A DNA stretch of 64,000 nucleotides from NCBI GenBank assembly GCA_013265495.1, contig MU058009.1:4344739-4408738 (forward strand). The letters are read 5' to 3'. This document shows positions 1-64,000 of the stretch, piece by piece. Position 1 is the stretch's first letter. Each line of letters starts with the position of its first letter. A program made the translations under genes and the position numbers. This DNA comes from Vicugna vicugna (lineage: Eukaryota). The notes under the pieces are model-generated. The model was not told the DNA's origin. It saw only the letters and a program-made list of their open reading frames with translations, and did not search any database.

Positions 1-420
1 TGCAGTGCTGACCCCAGGTGGTCTCTGGGATTGTGGTTGGTCCAAAGGTCCCCACACGTATGTAAGCTTCCCTGGTGCCCGGGGCGGCTCACCGTGCCCA
101 GACTGTCCGTGCGATGTGCTTTATGTTTCCTTCTCCCTGGACGTCTGGAACTTGGGTACCCACTAGGCAGAGTCTGTGCATAATCATCCCCGATTAAAGC
201 CTTGGGCTCCGGGTCTCTCACGGCTTCCTTGGGCAGAAACATCACACACACACGTGCTGCTGCATCGTCATTGCTGGGGGTGACTGTGCCCCACGTGACC
301 CCACGGGAGGGACGGAGTGTGTGGAAGCCTCATGTGGATTCCTCCCGACACCACCCACGTCGCTGACCCCTAGGATTCAGTTGTGTCTCCTCACTGTGTC
401 CCCTTTAAACTTACATCATA
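1..420 (+). mobile_element. ERVL-class LTR remnant, MER21-like (cut by window start)
   Basis: ctggaacttgggtacccactaggcagag...cccgATTAAAgccttgggctccgggtctctc...ggaagcctc resembles the recalled MER21 3' half. Boundaries approximate. Confidence 0.55.
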
Positions 421-604
421 CAAAAGGAATTCATCATGCGTGTCCCGTATTATTACAGGAAATGCACCACCATCCTGTGGCCCCAGACGGAAAATTATCC
501 ATTACCTTAGAGTGCGTCTGTTCACTCTACATATCTTTTCAATTTCCAAGTACAAGTTTGGTAGGAGGACTTGCAGTCCTCACAGATATCCTTTCAATAC
601 GTAG

Positions 605-1455
605 CTTTCTCTCCATCCCCACTGCCGCTGCCCCGTTAAAGCATGTATTATCCCTTACCAGGGTCACTGCACGACTTCTCCCACTAAGCTGTGTGTCTTC
701 CAGGCTTGCTTCCTCCACCCCACCCTCCTCTCTGCTGCGAGAGGGCGCTGTCTATCGGGGGCACCCGATTATGTCATTCTCTTGCTGGAATGTTCACATG
801 GTCTCCCATGCTTCTCAGGAATATCCTGAAAGCTTTTCGAATGTCGTGTTTAGATGCCTGCCCAAGTGTCCACACATAACATTCCTCATTCTTTTCTACT
901 ATTGCGTATTACTTATAAATATCTCTTTAAACACCGTACTCTTTTCTGCCTCTGAACCTTTGCACGTGCTGTTCCACTTGCCGGGAATCCTTTTCCCCTA
1001 TTGTCTTCCAGACTCTTTGCTCACGTCTGGCCTTTTAAAATCTCAGGGCAAATGTTACCTCTTCTGTGAACCTCCCCACCCCGCCCATCAGCAGCCCCCT
1101 TCACCCACAGACATACACATTCCCACCGAAATCAAGCACCACGAGAGCGCTGTACACGTGTGGATGGAATACTCTGTGCTGTTTCCTCTCTGAACCTGCA
1201 ATCTGAAATACCCCTGTGTGTGATGACAGTTGTGTTACACAACTCTCTGTCAGCTGAAAGCCTCTTAACGTGCGAACTCTGCCTCCATCACCACTTACAT
1301 ACTCATTCTGCCCACAAACAACGACTGGTCTCTCCCACTACATGCCAGGCTCTGTGGTGGGGACAGGAGCCACGGTAAACAGGGCTCCCTTCCTAGCCCG
1401 CCCCTTGCTCATGGCGGGTTTTCAGGAAATCTCTGTTGACTGTTTAAATAAATAC
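605..1455 (+). mobile_element. LINE-2 (L2) 3' fragment
   Basis: tctccatccccactgcc..., ctttgcacgtgctgttccacttgccgggaatcc, aaatgttacctcttctgtgaacctcccc and a 3' end like ..aaatctctgttgactgtttaaataaat are typical L2 blocks. Confidence 0.65.
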
Positions 1456-4400
1456 ACGACGGACTATCGTAGGTGCTCTGTTGTGTCATTCATCGGTTGA
1501 TGAGGAGAAAGACACCTGCAGGAGTCTCCTCCCGGTCATCAGGGAAACCCTGTGCGCTCACAGGGCGGGGACTGTGATTTGCCAGTTTACACAGAGCAAG
1601 TAAAAGTCAGCTTGAAGAGTGCTGTTAAAGCTGCCTCGATCAAAGGCCGTCGACATGCATATCCCAGAGGCAGAATTGTACCAAAGCATCCTCAAAGCCC
1701 AGGCCTCTCCCACAGACAGGTGCCGTCCACCTCCCCAGGCCGCCCCGCTCTTTTGTTTTCCCGGCTGCGCTGGCCTGACCCCGGCAGCACAGGGGGTCAT
1801 CTCCAGGCCGCCTGCTCTTCCAGGCGGCTTCCTTTGGCAGATTCTCTTGGGATCTGTGTCCTCCTGCTTCCAGCTACAGGGACCAGACCCAGATTTCAAA
1901 GCAACAAATGCGAGTTCTCCACCACTTGGTAGAATCTGCCTTCTCTGCCCTCTGGGCTGCACAGACTCTGGGGGGAAATCATGCTTGAGGCAAACACCGT
2001 TATTTCACTTGCAGCAGCTTTTATCTTTTGGGGGATTCTCCATCGCCTTGTGGACGTTTTAACAATGGACATCCATCTTCATTTAATTTTATTTGACGTG
2101 GGCCGTTTTCAAAGCCCCACATCGCCACTGAGAATCACTTGTGTTAGTAACTGACTTCTGCCAGCCTCTGTAGAGGAATGACCTTGGATGTGATCATTTA
2201 GAGGCACAAAATGGCTATATTCTGATTGGTTGAATTTTCTCCTAGTAACCCCATTAGTCTGGTTACTCGACACGGCAGTTCCTTGAGTGTAATCACCAGC
2301 CGGACGGAGGCAGGGCTTTCCTTACAGGGAGGTAACTTCGCTGGTTTTCTCAGTATGTCATCATCTCTAAGTACATATCTGACAGTGTCTAGGTAGATAA
2401 ATTCTGTGCGTACAAAAGCACAATGTACTCCCACAGAAGGAGAATAAATTTTAAAAATACGTATTATATGTTTCTCACAATTCTACTTATGCAAATAGCA
2501 CCAAAACATTTGTTCAGCTTTGGCTGGGGCTGTTTACCGTGTCCTCAGAGATGGTGGAGGTCCTTACCCACCCAGTGGGCACTAATCGTGGGGAAGCTTT
2601 CTTTCATTAGCAGAACCCCAGTCTATCCTTATTAGACCTCAAGAAATGCAAAAGCCCGAAACTCATAAATAGTCTCTGAGGCCTGATTCCAAAGCATGAA
2701 ACATGAGCCCCAGAGCACAACTGGACAGTACCTGTCCGCTCATACAGGCCAAGCCTGGCATGTTTTCCTTTGAGGGTTGGAATAAGGGTTAATCACATAA
2801 TCTAGGAAGCGCTCTGCAGCATGGCCCTGTGAATTCTCACAGGTAATGTCAAAAATTAACCTCACATTTGGTGAAAAGAACACAAAAGCTAAGAATTCCT
2901 TCAAGTTTTAAAAAAACAGCACTGTGATGTTAATAACACAGATGAAGTTTATTTTTATTAACTCCTACTTCTAAAATTTCAGCCCGTGTGCTCCAAGCCC
3001 ACATCTTATAATACTGTTATGTTTCATTGCCGAAAGTAACTACGTATTGATATTTCAGAAATGCTGCGGGGGCCTTTATGTAACTAGTTACTCCTTTATC
3101 TCAAGAATAAATAAATAAATAGCACTTCCTGTTTTACTTTTACTTATCTGGAATAAGTAGTTATTGACATCTGCTGAAGTCGATATAAAGATTTATTTAC
3201 CTGAATGCAAATATTGACCAATCGGGAGCCTGGCTCAGTGTTTATATTGAAGGACAATAAATGGTGATATTGACTGGGCTGAGACATCGATATTTGCATT
3301 GTTGTAAACATTTAAAAAATCTCCATGAACTATTCTTCAGAAATCCCCTTGTCACCAGGATGGCTGAACTACAGCTGTCTGGGGGGATAGCTTGTGTCTG
3401 GGAGCGAGTGGGGAACCTGAAACAGCTATAAATTGTTCTGGTTTCCAAGTTTACACAAAAACCCATTTCTTATGGTGACAGATAATGGAGATTATTAGGA
3501 GCTTTCAGATGACAACCCAAACCCCACCCCAAACAGAAGATTTTTGTCTAAAACTGCTCCCTGAGCAGAGATATTCTCTGTGATCGGCTTAAGTCTCAAA
3601 AAATCTCATGTTTTCTGAAGAATATCTGATCCTAATACACTGAAGCATCATTAATTCTATCCAGCCTGATTCATAACTGGGGATATTTAGACTCAGCCGG
3701 GATGAAATTTTCCTTTGTGTTAACAGTGGACAGAAAATGGTTTAAAACAAATTAAGGCAGTAAAATGATAAATTGAATACTTACTTATTCAATGGAAGAG
3801 AGAAATGTACCCAGAATCTTACAGCTGCCTGTGGGCGCCCGTGCGGTCCTGGAACGCCCTAAGGACAAGGGGTATTTATACTGCAGGTAACTTTGAACAG
3901 GTGGTTTGGATACATCCGTGGTTGCACACCTTTGACGACGCATGTTCACAGTATTGAATGTGCTTGAAAGAAATAAGGCACGGCCATTCCTTCATGTACA
4001 AATTAAGCTTCTGGCTAATTCATACCTCCTGATTATTTCTGAGTTGGAAAAGAGGCATAACCTGCCTTGGCCAGCCCCGTAATACTAGGCGAGTGACCCG
4101 CAGTGATGAGCCCCCCTTTGCAGAAAGGTCTGAGTACCCTCGTGCGGGCTTGGTGCCCAGTGCCTTCGTAAAGAAAGTGGCTTTGACCCACCCTGACCAG
4201 AGGGCAAAGAGTTTGGGAAGATGAGCAAAATGAGATGCCTCTTAACGTCTGGGCATGAATTGATGAAAACTTGGAATTTTTTAAACGTCTGCATCATGGG
4301 TATATTCCCAGAGGAGGAGAAATAGAAATAACCGAGAACTGCCCCACACGCCCTGCAGTGCTTAAGCCTTCCCTCGAGGCCGCTCTCCACGGCGCCCTGC

Positions 4401-4789
4401 TCTAAGCCAGTCCCAGGGGCTGACGGCGCCTTCAGCTAAGAGGGCTGAAGGGGCGGCCAAGGTGGGCAAGACTTAAGTGGGCCTTTCCTGTTACGTGAGG
4501 AGCTTCTGGGCGAAAGTGGAAATTTTCCTGCCAGTGGTGGTGTCTGAGCATGAAACACGCAGCTCCCGCCCAGCTCCCGTGGCAAGTCCCCGTCCCGCCA
4601 TCACCCTGGCGGCTCCGTTTCCATCTCCTGCCCCCAGCTGTTCTCGGTCACCCCCCTCCGGCCTCCTCACTCTCCCCACCCCTCCCTTTGGGGAAGCTGC
4701 CCTGTGCAGGTAGGAAGCGCTGGCTTCTCAGCCAGGTGGACCTGTCCCTGACCCCCAGAGGACTGACCCAGCCTCCCCCCCGACCCCCG

Positions 4790-4872
4790 GGGTCAGTGAA
4801 GGATTGTTGAGCGTATTAAATCAAATTAAATATGTGAAATACTTGGCAAGTAGAAGGCCTTCAACAGATGAG
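4790..4872 (+). mobile_element. MIR 3' fragment
   Basis: gaaggattgttgagcgtattaaatcaaattaaatatgtgaaatacttggcaagtagaaggccttcaacagatg resembles the MIR 3' end. Confidence 0.45.
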
Positions 4873-4914
4873 AACTCCCCTCCCTTTTCTATTTCCCTGG
4901 GGGAGGAGCAGACA

Positions 4915-5275
4915 GACAGACAGACGCAGTCACAAAGGACCGCAGCCCGCTGCCTTCACCGAGGGCCTCTGTGCCCTCGCGTCTGGAGGAAGGCGTCCAG
5001 AGCGAGGGGTGGGCAGGGGTGGCTCCTCCTGAGGCCTGGAGTTGTCCGTCTCTCCCCGTGTCCTCACAGTCTTCCCTCGGGGTGTGTCCAGGTCCTTTCT
5101 CCTCCTCTGGCAGGTCACTGGTCACGCTGGGTCAGGGCCACTTCGATGGCTTCATTTTACCTTAATCACCCTTTAAAGGTCCCATCTCCAAAATCAGTCA
5201 CACTGTGCACATCCTTCCCCGTTCAGGGCTCCACACATGAACGTGAGCACAGAGGGCACCGTGCAGTCAATGACA
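4915..5275 (-). mobile_element. MaLR solo LTR, MLT1A/B-like
   Basis: ctcctcctgaggcc...gtgtcctcacagtcttccctc...cttcattttaccttaatcaccctttaaaggtcccatctccaaaatcagtcaca...atgaca matches the reverse complement of the recalled MLT1 consensus. Confidence 0.7.
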
Positions 5276-5929
5276 CCAGTCACTGCCTGTCCTCTGCCTC
5301 CCAGGGTTGCACACTCTGTCTGACTCCTGCCCGGTCGGTGCCTGTGACACAAAGGACAGGGCCTGAAGGAGGTGACGCCCAGCCCGCCCGAGGCCACCAT
5401 CCTCAGGCTCGGAGACCCTGGGCACGATGGCTGGGAGTCTGAGCTGTGGTTTCGCGGGGTCCGCACGACGAGAGCACGGGTAAAGATGGGGAAGGGCTCG
5501 CTGGCCTTGGGGGGGGCGGTAGCGGGGGGGCCGTCCTGGGCCGCTCTGCGGGATGGTGGGAGGAGCAGGAGGCAGAACCAGGGGCGCTCTCTGCTGCCCC
5601 CCCGCCCTCCTTGCGCTTTTCCCCCCAGCCTGCCCGGCCTCGCGCCTTCCCGGCTCCTCGCTGCCTCCCGCTGGACCCCGGCTCTCTCAAGAGCCATCAC
5701 AGCGGTGTCCCCTCGGGCCACCTGCCCCTTGCAGTACTGGACCTTGACCCTCCTCTTCCCTTGGGCATGACCTGGGAGCCGCCCTGGCTTGTCACCCCCC
5801 CACCTCCTCCTGTGACCCCAGGAGCATCGGAAGCTGCTGCTCTGAACCCTCCTGTGTCTCTCTCCTCACCTTTATTGAAAAAAGTGAAATAGTCTTTTTC
5901 TTGTTATTTTTGGTATCACTGGGGCTGCA

Positions 5930-6320
5930 GGTTGCTTTTAGCCATTCACCAACTGAGCCCCCAGCCTTTGGGCTGTTATGAACAAAGGGGCGACAGGCGT
6001 GTCATGCCAAGGTCTGTGGGCAGACGTGGTCTGGTTTTCCTTTGGTGAATACCCAAGGGTAGGACTGCCGGGTTGTATGGTAAAGCATTTGTTTTACTTT
6101 ATTAAAAACTGCCAAACCACTTTCCAAAGCGGATGGACCATTTTATATCCTCACCAGATTCGGACCAGAGTTATTATTCTGTGTTCCTGTGAACATTTTG
6201 TATTTTAGAGTTTTTTCATTTTAGCCACTTGATAAGGGTATAGTGGTAACTCAGTCTGCATTCTTCTCGCCTTTTTGAGCCTCTTTAAAATCGCTGTATA
6301 CATCCTGAAGACAATGGAGC
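5930..6320 (-). mobile_element. Old L1M fragment (ORF2 3' end), antisense
   Basis: ttggtgaatacccaagggtaggactgccgggttgtatggtaa...aaaaactgccaaaccactttccaaagcggatggaccattttatatcctcaccag...ttttagccac is a classic L1 antisense block. Confidence 0.8.
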
Positions 6321-9300
6321 GGGAGTCTCTTGGTCCAGGAGACCGTCCTTCTCCATCACAGCCCTGACCCGGGGGCCCGCCCTCTGCCCACTCCTGGCCG
6401 GGCTCAGGTGCAGTCAGGTGTGGCCGCGGTGTCACCTGGGGTTGCTTTGCGGGGTGCCAGGGCACCACCGCCTCCCTTCCCCCTGCTTCTTCTCGACCGT
6501 CACCTCCAGCGGCTCCCCTGGGATCAAATTTGCAAAACGTGCTCAGCTCGTGGGCCCAGCGGCTGCGGAGGAGCTGATTTATTCTTGAGAGCACATCTCC
6601 TTCCTCAGGAAGAAATGAATCTTCCCGCCCCCCTCCTGGCCCTGCTGGCTGCCAGTCCTCCAGCTGTCGGCCTCCGTCCTGGCCGTGACAGATGACTCCC
6701 GCTCCTCGGGGTCCTCACAATTCAGGGCACAGTCCACCCTCTTGTCGCTGGTACTCCTGCTGATGCAGCCACTCCGGCTAATCCCGCTGCAGCCTGAGAC
6801 CAGCGGAGCTGCGCTCAGGGCGGCCACGGGTGGGCAGTGCGGAGGGACAGCGGCAGCCTGTGAACCTTCCCCAGGGAGGAAGACCCCCGCCCCAGGGGCT
6901 CTCCCGGAGACTTGGCTGCAGGGTGACACCCGCCCATTGATCAGCACCTTCAGTGTGAGTGTCCGGGTCCTGCGAACTAACAGCTTCTGACACTACACAG
7001 CGTTCTCCAGTTTACAGAATGCTTCCACATGTCTAAAATATTTAAGCTAATCTGTAAAACGTAGGGTAGGTATATTCATGCCCCCTCATCTCAAAGGGAA
7101 CATGGGAAGCAGCGTTCTCCAGACTGCACAGTGACCAGCTGGACCTGAGACTAGCCAGGTGACTGACCCTGCAGGGCGTCCCTGCCCGTCTCAGCAGGCT
7201 GTCGCTCTGGGTCCATCGCGAGGGAAGTGGCTACACTGGTGGCTGGCCTTTCCAAACAGGCTTGTGCTCCTGGTGCCTGCTTGGCAGGGGGCCTGGTCTG
7301 AAGGACTGGAAGACGAAAAGGAAGGAGGAGCACAGAAGTGCTGCCAGGGAAGACGCTGGGAGAGAGACAGCAAAATCACCTGTGCTCCACAGTCCCCACA
7401 GCCGCCACCACCAACACAACGGTCGGTTTTGGCCGCTGGTCAAGCTCCCTGTTACGTCATGTGTCTAGAACTTTTCATACCTCACTTCCACGTCTGAGGA
7501 AACTCGGCACTCAGTGGCTCTCCCCTGAGCACTCCTGCTAGGGGACATGTGAATATGGGAGGGGGTGCCTGGTTGTCAGAATGACCCTCTCCTGGCACCT
7601 AGGAAAGTGGTCCAGAGACCCTGTCCATCAGCACTGCACAGGGCAGTCCCACCTGGAGGTGAAGCCACCTGACTCCCTGGAGCGTCACTGCTGAGGGGCA
7701 CGGCACATTTAAGAGGCTTTGACACTGGTCCGTGGACGCTGGGAGCCTGGATGACAGCCTGCTCTATCTTCCCCGTGTGTCTGACTATCTATCCTTCCTT
7801 GGAGATACTTTGCTTCTTCGGTGCTGTGTCCCCCTTACTCCTGAAATGACTCAACCTTGGAACAGCCCCCCACACCTAGTACGTGGACAAGGACTTCCTC
7901 CATTACATTCCTCCTTAGTGTATATTTAGTCTTTAGAGTCTAAACCGTTAGAGACTGTCAGGTGGCTGAAGACGGAGAAGACGCTGTCAAAGGGCCCTGG
8001 GTCATTCCTCCTCCTCGTCAGAACCATCTGTCTCCACAGTTTTAAGCCCTGGAGGCGAGGTCAGTCTCAGTTCTGTTTGGTGCAGAGCTGAGTGTTTTTC
8101 TCACGTGCAAACAGTGGTGCAGTGATGATGGTCAGGGTCAGAATCATGATTCCTGCACGTGGAATATGCCAATAAGCTTCCAGATGCCTAATGTTCACAA
8201 GGTACAGCATGAAAAACGGAAGGAACGTGGAGCTTGTGGCTCTGATGTGCTGTCTGGGGACACCTCCCCCCGCTAATGGAGAGGAGCCTTCTTGGACCAG
8301 CATGGGGCCAAGCATCAGGCTGGGCATGCACGTGACCAGGCAGAGGGCCCTCGAGCGTGTGTGTGTCACACTGCGAGTGCATAGGAGGTTGAAGTTCTGT
8401 GCGTTCCTGAGGGGGAACGAACCCATCTGGTTTATAAGGAAAAAAATAAACCACTAAAAAGACCTGAAAAGGGATCTGAGAGGCTGGACAACGCCTGGAG
8501 GACGGCGTTACAGGAAGTCAAGTGCAGATGACTCAGGGCCTTGTGATTCCACGCCTGCTCCCCAATATAGAGCATCTGAAAAATTGACTCGAAGGGGAAT
8601 AAGTGGCAAACCAAGTATTTTGCTGAAGAAAGAAAGAAAAGGTGCCTGGTGAGCGTGCATGCAAGTGTGTCCATAATCTAAAAATGGATGCATTTATGAC
8701 TTGGGGTCTGTGCACATCCCCAAAAAGCGTGCACAGGCGTACGCAACTGTGGAGACACACCCAGTGTCTGGGGATGTGTTTGGCGTACACGTGTCTGTTT
8801 GGAAGAGTACAGAAGGATGACCGGGGCCATTAGCCCGAGAAGCATTTCTGCAGCTGATGGGGGCAATGTGCGCTATCCCTGGGGACAGGACTGTCTGGAA
8901 GTAAGCTTTCCGTTACTTCGTGCTCTGTGAGATGTAATCTCCTCTCTTGTCAAAAACCAGTGAGCACAGTGTGCCCTGCACGGAGCTTAGCACCAGCGTT
9001 CCTCTGGGAGTTGAAGCACATAGTTCGCCAGCCCGCGGACCACAGGGCGGCCGCAGCACAGCATGGAGAACATGACTGTCCACGGAGCCCGGGGCCCAGA
9101 GGGCTGTGAGCGCCCCAAGAGTCCCCAGACGACGGGAGGGGGCCCCGCGCTCCTCGGCGCACAAGGCCCCAGGTGTGCTTACAGGGCAAGTTGGTTTTAA
9201 GAAGCTGGAAATCACGGGGACGCCCGGGGTTCGGACGTGAGGTGAGACGCAGGAGGCTTGGCACCAGCGCTGCGCCGCGCACGTCGCTAGCTGCTCTGTT

Positions 9301-9399
9301 GGCCACGTTTGCAGCGAGCGTTTCCATCAGTTACAGCGCGTGCGTAGATTCACGTGTGCACCACCTGCGGAACTGGCCAGAATGCACCGCAGCCCTCAC

Positions 9400-10900
9400 C
9401 CCGGGGCAGCAGCCGTTCTGTAATCAAGCCCTTGCCTCTCTCTGAACCTGTGCTGTTCCGATTCCATGAATTCTGTGCGTCTGCTTTCAAGTTCGCTGAC
9501 TCTTTACTCTTTAATCTCCATTCCACTATTGAGCTTCTCCAGTGAACATCTAAAATGCAGTCCTAAATATTTCTCTGTGTTCATCGTTTATGGCTTCTAG
9601 TTCTCTATTGGAAATTTCTACTTTCATATTCATTTCGAGGGTGCTCGCTGTTACTCCGCGAGGCATAGTTACGCTCGTGGCTTCAGCGTCGCTGCCACTT
9701 GCAACATGAAGGCCTCCGCAGGGTTGCTTTCTGTTCATTGTCTTTGCTCTTGTGAGCTGTTTGGTGTTCCCTTGTTCTCCACGTGATTAGTCAAGTTGGG
9801 GTTTATTCTGCACATCTTGAATCATGTGTTTGTAGACTCTTGATCCTGCTAAAATCCTTTGAGAATATACCCAGAGGTAAAATCGGCTTTTCCGCCAGCC
9901 AGTGAGTCCAGCTGGGTCCACACCACAGTCTTGATCGCCCTGCTGCTGGCTGTGGTTCCCATGTCAGTTCTGCTTTCAAAGTCTTGGCCATGTTATTAAG
10001 ACACGTCCTCCACTGGCCAGCGAGGTGGCGGTGGTGGTGGCGGTGGTGCAGGCGTACACGATAGTCTAGCGCTCAAAGCGTTTGCTGTGCTGTTTTGGGT
10101 GAGTACCACACAGGCTCAGGGTGAGCCTGAGATTTCAGACATGTTTTTTGAGCTCCCTTCTCTCAGTGACTTCCTCCCACACTCCAGCTCCCGTGGGTCC
10201 CGTTTCCCGCCCTCCGCCTGGAAAGCAAAAGCTTTAACCTCCCGTTAATGCTCCTCACTCCTCGGGACTGAGTCAGCCTCCAGGGCAGCGCAGGGACAGA
10301 GAAGAAAGAGCAGGGAAAGGCGTAGCTGAAACGCCTTCACATTTTTCAGGCTACAGGGGCCCTGTCCCTTGGCTCCGCTGGTCACAAAGAAAGGTTTGGG
10401 GTTTGGGGTTTGGGGATGGTTTGCTTGTTTCTGCTTTTGTTCCTCAAGCTTTAGCTGGGCACTGCTGCTCCCGCCACGGCCGCTGCTCCGCAGCTTCCGG
10501 ACTGAGGCTCAGCCCCGGGCAGGGCCGAAAGGGAGAAGGGAGACAGAACAGGCCGCAGCAGCAGGAACAAAAAGCCACGTGCCTCATTCTCTCCATCTTG
10601 TAAGCTCTTCTCTCCCCACTCTCAGACCCAAGGCAGCGGGCTCGCCTGGACACTTTTCCAGTTGGTATCTGCTGCATGGCTTTAGAATTCTGGCTGCTCT
10701 GAGTCGAGAAAGACAGGAGGAAAAATACCAGAACACTTACCACGGTGGTGTTCCTCCCTCAGGCTTTGGCTTCCCTCCCCAGCTCACCTTCCGCTGTTTC
10801 CTTTTCAAGTGCTCAGATTTCTTTCAGTGTATTTTGTGTAACTGCAATGAGCGGGAGAGATTGGGCAAGCTGTGTTTCATTCCTTCTTAACCAGAACCGC
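9400..10900 (-). mobile_element. Very old L1 5'/ORF1-region remnant, antisense, fragmented
   Basis: ctttcaagttcgctgactctttactctttaatctccattccactattgagcttctccagtga... and similar T-rich antisense blocks. Heavily diverged; boundaries uncertain. Confidence 0.4.
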
Positions 10901-11269
10901 AGTGTAGTAGAGAATCAGTGATTAAATCAGTCTGATTTGCTTTTGGTCATCGCCGTGCATGTGTGATTTTAAACAATGTCTGTGAACAGACACCCCACTG
11001 CCCTGCGCTTGACAAACCATTGATATAGGAAAAATGGAAGCTGGGGACGGCAGGGAGTGTGGCTAGAGTCAGGTGTGTGTCTCGTGAGTTATCCGATAAT
11101 TAACTAGGGGCACACTTCTTCATCTGGGGGCTCCGAGTGTGCATTTGGATATAGATGTATTACTTTCATAGACCCTGTCCGTAAAAGTATAAACAAAGAA
11201 TGGATGTAAACTGAAAATTCTTCGGGTAATACTTTTATCCATTTATTCATTTAATAACTATATACCGTG

Positions 11270-12720
11270 AATAACTATACGCTACGGATACAGAAATGTT
11301 GCCTGCCATTGATGCGCTTTTAATCTGAAGGGAGAAACAGGTCAATGGGCGACCTGTTCAACATGATGCAACAAGCGTTATCACAGGAGGAGCACGAGGG
11401 CTTTGGAGTGGACGGCGAAGGGTGTCATCCCAAGGGCACCAGGAGGCTGAAGGCAGGGGTCTCGGAGGCGATGAGGTCTCAGCTGTGACCCCAAGGAGGA
11501 GGAGGGGACAGTGTCAGAGGCAAGGTGCTTCAGGTGACAGAGCGAGTAAAACCAGGGACAAAACACAAGTGGACATTCTTCTGGAGCTTCTTCAGTGAGA
11601 TTTGACCCAAGTGTGGAAATATATTAAGGGAAAAATGGTAAAGAAGGGGGAGGTCACGATGGGTCACACGGGAGTTGATGCTGAGTTTGGCTGACTTGGT
11701 CAGAGGCCCCTACCTACCTAATAGTATTACTGAAAATGACACTGTTTTCATAAGATGAAATAGATAATACCTGTGAACAAATTTTGTGGGGCCTTTAGAA
11801 AGTCAGAGGCTGCTTCAGTAGTCTCCAAAGTATAAGGTAATTCAGGCAAAAATAGGGAGAAGATGTTAGATTCAAGATACATTACAGAAGTAGAATCAAT
11901 GAGACTTAATGATGGATTTAGTATTATGGTCAGGGAGACATAAGTGTTGAGAATGAATTCCAGAGTTTTTGAATTGAGCAATTTGGTCAATAAAGGTGCT
12001 ATTTGTTGAAGAGAAAAACTGAAGGGGAATAAAATTTGAGGGAGAAAATCAAGAACCCCATGCTGGGTGTGTCACATTCGGGATGTCCGAGACTTCCAAG
12101 TGACCGTTTCAGGTAGGCCAATGCATATATGAGTCCAGGGCTCACGAAAGAGAAATGGGGTGGAGATATAAATTTGTGTGATTGCCATATATGTGGATGT
12201 ACAAAACTGAGAAATGTATGACATTTCCTGGGAAGTTATCGTGCAATAAGAAAAGGAAAGAATGCTTAGGACAGGCTCAGAAGAATCCCAATACACAGAG
12301 GCTGGATTAAATGGGAGAAGCCAGGAAAGGAGACTTTGAATGAGTGTTCAGAGAGGTAGATGGAAAACCAGGAAAACGTGGCATTAAAGAAGCCAAGAGA
12401 AGACCATGTAAAGGAGTTAGCTGTCAATGGCGTGGATCACTGCCCAGGAGTCCCTTAAGAAAACACTAAAATGCTTAGGATGGATTTGGCAACCTGGCAG
12501 CCCCTCGGTGACCTGGGCATGAGCGGGTTCGGTGGAGCGATGTGGGCAGAAGCTCGACTGGGCTGATGGAGGTACCACTGTGGGGTGAAGGATTCTCCAC
12601 AGCACATTTGGACAATACTTTCAAGGAGTGTGGCTGTGAACAAGGCCTGAGAAGTATGGGTCATTGGAGAGGAGAGGTGTCAGGGCAGAAGTTTACAAGG
12701 TGAGAAAACCTGGGTGGGTC
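11270..12720 (-). mobile_element. L2 fragment(s), antisense
   Basis: agtagaatcaatgagacttaatgatggatt..., ggagatataaatttg..., agaggtagatggaaaaccaggaaaacgtggcattaaagaagccaagagaag, ggatttggcaac and tttcaaggagtgtggctgtgaa are standard antisense L2 motifs. Confidence 0.8.
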
Positions 12721-12824
12721 ACAGCTGGACTAAGACCGGAAGAGCAAGCTGACACACGTGTCTAGAGTAAAGTCAATCGGTGGGACTGCCCAGAATATGT
12801 TTTTTTAAAATAATAATTACTGAA

Positions 12825-13188
12825 AAACCTAGGAACTGAGAACAGGGTGGTAGTTACCAGGGGCTAAAGATGGGCGTTGGCAGGGTGGGAGAAAGGGGGT
12901 CAAAAGGTAGAAACTTCTAGTTGTAAAATAAATGAGACCTGCAGTGTCATGTGCAGCATGGTGACCACAGTTGACAACACTGGCTTGCGTTTTTGAAAAT
13001 TGCCAAGATAATGATCTTAAAATTTCTCATCACAAGAAAAAAGACTCCTCACTGTTTATGGGGATGGGCGTTAACTAGACTTACTGTGGTGATCACCTTG
13101 TGATCCACACAAATATTGAATCATCATGGGATACACCTAACGCTTCTGTAATATTACGTGTCATTTATACGTCAACTCAAAAGAAAAG
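12825..13188 (+). mobile_element. L1MA-type 3' end, 5'-truncated
   Basis: ggtggtagttaccaggggct...gtagaaacttctagttgtaaaataaatgag...gcagcatggtgaccacagttgacaacac...gatcttaaaatttctcatcacaagaaaaa...cttactgtggtgatca, ending in an A-rich tail. Confidence 0.85.
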
Positions 13189-15089
13189 CTGAGGAATAAA
13201 TAGACCAAGATCTATACAGTGAGAGGAGAGCATCCGTGGAGAGTCCGGCAGAGCAAAGGCAGATGAAGGTGTGGGAGAGAGGGGAGGTGACTGACGGGGT
13301 GAGGCCCTCGAAAGGTGAGGCGGGAGAAACCCGCAGAGCAAAGGAGGAACCGGCTTTTGGTGGGAGGGGAGAGAGACGGCTGTTCTGTGAGGCAGCTAGG
13401 GCGGCTCAGGAGCGGAGGTGAAGACCTGGGGGGTATTTTCCAGTGAGTGATTCCAGTGACAGGTCACAAAGTCTACAGAGGCTTCCAGGCTTGAAACATT
13501 TGTGTGGCCTTTCACAGACGACGTCTGCCCACCCTGTTCTGGGGGGTCAGTCGTGAGGGTCCCGGGGAGGAGGGTGGTTCCTCAGGCCGACGCCGGGGTC
13601 TTGGGCGCATCATGGGATGCTCGTGGTGTTCAGGCCAGCTGTTCCCACGAGGCTTCACACAAGACTGGTTATGGCTGACCATTCCTGCGGGGCCGACAGT
13701 GGCCTCGAGCTTTGATGACAACGTAGTGGGCATGGGAGCGCGCTTCTGATTTCCTGCACGGCTGGGTGACTGCCTTTAACAAACACTAGCCTTCTGCCTG
13801 CTTTTTGTGTTTGACGTGTAACTGTATCATCTGCTCATGCCCTCCCCCGCTCCTGCTCCCCTCCCTCTGCCCCTCTCTCTCTTCCTCTCTCTCTCCCTCC
13901 CCCCAGCACTGCCAGCCTTTCTTCACCAGCCGCTGACTCCACTGACTGACTCGCGAGCCCCTGTCCCTCCCGCACTGCACCGTGGAAGGAGCCGGTCAGG
14001 TCTTGGAGGTGGCAGTCAGTCTCCTGAAGTCGAGAAGCAGAACAGAAGTAAAGAATCATTCGTGGCCCCTCAGTTATGATTGTTAGATTGTTCACTTCAA
14101 GGACCAATGTTCACTTTCGGCTGGTCATCAAACCAAAGCGTTCCTTTATCACATCCCTTGGAATTGTGGGAAAGGAAGAGCGTGCCTAGGCTGGACGCCA
14201 GAGGCTCTGAGCTGATGAGGACGCATGGAGTGGGGGGAGAGCTCAGCGTGTCAGTTACAGGCAACGCCCTGGGGTCCTGAGAGGGACGGGGGGCAGGGAA
14301 GTCCTGAGCACGTGTGAGAACGAGGACATTTGTCCATCTTTGTGCATTTTAGGTGTCACCCCTCTCGGAGCAGGTGTCGGGGTTCCTCACGGAGGTTTTG
14401 ATGCTGCAGCAGGGTATTGCCCTGTTAGGCCAAGTTCAAGTTCAAGCTCTTTCTTGCTTCTTCCACGTCCTCCATTGCCAGCTTCCGTGCTTTCATTGAG
14501 CTGCTTCGTGAGTGCCTGTTACAGTGTTTCTACTGCAGGGGCTGCCCGTTCTTCTGCTGAGGCCCGTTTTGTGTGGATCCCAGCATTTTTTCCCTGCCTG
14601 CCTATCCCAGGAAGGTAAAGGCCCTCATCACACTCCCGGCAATCAGTCCTTTACTAATTGCGACAGACAGAGCTGAATCACCAAGCTGATTCCACCCAGA
14701 AAAAAAAAAAATGCAACCGTATGGATGATGACATGAGAAAGCTCTCTGAGAGACTTCTGATTAGATGCTTCTGACACATTCTAATTCGCTCGGAGGAGGC
14801 GGGGACACTAGCTACAAGAGCTTTGAACCAAGGGTATTTGTAGAGATGCCAAACCCGGCTCTTTTCTTTCTCTCTCCAGGTCTAGCTTTATGAAGGCTGT
14901 GTTCATCCCCCTAAAACTGTGGGAATAAAATGCTGCAAACTTCGGAGACTTGAGAGGTCTCTTTATGTGTCCAATCCTTTATCAGAAAAAGAAAAAAAAC
15001 TTAAAAGGTAGTTATCTGCTATTTTATTAAAAGTCACCAAAGAAGGTTTAAGTAGTTCATTATGACAGCTAGACCAGCCACCAAAGTGA

Positions 15090-15880
15090 CGGTCCATTCA
15101 TTCATTCCGTCTTTGACCTTTTTTGTTGCCTTCTCTGTGTTTAGCGCTGCTACAGATGGTGGAGATGCAGAAATAAATGTCCCTTCTCTCATAAATTTAA
15201 GGGGGTAAACCTATGTAATTACACAGCAATGCAGTGTGGTAGTGCAACACAGGAACAACAGCAAAAAAGTAAATAAAAAGTAAAAAAAAAGCGATGCCTC
15301 TCTGGGTAGAGAGGAGGTAAGGAATTTTGATTTTCAAGAACGGGTTCCCAAAGGAGTGACCGAGAGCTGAGACGGTCCTGAAGGCGAAGGAGAGAGTGCA
15401 GGGCACAGATACACAGCCTAGGGTTTAGGAGCTTCCCTGGTGCACGTAGTGGGTGTGGGGAGAAAGGAGTCAGGCACAGAAGAATCTAGAGATGTTGGCA
15501 AGAGTCAGCTCAGAAGGAGCTTGTAAGCACCATGGCCAGGAGGAGGGGGCAGTGCAAGGTCTTAAGCAGGGGGAGGTGATTTTTATTTGTGGCCATTGTT
15601 TTGACAACGATCAATCTGAGACGGGAGGCGGCGGGGCAGTCAAGAGGGTATTGGAAGAATCCAGAGTTGAGGCGAGGGACGGAATTAACAGCTCGCGATG
15701 ATGGGGAGAAGAAAATCGATTTGAAAACCCGAAGGGGGTAAAAACAGCAGGCCTGGTTGATGGACGGTGAGTAGTGAGCCAAAGGGGGAGAATCACACGT
15801 GACGCTTTTTTATCTAGGAGGAGGGGGAGCAGGCTCGGCCACCAGCAGAGGTCAGTGGACATGGGGGAAGAGCAGGTTTG
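15090..15880 (-). mobile_element. L2 3' fragment, antisense
   Basis: Starts tccattcattcattc (the L2 tail read antisense), then ggagatgcagaaataaatgtcccttctctcataaattta and other L2-like purine-rich blocks. Confidence 0.55.
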
Positions 15881-17063
15881 AGGGGAAAGGAGGGGAGTCC
15901 GGCCCCGGGTGTCTGGGACGCACAGAAGTGAGGCGGTCAGCCAGCAGCCCCACCAGGCGCAGACGCAGAGCAGGGGCAGAGCTGGGAACTCAGGTGGCAG
16001 GACTGGGGTCTCAGAGCACAGACTGAGCCCGGAGAGGGGACAGAGGCAGCAGAGCGCTGGACCTCAGGGATGCATGACTCGAGGGTCGAGGGCCCCATGC
16101 CCCCTGGAGTCTGCTCCTTCTGACGTTCCTCTGCCGTCTCCCACGTGCCGCCCGGCACCTCTGCTCGCACCCCCCGTCTAACTCTCCGACCCCTCCTGTG
16201 AGGAGTGGAAACGTAGCCACACTTTACAACAAGGGCCCCAAGGCCCAGCGATGCAATCAAGGCTGCATAATTCCCAGGAGAAAGAGCCCTGATCAGGATT
16301 CAGAAACACCTGGTCTGTTCTGCGGAATCACGGTTGCCTTGTTTCCTCACATTGTGTTCCGTCCGGACGCAGGTGCGCCTGCCTCGGGTTGGCCCTCCCA
16401 GGAGCGGAAGGGGCAGAAGGAGCGTCAGCCGCGGAGCTGATGAAGGAGTAAATCAGGCCCTTCTGCGCGTGCCTCTCTCCGCGTCTCCCCGATGTGACTG
16501 ATGGTCCACCTGTGTGCAGTGGGACCCTGGGATCGGAGGTGGGAGGCGGGCACGGACCAGGGGCAGGGCCTCGCACGTGCTCAGCCGGGGTGAGTCACCA
16601 GCAAGCAGCTTTGCTGGCGGAGAGATCTGAGAGCTATTTGCGGAAAATTCTATCATGGTAAACATGTCCAAGGGCTGCGATCAGATACGGTGCACACAAG
16701 GCTTTCGGTCACGCCTCCCTTTCTCTCTGGGCCCAAATGATCCTACAGCATCAGGCTTCCTGCTGTCCCAGGGGCACGTCCACGTCGCTTTGTTCTCTTG
16801 TCCACGTGGGCTGCCTGTGTCCTGCCCAGGCTGACCGGAAGTGCAGGCAGGCAATCCCATCTCCAGGGCCGATGGGTGGGACCTTGCAGTTCCCTCTCCG
16901 GATCTAATCTGAATGTATTCATTAAGTTGTCTTAACCGGAGATGGGAGCCCACCCATCCCAGGTTGTTTTCCCTCTCTCTCTCTCCCCTCGAGAGGTCAT
17001 TTTGTCACTGAGTGTCGGCCCCGTGGGTACAGTCACCAACACGAGGAATTCTTCAGCGGAGCC

Positions 17064-17172
17064 TCATTCTGCCCTGCACTGAGATCGCCCCCCACCCCTT
17101 CATTCTGTCCTGCAGCTGAGGTCGCCCCCCACCCCTTCATTCTGCCCTGCAGCTGAGATCACCCCCCACCCC
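17064..17172. repeat. Minisatellite, 37-bp unit, about 3 copies
   Basis: Unit TCATTCTG(C/T)CCTGCAGCTGAG(A/G)TC(G/A)CCCCCCACCCCT repeats from about 17065, 17100 and 17137. Confidence 0.85.
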
Positions 17173-18829
17173 ACTGAGTCCACCAGGCCTCTGGTTGGTG
17201 CCCAGAGGTCGTGGGTCTCAGGGGGGCGGATGGCACCCTGAACACTCCTTTCCTTTCATCCTAAGTCTTGGTGGGAGGAGAACCCCCCTCGTTTAGGGGA
17301 AAAAAAACTCCTTGGCCAGCGTATCTGTTCTTCAAAAGGAGGATTTACAAACCACTTCGCTCTCCACCCTCCACGACATCTTTAATGAAACATGCACAAG
17401 GCTGCACTTTACTTCTCGACTCATTTCTTCTTCCGACCATCCGTTGTATTTGGAGGAGTTCTCTGTTTTCTCCGTGCAGGGCTGGGGGCTGGTGGGGATT
17501 TGGTCCTGTTCCATCACTTGGGGGTGAACCACAGGACCACAGAAAGTGGATGTGCATCTTTTTGCATCCTGCGCGCCTTTTGGATCCCTCTTCAGAAGGG
17601 AGTGAATCTTTCGGTAGGGAAAACACATCCGCGTAGACACACGTGCGTGGTGTCATTTCCTGAGGTTCAGAAACCCCAGCGGGAGAGTTCGACAGCTCTC
17701 AGACTAAAAATTCCTGCTCTGAATCCAGAAATTGTCTTCCCGGCTCAGGTACAGACAGCCCTGCTTTTCCAAGGCAGTCCCGGACCAGGTGGCTAAGGTG
17801 ACCCCCGGCAGGTGGACTTCGGACCACCTGTGCGCATGACGGAGTCAGGAGAACCTTAGCCCTGTAGGGGCTTCTTAAGTAGCATGAATTCCCTCAAACT
17901 AGTCTGGACCAGGAATTTCAAGGCAACCTTACATCCTGCAGCGCTCAGTGCCGGCTTCTGTCTCTAGAGATTTAGAGGAAGAGAGAGCAAACAGCCAACA
18001 TATGGAGGGGATGTGACACCACGGGGTTCTATATTTATCCCTATCAATGTCTTTCAGATCAAATCGGCTGAGTTTACAAATCAAAAGCTGATTTCTTTAT
18101 TTATCTTTTATTTTTTTTAGCAGCCATCAGCTGCACTACTGCAAATACCCAGGTTCCAGACGCCAAGCTGCAAACCCCAAACGCCCAGCTGTGTGCTTTC
18201 TGACTTGAGATCATCACCCGCAAGAGGGTCTGCACACAGCGCTGAGCTGACGGTGCTGGTGAACAGGCTGCGGCGCTCACACTCCAGGGCCCAGCCGGCT
18301 GCCGCGGCCACGGCTGCGGGGAGGACCCTGTCCCATCGTGAGGGGAGGGGCGGGCCTCAGAGGCACGCACGGCCCGGCTCAGCGCAGCGCAAGGGCTCAT
18401 TTTCGTACAACTATGTTCTGGGCTGCGGCCCCTCCTTAATACAAAGCTAAAGGTTACTCCCAGGAAACCCCCCACTTGAAAAAGTAACGAGTTATTTCTT
18501 CTTTCTATAGACTCATAAGCTAATTAATGTGTTAATGTTTCATGCATGTATATTCAAACATACACATATGTTTGGTTTCAACCATCAAATGAGTCTTTTT
18601 ATTTTTTGGCCAAAGCCCCCTCAAAGGCCCTGGAACTTTATTTTGATGATGCTCCGTGTATCCTTCTCTTGGTGAACGTCGATGGTGATGACCTGAGACG
18701 TGTTTGCCCAACACGAGGTCCTGAAGATGGTCTCCATGCTTTAGAGGCTAGTGACAGCTGGCACGTTCCCATGCCACTTTTTAAGCTGGTGAAGTTTAAA
18801 CTGTTTTCTTGTGTGCATTGCCTTTCCAA

Positions 18830-19195
18830 GAAAGACCTCATTCTTGGGAGAAGTCTTAGAATCACGGCAAAATTGAGCAGAAAATACAGAAACCCATATA
18901 CCCCCTGCCCGCCCCTCCCACAGCACAGTGTCCCCCACCATCACACTCTCCACCAGAGCAGCACTTGTGTGACAGTCCATGAACCTACATTGACGCATCA
19001 CTGTCACCCGAAGCCTACAGTTCATATGAGGGTTCACTTTGGTCTTATACAATCTGTAGGGTTTGACCAATGTGTAAGACGTGTACCCACCATCACAGGG
19101 TCGTACAGCGCAGGTTCTCTGCCCTGAAACTCCTCGGGGCTTTGTCTGTTCATTCATCCCTCCCCACTGACCCTTGGCGACCACTGGTCTTAATA
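18830..19195 (-). mobile_element. Old L1M (L1MB/L1MC class) 3' end, antisense
   Basis: agaatcacggcaaaattgagcagaaaatacagaaacccatatacccc...catgaacctacattgacgcatcactgtcacccgaagcc...agggttcact...ggcgaccactggtc. Confidence 0.8.
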
Positions 19196-22100
19196 TACGT
19201 CGGCTCTGTGTTTTGCTAGTACGTGTACCTCTAGACAGATGGATGACGTGCAGGGAGGGCCACATCAGTTTATGTAATGTTTTATTGCGTCTCTAATTCC
19301 TGTTTGATGATGGGTTGATGTGAAGGTCTGAGGGACTCTCCCTTCTGTGTGCGGGACGTGGTACCAAACAGCTGTGACAGCCAGCCCCTAGGTGTCGGCC
19401 AGAAAGCTGAGGGAAGCGAGGAGCTAGGTTTGCAGGAGTGAGGGAAGTCCCTGCGCAGGAGACACGGCGCCGAGCCCTGCAGGGAGGTGGTGACCTAGGG
19501 GCACCGCGACGTCGTCGGCTCCCGCCCACCAGCACCCGGCTCGGAGGCTTCAGGAAGCTTGCTCTCGTCTCATGGAGCGTCCAGCCTGCCCCGCTCCCAG
19601 CCTCGGCCCCTGTGTTTGCTGGGCCGTATTCTCATCGACCCACGGAAGCTGTACCTCAGTGGGGGACAGGAAAAAAGCAGGTTTGGGCCCTCCAGAACTT
19701 GCTTTCTGAAAGAGATCTTTTCAATTCACTCATCCTGGCAGAGATTGTCAGATGCTCCTTTCTGCCAGCCGTGCTCTCTGTGGCCAGAGGAAAGGTCAAG
19801 GAGGAAGACACACACGTGTTGAAATGCGTTTATAGCCTCTTATTCTCAGTTGTGAAATTAGAGCCGCTTCTTAAGCCCCCAGCTGTTCTCACGTGGGCTC
19901 TGCAGCTGCACCTGCCTTCTTAGAAGAAATGACCCTGAGAAATTGTACCCCTTATCAACCCAATCCTATTTTAAGTGAACAGAGTAGAGCTTTCCGCACA
20001 TGGGATCTGTGGTGAAGCCTCTAGCGTTTATCGTTGTTAAGGCCCCCCAGAAAAGCGGAGATCTGATTATTCGTTCATTTGCACGATGAGACGTTCTTGT
20101 ATCAACGATCCTGACTATTAAAAAGTGCTCAAGCTGCCTCGTGGTGTCAGCATTAGTAACCTTGATAGTCACCAGTTCCTGGGAGCCCACGACACGCCGA
20201 GGGCTTTGCAGGTACTTGCTTCCGTGGCGCTCACGGTAACCCTGTACGGTGGGGCCGCTTTCCCGTCATAAAGAAGAGGACTCTGAGGCTTGGAGAAGGG
20301 AGCTGTCAGCCAGTAGGATCTGCCGCCCCACCCCCACCACCGTGCAGACACGAGGGCCCCGCCCTGCCCACAGCACAGCCAGGGGCAGGCAGTGCGGGGC
20401 CGCCAGCCACCCTCCCACCGTTTTGCTCCAGCTGAATACCAGGCCCTCGGAAGCTAGTCTAGGTAGATAATTCAACGGTAATTACTGTCATATTTGGAAA
20501 GAATTTTAACACCGGTCATCTCACCCTGTTCCAGCAGCCACCGCTGTGTGGGTTTTGTGTGCCCCCAGCCTGACCCCGCAGCACAGGGCTGCCCAGTGCC
20601 CCCTTCAGATGGTTCCTAGGGCCCATCTGCCCGCCTGGAGACCCTGGGCTTCCCTTCCGTTTCCCCTGCTTAGTTCTCAGAGCCCCCCCATGCAGCCCCT
20701 CGCCACCCCCTCTGCAGGTAGGAGGAGAGTCGGGGTCTGTTCTGAAGCGGTGCTGGCTGCAGGCGCAGGGCCCCAGGCTGCGGGCAGCTCTCAGGCGGAG
20801 CCATGAGGGAGGCGGAGGGTCCCCAAGGACATTGGCAGGTGCTGACATTGGATCTCACAGCGCCACCACCCACCCCTAGTGTCTCCCGGGAGCACATCAT
20901 CTGTAGCCCTGGCCCGACTGCTTTCTCCCTGAGGCCTCAAATCAGTGCCTTGGGCTTCCGAGGGCTGGTAGCAGTCACACCTCAGTCAGTGTCTCTGTGC
21001 ACCAGACTTCCCAGCATCTGAGCAAAGCCATGTCTTCCTCCATGAAGCCCGTGACTTCCCGCGCTGGTCGGCTCGAAGCAAAGGTGCGCCGGCAGGACAC
21101 CACGTGGCCGGCCCTGTAGGCGGCTCTCCCCTCCCGGGCTGGACAGGAGCGTCCCGGTGCAGGTGGGGGGGTGGTAAGGGGAGCAGTGCCGCGCGCTCTG
21201 CTCTAGTGCTAGTCAGTGTTAGAGCTAAAGTTTTAAATGATCCTCCCAGCTCTCAAATTCCACAATTCTCTACTCTGTCTTGTCTTTTCCTTTTTTTTTT
21301 TTTTTCAGTTTCTGGGGCCCAGTGATTTTTATCTCAGCTGGTCTGCACGCTGTAAAACTATGAAGCAAGGAGACAGCTGTGTCCGCTCCTCTGCGGTAGC
21401 CGCAGCTGTCCCCATGACGAGCTCGTGTCGCGTGTGATAAAAACGGTAATCACGGCTGGTGCCGTTTTCAGCTGTGAAGATTTTAAAGCCCAGTCTACGA
21501 ACTCAGAGACTTGGGGTGCTCTTTCCCCAAGGAGCGCTGCTCACGCAGGGCGCTCTGTGTCCTTCGATTCGTTGTGAACTGCGTGCTGAGCTCAGCCCTC
21601 GGGAGAGAGTGAGTCTGCTTTGGGGGTCTGGGGGCAGACGTGAGCGTCACGTGTCCACATGGCTTCATTTCCCTGCTTGGACTGTGAGGTTCCATCTAGT
21701 GAAACAGCAGTGCTCCTGAAAAGTTGGCTGGGAAACAAATTCTGATGGCTAAATCACACTTCCCCATTGATCTGCATTCTTAAATTAAGCATGCATTCCC
21801 CTGAGGAAATAATCGGCCCCAAGATTAAATATACATTATACTAACCACTCGATAAACCTTTTAAAATCACTTATTTAAAGAAAGTCTTCTGTTAGGACAC
21901 AAATAGTGGTATTTTTCAAAGTCAAGAAATAGAAATACTTTGCTAAGAGCAGTGGCCAGAGGTGGCGCTGTCTTGGGAGCAGAGCCACTTGAGGTAGGGT
22001 GAGCAAGAGTCCCCGCCTTTTTTTTTTTTCAATTAAATTTGGCCTGCCATTCTGAGTCTATCAGTCAATCCGTTGATTCACAAGAAGTTGACAAATTTCA

Positions 22101-22334
22101 GATTATGTGAACTACTCTTCCAGGCGCCTTGAGAGCCCGAGGTGTCCGGGACGTGGTCCCTGCCGTCAGAGTCTCAGGTGCACGGGAAAATAAGACAGTG
22201 CACATGGTGTGAAGAAACCACCGGAAGGCACATAATGGCTGCAGGAGCGGTGTGGGGACACTGGGACACCTGGCGTGCTGCCACTAGCCAACGTCGCACG
22301 TGAGAAAATACAGAACTGACCGAAGCCACTAAGT

Positions 22335-22465
22335 CCCAGACTTAGTTATACATGAGAATTTCCTAGTGAAATTATTAACGCTCCTCATCCCAGGAGATTC
22401 TGATTTCGTACGTGAGGGTGGGATCTAGCACTCTACATTCAGACGACTATTCCAGGCAGATCGAC
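22335..22465. mobile_element. MER5-like hAT-Charlie DNA transposon remnant
   Basis: tacatgagaatttcct...catcccaggagattctgatttcgtacgtgagggtgggatctag...tattccaggcagatc resembles the MER5 core. Confidence 0.45.
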
Positions 22466-25205
22466 TGAAATCAGCCTATGTCCCAGCTCTGTTGACCTCT
22501 TTTCCCTTTTTATTTCTTCTAATGTTCTTTGTAAGTTCTCCATTCAAGTGATAAAGCCTCAATCACTTCATAGCCAGAGCACAAATGCTATTAAAGGAAA
22601 ACTTCCCTTGAATCATGGACTCTTTAAATTCAGGTTTCAGTTTAGAGGGGGGTGTTTTTGTTTTTGGTTTTTGTTCACTTGTGTAAGCATTGCCTAAAGA
22701 AACCTCATTTCTGGTGATCCAAAGTGTAATTTGTTCTGTGTACCCTGATTGTCTTTCTCTGCAGCGTTGCAATGTTTGCTTCTAGCTGAGGGAAAAAAAG
22801 AAAAAAGTATGTGGGAAAAAAGGTGACAATAATGACACTGAAAGCTAAAATATTTAAAGCATTTTACTGTATACAAATTACCTTTCATTTGCCTTTTCCA
22901 ACTTAATCAGAGAGCAGACATAGAAAAATCTATGAGCAATGATTGCGCTTTTGGTCTGTGGAACACATGACAGTAAGATTAAGCTTCATTGGATTTTGCA
23001 GGATGGCTTAAGCGTAAACCCTCTCCCTCTGGTAACACTGACCTAGACCCGTGGAGAACATGAACCTTCCCCAGCTCTCAAGCCGTCTAACTTCCTTCCC
23101 TACATGAAACCGCCTGATATTAACACATTAAACCCCCCATACCCGAGCACACATGTCCCCACAAAAGCTGGGTACGGTTTGATTGCGATTGCCCCACTAC
23201 TTCCGTCCGTGACGGCGGTCCCCTCAGCTTCTCCATCTGGGCGCTCCTGTAGCAGGTGCCTCCAAGCTCAGGCCCTGTGAGTCCTACGGAGCTCACGCAA
23301 GAGCGTGGCCGGACGGCAGAATTAACGCGGACGCGTGGTCTCTCATCGCAGAGAAGAGACCCAGAGAACCCCGCGTCGTGTTGTGTCCTTGCTTTGAAGG
23401 TGCGGTGCACAGCCTCCCGGGGGATCTGAGGTCCTCCCAGTCACTGTTCCAACGCTGGAGCTCAGTCCAAAAACAGCTGTCCGGAGCTAATGTATTCCCT
23501 CGTGTGACGGCACTGTTAATTTATAAATGACACTGGTAATCCGCGCTATTATTAATTTCAGATGGTGTAGGGCAAGCCTAATTAAAATATGACACCAACT
23601 GCCACACATATGTACCAAGGACCACCATTTAAAATTAATGGGGATATTAAGTGTGACACTGGCCTCGGCGATGCTCTGCACGGTAATTACAGCATTCCAG
23701 CAGGGGAGACCTGCCGAGCGCAGGCTTGAGGCTGGGTGCAAATAAACAAGGAGGACACATAAAAGGCATCACCAACTCTCCATCCAAGCCCCTCCTCCTC
23801 ATTTCCTTCGCCCTCCCTAAAACCGAGGTTAGTACTTTTCCCCCCAGGATGCTGTGGCTCCTGTGACGTGTGGACGGCGCTCGCTGGCTGGGACCGTGAG
23901 TCGCTGTGAGCTCCTGCTGGCTGTCCCCCCCACAGCCGGGACGTTTGGTCCCACTTCTCACTCGTCAGCAGGTGCCTGATCCTCCCTGTGAATTCAGTGA
24001 CTCCCGCTCACTTGCGGTGATGGACATCGGCTGTCCTGTAACTCTCCTGTAGGTGGGAGGGGCAGGGAGCTTCTACATGGAGGGGCCGTGGGTCCCACAG
24101 GCCACGAAGATCGCTGGGAAAAGCTCAGGCTAGACCTAGTCCTGGACGGTGGCAGTGACTGGTCATGGCCCAGGCGTGCTGGCAGCGCTGGGCGGGTGGC
24201 GGTCCTTCTCTGTCGGAGAGCTGTTGTGTTGTGGGTCATTGTGCTGCTGCTGTCATTATCTTGACCAAAGTGGTGGCCTTAGCGACGTCACAGAGCACAC
24301 ACAGCCCTAGTGCACACACCGCTCACATCATGTCGGGTTCTCACTGTAGTCCTTTCCGTGCTCTGGCACAGCAGATACGGGGAGGGGGCTGTGGAGGGTG
24401 GGCAGGCAGCCCCCTGCTCCCCGTTCCGGTCATGCGGGGCCCCTCCTGCTGATACAGCCTCGCTGCGCCCGAGCCCAGGCCTCCGGGCAGTTACAGGGTC
24501 GCTCGCTCAGCAGCAGGGGGGCCGCAGGAGCGTTTCGCGTGTGTGGCTCTCGTTTCTTCCTCCAAGCAGCCCTGTGAGGTGTTAGGACTGAATGTGAACT
24601 GACCCAGGGAAGACGTCTTCCGTTTGCTGGGGACAGTCTCTGCTTCTGCGTCTTGTCCCAGAATAACTGTTAACAGCACCTGCCTCACTCTCACAACTAC
24701 CCCAGGTCACGTGAGAAGCGCCATCGCGCCGACCGTCTTCGTTTGACAGAGGAGGCAGGTGTCCCTGGATGTGCTCAGTTATGTCGCCGTCCACTCTCCG
24801 CAGGGCGGTCAGGCTCGGGGCGACTGGGAGAGGATGGTGGCGCCTGTCCTGTAGGCTGCACTGTCACGGTCCTTCCGTAATCACAGGCCCAGAGCCGGAC
24901 CTCGGGCTGGACGTCGGGTGGGAACAGGGTTGCTATTACTACTCACAAGTCTTCAATGAGAGACGGAGTCTCAGGATGGGGACGTGGCCATGAGACTCAC
25001 AGCCTCGTATTCCGGCTCCTTCCTGCTGCTGTGGGTGCGGGCGGGCTGTGCAGCCCCCTTGTCGCCTTGTCTTCAGGATCTTGTACCCAACAGCTCCAGC
25101 AGCTCGAAGTTTAGAAAGTCGATTTCTGCTGATTTAACTGAGTGTCTAAATCAAAAAACAGAAATTTAAAATCACTTTATTAGTATTTCCACTTCCTTTC
25201 GTGGC

Positions 25206-25335
25206 TGTGTGTTGTGCATGTGTGCGTGCGCACATGTCTGTGTGCGCGTGTGTGTGCGCACGTGTGTGTTGTGTTGTGTGTACGTGTGTGTGGTGTGTGT
25301 GTGTGCGTGTGTGTGTGCGCGCACTTGTGCGTGCG
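25206..25335. repeat. Degenerate (TG/CG)n alternating purine-pyrimidine tract, about 130 bp
   Basis: Read directly: tgtgtgttgtgcatgtgtgcgtgcgcacatgt...gtgtgtgtgcgcgcacttgtgcgtgcg. Confidence 0.9.
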
Positions 25336-25780
25336 ATGGCCAGTGTGGCACTTTCAGCTGACGTGCGGTCTGGGACGCAGTCACCAGCTCTGCATCTCAA
25401 GGCTCGGGCTAGGTGACTCCTGAAGACCAGAAAGTTAACATTCACTCAAAGGTGCTTAGCTCAGATCCCGGAGCCTGACTGCTTGGTAAGATCCGGGCCG
25501 TGTAAATGTCAGAAATGTGAATCACTTATGGAGGACTGGTCATTTTCTGGGCACTGCCCTCGTCCAGGTCAGAACAGGAACATTCCAGCTGGTCCCCTGG
25601 GGAGCCAAGGAAAGGTGACGGTGGGGGAGGGAGAGGAGACGGCGGAGGGACAGCAGGCGTCGCTCCCAGGAATCTGGACTTACAAGTGGCACAGTGCTCC
25701 GCAGACAGAACCAATTCGTGCTTGGTCGTCTAAGTTTATACCTTTGGTGTTTTTCCTCCTGCTGCACCGCACGCCGGCAG

Positions 25781-25915
25781 CTGTGGGCTTTGTGAGCGAA
25801 GACGAGTACCTGGAGATCCAGGGCATCACGCGGGAGCAGTCGGGGGACTACGAGTGCAGCGCCTCCAACGACGTGGCTGCACCGGTGGTCCGGAGAGTCA
25901 AGGTCACGGTGAACT
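25781..25915 (+). CDS. NTM: NTM coding exon, second half of Ig domain 2 (135 nt, phase 1/1)
   Basis: Acceptor ccggcAG at 25779-25780 and donor ACT|GTAAGT at 25916. Encodes (A)[44 protein letters not shown](Y), including the Ig D-x-G-x-Y-x-C motif. Confidence 0.97.
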
Positions 25916-27788
25916 GTAAGTCGTCTCCTGAACCCCCACCCTGCACGTGCGTCAGGGCCGCAGCGGACAGCTGGATCGGGGGGTGGGAACCGGTGCCGCA
26001 TCGCAGGCCACTGCTGCTTCCAAGAGCAGCGAGTCCAAATGCTAAATTTAAAAATAGATATAAATTGGAACTGAAAGTAATTTAATATAATCCCAAACTT
26101 GACTTCCATTCCCGAAAGATCGTTCAGTGACAGTCAGTGCATAATTTATATAACCATGTCTCTGAATCCCAATTTTCCCCGTGCTTTACTCGTAACATCC
26201 CCAAGCTTCTCAGCCTCTAGACAGTCAAGTCCTTAATAGGGAGGGAAAAATGTGTATGGAGGAAATACTATAATTTCTGTACTTATTTTATCTCACGCTT
26301 TTCCAATTAGATATGTTGATGGATGTGGTATACATCCGTAACTGAAGGATAAACAGATGAACAGACACATCATACGCACATTAGAGGGCGTGTCTCCAGA
26401 CTTGAGTTTTGCTAATAAAGGGACAAAACTCAGAGAGCTGAAGCCACCGCTCTGGACCCGCACCCTCCTTTACCATCCAGACCCTCTCCCACCTCGGTCG
26501 TGCTCGGCCCTCCCCACCGCTCACGCTGCCCCTCTTGGTTCCCCGCTCTGTACACAGACTCAGTTCTCTAAGATGCTCTGCAAGTCTTCCCTGCTGTGCC
26601 TGTTCCAGGAAGGCTTATGACAGAATCGAACCCGGGAACTACACCGGCAACTAAGCAGCCTTTGTCCTTCGAAACGTGGGAGAGGTGGAGGTAGAGGAAG
26701 AGTGCTGTGTTTTGGGGATTGCCCGTTCTTGACTAATATTGTGGTTTCTCTTACAATTTGAAGCTAATTAACGCACAACACTCTAAGGAGCAAGGAAACC
26801 TGTATGTCAACACTAACACTGTTTGTACCCAAATACGGTTTCGTTTTAAAACGACGTAGGGTGACTTACACTTCATAAAGACACACCTAAAGAGTAAGGA
26901 AATGTAACAAAGGGAAAACCTACGTAGGGAATATGTGAGGTCGAGGGGTGAGTCGGCACACGGTGCATAGACCAGGAGGTGGTCCAGGACATGGCATTGA
27001 GTTTCTGAAGCAGAGAGGGGAAACATCGTCTGGTTTGACGTTTATGTCCAGAAGATAGAAGCAAATTAGTTGCTTGGGAAAAACACTGCTTCTTCTGGTA
27101 CTGAGACCCCGAAAGAATTTCAGTTCACGGTCCCCACGAAGCGAGCGCAGCAGCCTCAGGTGCACCATTGCTGCGCTAAATAGAACCGCAGGTGCTCGTG
27201 GCTGTTTTCCACAACGCGCATCGGTGCGCACTGCTGGAGCTGCCCGGGGTGGTTTGGCAAAGACCTGAGAGGAACGCAGGCCAAGTACATCGGTCCGCTT
27301 TGGTCTGGCTTGACTCTGGGACCCAGCTTGGAATACCTAGAAGAAGGGCTGAGCTGTAAATCCTTCAGGCAATTCTCCATGAATGTTATTTCTTGCAACT
27401 GAGCTTTGGATAGGAATTGAATGGTTCCAGGTCATGTGCGCTGGCTGGAACCGGGCTGCAGAAACTCTGTAAGGCTGCTGAAGGGTGCTGACTGTCACCC
27501 GCGTGGTGTGTGTAGGGTGTAGGGTTGGCAGCACCCTAGGAAAGTTGAAGGGCTTAAACAGGAAATCCGCCGGAGCCCCCGGTCTTTCAGGCCGTGCTCA
27601 GGGGAACGGGAGCAGTGCCTGCGAGGAACGCCTAGCTCAGCCCCGGAACAGCAGAGAATGGGTTCACGCTCCCGCACAGCGCGGACAGCAGAGGCAGAGC
27701 AGGGAGCAGAAAACGAGGTCGGTGAGCGAGGCAGCCTGCCTCACTTCAGATGCATTTTGAGATGCTCTGCACCGTCTTCTTCCTGCAG

Positions 27789-27909
27789 ATCCACCATACA
27801 TCTCAGAGGCCAAGGGTACAGGCGTCCCCGTGGGACAGAAGGGGACACTGCAGTGTGAAGCCTCCGCAGTCCCCTCGGCAGAGTTCCAGTGGTACAAGGA
27901 CGACAAGAG
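27789..27909 (+). CDS. NTM: NTM coding exon, first half of Ig domain 3 (121 nt, phase 1/2)
   Basis: Acceptor ttcttcctgcAG at 27787-27788 and donor GAG|GTAGGA at 27910. Encodes (Y)[39 protein letters not shown](R). It is absent from the ORF track because it has no start codon of its own. Confidence 0.97.
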
Positions 27910-28091
27910 GTAGGACCCCCCCACCCCTCCCCCCAGGAAAACGGGAACCTCCCCCCAGGAGGAGGAGCTTTTCCAGGCTCCTCATTCCAGATGGATGCAA
28001 ATGAATTCCTGCAAATTCCTCTTCCAAATTCCTCCTAGGAGGGGGACGCTACATACAAACAAGTCTTTTCTTCATATTAATGAATTTCAGC

Positions 28092-28392
28092 TATTTTTTA
28101 TTTATTTGTTTTTATTGAAGTACAGTTAGTTTGCAATGCTGTGTTAATTTCTGGGGTACAGCATAGTGATTAAGTTACACGTATATATATTCCTTTTCAC
28201 ATTCTTTTTTGTCATAGGCCATTACAAGGTATGAATATGGCTCCCTGTGCTGTACAGGAGGACCTTGTTGTTTATCCATTTTATATATAGTAGTGTGTAC
28301 CTGCACAATCCTCAACCCCCAATTTCTCCCTCTCCCCTCCCCCCATGGAACCATAAGTCTGTTTTCTGTGTCTGTGCGTCTGTTTCTGTTCT
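28092..28392 (-). mobile_element. Cetartiodactyl-type L1 3' end, 5'-truncated, antisense in the intron after the 121-nt exon
   Basis: T-rich tail, then tttattgaagtacagttagtttgcaatg...ctggggtacagcatagtga...ccctgtgctgtacaggaggaccttgttgtttatccattttatatatagtag...ggaaccataagtctgttttctgtgtctgtg. Confidence 0.85.
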
Positions 28393-31300
28393 GCCGTGTT
28401 TTAAAGTTGCCACACAGAACTATTACTCACCAACCAACAAGCCTGAGAAAAGCTATTGTAGGAAAGCGGAGTCTCACAGGAAGGGCCCCCGGGGCGCGGA
28501 GGCCTGTGACCGAGTTAGAGGCGCAGAGCCCGCGCGCTCTGCCTGCAGCTGGTTTTAACAGAGTCTCGGGTCTCAGGAATGCTCAGGGCGGCTACCACGC
28601 TGAGTAATGCTCAGGGCCTCCAGTTCTGCTCCAGACACTCTCCATGGCCTTGGGGCAAAGTGCCCTGACCCCAGGGAGCCCTCCCTGTGTGTCCAGATAG
28701 ACCCTTCCCTGCAGGAGAAACGAGAGGGGCCTCCCCCGCCCTCCCCATTGTGGCCGCTGTGTCAGGATGGAGGGTCATTGCCGGGAGTTATCTGACGGCA
28801 CGCTAGCTCAGGGTTCAGCGGCTCAGGACGGCCAGGCCACACGGCCTTTACTGTTGTCAAAGTGCTGTTTTAAGGTGGTTGAGTGGCAAATAAGCATGCA
28901 AAAGCCGTCCACGGTTAGAACACTTCCATAGAAATGGGGAGGGGGCAACCCAGAAAGTCCTGTGGTGTATGTGGGGTAGAGAAGGAGGAAGGAGTTAAGG
29001 AGCTGAGAAGCTGGGGGAATAAAGCAACAAAAAGGGCACTTACTTGTGGGCAAGAGAGCAGGCGAGCAATTGCGGGCCGGGAGCCAGGCCAAGAGACCCA
29101 GGCCGGGACCCAGGCTGGGAGACTCAGACCGGGAGACCCAGGCCAGTCTGCTGCCCACACGACTCAGAACGTCTCCAGGGCTTTGGGATTCTTTCCTGAA
29201 GAGGCCAGTCAGATACCAAGAGCTTCCAGTCTCTGCGTCAATCCCTGAATGTCATTTAGAACCAAGGCACTTAGTCACATTGTTGCTGAAATGTGTGAAT
29301 TGAGTCTTGGGTGAAGTAGAGTTTTGGGTAAAGTTGTAAAGAAACTGCTTTACTTGCTCTGTCAGACAAAGGGGACCACAGGAGGTTAGCGCATTTGGAG
29401 CTGCGTGTCCACCAGGGGGAAGGGTGGAGAAGTTTCATGGGAAGGGCCTGGGGTGCGGAGCAGGTGATGAGGACCAGAGGGTGCGGGCTTTGCGTTCTTC
29501 CTGTCCCGGAAGTCCACGCAGATGCGGTTGTGTCTGCGTCATGGAAATCTCGCGATGGGTTTGTGGTTCCTGGAGCTCAGGTGGCTCTCAGATTATGACC
29601 TTCTTCCTAGAACGAAGGAGGCTGGGGTGGGGGAGTGAGAGTGAGTGTAGCGGGAAGGCTGGGGGCTCTTCAGCACGAACGCAGCTGAGCAAGTTAAACA
29701 GAGATGGGCGCTTGCCAGAGGAAAAGAAACGAGCGGCAAGAATTCCAAGTCAGAGTGACTCAGCGGCGTCAGTGTCGGCGAAGCCATTTTGGAACAGAGC
29801 TGCGTTTACTGCTTCAGTGTGACCCACTGCGTCTTGTCCTCCGTCTTCCAAGCGAGAAGCAGCTCTTTTCCATTTTTAAGCACAAATTCTGGCAGCAACT
29901 TAGCTGGGCTGTGTGCATCCAGCCCACTTCAGAGATGGAAGCACTGAGGCAGGATGAGGTGAGAAGAAGTAGCTGGCTTTCCTCCTTTTTCCCAAGAATG
30001 CAGGATCAGGGAGAAGGGACTAATATTTTCCAAATAAATAAACATGGTTGCCTTTCTTTGAAATCCTGCTTCTTTCTTGCTTCCTTTTTATTCTGATAAG
30101 AAACTGAGGCGTGAAGTTCCAGGATCAGGAAAAAAAAAAAAAAGCCCAAAACAGAAGTCTCCTGGGCTGCAGGGTAAATTCTTGAACTTTCAGGTGTCCA
30201 GGTCTCCATGGAATTAGTCCATTGCGTTATATTTTCCTAGTCTTTACGGGATGGAAAATGCAAGCAACATGTAGGGGAAACAAGATCTTAAAGTCTGTGG
30301 AGGAAGAAGAGTGGCCCCTGGGCCAAAGCAGCCAAGGTGGGAGCGGCTGCTGCGTCTGGGGCGGGGCTGAGGCTCCACCAGGAGGAGAGGGGCCGTGTGG
30401 CCCGCGGGGCTTTCAGAGTCCCGGCCTCAGGCAGCTCCCGTTCCTCCTTTGAGTCCTTCTCACAGCAGCTTTAGTTGATTCTGCTCAGTTTTACATCTGG
30501 TGCTCACTTACTCATTCCCCGTGTTCTCCCACTGAATGGAGTTGTCTGTGTTCTTAAGTCTTGTTGGGGCCTGTCGTTCCTGGCCCGCCGAGGCTAGCGG
30601 GGTCACCTCCTCCAGGCAGGTCTCCCGGGGCAGACTGCGCCTGCCAGGGGGAAGATCAGCCTTAACTGAGCTCACGTTCCCGGTGCGATGAGCCGAGTCC
30701 TGAGGCCAATCAGAGGGGCCTGAGGGATGGGGACAGGCAGTTTTCTCAGGAGGCAGAGTGGAAGTCCCTCTTGACCATGACCTAGACACTCAGTGCCGGC
30801 CACTGGGCATCCGAGGGAGAGGAAAGGGAACACTGGACATAACGGCAGCCACCCATCCCCGGGACTTAGGCCACTGGAAAGCCTACTGGTTCCTTAAGAA
30901 ACTGCAGCCTGGCAGGAGCGTGGGGCAGGGAGTGTGTGACCACACGGAGTGACACTCCAGCAGCTGCCATGTGCCACCAAGCACCGCCTGCCGCCCTATG
31001 TGCTTTTACCTAAAGATGTTTCAGAGCTGTCGGCTGCACCCGCGCCAGGTGAGTGTCTCTCCCCCCCGCGGAGCTGAAATCTAATTCACAGCTTGGGTCT
31101 GATGTGAAGGCTTCCTCCCCAGCCCAGGGATGGCATCAAAAATGGCAAAAAGGATCAATAAGCCAATGGAGCTCGCAGAAGCCTCCGGGCGGGTGGGCGG
31201 TAGGGCGCCTCTATGGGACCAGCGTCTACATAACAAGCTGGAAGTAGAAGTACCGGGGCCTCGGGCCACACAGCTGGATGCCTCACTCCATTGGGACAGT

Positions 31301-32948
31301 GCTCACGTTTGAATGAAATCCGTGGACTCCGGCCAGAGCACTGCCCCTTGCTTATGAGCGAGAAAGGCTCCCGGAGGAGAATCTCCATCAGGGAAGGCAG
31401 GGCGAGCTCCTGCCACCCCCTCTGACCTCCCTGGAGTCCGGCGTGGGGTGAGGACTGAAGCCAGAGCCAGGGCTTCTCTTCTCATCACGGCGTCCCAAGG
31501 TTTTGGCAACGGGGAGGGCGCCCTGTCGTCCAGCAGAGACAACACCCTCCGAGAAGACAAAGCCGTCTCTGCCGAAAACATACTGTGGCCCAGGAATGGG
31601 CAGGGGGTTGTCAAGCCCGACGCCACAGAAATAGATTGCGTGGAGGAACATTTTATGCGCCACAGATCGTTTTCCATCACGGTCCTGCTGGGCTCCTCCT
31701 TCTATGTCGGCCTTGAACGTCGTCTTTCTCGGTCTGACGGCTCCGAAACCAGCCATTCGCCCCTATCTGTGTCCCTGAGCCTGGCCCAGGATGCGCTGAC
31801 CTTGACGTACGTGACTGTCCACGCATCCCGCGCCAGCCGGGCCCGACACGGGCTGTGACTGGGGTCCCTGAGGTCTTCCACTCGGCAGCACGACTCTCCC
31901 CACCAGCATTTGTCTTTCCTGGAGCGTAGACTCGGCTTCTGGGCGAGGAAGACTGATTACTTCAGGGAAAGGAAAAGGTTGGCGTAAAGCCCGTTCGCTG
32001 AAACAGGGCAGTCCGGAGTTTTTCTGAAAAGAGAGGAGCTGGTCTCATGATTTCCATGCAGATGTGCAGTTTCAGTAAGAATTGCCTCTCACAGCCCCCA
32101 GAGATGGGGCTGTGGCCCCCCCTTCTGGAGCAGAGGCCTCCTTTCTCGCTCCATCTGCCCCGTGATGCCATCTGTGCGGCTGCTAAGTCCACCTGACTGT
32201 CTCCCCACAAACCAGCCGTGGCCCCGACCGTCGGTCCTTGTGGCGCATGGGGCTCCGCCCAGGGATGCTGGGGGACACTGTCCTGGCCTCGGAGAGCCAA
32301 GCCCGTCCCTCTCAGGGTGAGCTGCCACAGTACTCCGGGCAGGTCACCTCTCCCGGCCCCACAGAGTCCGTGATGTAAAAATGGGCCCTGATTCTTCTAC
32401 CCGAATCACAGCCACAAATAAGGCGTTACTTGTAGAATGCCTCAAGTCCTTCAAGGACGATTTGTTGACCCAGGTGCTTGGAAAACACTGTTCTTTCAAA
32501 CCCTTCGGGATTTCCTTCTCTTTGAAGGCTGGCTGTTTCGTTTTCACGGCCGTCACCTTCCTCAGCATCACCATCGACGTCCGTTACATCCATGCCTTCT
32601 GGCACCACTGCAAGCACCGCGTGGCGCTGAAAGGCAGACGGCTGCCCCGGTGTACTTGCGGGCGGCACCTGCCTGCAGAGAACTTAGATTTCTGTACGGA
32701 GAGATGGATGTCGGGGCTGTGCCGGGAGTGTCCCCAGGCTCATGTGTACAACAAAGACACGCAACTGTGTGTGTCATGTGGCGAGCTCCCTGTGTGGCTG
32801 AGTGGGGAAACAAAAAACAGTGTTTGTAATGATGTCAGGAAGGGGGCAGAGAGAAGGCCAGAAGTCCAGAGTCTGCTTCCTTGTGAGAAAACCATGGATA
32901 ATCATTCCCTTTCCCCTCGTTTTCTTGTCTGTCTCTTGTGTGTCTCAG

Positions 32949-33100
32949 GCTGGTTGAAGGGAGGAAGGGGGTCAAAGTGGAAAACAGACCTTTCCTCTCG
33001 AAGCTCATCTTCTTCAACGTCTCCGAGCACGACTACGGGAACTACACTTGCGTGGCCTCCAACAAGCTGGGCCACACCAACGCCAGCATCACGCTGTTCG
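32949..33100 (+). CDS. NTM: NTM coding exon, second half of Ig domain 3 (152 nt, phase 2/1)
   Basis: Acceptor tgtgtctcAG at 32947-32948 and donor TCG|GTGAGG at 33101. Encodes (R)[50 protein letters not shown](G), with N-glycosylation sequons NVS, NYT and NAS. Confidence 0.97.
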
Positions 33101-33637
33101 GTGAGGCTGAGGCAGGAAGGAGGAGCTGGGCAGAGGGAGCCAGGGAGGAAGACAGAGGAGGGGGCGGGGGAGGACCAGTCCATGTGTGAACGTAGACGCG
33201 GGGAGAGGGGAACACGTGGAAAATAATGGGTTTTATTCTGAGAGGAGACATCCAGAGACAGGAGAGAACTATCTGGGGACACTGAGGTGACCCTGCGGTT
33301 TCCCCCGTCAGTATGTCCTGAACCGACCGTGGGGGTTACCACCGGATCTAATAGGGACCAGAAACAGGTGCTGTTTCAGTGCTGGATCCCTGATGAGTGT
33401 AAAATGTCCCTGTTTCTGAGACCTTTTCTGGCCGCTGGGACGTAAGAGAAACTGAATTATAGTCATAAAAGTAGACTCGTGGGCCTTGGGATCCTGAAAA
33501 ACACTCGTGCTAGAGGGAGAATTCACACAGAAAACGGGCGCTTCCCCGGTTCTCCGTCTGTGTCCAGGGGTGTCAGCGGGCTGGACTACGATGCTGTCTG
33601 TCCACGCGAGCCGCCATCCTGACAGAAGTCACACAAC

Positions 33638-33715
33638 CATTCATGCATTCATTCATTCATTCAGTCAGTCATTACGTACCGAGGGACTAGCGTGTTTGAG
33701 GCAAGGTGCGCTGCC
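33638..33715 (-). mobile_element. L2 3'-terminal fragment, antisense
   Basis: cattcatgcattcattcattcattcagtcagtcattacgtaccgagggactagcgtgtttgaggcaagg. Confidence 0.5.
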
Positions 33716-36104
33716 TCCATGACACATCCCGCGGCTGTGCTGGTGCCAGAAACTCGCGAGGGGAGTGACTGAGAAGCTGCCCGGTGGGCCCACGGCCGGC
33801 ACTTCTGTGGGTAGAACACTTGCCGGCAAGTGAGTCTGGACGCCCGTCTGCGCCCCCGGCGTCTGTGACGGCTTTCATCCCGGGATGGGCGCGGGTTCTC
33901 CCCTCAGCCCGTGGGGTTGATCTCTGGCAGCTTCGGGGGCCAATCCCTCAAGGCCACAGTGAGATCCGTTAGCTGGGAATCTTTCAAATCTGTTCCCCTG
34001 GCCGCCCACGTCAGCCAGCACTCTTGAGTGGCATGGGGGGAAGCTGAGGAGGTGAGCAGGTGATTGGCAACAACTTAGATCCATTTATTCTGAGGACTCC
34101 CGGTCGTTCCAGAGCTGTGAGCACCCCGCACTCACCCCGCCCCGCGGATGCCGCGGCACGGCGGGTCCAGGCCCAGCCTGCCCCGAGTGGCCGCCTGTGC
34201 TGCTCCGCGGCCCCACCTCTGCTTCCAGGTCCCTTTCTGCCCCGCTCTTCCCCAGCACGGAAACAAAGCCCGGCTTTACCCAGCAGGGCTGGGACGGGGG
34301 CGGTGCTGCCCTCGACCCCAGAGCTGGTGGATCCGACCGGGCAGAGCTGTGACCAGAGTGAGCGATCTGTCTGATGGCTCCCGCGCGGGCACAGTCACAG
34401 TTGCCCCTCGCATTTGTCAAGACTTCGGGCTTTTTGGCAGATGTCAGTCTGTGAGAGCAGAGAGCCAGGATTAGAAAGGGGCAGCCCCCTCCACCGTTCG
34501 CCTTGCAGATCCAAGGCTCTGGCCCGCTTCCCTGACCTTCACCCTCCGCCTTCCTCCTGCCTGGAAATCGTCTCCCTCCTCCTCTGACCTCTTTGCTCTT
34601 CCGAATCAGATGCACGAAGCAGCTTCGCGCTGGCTTTATCGCTGCTGTCTAATGCCCTGGCCTCGTCCCCTGAGCCGTCTAATGATGAGAAGAGGGAGCA
34701 GAGCAACTTTCAGAGGGAAATCGCTGGCGTTTATGGCAGGCAAGCCAGTGAAGCGTGTGTCATAAATCTGCTCCTCTGGGCAGCCCCACGTGGGCCATGC
34801 AGACCTCCACCCCCCCACCCGGTCTATCAGCACCCACCTCGGGCCGTTCCTGCCAGCGTTCTGGGCCCCAGGGCTCTCCAAAGACACGTGTTGGAAAATG
34901 ATAGTAGGTTTGCACAGAAGCTCAGAAGGACTGGGTCAGACGAAGGCGGGTGGGGTCCACGCCGGGACGCTCTCTGGGTCTCAGAGCCCTTAGGTGCTAA
35001 ATCCCTGAGAGGGAGGAAGAGTTTGGAGAACTTTCCAAATTTAATCAAACAGAAACCAGGCTTTTGGCCTCCTTTGAGAGAGCGTTTCCGAGGGGCCGTC
35101 ACAGCGATGCCGCCTGGGTGACAGGTGCCACCGAGCTAGTGAAACCCCTGAGTGCGCAGACGGGCCTCCCGCCCCGCTGGCTCTCGCTGCGGCTGGTCCA
35201 GGCATCGCGGCCCCTAAACTCCTAATCAACGGACGCCACCCGCTATCAGGAAGGACAGATACACACGTGTTCGGGAGCCCCCTACCGTCATCTCCCAGTG
35301 TCGGAAGACCCTCCACCCAGAGCCAGCCAGCCGAGTGGGGCAGAGCGGAAAGCAGCCTGTGCTTCGTTCGAATGCGCGAGCTTTGTGGTGAAACTTCCCC
35401 CGCAGCACCACAGAGCCAGCCGAACTGTCATCATCTCCCACCACCCTGCCCACACGCTGCCGCCACATGACCTAATGTTGAAAAGTGAGGGATGCTGGTG
35501 CCAGGAGACCCATGGTGGTCCGTATCCTGGAGGTACTTAAGTCACATGGGGCGGGGGTGGTCCTTCCCGTCAGGAACCGCTAGGTTTTGAGCACCTGGTC
35601 CCTAAGACCGCAGAGACTGCCGGAGACCAGGAGAGCCCTGCCCTGTGATCTGTGATCCGAGTCACAGAGCTTCCGGGGTGTCCTGCTCCATCCAGGATGC
35701 CGCGAGATCCGAAATTCCTGAGCTTGGTCTCCCAGCGTGAGACAAGGTGGGTCGTGGGTGTGACACACGTCTCGCCTGGAAGGGGAGTTTGGCCCTTGAT
35801 TACCATATCAGGACCCTGACTCAGCACCAGCCAAGGGTCAGTCCTCCCGCGCTGAGCGCGCTCCGGCGACCAGCTCCCTCGCCTTCCAACCACGAGTGCC
35901 GCCACTCGCACCGAGCGCTCAGCATCCCGCACGCTGCATCTCATCCTCCCACCGCTGGTTTCTGCGTCTTCCTTCACGTACCCACCCCTCCAGAAGTGCT
36001 TGTGAAAGGTGGTGTACAAACTATGTATGGCAAATACATAGCTGCTGTATATAACACGTGTTTGTTTTCATTTTTCTCTCCTGTGTGTCCCTCATCCGAC
36101 TTAG

Positions 36105-36140
36105 AGCTAAGTGAGCCCACAAGCTCATCTTTGCTGCAAG
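36105..36140 (+). CDS. NTM: NTM alternative 36-nt microexon (ELSEPTSSSLLQ), in frame
   Basis: Pyrimidine tract and ttAG at 36103-36104, donor AAG|GTCAGT at 36141. Length 36 nt, phase 1/1. The peptide resembles the ELNEPTSSTLLQ insert I recall from human NTM isoforms. Confidence 0.82.
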
Positions 36141-39100
36141 GTCAGTATCCTCCCCGCGGTGTGGACGCCCCTCCCCACCCTCTGCCGGAGCCCCCCGCCC
36201 CCGGCTGTGCTTCACCTGCGGCTCCGAGCTGCACAGGAGCTGAGTGGATGTTACTGGGAACCAGTGAAACTCCGAGGAGAGCTCCCTTTTCTCTGCTTAT
36301 GTTGTCCACCCTCCCCCGGAAGGGCTGGGAGGGGAGAGGGCAAGAGACAGCGCCGACACCTCAAAGCCCAGAGACCCGCATGAAGCCAAAGGCCGAGAGA
36401 GGGAGGCTGAGCCAGCAGGCAGGGAGTCAGCCCAGCCCTGGCCCAGCGACAGCAGCAAACGCCGCGAGCGCGAAGGTTCGGGTGTTCCCGAGCTGCGGCA
36501 GCCGGCTCGCAGGGAGGGCTCCGAGGGAGGGAGGGTGGCAGGGCCAGTGACCTGGGGGGTGCACCGCTCGGTTCCGGTCCAGACAGAGCCCCTCTCTCCT
36601 TGCGGGAGCCCTGTGCTCGCGGGCAGACGCAGCTTCCTCTCCTGTGAACTAGAACCGCTCCGCCTCCCTCTCCTGAGAGCAGCCCCAGCATCCAACCGAG
36701 AACGTGAGCTGGAGGCTTGGGAGACCGTCTGCGGAGGGGCGGCCGTCCCCCGTCACACCCCAGGACGCGCCCCGCCGAGTCGTCGCCCCAGCCCTCCCCC
36801 AGCCCCTCCCACGCCTTCCACTCAAGCCCGGCCCGCGTGTGACGCCGGCGTCCCTTGTCTCTGTTCGCATAGCCCTGCAGGTCTTCTCAAGGCCACTGGC
36901 CAGCCAGAGGGGTTCATTGAGACCACGACCGAGCACTTGGGCAGAAGTGGCCCCGGGCCAAGTGGTGGAATCAAACACGTGCTGTGTGTGTGTTGTTTTG
37001 TTTGTTTTTCATCTTCTAAAGACAGCGTGGACCCTGGGATAGCCCCGCAGGAAGGCAGCTGTGAAGACAGTTGGGGAATGTCTTTCCCACCTTCCACCTG
37101 CCCGCCCCGGTCATCCTCATCCCGCCTGCCGCACACCCACCCTGTCCATCCGTTCACACCCGCCTGCGCAAACAGTCATCGGAAGACAGCGTTCGACGTG
37201 GAAGGTGTGGGAGGAGGTAGCAGGACTTGCGTTGTATGGGACGCCGTTTGCTAGATGAGGAAAAGGACTTTCATCATGAAAAGATTCAGGGATGCAGTAT
37301 TCACTTTGGTGACGTGGAGTGCCACGGTGACGAGCCACGGGCAGGAAAAGGAAACAGACAAGAAAGGGAAGCCGACGGAAGCGCTCAGATTCAACTTGTG
37401 CTTCCGCTCACGTTGACTGAGCCCTGTGCGCAGCGGCACATCCCCAGATCTGAAAGAGCGTTAGGACAGCAGCTAGCGACATCCGTGGTAAAGGGGCGTG
37501 GAAGGGACCGGGTGAGGCAGAGGGTGCTTCAGGAAGGACTTGCGGAAGTGACTCATTCTCAGCGGGAACGGGGGCTTTTAAAACAGGGAGTGGTCACTAA
37601 GGAGTTAGAATTCCTCCCACGGTGCACTCAGCGGATGCAGGAGCAGGTCCCACACCAAGGCCAACGGTGACAAAACCGACGGAAACAGACGAGTCCCGAC
37701 CTGGTTGGGAGCGCAGGACCGGGGGTGGGAGAACCCACCTGCCGACCCAGAGCTGCGTGTCCTCACTGCCTCTGCTGTCCACTGTGAAGCGGGGACGGGT
37801 CTCCAGGCCAGCCCTCCACGTGGAGTCTGAGATGCCCTTCTTGCTGGGCGCAGGGCGGTGGGTCAGGGCCGGAGGTAGGAGGGGGAGGCTCCTAGAACAT
37901 CCAAGACTTGGCTTCGGGCGGCCTCCGGTGCAGCTGTTGCACTCCTGCACAGCTAAGGGAGAGTTTAGAGAAAACAGACCGTGCGCTGGGGCATTTCTCT
38001 CATTCATCCCTGTGTGTGTGTGTGTGCTGTCTTTCCCTCCTCCTTTGCTGCCCCCTGTAGAGCAGAGAGCGACCTCTTCTCTCTGGGGCCCCCACGTGTG
38101 CTCCCCGCACCTCCGATCCCCGCTGACAGGGAGCTCTCGGCTGGAAGAGGTGCTCCAGACTCTTGCTGCCCAGTATCCAGACGGATGAGAGGGATTCAGA
38201 CACGAGCATTTCCCTCCTCCTCCGTCTCCTGCCGCCCCTGAAGGATGTCTCTGCTCCCCTTTGCAAACACAACAGATTGCATGTCCGTCTGTCATAGTCA
38301 TATTGGGTGGAGAGAGTCCCGCTGTGATGAATAAGGACTCAGGGATGTGCCCCTGTCCCTCCATCCCCCCCACCTCCCTCCTTCCTCCCCTCCCCCACGG
38401 TCCAGCAAGCCGGGCCTCCCTGCAGAGTCAGCAGCTCTGTGGCAGTTCCTCTCCTGTGTCTTTCATCTCCTGGGCATGGAGTCACATTCGATGGCATCAG
38501 TGGGCTGGGTAAGGTTGGCTGATTAATGCCTGTGAACCTCGCGGCAACCGTCAGATCCACTTAGTAAAGAATAGGGAGCGAGTCAACTCTGTGTATCAGA
38601 GGGAGAGCGGTACAGTCAGGGCGATGGTCAGTTCTGCCCTGCAGAGGACTAAAGACAGTGGATTCAGCCCGGACACCCAGCCGTTAGCATCTCTATGGGA
38701 CGTGCGTCCAAATACAGAAGGTACAACACAGAAGTCCCCATGCCCTGCTTCTAGAAGGTTTATGTTTCCTGTCTATCCATCCTGCCATAAAAACTGCCCT
38801 CCTCCGCCCACCGGACTGGGACGGCGGCCCTGTGCCTCCCTGGGCACTTGGGTTCCGCTGCAAGCACTGGGTTTGGTGGCAGGAACATCACTTTGTGGAT
38901 TGACCAGAGGTATTGACTTGGAGGTTTAAAGGGAGAGGTTCTTTTTTATTTTTCATTTTACTTTTCTTTGATTATGTTCTGTCTTCCTTTTTTTTTCCAT
39001 CTCTCTACCTGGCTTTGCATTAATACATCACAACATCGCAAATTTCAGGCAGGCTCGTGGGGAAAATACACGCTCAGATGTTAAGGGTTGTCCTGCTTTC

Positions 39101-40285
39101 TCGGTAACCAAGGGTCTCGAGCTTCTGACCAGTGCTCGCGTGGAGGCCCCGGGGCTCCTGCTCCGGGGGTGGACCCAGTGGTGGTGGCACGCCACGATGA
39201 CAGACCCGGCGTGGAAACAGTGTCTGCGTCCCCTCCCGGGACCGAGTCACAGGGAGCGGGCAGCAGGAGGGGCGTCTGCGGCAAACACGAGGATACCTTC
39301 CTCTGTCTCCCGCCCATGGGGGCAGAAGGACATCCTCGTCTGCTCAAGACTTGAACCAGTGCTCCCGGGAAAAGCCCAAGGACGAGCTCTAGGAGGGTCA
39401 GGAACGAGGGTCACACAGCCCTGCACCTGGGCGGCCACTGAAGCGCGCTGCCCTCGGGGGCCACGGGGAGACGTGTCTGCACAGGGCAGCGGGGCTGGCG
39501 GGGCTGCAGACCTCGCCGTGGAGAAGGCCACTTCTGCTTCCGCGGCCCTGCGGGCCAGTCGCCTCTCCCCCTGAGAGGTCCAGCAAGCACGACCGCCCCC
39601 GGGGCCCCGCCCTGCCGCCGGCCGCCAGCCCAGCAGCCCCGCCGCGCCGCGGGCCACGCTCCCCGACACGTGCCCACGTCCGCGTGCGTGTGGTTTGGGG
39701 TGAAAGGCCGGGTGGCTTTCTGCTCCAAGATTCTCTGCGGACCGTCCTTCCGCCTTCCAGCTACCTCTGTCCTGCGCCAGGAAACTCAAGCCAGGGGTAC
39801 CTGGATGAGACAGTTCATGAGAACAGCCTCTCCTTGGCTTCTGGGCTGGTTTCTAGGGCCCAGCCTTCTCCCCCGGGGACTGTCCTTGCTAAGCGCGCAG
39901 ACCGCGTGGGCCAGCCCGCCCGCCTTCTTGCGCCACCCTGACTCTGCGTCAGCTCTTCCCTGAGTCACCCCTTCCGCTCCTGATCATAAACCAGCCCTTA
40001 CGTCCATCACTACTGGGTCCAGCCCCCGTCTTTTCCGGAGTGGCTTCTCAGCGTTGCTGATGTCCACTTGGATGAAGAGGGCTCTGGTATCTCAGGGGCC
40101 TTTAGAGAGTGGATTGAGAGCTTGCACTCGCGGGGACGGTCTCGTCTGATCTTGGCCAGGTGTTTTAGTTCGTGCCGACTGATTTTTTCCTAGGTCATCT
40201 TTCCTCCGCTGCGTGACGACCTTTGCACAGAGAATCGTATCACTTCAGTGCAAAAGCTTCAATGTCATTTTCTTTTCTTTTTTAG

Positions 40286-40306
40286 CTTTATCTCCCTGTA
40301 TCTCAG
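40286..40306 (+). CDS. NTM: Candidate 21-nt in-frame NTM microexon (ALSPCIS)
   Basis: Strong tract tcattttcttttctttttTAG ending at 40285, then 21 nt with no stop in NTM phase 1, then CAG|GTAGAA. I recall no orthologous peptide, so this rests on splice signals only. Confidence 0.3.
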
Positions 40307-41156
40307 GTAGAATTGACAGGCAGAATTGTAAGCTACCATCACGGTGGTTTGATAGTCTCTGTGGCAGGGTTTTCCGTCCTCTGCATCGAGGGTGGGCACA
40401 CGCAGAGGCGCCCAGCTGAAGAGGGAACTGGGAGATTGGAGAGCATCCCGCTTCCGGCCGGTCAGCAGGACAGCCCTTCGGATCGTCCTGAGAGCTTGGA
40501 GGTGGTGAAGCGGGGGTCCTTCCCGGGCTAGCCAGCAGGGAGGGGCTGGCGCCAGATGGCCACGGCAGCTCTCAGCAGCGCAGACACAGGTCTTACTGCC
40601 TTGGGTTACCCCAGAGTGACGAGGCCTCCGGGCCAGCCTTCTGCGGGCTGACTGCTCAGAAGCCGGGTATCGAGGCCTCGGCCCCTCTGGGACTTCCTCT
40701 CCCAGCGTTTCTAAAATGCGTAGATGGGTGCCGGTTAACACAGCCTGGGCGCCAGCACTCAGGTTGCTACAGGACGGTCCGTTTGAATCAGCCAGTTTTA
40801 TGCTAAAGCCCGCAGACTCCAGCTAAGCAAGGAGGTTGCTCTGCAGAGACGTCTTCGTGGGCCTGGGCCCCCGGCTGTGTGGTATGGGCGTCCCCTGTGG
40901 AGACAGGTGGGGGTGCGGACTCCCTCTGGGTCAGGGATCCACTGTGAGGACCATTCACATCCTTCCCCAGCCCCCACCTCAGTGGAGGGCGCCACGTCCC
41001 AGCGAGGCCGTGGTGTGAGGATGCGGGCTGGGCTGTGCTCTGGACAGCAGGGGCTGGGCCGGGAGTGCCGGCTCCTCCCCAAAAACCATCGGAGGGTGAA
41101 GCGGGTGTGCCCTGCGGCTTTCTGCCTTGACAGTGGCAGTGTTTCATTTCTTTTAG

Positions 41157-41188
41157 AAGTGAAAAGCATGCTCTGAGCCCTGGGAAAG
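41157..41188 (+). other. NTM: Orthologue of the NTM 33-nt alternative exon (human EVKTTALTPWK), here 32 nt and frameshifted to EVKSML*
   Basis: gtttcatttcttttAG|AAGTGAAAAGCATGCTCTGAGCCCTGGGAAAG|GTTGGT. It aligns to the recalled human AAGTGAAAACTACAGCCCTGACCCCTTGGAAAG with a 1-nt deletion, and has an in-frame TGA at 41174-41176. Confidence 0.78.
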
Positions 41189-42559
41189 GTTGGTATGTCT
41201 CCCGTCCAGGCAGCTGCTGCCTTGGTGGGATGGGGCACCCAAAACTCTTTGCCTCCTTCCAAGATGCCTTCCCTTCAGCGCTAACCCCAGGAAGCAGCCC
41301 AGTGGGAACCACTCTGACCTTGGGCCGGCCTGGCGTCAACTTAGCTTAACCGTCGTCAAGGCCCCAAGGGCACCCGATTCTCCCCGGGTGCTTCCTCCCC
41401 TTCGGTAGGTCTAACTTGTCTCTGCTGCCAAGACTAATGAGCGCCCATCAGGGCCCAGAATAGCCCCGCGTCTGGGCCCCGCTGCGCCGGGCCTGCCTCT
41501 CGCCCTGCACACGGATGCTCTAACGCAGTGATCTCCTCAGATCCTGGCCTTGTGTGCTGGCCTTCGCTCACCCCGCTCTCCCCCCCTCCGCCTAACTTGG
41601 AGCCGGAAGGGACGTGTCAGGAGGGAGGGGAAGGGGGACGGAAGGGGGAGGTTCTGGGTGAGTCACTTGGCTACAAATAAAATGCTTCTTATTTGAGGCT
41701 TTCATTCTTGCCAGATGTTTCCAATGGATAATTGACACTCATCACAGTTTCCCGGGACCCTAACTGTCCTGGTAATTAGTCTCTTTCGGCCTCCACAGCT
41801 CTCTAATGAGTCAGAGGCAACCGAGGCCTGCGGCGCAGAGTGGAGGCCAGGCTGGGTGGGGACAGAGGCCTCGTCTGTGTGGCCGTGTCCCCGGACAGGC
41901 GGGCTGATGTTCACTCTGGCCAGTGTGGGCGCAGAAGTGTCCTTGCTCCAGGATCCTGGGGTTCACCCGGCACAGAAGGTCCTCCTCTCGAAGTGGTCTT
42001 CCCGTGCTGGTCGGCGGGGGGTGGCCTGTGCGGTGCCCAACGTCTCCTGTGGCCTCATTCTTTTTTCTCCCTTACTCTCCAGGGACGTGTGAGTTACACA
42101 AAGCGACGGCTCCGGGTTAGTGGGAAGGAGATTGTATTTGGAGGCAGAAGTCAGGGGACCTTGGGGAAATCATTTAAGTTCCCTGAGGTTGAGAGTCCAC
42201 ACATTAGACAGAGGATAATCATCTTCATGTCATGCAGGAGGGCTTAAGGGGCTGGAACCCCTTCCCAGCTGCGAGCGCTCCACCTGGAATTCTAATCAAC
42301 GAGGTTCTTCCGTGTAGAGCTTCCCTCAACCACAGGAATTTTCAGGGACTTTTATTGGAAATCATTAGAAAAAGACAGGAAGGGTGTTTTTGAAGAGAAA
42401 ATTGAGGTAAAGCAGAAGGCAAGATAAAAAAAAGAATGTTTTGCTTTGTTTTGAGTCTGTCTTCTTTTTTTTTCCCTCCAAGTAGAACCATAAGAGAAAG
42501 GAAAACACAGAGACAAAGTAAATATGGACTCATCAGCGTGGGTCACAATGTTCTGGTCC

Positions 42560-42830
42560 CTTCCTTCCTTCAACAAACGTTTAGTAAACTCCTGCCATGG
42601 GCCCAGCTGGGCACAGACCCCGCCCTTACAGAGCTGTCAGCACAGAGGGGAAGATGCACGGGAGACAAAAAGAGGGCTGTAGGACAGGGTGCTGCGCGTT
42701 TTAATAGCAGGGTGTGTATGGGCTGTGGACGTGGACTGGAGCAAATCAAGGAAGGCTGCCTGGAAGAGGTGACTAGGGGCCAGAACAGAACCTGGAACAG
42801 GGGTGGGAGTGAGCTGGGCGAGGAGCATCT
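42560..42830 (-). mobile_element. L2 3' fragment, antisense
   Basis: ttccttccttcaacaaacgtttagtaaactcctgccatgggcccagctgggcac...cccgcccttacagagctgtcag...caaggaaggctgcctggaagaggtgac. Confidence 0.7.
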
Positions 42831-44519
42831 CAGCAGGTGTGAGGATGGGAAGGAGCGACGAGAGGCTGGAGGGTGCCTGTGCATGTGCGTGTGTGCACAC
42901 ACACATGTGGTACACACCTGCGGCTGTTGCAGGGAGTGGGGGCAGGGAGACCCCGGGGCACATGTGGCGGGAAGAGAGGCTAAGCAGGCTGGCAGCACGT
43001 GGGCTATGAAATGTGGTGTGTGCTACTGAGCACCTGGGGAGTTGTGTGAAGGCTGAAGGAATCAGACAGGTTAACAGTCTGGTCAGCTTGGAGTCACAGA
43101 CACATCAGCCTGGAGTCGGTGTAAGGAGTAAACCCAGGGGTCCAGGCTGCAGGTGGCAGAGAGCCAGTGCGTGTCCCCTTCCAGGGGACATGGGGAGACC
43201 CCACCCACAGCCTTCCCCTGGGACCACCCCATCTCCTCCTCCAGAGCAGCTGTGTCCAGATGGGGGGCCAGGACAGGCTAAGAGAGGGTGGGCCGGGGAG
43301 GGGAGGGCGTGGGGGGCGAGGCCCGCTGGACGGGGTCTCCAGAGGGCGTGACTGCCCCACGGGCGGGCCTGGGACAGGAGGATGGCAGCTTGTCCGGGCA
43401 CGTCACACAAGGGTGCCCTTTTCCTTTCTTCTCTGGGAAGAGTTCTCTGACACAAGGGTCAGGCCCCCTCCCTGCAGGCTCTCTGGGGGCGTCCCAGCAT
43501 GAAGGGCCTACCAGGGCACAGCCCTGAGCAGAAACACACGTCCGAAGGAGCACCTGCTGCACCACGGCCACTGCCAGGCGCCCCGTGTCGGCCAGCCCCC
43601 AGCCACCCCTCCGCCAGGCGCTGCAGGCTCCCTGGCCGGCAAACAGGGTTTCTGATCTTTCTTACCTGGTAACCAAGCCGGGCCCTCGCTGGGCTGTCTG
43701 CCTGGCGTGTGGTGGCCTCCGTCCTCCTCCGCAGGGACTCTGCAGGCCGCGCAGCCCTGGGAGGGGGGAGGGCGGGAGAAACAGAAAAGCACCCCTCCTC
43801 CTCCCACGGGGCGGGCAGTGGGTTTCAGAGCTGTGCGAGCCCGCATTCTGGAGAGACAAAGGTGAAAGAGGACAGGGGCCCTGTGACAACGGACACGTGT
43901 GGGTCCGGACGCCGCGAGCCAGGCGCGCAGGACACGCGCAGGATCGCGGAGCTGTGTGCGCATGGGCAGCGGGTACAGCCACTGACCCTGCCCATCAGCA
44001 CGGAACTGGCCGCTTCCCGGGACTCAGGACAACCTCCGCGCCTCAGGGTCAGCGCCGGGCACGGGCAGGGTCTGGCAGGGAGGATCAGGATGCGGAGTGG
44101 CCCAGAGGCAAAGGGCTTCCTCACAGGAGAGAAACAGGGAGCCCCTCCCTCTAGGAGCCCGCAGGGCGGCTTCTCTCCTGGGATTCCAGGGAATGCTGTG
44201 TAGACGGCAGTGAGTGAGCGGAAGGCCTGGAGTTTCTGCTGGTGGTTTATGTAGAAACGACTAGGTAGCTTTAGAGGATGCAGTCGGTGGTCAGCGATAC
44301 GCACCTCTGACGCTGAGCCGTAAGTCGCCCGGAGCCTCTGGGAGCGCTCCTTTGTCCCCTGCGCCCGACGTGGGCCGGGGGAAGGGCGGCATTCCACTGC
44401 CCTTGCCTTCGGCTCCGTGTCGCCCAGTCCCCCTTCCTGCAGGAGGGCAGAGCGGTGTCCCAGTGCTTCTCATCGCGAGAACTTGCACCGCCAAGACGCT
44501 CGGGTCTTGGGGTTAGAGC

Positions 44520-45205
44520 TGTTGGGGAGGAAGGAAATTTCCACCCCCCTTCTAGGTCCTTCTGGCTGCTCTAAGAGTTAAACTGACATGAGACAGATGA
44601 ACAGGAGAAAGTAAAGCGAAAGTTGAGTAACATAAATACGTGGAAGAGACTCAGGGGAACTGAGTCACTCACCAAAATGGCCCCACCCTCACCTTTATTT
44701 ACTTTTCCTTTTATTTTTCAATCAAAATACAGTCGGTTTACAATGTTGTGTCAGTTTCTGGTGCGCAGCATCCTGTTTCAGTCACACGTATCTGTACGTG
44801 CTTTCCTTCTTCATGTTCTTTTTCATTAACACCATCTTCAGCTAAAGACAAAAGACTTTGGGGGCAGGGCTTTGGAACTTCAAAGGGGAGGAGGGCGAGC
44901 CACCTGGAGACGGAAAAGCAAACGTGTGGTAAGCGAGCAGTGCTGGGCCAAGCAGAGAGATGGGGCCCAGGGAGGTGTCTTAACAGCGACCCTGCAGGTT
45001 CCTCCCCGTCTGCGCTCCTGGTTCACACTGCTCATCTCTGGGACGCCCCCTCCCGGAGCAGCACCGGCGCACAGCCGTCTACGTTCTGCAGGTGGCTGGG
45101 GGGAGGGGGAAGGTTCTCCCTGAGTCTTTTGGGCCGTGCTTGTTTCAGCTCAGAATACTCTGCATGCCAAAGAGGGGTTTTGGGGGGCAAATGCTGCTTC
45201 CCCCA
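44520..45205 (-). mobile_element. ERV1-class solo LTR (MER34-related), antisense, in the last NTM intron, interrupted by a short L1
   Basis: TG...CA termini with imperfect inverted ends (TGTTGGGGAG / CTTCCCCCA). The reverse complement begins tgggggaagcagcatttgccccccaaaa..ctctttggcatg..agtattctgagctgaa, like MER34-family 5' ends. No clear target-site duplication. Confidence 0.7.
44696..44827 (-). mobile_element. 132-bp L1 3' end nested inside the LTR
   Basis: T-rich tail plus aaatacagtcggtttacaatgttgtgtcagtttctggtgcgcagcatcctgtttcagtcacac...ttctttttcatt, splitting the LTR sequence ccaccctcacctt | aacaccatcttcagctaaagac. Confidence 0.8.
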
Positions 45206-46522
45206 CTTGGAACCAGGTGCCAGAGACACAGAGGTTGGGTGACCTGCTGCATTTCAAACTTGTGACTGTCCATTTAGCCACCGCCCCAGGATCAGACTTG
45301 TCCCCAAGGTCCAAGAAGCAGCTCATGCGGGCAGTGCTCGCAGCCCGGGTGCTCTAGGACTTGCGGGGTGAGGCCACGTGGGCTCACGAAGCTGGCTCGG
45401 TGCTGACCTGCCTCAGCCGGAGGTGCCTCCGTGCCCGGCGTCCAGGTCAGGCGAGCAGGCCTGGCTTCGTTCCTTCAGCTCGGTGAGGACATGTGCTTAG
45501 GGAGGACGCCAGCTTTAGACACCTCTGTTAGATTCAAGGCCACAGAGCCCGCCAGAGCGAGTCCAGTCCAGGAAGGCGCTCTGCTGCATTAGGTACCTGA
45601 TCCATCTAGGCATCGACACGTGCGTGTGCTGTGCATGAATCAGCTCCGTTCGTTACGGGCGTTCGTGGCCACGGGGCTGAGGGAGCCGGGAAGCTTATGC
45701 TTCACATGATGAGGAAGTTGCTGGGGGATTTGATGCCCTCAGAGTTTTCTTGCCTCCTGAACTTGGCTCCGTCTCAAGGCCGGCCATGTGCCTCTTCGGG
45801 AACTGTGCGGTCCACCTCCCACCCACAGACGTCACCTCAGGCAGGCCCTGCGTCCCGCTGCCCACACATCCCCGCTTCCTTCCATGCACACTGCCAAAGG
45901 CCTCCTGTTTCTTTGCCTGGTCCTATCCCGCGCGGGCTGCTTGTGGCCTTTCAGGCAGGTGGTACTTGAGCCAGGTCTTCCACTGCCTCGTCCAGATGCG
46001 AGAGAGGCCCAGTGCTGCAGGCCAGAGCCCGGGCGCTGCCTTCAGACCAGTGACTGACAGGACAGATGCCAGGCAGGTGCGGCCGTGGGCGTGTCCAGCA
46101 GGGGCCCTCCTGCAGGACACGGGGAGCACAGGTGGGGCGGCTGGAGGGGCACACGGATGCATAAGGCAGGCGGAGCTCAGAGGGGCTGGACGTTGATGCA
46201 GACGATGCCAGGGTCTAGCTCGCTGGAGTTCTGTGCAGGGTATTAATTAATCTGCCGCCTTCTTGAACTTGACCCTGGGCCGTGGCCTTGCAAGTTCTGA
46301 CAGTAACGGGGTAGCGATCACCTGCACACGGTGGTGATCTGAGCCTCAGCTCCCCTCCCCGCCCAGGCCGGCTCCCCTCTCCTCAGCTGCGCCCACGGGA
46401 CCGAGGCTGTGGAGGGCTCCTGCCAGCGCGGCCTGGCGTGCCGTGCGGAGCCGGACCGCGGACCGCGCCCAGTCGGGCGCCTCTGCAGCCGGCGGGCTCC
46501 TGACAGCGTGCTCTCTCCGCAG

Positions 46523-46629
46523 GCCCCGGCGCCGTCAGCGAGGTGAGCAACGGGACGCCCCGGAGGGCAGGCTGCGCGCGGCTGCTCCCGCTCCTCGTCT
46601 TGCGCCTCCTCCTCCTCCTCGAGTTTTGA
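46523..46629 (+). CDS. NTM: NTM terminal coding exon, GPI-anchor signal peptide
   Basis: Acceptor ctctctccgcAG at 46521-46522. Encodes (G)[34 protein letters not shown] with TGA at 46627-46629, followed by TGTGAGTGCCAC as in the NTM 3' UTR start I recall. Confidence 0.95.
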
Positions 46630-46861
46630 TGTGAGTGCCACCTCCCCTGCCGGGGACGAGCCGCTGCCGCTGCGACCACAGCGCATCCGCAACGGCAAGA
46701 CAGCGACCCGAGCACCCCTGTCCCAAGTCAGACGTAACCCCACGAAACTCAGAGAAGCAGAGCCTGACGGGACGCAGTTTCCGGGGGGGCAGAGTACTCT
46801 GGGGAAGCAAGGTGAACAAGGAAATTGGAAGCCGCCTTACAGAGATGTAGGTACAACTGAG

Positions 46862-46890
46862 TTTTCTTTCTTTCTTTCTTTCTTTTTTTT
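46862..46890. repeat. (TTTC)n / poly-T tract in the NTM 3' UTR
   Basis: ttttctttctttctttctttctttttttt read directly. Confidence 0.9.
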
Positions 46891-47145
46891 CCAAACGAAA
46901 AGAAGGCACGCGGGCTGTGGACCCACCTGCACGCTGCATCGTGTGGCCTCTGTGACCAGGCGGGCAGGGCTCAGCCGCTCTGCCCACCGCGGTGCCCCCC
47001 ACCAAGGAAACTTCTGGAGTCGGCCACCCCACGTTCCGTCAATAGAGACAAACGCAGTGAGACGTGCGGGCCCAGGGGTGCCGCAGTGGCCCGGCTCCCA
47101 GACTGTGTCACTATTGTGTGTGTGATGAAATGCAGAATCAAAAAA

Positions 47146-47159
47146 AATAAATAAATAAA
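47146..47159 (+). promoter_or_regulatory. Proximal polyadenylation signal cluster (three overlapping AATAAA)
   Basis: AATAAATAAATAAA gives hexamers at 47146, 47150 and 47154, about 520 nt after the stop codon. Confidence 0.55.
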
Positions 47160-48282
47160 AAGGAAACGAAACAAGACAGCCTGAGGGCTACAGCAGCCCC
47201 GCAACCGAGAGTCACAAAAGATGTCGTTAAGCTTTGGTTTGTTTTCCATTCGACTACATGGACATCACGGATAATAAGGGATTCTGAGTCATTATTAATC
47301 TCATTAATTATATTTTCTGATACGCGTCTAAAACTTAGTGCAAAAACAAGACACAACTAAAAGGATACACAAATGAAAGGAGCGAAGAGAAGTATGTTTG
47401 TTAAACATTAAACATGAATAGTGTGTTGTTACCTAGGTTTACACTCGGTGGACCACACGCCAGGCATCAACCCCCTGGTGAGGATTTGGCAAATCCACCA
47501 AAAAAAAAAAAAAATGCAATTTAACCAACACCTCCACCAGCGCTACGGATTTCTCCTTCTCCTGGCATTTGACGCAGACAATACTACGCTTCTCCGTGCT
47601 GTTTAGAAACAGAAGGGCGACCTGCACTGTATCCTGAGTTTGCGGTGATGCTTCCTTTAATGGCCTATATTATACAGTATATATACACATATATTTTTTT
47701 CGTTAGAGTTCTAGCCGTTTAATTTCTCAGCAGGGTCCTTTCTCAGACATTATTCTGCATGCTGTAAATGGCGTTAGCTGTGTGTTGACCTTCTAAAAGA
47801 TGATAGAGTTTACTGGTGATTGTGTAATCAGCTCCTGCCTTTTTCTTTTTTGGGTTATTGACACATCAGAGACATTTATAAAACGTGAAAAGAGAAACAG
47901 AGCCCTAACACCGCGCGTAGCATCTTTTCCAGGTGTGCTCTCGGAGGCGAGGGCCAACACAGGAGCCCCACGCCTCCCAGCGCCTCGGGACGAGCAGCAG
48001 GCAGCTGCCCCGACCCAGCAGTCAGTCACCACTCGCTCCAGCCCGGACCGGGGATTGCGGGTGCCTTTGTGGTCGCTGGAGAGTTGAGCCCTCCCGGTTT
48101 ATTTTATTTAATTCCCCACCTTTGTGTGCGTGTGTGTGGAAGAGAAGAGAATGCAGTTTTTAGGGAAGCTTTTATTCCTCCCCTGAAGTCTGGGAGCCAG
48201 AGGGGCCTCGAGGGGGTCCTGGATGCGTCGAGGGGAAGTGGGATTGGGGGTTAGGGGAGGGAGCGGTTGTCTCTGACTTGAC

Positions 48283-48288
48283 ATTAAA
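48283..48288 (+). promoter_or_regulatory. Distal polyadenylation signal ATTAAA
   Basis: gacATTAAAaagtgttccatgtcc followed by GT-rich sequence (tggtgtggt). The position fits the expected NTM transcript end. Confidence 0.55.
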
Positions 48289-51200
48289 AAGTGTTCCATG
48301 TCCCTCTGCACCTGGTGTGGTACCTCATTCTCAAGCGGGGGGTGAGGGGAGAGGAGCCTGCGCAGCTCCAGCGTGAAGAACACGGAGGGGTCTGGCTCCG
48401 GATTCAGGCTACTGCTCTGTGGACCCCTCGAGGGTGGAGTGGGCTCTGAGCACAGGCAGGGGTTCAGGAAACCACCTTCTGCTCCAACAGAAGCACGGAA
48501 GGCGGGTCTCGTGGTGTCTGCACCTCCAGGGCCACCAGAAGTTCCCGGCAAGGCTGACAGCACCTGGCTGCGTTCAGATGCCTCCCCTGGTCACCAGGGC
48601 GGAATGCAAGTCCCACTAGGGAAAGGCTGTCATGTGTGAGCAGCTCTGGGAGGCAGCCACCCTCCCGGTAGCACAGCGATCACCAGAAAAACCCCTCAGA
48701 ACCTTGCAGTTTGCTACTGAGCAATCCCAAATCACATCACCCGGTGTTTTGGGGACTGCCTTCCGTCCAAGCCTGCCTCCCAAACCTTGTCTCCAGCCAC
48801 AAATTAAGAGAAAAGGTAGGTCTTAATATGTAATGGTTTTCAAATAATTCTAGCCTGTTCTGATTGATTGTGGGGATTAAATAAGTAGCTGAAAATTCAC
48901 TGAGAGTCGGAAAGGAGGTCAGAGCCGGAACTCTTGGGAATTATTGCACTTGTGCCCTTGGGGGCCCAGTTCCCCCCAAGAGGAGGGGGAACGCTTGAGA
49001 AGGGCAGTGTCATTTCCAGCGGCTCCCGGCAGAACTGAGAAGTGACTGTCGACTTCAGGTTTCTTCGTGTCCCCCGACCTCCCAACCCACCACCAGGCGC
49101 CAGAGACTCCGCTTCCTCCTGGCGTCGTGGTCCCGAGGGGCTGACCCCGCCCCGCACACCGGGGCTGCGCCGTGGCCACCCCTCCCTGAGGCCTCTGGGC
49201 TGCTGAAGGCGGGGCTGCGGGCCTCCGGGGAGTGGAAGGGGGTGGGTGAGATTTACCAGCTCCCCTGTGACCGGAACGTCTACACTCGGACCAGAGGGTT
49301 TCAGTGCGGATCCCGCTTGCTGGAGTAGAGTAGGGAAGACATAGGTCATTTCCGTACGTCTCCTAAGCTCGCGCCCAGAACACCTCTGAATAAAAGGTAC
49401 CAAGGCGTCTGCAGACAGAGGCTTCCTAGACGTGGCCGGGACTGGAGCACACAGCGGCCCGTGACCCCGCTGGGTTCAGAGATTTCTCGTCCGTGTCTAC
49501 GAAGTGTACCTTCCATCACCCCATCACCATCCCTCCCGGAGTGACTGGTCTGTCACCACCGGCTTTGTAAAGGGACTTCACTTTACCTGCTCGCCGATCT
49601 GACAGCCCTTCCCACCTGGCGGCTCTCCGTCACTCTGGTCCTCTGAGAGCACATGTCTCAGAACCAGCTTCGCCGCGACGGCTGCCTCCAGCAGGCAGGG
49701 CCACTCCCTCTCCGGCTTCACGAGCGTGCCCTCCCATCTTCTGCCCAGTGCGCCACCCACGCCCCGATCTGCTGAATTTCAGGTTTTGACGGACGCCCAT
49801 GAGGAAGGGCCTCCAGCCAGACTTAGAGCTCAACGCTGGCGGACACGGCTTTGATAAGCCCCATGAGGGTGGTTCCCGGCCTCTCTCCCCGGGAAACAGG
49901 AGCTCAGTCAGGCGGTGCTCATTAGCGCGAGAGCAGAAAGCATCCTGACCGGTGTGTGGGCTGTTCTTCCGGGCACAGGTGCTGATGGAAGACCGTTACC
50001 GCGAGCAGGCCTGCACTCCCCACGTTCTGGACCCCTGGGACTCAAGCCACCGGCACATGTTAGGATTCATCCACTATCTCTCACCGGAGGCTGTCCTTTG
50101 GGGAAACCAGGATGTAGGTTTTGCAGATTTTACCCCATAGGGATGTGGGGGGGGCGGTGGTGCTCGGGGTGGGTGTTCCAGCACTAAGCCTGCTAACCAA
50201 ACACGCCCGCAGAATCACATTCATCTTCTTTCAAGTTGCCACTCCCTCCCAGCCCCACAGGGCGCCTCCCCCACGCCCGGCCCTTAAACTCTTCCCCGCA
50301 GCGGGCTCAGAGGTCCACCGTGAGGCGTCGCAGCCCTGCCTTCTGCCGAGCAGGGCTTGCAAAACTGGAGCCGCACTGCTGCTGGTGATTCTCAGATGCT
50401 CCTTGCTGTCACTGTGGGTGGTGATGATGGCGGTGGTGATGAATGGCAGCCTCTGTCCTCCGCGCTGGAGATCAGTCAGCAAGTGAATTAACACCAGAAT
50501 CTGACGGAGGCGCTGCGCGTTCCATCGGCTTGACCCCATCCCTGTCTTAGCCCTCTGAACCCTGAGTTTAGAAGGGAAGACGGTCTTCCTGATCAATCAC
50601 AGGAATGTCCCTTTAATGTGTGTTTTCTTTGATTAAAAATGTGTAATCTGGGAACAGCAATTCATCCACAATTAAAAATAAATTCTCATGATGGTAAAAA
50701 TTTGAAGTATTTCTCATTAAAGGAGAAAGAGCTGCGTAGAGGGGGAGATGTGGCCGTCCAGCCCTGGGAGCCTGGCCGCTGCCCGGCTGCTGCTGGCCGA
50801 GCGTACACGCACATGACAGTCGTTTACCCGTCACCAGAAGAACAGCTGAGAACTGAGGCTGTCTGTATCCATGCGCGGCACTAGCTAACACCTTTCAAGC
50901 ATTTTTCAAAATGTTTGTTTCAGAGCCGATCCCAGAACTAATTCGGTTCAGAGCTTGCTCCCTGGAGCTTGGGTGGGCAGGGGTGTCTCTTTTGCCACGC
51001 CTGTAGCTATCAGTTCTCACCCTCTCTGCTCTTAATCCAGGCAGGATTTCCGTGAGCATCCAGCGCTGTCTGCCTCCGAGACAGTCCGTGCACGTGGACA
51101 GCCCCGTGGCTGTGAGCCACGGAGACCTCCGGTCTCTGCATCTTCACAACTTCACGCTCACGTTCCCGCTCCCACAGCCCTGCCCGCCCCCCATGTACCC

Positions 51201-52136
51201 TTACGTGATGGGAACAGCAGGCTTTCCACGGAAGACGCCCTAATCCCAGAGCTCAAGTTGAGGTTACTTCTTACAGTGACTGTGGGACGCATCTTGATGC
51301 AGGATCTCGTCTGGAGGCTTGGTTTGGTTTTAGTGGTTTGAATGTTGGTTTTACCCCAACGCAAGCCTCCAGGTAACTCAGATATATGCTTCTGACATAT
51401 TACAAAAGCCTGAGTTCATTTCCATACCTTACGGATCATTAGCGTTATTTGAAATTGAATTGCTCCTCCCTCAGAGTCTCTATTTGATTAGAACTTGCGA
51501 GAAATACAAGTTAGCTATGGCTGTAGCGTTTCCCTGTCTCCCGGTGAATCTGTGTTTTGGAATTCCTGAGTATTTGCTAAGGAACAGAATTGCTCATCAG
51601 TAGAACAGGTTTTAGTTCTGATCCCATGACTAACTAGCTGGGTTCCTTGTCCTTATCTTGTGTGTAAGATGTTGTGATGGAAGATTGCTAATTTTTTTCT
51701 ATCTTTAAAATTAAATAATCAAGTAATTTCAGATGTTATAAGAATTCTGCCAGAAAAAATTGGAAAGCTGCGTTATTGATAAATGACAGTCGACGGTGTG
51801 AATTTGGGTAGGTTCCACAGCCAGCGCCTCATCTTCGTGTCCGGAACGGCTCAGAGGAAGGGAGCGCACACTCTCGCGCTGCCGCTTCTGCAGGTCTCTG
51901 AAGCGGCTCCTTGAGGAGAACTTGAGGGCCAGACCCTGCGGCCCTCGGAAGGGACTGTTGTCTAAGAAAAGACGGCGGCTTTTTCTGGAACAAGAAGTGA
52001 TACTAGCCCTGAGCTGCTGCTCAGTTTTGATCTCTGTGTGACACACGCCGAACAAGGGAGAGTGGACTGTCGTGCAGCTCAAAGTCTGGGGACGGAATCC
52101 ATGTCGGGACTCGGCACAATCCTCCGTCCCCAGTAA

Positions 52137-52138
<2 letters not shown>

Positions 52139-52177
<39 letters not shown>

Positions 52178-52190
52178 CACGCACGTGTGT
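52139..52190. repeat. (GT)14 microsatellite continuing into GCGCGC and alternating purine-pyrimidine sequence
   Basis: Read directly. Confidence 0.9.
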
Positions 52191-54964
52191 GGTATTTACT
52201 GTAATTACTTCTCCACTTAATTCTTCAAAACAGGTGACACCTGCTCGCCCCAAGATCCACCTTCAAAATAACAGGAGAGAGTAATGCAGAGAGGGGTCTC
52301 CAGTGCGGTTTATCATGATTGTATCGCATCGTCCCGACAAGTGTTCTGCTCAAGAGCCCAGACACGTTTGTGTAGGTCTCGTTAGAAACACTGGGGTGTT
52401 GCTGAGTGGGTTCTAGCCTCCCTGAGTCCCCGCGGCGTGCATCCTGTCCCCTGGACTCCGGGCTTCCCTGGGGACTCCTCTGTGAAGAGCAGGGTGTGCG
52501 AGGCGGCGGACGGAGCTCAGTCCCAGCTTCACTCGCGTGCAGGGCTGAGGGGAGGACCGGATGGGGACATCCAGCCGTGTCTGCGGCACCGCGAATGGCG
52601 TCACGTGAAGCACGTGTGGGTGAGGGAGGGGTCCTTGCTGCCCCTTGGAAGGATGAGGGAGAAAGATGAGGGAACACAAAATAAATGCTTTATCGAGTCG
52701 CAGACTCACGCCGTCTCCATGTCATTCTTTCCACTCCTGCCCCCAGTTCCTCCCGTTCACACCCTCACGGAGGGAGACAGACAGGGACTAGATGCAGGGC
52801 AATAGGTGCCGTCTGCTAAATGCAAAATTCCTCTCTCTGAGTGTCCTGATGGAGTTTAAAAAGCAAGAAAAATGAAAAGCAAAAGGTAAAATAGAGAAGA
52901 AATCTAAAAAGAGAAACTTCTCCCTGAGCGCGTGGCAGGCGGACTGCAGGGACAGACCCGGAGCGGAGCGGGTCAGTGGTGCCCGAGGGCGTGGAGGTGG
53001 GGCCCTGCCTCCTTCCCCGCCAGCCACTGCAAGCACCGCCCCCAGCCAGGCTCTGGATGAAACACAGTCAGATTTTGCACATTGAGGGGGGTGCAAGCAT
53101 CACACTCCAGTTAACCCCTCAGTTTCGCGAGGACTGGGTGTAGGTAAAGAAAACACGGGAAAAGATGCATTCTAGTCCAAACCAGCCTCAGGCTGGCTGT
53201 GGGCTCGGCGGCAGGGCATGGTGCCTCCCGGCGCCTGGATCTCCCACCTGGAACGTAAACGTCGCCGAGCTCGGGCATCCTCCGGCCACCCCTGCACTCC
53301 TACGCAGCCCCCAGCTGTTTCCGGAAGTAGGACGGGGCCGCGTCCGCAGCCCAGGGAGAGCCCGGGGCAGCATGGAAGCCGCATCTCCCTCGGCACTCGA
53401 CTAGGGAGGACCCCCTCTCTGGGGCGACAGAAAGATGCGAAGGATGCCATTCTCAAATACTTCCGACACCCCAGCCCCCTGATCCTTTTGGCATCAATAC
53501 ATGACTTTTTCCCCAGCCACACACAGAATTTTTCTTCCAGATGCATCCCCGACTGGCAACGAGGAAGTCCTTCTGACTAGATAGCCCACTAACCAGCCCC
53601 CACGGCCTCCTTAGCAGCCTTTTGTCTGTGCCTGTCCCTTCACCACTCCCTCCAGCGCAGCCTACCTTTGCAGTAATAACCTAAGAAATCAGATACCTGA
53701 GAAGAGCCAATGGGAAAAAGCGTGAAGTGTTCTGTTCACGATGTTGTTCTAACAAACACCCCTTTGTTTACACTAGGCATTCAGGGTGAAGTTGTGACTC
53801 TGAGGAAACGCATGTGACCTGGTTGGGCCGCACCTGGGAGCATGTGTCACTCACACCTGAGCTAGATGTGCACGCCAGCCCGGGTCACTGTCAGGGGCTT
53901 AGCCGGCAACTGAGGCAGCCCTGCGGTATAACTGCACTGACAAACTCTGGCCACGGGGTCAGCTTCAGTCAGGAAAGTCAGCTGGACTTTGGCACCTTAT
54001 TCAGCTTTAGCCGCCTGGTGAACAACCCAGATGGACCACATGACCTGAACCATCAGTTCCTTGAGGAGTGACGTCAGCAACACGGTGGATAAGACATCCT
54101 TGTCTGGCCCCCACTCCCGACCCCATAACAGCACCTCCTTGTCTATTGTGGGTGCTGTGGGACCCAGCCCCACAAGCCAAGGGGCTGGGAGGAGACATGC
54201 ACTGAGCAGCAGCATGCAGACTGGGTCCTGGCTGCGCCCTGCTCTGGCCCGTGAGCTGGCCCCAGCCCCTCTCAGCCACGCTCCAGGGGTCCCTGGAGAA
54301 CAGTGTCTTGACCTGTCCACCGTGAACTCGAGAGCCCTCGTGGAGGTCCAGGTTTGCAACAGAGAAGGCCCAGCACAGCACCCGAGTTGGAAGCAGGAGT
54401 CTGGGTGCTTTGGAAAGGGGGGGAGGACCAGGCGACCTCACCTGCAGAGCCCAACCCCCAGAAGCCCAGCTCAGGGCCACACGAGACCTTCTCCGACGAC
54501 GCTTTCTTCCGCAGGGGAGGTAGGACTGTGGGCGTGAGCACTCAGGGCTGGGGGAGGCAGGGAGAGAGACAGACAGAACCCCAGGAGAACATTACAAAGG
54601 GTGCAGAGCCTGCCAACCAGGCACAGGCTCCATCAAGATGCCGTCCAATGAGCTTCGGGTGACACCTGGCCCACGGCCACCCCCAGAGTTCTACATGCCT
54701 CCCCCCCACACCTCTGCCTCCTGCGGCCAGCTCTCTGCGCACGCTCTTGACAAGGCAGGGGCGAACTCTGCTACAGGACTAGTCAGCATATGCAGAAGGC
54801 TGGCCCAAGTCCACTGGCCACGGGAGACCACAAGCTTGAGCTTTTCCCACCCTTGGGAAAGCAAGAGGGCGGTGTCAGCACTTGGCCTGGTGCTTCGCAG
54901 GATCAAGGGCCAGCGTACAAGAGGAGGAATTCCGCCCCAGGAGAGATTTAAAAAAATGAAAGCC

Positions 54965-57692
54965 CAACCGACAAACCTTTCACTGACCTAACTGAGGAAA
55001 AGGGAGAAGACTCAAATAAATAAAATCAGAAATGAAAAAGGAGACGTTGCCTCCGATTCCACAGAAACGCTGAAGATTACGAGACCACTGTGAGCAAATA
55101 GACACCAAGTAACTGGATAGCAAAAGGTGCGAATAAAGCCCTAGGCACACACAACCTAACAAGACCACGTCATAAACCCAGAATCTGAACAGACAAATAA
55201 CGAGTCAGGACTCTGAATCACCACCAGAAACGTTCCGACGGAGAAGAGCCCGGGGCCAGACGGGGTCCCCGGCGAATTGTCCCAAACCATTAAAGACGAA
55301 TTAAATCCAGTCGTTCTCAAACTCTTCCAAAACACTGGGGGCAGGAACTCGCACACTCATCTTAAGAGGCCAATATTACTCTGATACAAAGCCAAATAAG
55401 GATGCTAAGAAAAGAAAACCATAAGCCGACATTCCTGGTGAATACAGACGCAAATATTCTCAATAAAATATTAGCAAACTTCATACAAGAGCATATTTAA
55501 AAATCACACCATGATCCAGTTGGATTCATGCCTTGGACACAAGGATGACTCAGCACATGAAAATCAATATAGTAAAATGAAAGACGAAAACCAAATGTTC
55601 ATCTTAATGGATACCAAAAAAAAAAAAAAACCCTTCATGATAATAACTATCAACAAATTGGGTACAGAAGACATGTTCCTCAACATAATAAAAGCCATGC
55701 ATACTAACGACAAAATATCTGAAGAACAAATAAAGAAAATATCCAAGTCACAACAGCATAAAAAAAAATAAAATACCTAGAAATAAATTTAACCAAGGAG
55801 GTGAAAAATCAGTGCACTGGAAACTGTGATGAAAGAAATTAAAGAAGACTCAGATAAACACAAAGAGATTCTCCATGGATTGGAAGAAATAATATTGTTA
55901 AAATATTCATACTACCCAAACCCATGTATAGATTCAGTGAAATCCCTATCAAAACTTCAGTGGCATTTTTCACCGAAATAGAAGAAGCAATACTAAATTT
56001 TGCTCTATCCCACGGAAGACCCCAAAGAGTCAAAAGCAACCTTGAGAAAGAACCAAGCTGGAGGCATCACACTTCCTGACTTCAAACTGTTGTTACAAAA
56101 TTATAATAATCAGAGTAGGATGGTATTACCATGAAAACAGATACATGGCCCACGGACCAGGAAACAGAGCCCACAAAAAACCCTTGCAAAAACGGTCGAC
56201 TAACATTTGACAAATGTGCCAAGAACACTCAATGGGGAAAGGACACCGTCTTCATAAACGATGTTGGAAAGCCTGGACAACCCCGCGCAGAGAATGAAGT
56301 TGGCCCCGTATCCCACAGCGCTCAGAGTGTAATCCCTAAACCCTAGAACTCCTAGAATAAAACACACGGGAGAAGCTACTTCATACTGGTTTTGGCAACA
56401 CTTTTTTGGGGCACGGCAGCCGAAGTACACACAACAAAGTCAAAAATAAACAAGCGAGCCTACGTCCAAAAGCTGCAACCTGCGCAGCAGAGGAGCTAAG
56501 CGACAGGGTGAAAAGCTAGGCTGCAAAACGGAGAACACATTAACAAAAGTGTATCTGATAACAGGCTAATATTCAGAATAAACAAAGAACTCGTAAAAAA
56601 GAGCAAAAAAATTATCTGAGTTTTAAAAATGGGCAGAGGAACCGAATAGACATTTTTCTGAGGAAGACATACAAATGGCTAACATGTACATGTCAGCGTG
56701 CTCAGCATAATGAATCATCAGGGAAACGCAAATGAAACCCACCAGGAGATACCACCTCACACGTGTGAGAACGGCCGTCACCCAGCAGACAAGAGGGAAC
56801 AAGCGTGGCCGGGCGTGGGGGACAAGGAGACCTTGCGTCCCACTGGGGGCACACAAACTGGTGTGGTCACCACGGAAGGAAACAGTGTGGGGGTTCCTCA
56901 AAAAAATTAAAAACAGAACCACCGCACCATCCAGCAAGGACAGCTGTTGGCATAGATCCAGAGGAATGAACTCAGGATCTCAGAGGCACCTGCGATCCGA
57001 CGCTCCCCGCGGTGCCATTCAAGTAGCCAGGACGTGGGACCTACCTAAGGGCCCTCCGTGGACGAACGGATAAAAGAGATGTGAGAGACAGGCATACTGT
57101 ATGTGTGGATGTAGTGAGCTTTTGTAGAAAATGCACTTTACATGTATGTGTGCACGCGTGTGTGTATATATATACAGACATGCGCACACACATATATATG
57201 AAATTCTCCCACGAGACAGAAGCCCAGCCATCTGGGACATCGTGGCTGGACCCTGAGGACGTCGTGCTAAGTGAAACAAGTCAGGCAGAGAGAGACATGG
57301 TGTGCACTTTCACTGACACGTGGACTCTAACAAGGCTGAACTCTCACAAACAAGAGAGCAACACGATGGCTTACAGGGGCTGGGGGCTGGGGGGGAGGTG
57401 ATGCAGGTCAAAGGGCCCCAACGCCCAGCGGTAACACATGAGCGTGTTCTGGGAACTTCGTGGGCAGCGTGCCGACCTTGGTTAACGATACTGTCTTGCG
57501 TGCTTGGAAGTTGCTAAGAGAGTAGATCTTAAATGATTTCACCGCAAAGAAACTGTAATCATGTGACGTGGTGGAGGTGCTAACCACCCTACTGCGGTGA
57601 CCCCCGTGATGTGGAAGTGTGTCCCATCACCACGCGGTGCCCCTTAGATTGACACAATAGTTTATGTCAGTTGTATCTCCAGAAAGCTGGGG
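54965..57692 (+). mobile_element. 5'-truncated L1 (L1MA9-like), degenerate ORF2 through 3' UTR, about 2.7 kb, non-coding
   Basis: Continuous L1 ORF2 homology (gagaagactcaaataataaaatcagaaatgaaaaaggagac; cttctcaaactcttccaaaa; gctggaggcatcacacttcctgacttcaaac; gtatctgataacaggctaatattcagaata) and an L1MA-type 3' end (gttgctaagagagtagatcttaaatg...tatgtcagttgtatctc). Many stops, frameshifts and internal deletions. Confidence 0.93.
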
Positions 57693-58754
57693 GCTGTTCC
57701 TTAAGGGAACGAGGGGGTCACGTTACACCCCAGTCCCCAGGGGCAGTGGTTCCTGGCCTGAGGGGCACTCGCTCCAGGCTCACTGACAGCTGTCACTCCA
57801 ACACCAACATTCCATGGGGACCTACAACCCCATGATAGAACCTTGGGTCTCCGCCGAGAGCGTAAGGGGAGTTCAGTGGACTTTTGCTGTTGTCATTGAC
57901 ATCAAAGTTTCTGTAAGGACTTTTTTCAGTCCACTTGTTTTCCTTATGTTTCTGAATCACATTATCCTCTGTCCACCGCACGTGTTCCTAAGAGCAAACA
58001 AGGACCTTTCCAGAAGTCAATGAGCTGCCATGGTGACGAGAAAAGCAGTTACACTGGGAACCGGATGAAAAGCCACACGTACTCACGTGTGCCTGGTTAC
58101 GCACTCAGCCTTGGTGCGTTCCCGACGCCGTGCTGGGCGCTGGGGATGCGAGGGCGAGCGGACAGAGCTCTGCCCAGCCCCGAGGCACTTCCCGTCCGGG
58201 GGCGAGAGCGCTAGTAATGACGTCATCTCACACACGCGCGCGCACACGCACGCACACACGTGAATGTGCTCTGTGCAGGGTGCTGTGAACACACGTACGG
58301 GAGACTGAGAAGGTCTCCTGATGAGCGAGGATGAGAGGGAGCCTGTGCAGGGGGGCAGGCAGAGAGGGACGCAGCGCCCACAGGCACCCGGGCCTGAGCG
58401 GAGGGAGGCCCCGCACCACAGGCAGGCCGTCGCCCGGGCCTTACTCTCACCCTCACCGTTTCAGCTGGTCGCTGCTTTGTTCAGCTACAGGGAAACTTCG
58501 CACACAGAACTGAATGCGCACCAGCACAGCCGCCTTTTTTCTTACACACACACATTTGACACAAGTGCCCGTGACGTTTATGTAAAAGTTCTGGGTGTCA
58601 TAAGACTAGACTATTCTCGAGCCCAAGCGCGGCACAGCTGAGTCGGGAGGGGGAGACGCCCGTTCAGTCAGTCTCCCCCAGGAGGCCACGGCTGGGTCCT
58701 CCAGAACAGGCCCCCGGGGGGGCCCCTAAAGCAGTGAATTACAAGTAGAACACG

Positions 58755-59030
58755 CTGTTCCTCTGAATTTCTTTATCTCTGTAAACAGCACCATCAAGCA
58801 TGGCTCCGACCCCAAACCTCAGATTGCTCTCTGGCTCCTCTCCCTCACCACCCACATACGTCCCCTCGGGAGACCCTACACTTCCTGCCTGGGTCTCAGC
58901 CGTGTCCAGTTCCCTCAGACCCGCTCCCACCTTCCTCCGAGCCCCTTCGGCTCCAACTGCCCTGTACTGGCCCCCTAACTCCTCCACAGCGGCCCCCGCC
59001 TGGCCCCCGGTGGCCTGCGTTCCCCACACA
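58755..59030 (+). mobile_element. L2 fragment
   Basis: tttatctctgtaaacagcaccatc...ccaaacctcagattgctctctggctcctctccctcaccacccacat...cctacacttcctgcctgggtctc resembles the L2 body. Confidence 0.5.
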
Positions 59031-59035
59031 GCTGG

Positions 59036-59036
<1 letters not shown>

Positions 59037-59070
<34 letters not shown>
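59037..59070. repeat. Perfect (CA)17 microsatellite
   Basis: Read directly. Confidence 0.95.
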
Positions 59071-59071
<1 letters not shown>

Positions 59072-60004
59072 CAACCATCATCCCACAGCACTGCTGCTCT
59101 CTATGCGGTTTATATTGGTGAATCTGACTGCGCTCACTTGGGACATTCCTCTGACTCTGATTTTCAGACCCCTAAGTTCAGACACAGGGACGCTCAGGGT
59201 CACTAGAGGTGAAGCAGGAGTGTTACCAGGGCCCTGGCGCTGGGACCTGCATGCTTAGTCTCTGACCTGTGGGACCTTTAATAAAAACTGCTTGTGTTCA
59301 GTTCTAAGCTGGGCATTCTTTTCACTTTGAGCTCTTTAGAGCTGTGGCCTGCAATCGGAGGCACGTCCCCGTGTAACTGCATCATCCTCCCTTGTGGCCA
59401 CAGCCTCCAGCCTCTCGAGCTGGTGAAACATGGCGGCCGTGAGCGGGCGGTGGGGGCGGGAGGCGCCTCGGGGCAGCAGCCGGACGCGGCACGCTGGGTA
59501 TCTCGGAGAAAGTCTGCAGAGACCTACACAGCTATTTTTATTACCATCAGTTATTTATGGCTCCTATTAATTATATTTTAGTTTATTTAACAAAAAGAGC
59601 CTAAGGGAAAGTTGCATTAGAGTAACCCCTGCTTTGCTGAACATTTCCCGATGACTTAAGAATTTAGAGACTCAGACATTCCTTCCAAACTGCTATTGTG
59701 AGATTTTTAAAGGCATCACACTCACGCCATTTTCCATCATTCTAGATGGTTTGAACTAGACGGTCCTAATTTTGGTCACCATTATTATTCTCTGTGAGTC
59801 ACACGTCTAAACAAAGCTCAGTGTTTTCTCGTGTTAGAAGGAAAAACCCTCTCCTGAGGCAGGCGTGAGGCTCACCCCGTCTCGGCCGGTTTGCGAGTCT
59901 GTTACTCATCACGTGCAGTGGACGGTCTGGGCTGGACCACTGGGGCTCTGCGCAGAATGCTCAGTGCCTGAGGAATGGCTGTCTGCACAACCCTGCACTG
60001 GTAA

Positions 60005-60200
60005 CAGTATTAAAAATAAAAGCCACCTGTTCTTTGCAATTTATAAAGTGCTTCCACACACCATCTCATTTAACCGTACGTAAAGCCCTCCGGTGCTGTG
60101 GAAGGAGAGCCTTCCACATGCTGCAGCTTCACACCTGTATCTCCCCCTGGGCTCTGGAAGGATGGCTGAGAGTGGCCCAAGGACACGCACTAACCCAGGA
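60005..60200 (-). mobile_element. MIR fragment, antisense
   Basis: aaagtgcttccacacaccatctcatttaaccgtac...gagtggcccaaggacacgcactaa resembles the antisense MIR consensus. Confidence 0.5.
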
Positions 60201-61807
60201 GGCACCAAGAGAGTCAGCAGCTCTGGACGTGCCCCTCTGGGTGGTGACGAGCCGGCGACTGCAGACGAGAGCCGGTAACACAGGTTCCGAGACCCCCAGC
60301 CTACAGAGACGGAGGTAGAGAAACTCCACAGGGCAGGGCCTGGGCAGTGGGACCCGGAGCCACAGCACCTCCTGCCAGCAGCCCAGTCCATGTGCCTGGA
60401 AGGCCACGTGCGTGCTCTCTGTGTGCTGGGACTCAGGGGGGCGGGGACGCTGTGGAAGCACTGCTGACTCCGCGGTGGGTTAAACCTTCCGTCTGGGTTC
60501 CAGCCCCGCTCCCCTGACCAGGTTTTTGGGCGCCCTTGCCCCTAGTCCATGTGAAGAAGGTTCCACGGGCCATGGGTGGAGCCCACAGCCCGAGTGGCAC
60601 TACGCTGGGCCCTGCATCTTTCTGCAACAAAGATGCTAAAATGAGCTCAGCATCCAAGTCCGCACGTTTCCTCTTTCTTGGAGATTCCATGCTAGCCCAG
60701 GGACTTTAAAGGGCTTTGGGCTTTGGGAAATTTCTAGGAGTAACCTGATGGTCTCTGGGGAACTAAGACTCAGAGCAAGAACATCCCGCCCGACCCTCAC
60801 GCTGCCTGCGCATCTCCTGTGACCCAGAGGACTTTCCCAGATGCCGCCTGTGCTGAGATGGACTTCCTAAGTGGATCCACTGGTGCTGTGGAAGGGGAGC
60901 CTTTCACACGCTGCTCCCGGACAGGGATCCGGCACATCCCTGGTTCTCTAGGCAAGCGAGGCACTGTGGCCACCCGGGCACCGTGGAGCAAGAGCAGGCG
61001 GCTAGAACCCATCCTTTGGGTGTGTGGTCCCGCCCTTTGTGTTGCACAGGACTAGCGGCCAGGCCCCTAAACAGAGCTGTAACGCCAGAGGCTCTAAGAC
61101 CCTCCAGGAGCCCATGAACCTCTGGGAGTTTTTGCCTTCAATTCTATTTAAATCCAAGAAGCTTTCACCCCGCTGACAGCTCCAGAGGCACTGCTGAGGC
61201 TTCGGGAGGAGCTGTTGTGAAAAGCTGAAGCTGTTGCTAAGCAAACGGAGTCTCATGGAGACAATGGACGGAGTCAAGGCAGCACCTGCTGAAGTGAAGC
61301 TGCCACGAGCGCTCCGCTCGGCGCGAGGCTGCTTCCACGAGGCTTAGACCTCCGCCGCCTGGTGCTGCAAAGGCAGTGAGCACGGGGAGTCGCCGATCCT
61401 CGGGACCCGCGTGTCCCCCGCTGCGGGGACCCAGTGTGGAACCCGGCGAAGCTCGGGGCCAGCAGCTCGTGCCCGGTGTCGGGGTGTGCGAGGCCCCAGC
61501 ACACCTTCAGTGCCAGCGGCCGTGTGTGCTTTGCTAGGAAAGGGTGGGCTGAGTGGAGGGAGCGGATCCTGCACCGTGACATCCCCACCAGCCTCATCCG
61601 GCGAAAGGGGATATGAGGAGAAATGGCTTCTGCCGGGCTGGTGGGAGGCAGGCTCCTGACGTCCAGTGTTTGGGTGGTTTTGCACCAGAGGAGCCCAGAA
61701 GCGTCGGTCAGCAGGACTTGCTTTACTCGGGGAGGCTCACCACGGACTCCGGAGGCCGGGGGCAGGGGCTCTGCTCATGGTCTTGGCCTCCAGGTAGCCT
61801 CCTCATT

Positions 61808-61843
61808 ACAGCACTGACACACAACAGCACTGACACACAACAG
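61808..61843. repeat. Perfect 16-bp tandem duplication
   Basis: ACAGCACTGACACACA occurs twice (61808-61823, 61824-61839), followed by ACAG. Confidence 0.9.
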
Positions 61844-64000
61844 AGATTATTTGAAAAGAGAGCAGAGTGTGAGGACATCCCAGTGTTGCACGATTCTCAG
61901 GAGGGCAGGTGCTCAAAGGAGCTGGGGCTGGGGTGGTGGCCGGAACGGCCAGTGTAAGCCAGTGAGTGGGGGCAGGAAGACCGGGCTCGGGCAGCGAGGA
62001 GGGCAGGGCGTCCAGCGGGGAGCCACCTGCGGGAAGCGGCACGGTGGAAGTGAACAGAGCGGTTAGACTTTGTCTGCTGGGAGGCGCAGGCGGAGGGGCC
62101 GAGGGCTGCTCGGTTTGGGCGTCCCCTACTGCACGTCAGCAAGAGACAGACGCGGGCAGAGACAAGCGCACCCAGCTTGCTTCTCTGACGGCAAAGCCCC
62201 GGGAGGCGCCCAGGCCTGGCGCTGGGCGGGCGCTCCTGTGGTCACAGCTCTACCGTCTGGTGCTTGGAGACGAGCTGCCCTGAGAGCTGGAGGAGTCGGT
62301 TCCTGTGCGCTTCCTTAGGCTGAGCCTGCCTCTCTTTCCCCTATGAGATGGTAAGTTCTAGTGGGAAGAAAATACTATAAAAAACTAATAAAAAGGAGAA
62401 CGGGGGAGCTACGCATCCAAGACCTGGTGCTTTAACAAGAAGCCGGTGCCCGGGAGACAAAAAGGTCCTTCACACTTGCTGCGGCAAGAACATGGACAGA
62501 CCAGGACAGACTCCAGCCCGGTGGGAGCTGGCCTGGGGAAGCCCGCCTCTCCAGGCCTTGCGTGCTCAGTGTTGAGTATCTTCCCTTTGCCCCCCTGCAC
62601 CAAGCTCCTTCGCCCTCCACCTGCTCTGCTCCCAGGAGGCCGGCCTTGACTGCTGGCCTCAGCCGGGACCCCTGCTGTCCAGCTGCAGGCTGGAGTCAGC
62701 TCGTGGGGCCACCCACAGGGGACCAGCAGGGAGTGGAGGGTGGGGTCCCAGTCACTGAGCCCCTCCCTGCGGGGCCGAGGTGGGCAGGGGCCGTGCGCCT
62801 TCACCAAGGCCTCAGCTCCCACGAGGCAGCCCCTCCGTGGCTGCAGAGCTAGCCGCATTCTCACAACCACTCCACGCCCTTGACCTTCCAGGCGGAAGGA
62901 CTGCAGGAGCTTCCGCTGGTGCTGGGTTGAAGTGTCTCTCCATCCTTCGACGGTTTTCCTTACCCCCAACGCATGATTGTACCTGAACCCACCATTAACC
63001 TCTCCTCAAACCCCCTTCTGAGCATGTGACCTGCTTCTTGCAAAACTCCTGAGTGATCCTACGCAGCCTGATTAGGGAGAGATCCAAGAGGCCCGAAGGG
63101 AGGGCGCGGGGTGTCCAGAAACCAGAGGGGCACTCAGGGCCCTGCAGCAGGGGCTTCGCACCAGACTCTGAAGGTGTGTGTCCATCTCTGAGCAGCCCTG
63201 CAGCCGCACGGGTGGGGGCCGACTGCCCGTCTGCCCCGCCCACAGCATTACCTGCTTCTGTTTAGCTTTTCAAATAAGGAAACCAGGACTCGGGAAGGTG
63301 AAATGAAATGGCCCGCTCTCGTCTTCCCGTCCGCAAGGCTTTGGGGCCACGTTTACGGATCCTTTTAGGGAGGTGAACGCCGCATGCTATATATAGAGCC
63401 ATGACATACATAAAGGAGACATGTAAGACAGTCTCTCAGAAGGGTCGGAACCCTGAGTGCATTTCTGTTCTTTAACCGCGGTATATAATTTGTGTGTGTG
63501 TGTCACCAACTCAATGCATTTAGTTTCTCTGCTCCCTAGGAAGGGCCTGTATTACAGCAGAGACCTTACCTAATTCTTTGTTTTGGTACAATGTCTAACA
63601 CGCTTTGGGCGTTTAATGAATGGCTGTTAATAGCACTGACCCACAGGGGCTCTGCGCCCAGTGTGATCACGGGCTGTTTCATACACAGACCTGTGAGAAA
63701 ATAAGAGGTCAACTTTCGTCCACGTGACATCAAGGGTCGGCCCTGGGCAGGCTTTCAGAGGCCGCAGCTCAGCCGCCCACCCCCAGGCTGGCCTGGGCTC
63801 CGGCCGGGACGTTCAGAGAGGCGTCTCCCACGGACGCCTGCGCCCAGGTGCCTGACGGCCCGACAGCACGCACGCGCCTCCTCCTGCCTGGTCTAAGTCC
63901 TTCCCGCCAGACCCGCCTGCCCCCCTGCGCACACGGCGGGCGAGAGGACCAGCCACAGGCCAGGGAACAGGAAATGGGTCAAAGCGAAGCAGAGGATTAC

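What the first reader, a model, noticed from the sequence alone, without database searches (positions are those of the whole stretch)
41157..41192. Frameshifted NTM microexon becomes a stop cassette predicted to escape NMD: a lineage-specific secreted neurotrimin?
Seen: the exon keeps intact splice sites (ttttAG, AAG|GTTGGT, and a second donor GTATGT at 41193) but is 32 nt and reads E-V-K-S-M-L-TGA (41174-41176). The stop holds with the NAGNAG acceptor and either donor. Knowledge: the human exon I recall is 33 nt (EVKTTALTPWK) and in frame; stops less than about 50-55 nt upstream of the last junction escape EJC-dependent NMD; a secreted isoform of the chicken IgLON CEPU-1 (CEPU-Se) has been described. 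Here the stop is only 12-16 nt before the last junction. Inference: inclusion gives all three Ig domains with no GPI signal, a soluble IgLON decoy, so one deleted base may have turned a stalk-length switch into a membrane-versus-secreted switch. Alternatives: a dead pseudoexon or an assembly indel.
Basis: partly seen in the sequence, partly recalled or inferred. Interest (0 to 1): 0.72.

Follow-up and report, generated by a model that had tools for sequence, protein, structure and literature searches.

The report
Frameshifted neurotrimin alternative exon in a camelid
In this camelid genome an ancient 33-base alternative exon of the brain adhesion gene neurotrimin has lost one base and now carries a stop codon, so including it should give an anchor-less, probably secreted protein, but I could not show that the exon is used or check the lost base in reads.

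Summary
The window holds the 3' end of neurotrimin (NTM) from a camelid very close to alpaca. The exon at 41157-41188 is 32 nt, has an intact acceptor and donor, and reads EVKSML-stop. The stop lies 12 nt (16 nt with the second donor) before the last splice junction.

In 102 of the 111 sampled NTM-type proteins that carry this exon, from frogs to primates, it is exactly 11 in-frame codons. A DNA alignment with deer, marmot and a mouse-like rodent shows exactly one missing base in the camelid. The conserved intron flanks and the donor are kept.

Inclusion would therefore give an mRNA that the 50-55 nt rule places outside nonsense-mediated decay. Its product has the Ig domains and no GPI signal.

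Inclusion, mRNA stability and secretion were not tested. An assembly error or a rare allele is not excluded (about 15%).

Anchor-less NTM forms are not new: chicken CEPU-Se, human RefSeq isoform 16, alpaca isoform X1 and ADAM10 shedding. This is a modest, plausible, unproven lineage-specific variant.

The parts
25781..25915 (+). NTM exon for the second half of Ig domain 2 (..[45 protein letters not shown])
   Evidence: tblastn of alpaca NTM X1 (P0214) and Bos NTM against the window; splice boundaries read from the sequence
27789..27909 (+). NTM exon for the first half of Ig domain 3 ([39 protein letters not shown])
   Evidence: 100% match to P0214; boundaries
32949..33100 (+). NTM exon for the second half of Ig domain 3, ending ..NASITLF|G in phase 1; carries the camelid signature LVEGRKG
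   Evidence: matches PDB neurotrimin chains 6DLF and 6U7N
34609..35121 (+). Alternative terminal exon used by alpaca NTM isoform X1 (170-aa tail DARSSF..TAMPPG, then stop); gives a different GPI-less product
   Evidence: 98.2% aa identity to P0214 residues 271-440; acceptor ..ccgaatcag|AT and stop read
36105..36140 (+). Alternative exon A, 36 nt, in frame, ELSEPTSSSLLQ; intact and identical in peptide to bovids
   Evidence: same peptide in Bos and Capra isoforms
41112..41156 (+). Conserved upstream intron flank of exon B: branch-point-like CTTGAC, pyrimidine tract TTTCATTTCTTTT, and the first AG of the NAGNAG acceptor
   Evidence: alignment A1 with deer, marmot and Scotinomys; only 4 camelid-specific changes in 45 columns
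41157..41188 (+). Alternative exon B, 32 nt instead of 33; reads EVKSML then stop in the incoming frame
   Evidence: one-base gap against three mammals; exactly 11 codons in 102 of 111 exon-B-bearing proteins
41174..41176 (+). In-frame TGA created by the frameshift, 12 nt before donor 1 and 16 nt before donor 2
41189..41233 (+). Donor GTTGGTATGT (identical to deer), with a second GT at 41193, and the conserved downstream intron flank (..CAGGCAGCTGCTGCCTT..)
46523..46629 (+). Coding part of the last exon: [35 protein letters not shown] then stop, i.e. the GPI-attachment signal, followed by the 3'UTR
   Evidence: homologous to the [13 protein letters not shown] tail of all sampled NTM proteins

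Best explanation
This is a real, lineage-specific one-base deletion in alternative exon B of neurotrimin. Exon B is a stalk exon between Ig3 and the GPI signal that has been 33 nt and in frame since before tetrapods. The window comes from a South American camelid or a very close relative of alpaca.

Shown: the exon is 32 nt. Its acceptor, donor and conserved intron flanks are intact. In the only incoming phase it terminates after EVKSML. The stop is 12-16 nt from the last junction.

Inferred: because the splicing signals are unchanged, the exon is still included in part of the transcripts, as in pig, mouse and other mammals. The exon-junction complex of the last junction sits about 24 nt upstream of it, before the stop, so a terminating ribosome has already removed it and the mRNA is not an NMD target. 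Translation gives the signal peptide, three Ig domains and EVKSML, with no GPI signal. Such a protein should be secreted as a soluble IgLON ectodomain able to bind IgLON partners. Whether selection favours this output or merely tolerates it is unknown. I think a tolerated by-product is more likely than an evolved switch.
For: Exon length, stop position and splice sites. Gene identity and species: 100% match to alpaca NTM X1 over the Ig3 exons with the camelid-only K-to-R change, and 98.2% over the X1-specific exon. Conservation of exon B: 111 of 174 sampled NTM/CEPU-1-type proteins carry it, and 102 of those have exactly 11 aa. Examples are pig AVRTTALTPGK, ruminants EVKTTTLPPGK, cetaceans EVKTTALTPGK, primates and rodents EVKTTALTPWK, birds and turtles EETTTALTPWK, and frogs. 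One-base gap in the DNA alignment A1, with the donor identical to deer and both flanks kept. The missing base is not in a homopolymer (context CAT-GC), which argues against a typical assembly indel. Exon-B-containing isoforms of mouse-type rodents and pig are also held in Logan assemblies of sequencing runs, so the exon is used in real transcripts elsewhere. NMD position rule: PMC1854916 abstract. Soluble NTM ectodomains ending just after Ig3 have been solved (PDB 6DLF, 6U7N). CEPU-Se and ADAM10-shed soluble IgLONs are described in PMC10606101.
Against: The 31-mer shares of 0.84-0.94 in at least 19 DNA runs cannot resolve one base. No camelid transcript-derived protein turned up. All three camelid-specific substitutions in the exon are conservative or silent in the old frame; with the base restored it would read like the bat and pangolin EVKSTAL[TS]P.K. 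The deletion is therefore either recent or an artefact. Other first-reader notes report several apparent frameshifts and tandem duplications in conserved genes of this assembly, which slightly raises the prior for assembly problems.
Confidence: 0.45

Rival explanations
1. Dead relic. The deletion is real, but the exon is now effectively skipped, or its product is made in negligible amounts. In that case camelids have simply lost exon B as a coding option and use only the no-insert and exon-A forms. There is no biologically meaningful secreted isoform.
For: The camelid exon carries 4 lineage-specific changes in 33 columns. That is no fewer than its intron flanks (4 in 45 each), whereas the two rodents have 0 in the exon against 3-6 per flank. 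This fits relaxed constraint on the exon. Exon A stays perfectly conserved in peptide. No camelid isoform with an EVKSML end was seen in any protein search. No UGC near the acceptor and no GCATG within 120 nt downstream, so there is no recognisable enhancer motif to vouch for inclusion.
Against: The acceptor, pyrimidine tract, branch-point-like motif and donor are all intact, and the donor is identical to deer, where the exon is annotated as included. A long-dead exon would be expected to lose them. The substitution pattern suggests the frameshift is recent, so splicing regulation has probably not changed. The absence of camelid isoforms from the searches is uninformative, because only cluster representatives and a few members are visible.
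Confidence: 0.3
2. Artefact or private allele. The missing base is an assembly or consensus error, or a rare or heterozygous variant of the sequenced animal, and the species normally has a 33-nt in-frame exon reading about EVKS-x-ALSPGK.
For: With one base added the exon reads as a perfectly ordinary orthologue, and every residue is seen in other mammals. There is no independent camelid sequence for this base. Several other apparent frameshifts or duplications in conserved genes are noted in this assembly by first readers, all unchecked.
Against: The gap is in a non-repetitive context (CAT-GC), not a homopolymer. Expected fixation of small indels on a roughly 60-My branch under weak constraint far exceeds the per-base error rate of modern polished assemblies (inference). 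The neighbouring sequence is held at 84-94% of sampled 31-mers by many independent DNA runs of several related organism labels, so the region is not a generally bad patch.
Confidence: 0.15

Closest known systems
CEPU-Se, the secreted isoform of chicken CEPU-1, the avian NTM orthologue (Lodge et al. 2001, Mol Cell Neurosci 17:746; cited in PMC10606101 and PMC10084454)
   Same: It is from the same gene family and orthologue. An alternatively spliced mRNA gives three Ig domains without a GPI signal, i.e. a soluble IgLON.
   Different: CEPU-Se is an experimentally shown protein. Here nothing is shown beyond the DNA. The route here is a one-base frameshift inside the conserved exon B that creates a stop. 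I could not read the CEPU-Se paper to compare the exact splice event.
Exon B of NTM/CEPU-1 in other vertebrates (33 nt; EVKTTALTPWK and variants)
   Same: It is orthologous by position (between exon A and the GPI exon) and by sequence. It shares the NAGNAG acceptor, the GTTGGTATGT-type donor and the conserved intron flanks.
   Different: It is one base shorter and terminates translation instead of lengthening the stalk by 11 residues.
Other annotated GPI-less NTM isoforms: human RefSeq isoform 16 (ends ..LFGETVL), alpaca X1 (170-aa tail from window 34609-35121), and hyena X4, langur X6 and mole X2 (last exon read in the +1 frame, ending ..VLM)
   Same: All end after Ig3 without the GPI signal and are made by alternative 3' processing of the same gene region.
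   Different: They arise by intron read-through, an alternative terminal exon or frame-shifting upstream exons, not by a mutated exon B. Most are computational models.
PTCs in the last 50-55 nt of the penultimate exon that escape EJC-dependent NMD and yield truncated proteins (rule summarised in PMC1854916)
   Same: The geometry is met: the stop is 12-16 nt from the last junction.
   Different: Those cases are mostly disease or tumour mutations in constitutive exons. Here the stop sits in a naturally alternative exon, so only part of the mRNAs would carry it.
Ectodomain shedding of IgLONs by ADAM10 and other metalloproteases (PMC10606101)
   Same: It yields the same kind of end product, a soluble three-Ig NTM ectodomain.
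   Different: Shedding is post-translational and present in all mammals. The route proposed here is co-transcriptional and lineage-specific.

Membership tests
Neurotrimin (NTM, IgLON family) gene, 3' part | Ig2 and Ig3 exons matching NTM rather than its paralogues | tested here: met
   100% identity to alpaca NTM X1 over Ig3a and Ig3b. The best PDB matches are neurotrimin 6DLF and 6U7N at E about 3e-30, against OPCML at 2e-20.
Neurotrimin (NTM, IgLON family) gene, 3' part | Terminal exon encoding the GPI-attachment signal (GPGAVSEV.. plus a hydrophobic tail) | tested here: met
   Window 46523-46629, homologous to the tails.
Neurotrimin (NTM, IgLON family) gene, 3' part | Signal peptide, Ig1 and the first half of Ig2 | not testable with these tools
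   These exons lie upstream of the window. The alpaca gene spans about 820 kb.
Conserved NTM alternative exon B | Position between exon A and the GPI exon, with sequence and flank homology | tested here: met
   Alignment A1 and blastn hits at 73-79% around the exon.
Conserved NTM alternative exon B | 33 nt, in frame, 11 codons | tested here: not met
   32 nt with an in-frame TGA. 102 of 111 exon-B-bearing proteins have exactly 11 aa.
NMD-escaping premature stop (50-55 nt rule) | [quoted passage not shown] | tested here: met
   12 nt (donor 41189) or 16 nt (donor 41193).
NMD-escaping premature stop (50-55 nt rule) | No further intron downstream in the 3'UTR | not tested
   Assumed from the usual NTM gene structure. 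No transcript data could be laid.
NMD-escaping premature stop (50-55 nt rule) | Transcript stable, unchanged by NMD inhibition | not testable with these tools
   Needs cycloheximide or UPF1 experiments.
Poison (NMD-coupled) exon | Stop more than 50-55 nt upstream of a downstream junction | tested here: not met
   The stop is 12-16 nt from the only downstream junction.
Secreted IgLON isoform (CEPU-Se type) | Open reading frame ends before the GPI signal | tested here: met
   The translation ends ..TLFEVKSML, or ..LLQEVKSML with exon A.
Secreted IgLON isoform (CEPU-Se type) | The mRNA isoform exists | tested here: inconclusive
No camelid isoform appeared in the protein searches.
Secreted IgLON isoform (CEPU-Se type) | Protein found in medium or body fluid | not testable with these tools
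   Needs expression or proteomics.
SRRM4-type neural microexon | Length of at most about 27-30 nt and a UGC motif close to the acceptor | tested here: not met
   The exon is 32-33 nt, and the nearest upstream TGC is at -34.

The most novel reading that the evidence does not exclude
Camelids, or only the South American ones, have turned a stalk-length exon more than 400 My old into a regulated switch between membrane-anchored and secreted neurotrimin. Under this reading the frameshifted exon is kept by selection, included in a cell-type-specific way in brain, and supplies a soluble IgLON that modulates IgLON adhesion independently of ADAM10 shedding.
Probability: 0.1. Interest if true: 0.6.

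Novelty: new variant of a known kind. Interest (0 to 1): 0.35.

Why it matters
If the exon is still included, this would be a clean natural example of a single-base loss in a conserved alternative exon re-purposing it. The exon would go from adding 11 stalk residues to choosing between a GPI-anchored and a soluble adhesion molecule, with the stop placed exactly where NMD cannot see it. That is of some interest for the evolution of alternative splicing and for IgLON biology, where soluble forms are known to act on neurite growth. It would not change the field: soluble NTM is already made by shedding, and GPI-less isoforms are already known or annotated. If the exon is skipped, or the base is an assembly slip, it is an ordinary exon loss or an artefact.

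Tried and rejected
1. Read-level check and junction counting. 
2. Independent camelid DNA.
- The alpaca NTM locus is too long to be served.
- The Camelus-like protein P0216 is not on record.
- An exact 23-mer scan of metagenome contigs for host DNA found nothing.
- An exact look-up of the ATG-started ORF that ends at the new stop found nothing.
3. Camelid transcripts through protein databases.
- The ORF across the exon's 3' half has no homologues.
- The search with the Ig3b exon gave 20 fragments, none with the camelid LVEGRKG signature.
- A listing of ten clusters showed no camelid member.
4. Frame rescue. No AG upstream or inside the exon gives an entry that both avoids the TGA and restores the GPI frame. 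The internal AG at 41165-41166 gives a 22-nt exon that shifts the last exon into the ..VLM frame. The second donor and the NAGNAG acceptor keep the stop. Read-through or selenocysteine would still leave the last exon out of frame.
5. Poison-exon reading: rejected on geometry.
6. SRRM4- or RBFOX-type motif support for inclusion: none found.
7. Literature on exon B usage. Searches for the peptide and for NTM microexon or alternative-exon papers gave nothing specific. The structure paper PMC6609445 is not held.

Full report
WHAT IS THERE

The + strand of the window carries the 3' part of a mammalian neurotrimin (NTM) gene. The exons are:
- Ig2 second half, 25781-25915
- Ig3 first half, 27789-27909
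- Ig3 second half, 32949-33100, ending ..NASITLF|G in phase 1
- alternative exon A, 36105-36140 (36 nt, ELSEPTSSSLLQ)
- the exon in question, 41157-41188
- the last exon from 46523, whose coding part (to 46629) is the GPI-attachment signal [35 protein letters not shown]

The Ig3 exon matches the solved neurotrimin chains 6DLF and 6U7N best.

The species is a camelid very close to alpaca. Alpaca NTM isoform X1 (P0214) is 100% identical over both Ig3 exons, including a K-to-R change (LVEGRKG) seen in no other species sampled. Its peculiar 170-residue terminal exon is found at window 34609-35121 with 98.2% identity. A second, Camelus-like protein (P0216) is only 85-91% identical there.

The exon is 32 nt. 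It lies behind a strong pyrimidine tract and a TAGAAG (NAGNAG) acceptor. It is followed by AAG|GTTGGT, with a second GT four bases on.

In the only possible incoming phase it reads GAA GTG AAA AGC ATG CTC TGA. The stop survives use of the second acceptor or the second donor. The stop ends 12 nt before donor 1 and 16 nt before donor 2. No alternative AG restores both an open exon and the GPI frame.

IT REALLY IS ONE BASE SHORT

I collected NTM/CEPU-1-type proteins with one profile-free search of representatives, two word-indexed searches and one cluster listing.

Of 174 proteins in which both the end of Ig3 and the GPI exon can be recognised, 111 carry exon B. In 102 of these it is exactly 11 residues:
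- primates, rodents and many others: EVKTTALTPWK
- cetaceans: EVKTTALTPGK
- ruminants: EVKTTTLPPGK
- pig: AVRTTALTPGK
- bats and pangolins: EVKSTAL[TS]PWK
- marsupials: EEKTTVMTPWK
- birds and turtles: EETTTALTPWK
- frogs and caecilians: related 11-mers

Shark OPCML-like genes have a 12-residue version.

The exon is therefore at least as old as tetrapods. Among the sampled proteins that carry it and run on into the GPI exon it is always in frame, as it must be for such proteins to be annotated.

I fetched genomic loci for three species: Cervus hanglu (L001), Marmota monax (L002) and Scotinomys teguina (L004). I then aligned the exon with its flanks (alignment A1).
- The camelid has a single one-base gap (CAT-G against CACAG) and three substitutions of its own.
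- About 45 nt of upstream intron are strongly conserved and retained. These include a branch-point-like CTTGAC/CTTAAC, the pyrimidine tract and the NAGNAG.
- About 45 nt of downstream intron are also strongly conserved and retained.
- The donor GTTGGTATGT is identical to that of deer.

Read in the old frame, the 3' part of the camelid exon still spells ..ALSPGK, the counterpart of ..ALTPGK.

WHAT FOLLOWS IF THE EXON IS INCLUDED

This part rests on established rules, not on anything shown here.

The exon-junction complex of the last junction is deposited about 20-24 nt upstream of it. That is upstream of this stop, so a terminating ribosome will already have displaced it. Stops within 50-55 nt of the last junction are not NMD substrates (PMC1854916).

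The product would keep the signal peptide and three Ig domains and end ..TLFEVKSML, or ..LLQEVKSML with exon A. It would lack the GPI signal.

NTM ectodomains that end just after Ig3 have been solved (6DLF, 6U7N). Soluble IgLONs produced by ADAM10 shedding are biologically active, and a secreted splice form of the chicken orthologue, CEPU-Se, has been described (PMC10606101 and PMC10084454, citing Lodge et al. 2001).

Exon-B-containing isoforms of pig and of mouse-type rodents are also held in Logan assemblies of sequencing runs. The exon is therefore used in real transcripts of other mammals, including the nearest sampled relative group.

WHAT I COULD NOT SHOW

The run search found at least 19 DNA runs from five related organism labels. 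They hold 84-94% of the sampled 31-mers of 40600-41800. It also found weak RNA holders of the 3'UTR, none labelled as brain.

As a result there is no read-level confirmation of the missing base and no junction evidence. K-mer shares cannot resolve one base.

All other routes to a second camelid sequence or a camelid transcript failed:
- the alpaca locus is too long to be served
- P0216 is not on record
- a metagenome scan was empty
- the protein searches returned no camelid fragments
- an exact look-up of the ORF ending at the new stop found nothing

WEIGHING THE READINGS

For a real deletion:
- The gap is not in a homopolymer.
- It is accompanied by neighbouring substitutions.
- On a long branch, small indels in a weakly constrained stalk exon are far more likely than a consensus error at one given base.

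For caution:
- All three camelid substitutions are conservative or silent in the old frame (two Thr-to-Ser changes and, on one alignment of the gap, a third-position change).
- With one base restored in thought, the exon would look like a perfectly normal orthologue.
- This means the frameshift is either young or not real.
- Other first-reader notes on this assembly list several apparent frameshifts and tandem duplications in conserved genes (unchecked).

I put artefact or private allele at about 0.15.

Given a real deletion, the intact signals favour continued inclusion. However, the exon shows no fewer lineage-specific changes than its flanks (4 in 33 columns against 4 in 45), whereas the two rodents have none in the exon. 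I also found no enhancer motif. I therefore put continued inclusion with a soluble product at about 0.45 and an effectively silent relic at about 0.30. An adaptively maintained switch is the most novel reading left open, at about 0.1.

COMPARISON WITH WHAT IS KNOWN

The element is a member of the conserved exon B by position and homology, but it fails that exon's defining property of 33 nt in frame. It meets the geometric criterion for NMD escape and fails that of a poison exon. It would work like CEPU-Se, but membership of that kind needs an mRNA and a protein that I could not test.

GPI-less NTM isoforms made by other routes are already annotated:
- human RefSeq isoform 16, which reads through the Ig3 donor and ends GETVL
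- alpaca X1, from the exon at 34609-35121 of this very window
- isoforms of hyena, langur and mole that read the last exon in the +1 frame and end ..VLM

The idea of a secreted neurotrimin is therefore not new. What is new is the route, a frameshift in an ancient alternative exon, and its restriction to one lineage.

VERDICT

It is a new variant of a known kind, of modest interest (0.35).

Noticed in passing
window 34609-35121 (+): This is an intact alternative terminal exon with a good acceptor (..ccgaatcag|AT). It encodes the 170-aa tail of alpaca NTM isoform X1, which gives another GPI-less product. In the Camelus-like protein P0216 the same region matches only in pieces and in different frames, so the tail is probably not conserved coding sequence. 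Bat (Myotis brandtii) NTM P0003 has a tail starting DHIRSSF.., which resembles DARSSF.. and hints at an old cryptic exon here.
   Followed up: partly
window 46523-46629 (+): The camelid GPI-signal tail differs from the very uniform mammalian one: ..[19 protein letters not shown] against ..GC[IV]WLLPLLVLHLLLKF. It has W-to-R and H-to-R changes, is two residues longer and has an acidic residue next to the end. Whether GPI attachment efficiency changes was not examined.
   Followed up: no
proteins P0298, P0300, P0215 (hyena X4, langur X6, mole X2): Several annotated NTM isoforms in other mammals read the last exon in the +1 frame and end ..APxxQ[VI]LM. The same frame in this window would give ..RVLM. 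Frame-shifted, GPI-less models of this gene are thus common in annotations.
   Followed up: no
window 33101-33186 (+): Read-through of the Ig3b donor stays open for 29 codons ([10 protein letters not shown]..). The human RefSeq isoform 16 (P0332) is of this read-through type and ends GETVL.
   Followed up: no
window 41155-41159 and orthologous sites in L001, L002, L004: The TAGAAG tandem acceptor of exon B is identical in camelid, deer, marmot and Scotinomys. One lizard isoform with a 10-residue exon B (ETTAAQTPWK) fits use of the second AG.
   Followed up: partly
window 41709-41745: A filter of read laying refuses this stretch. The tool says this also happens by chance and is no evidence of anything. 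Anyone repeating the read check should lay stretches that stop short of it.
   Followed up: no
same genome, other windows (notes s1-246782, s1-243739, s1-228763, s1-225283): First readers report several frameshifting tandem duplications and deletions in conserved genes (TPO, HCN1, DCUN1D2, SIM2) of this assembly. If some prove to be artefacts, the assembly's indel quality should be weighed for this finding too.
   Followed up: no
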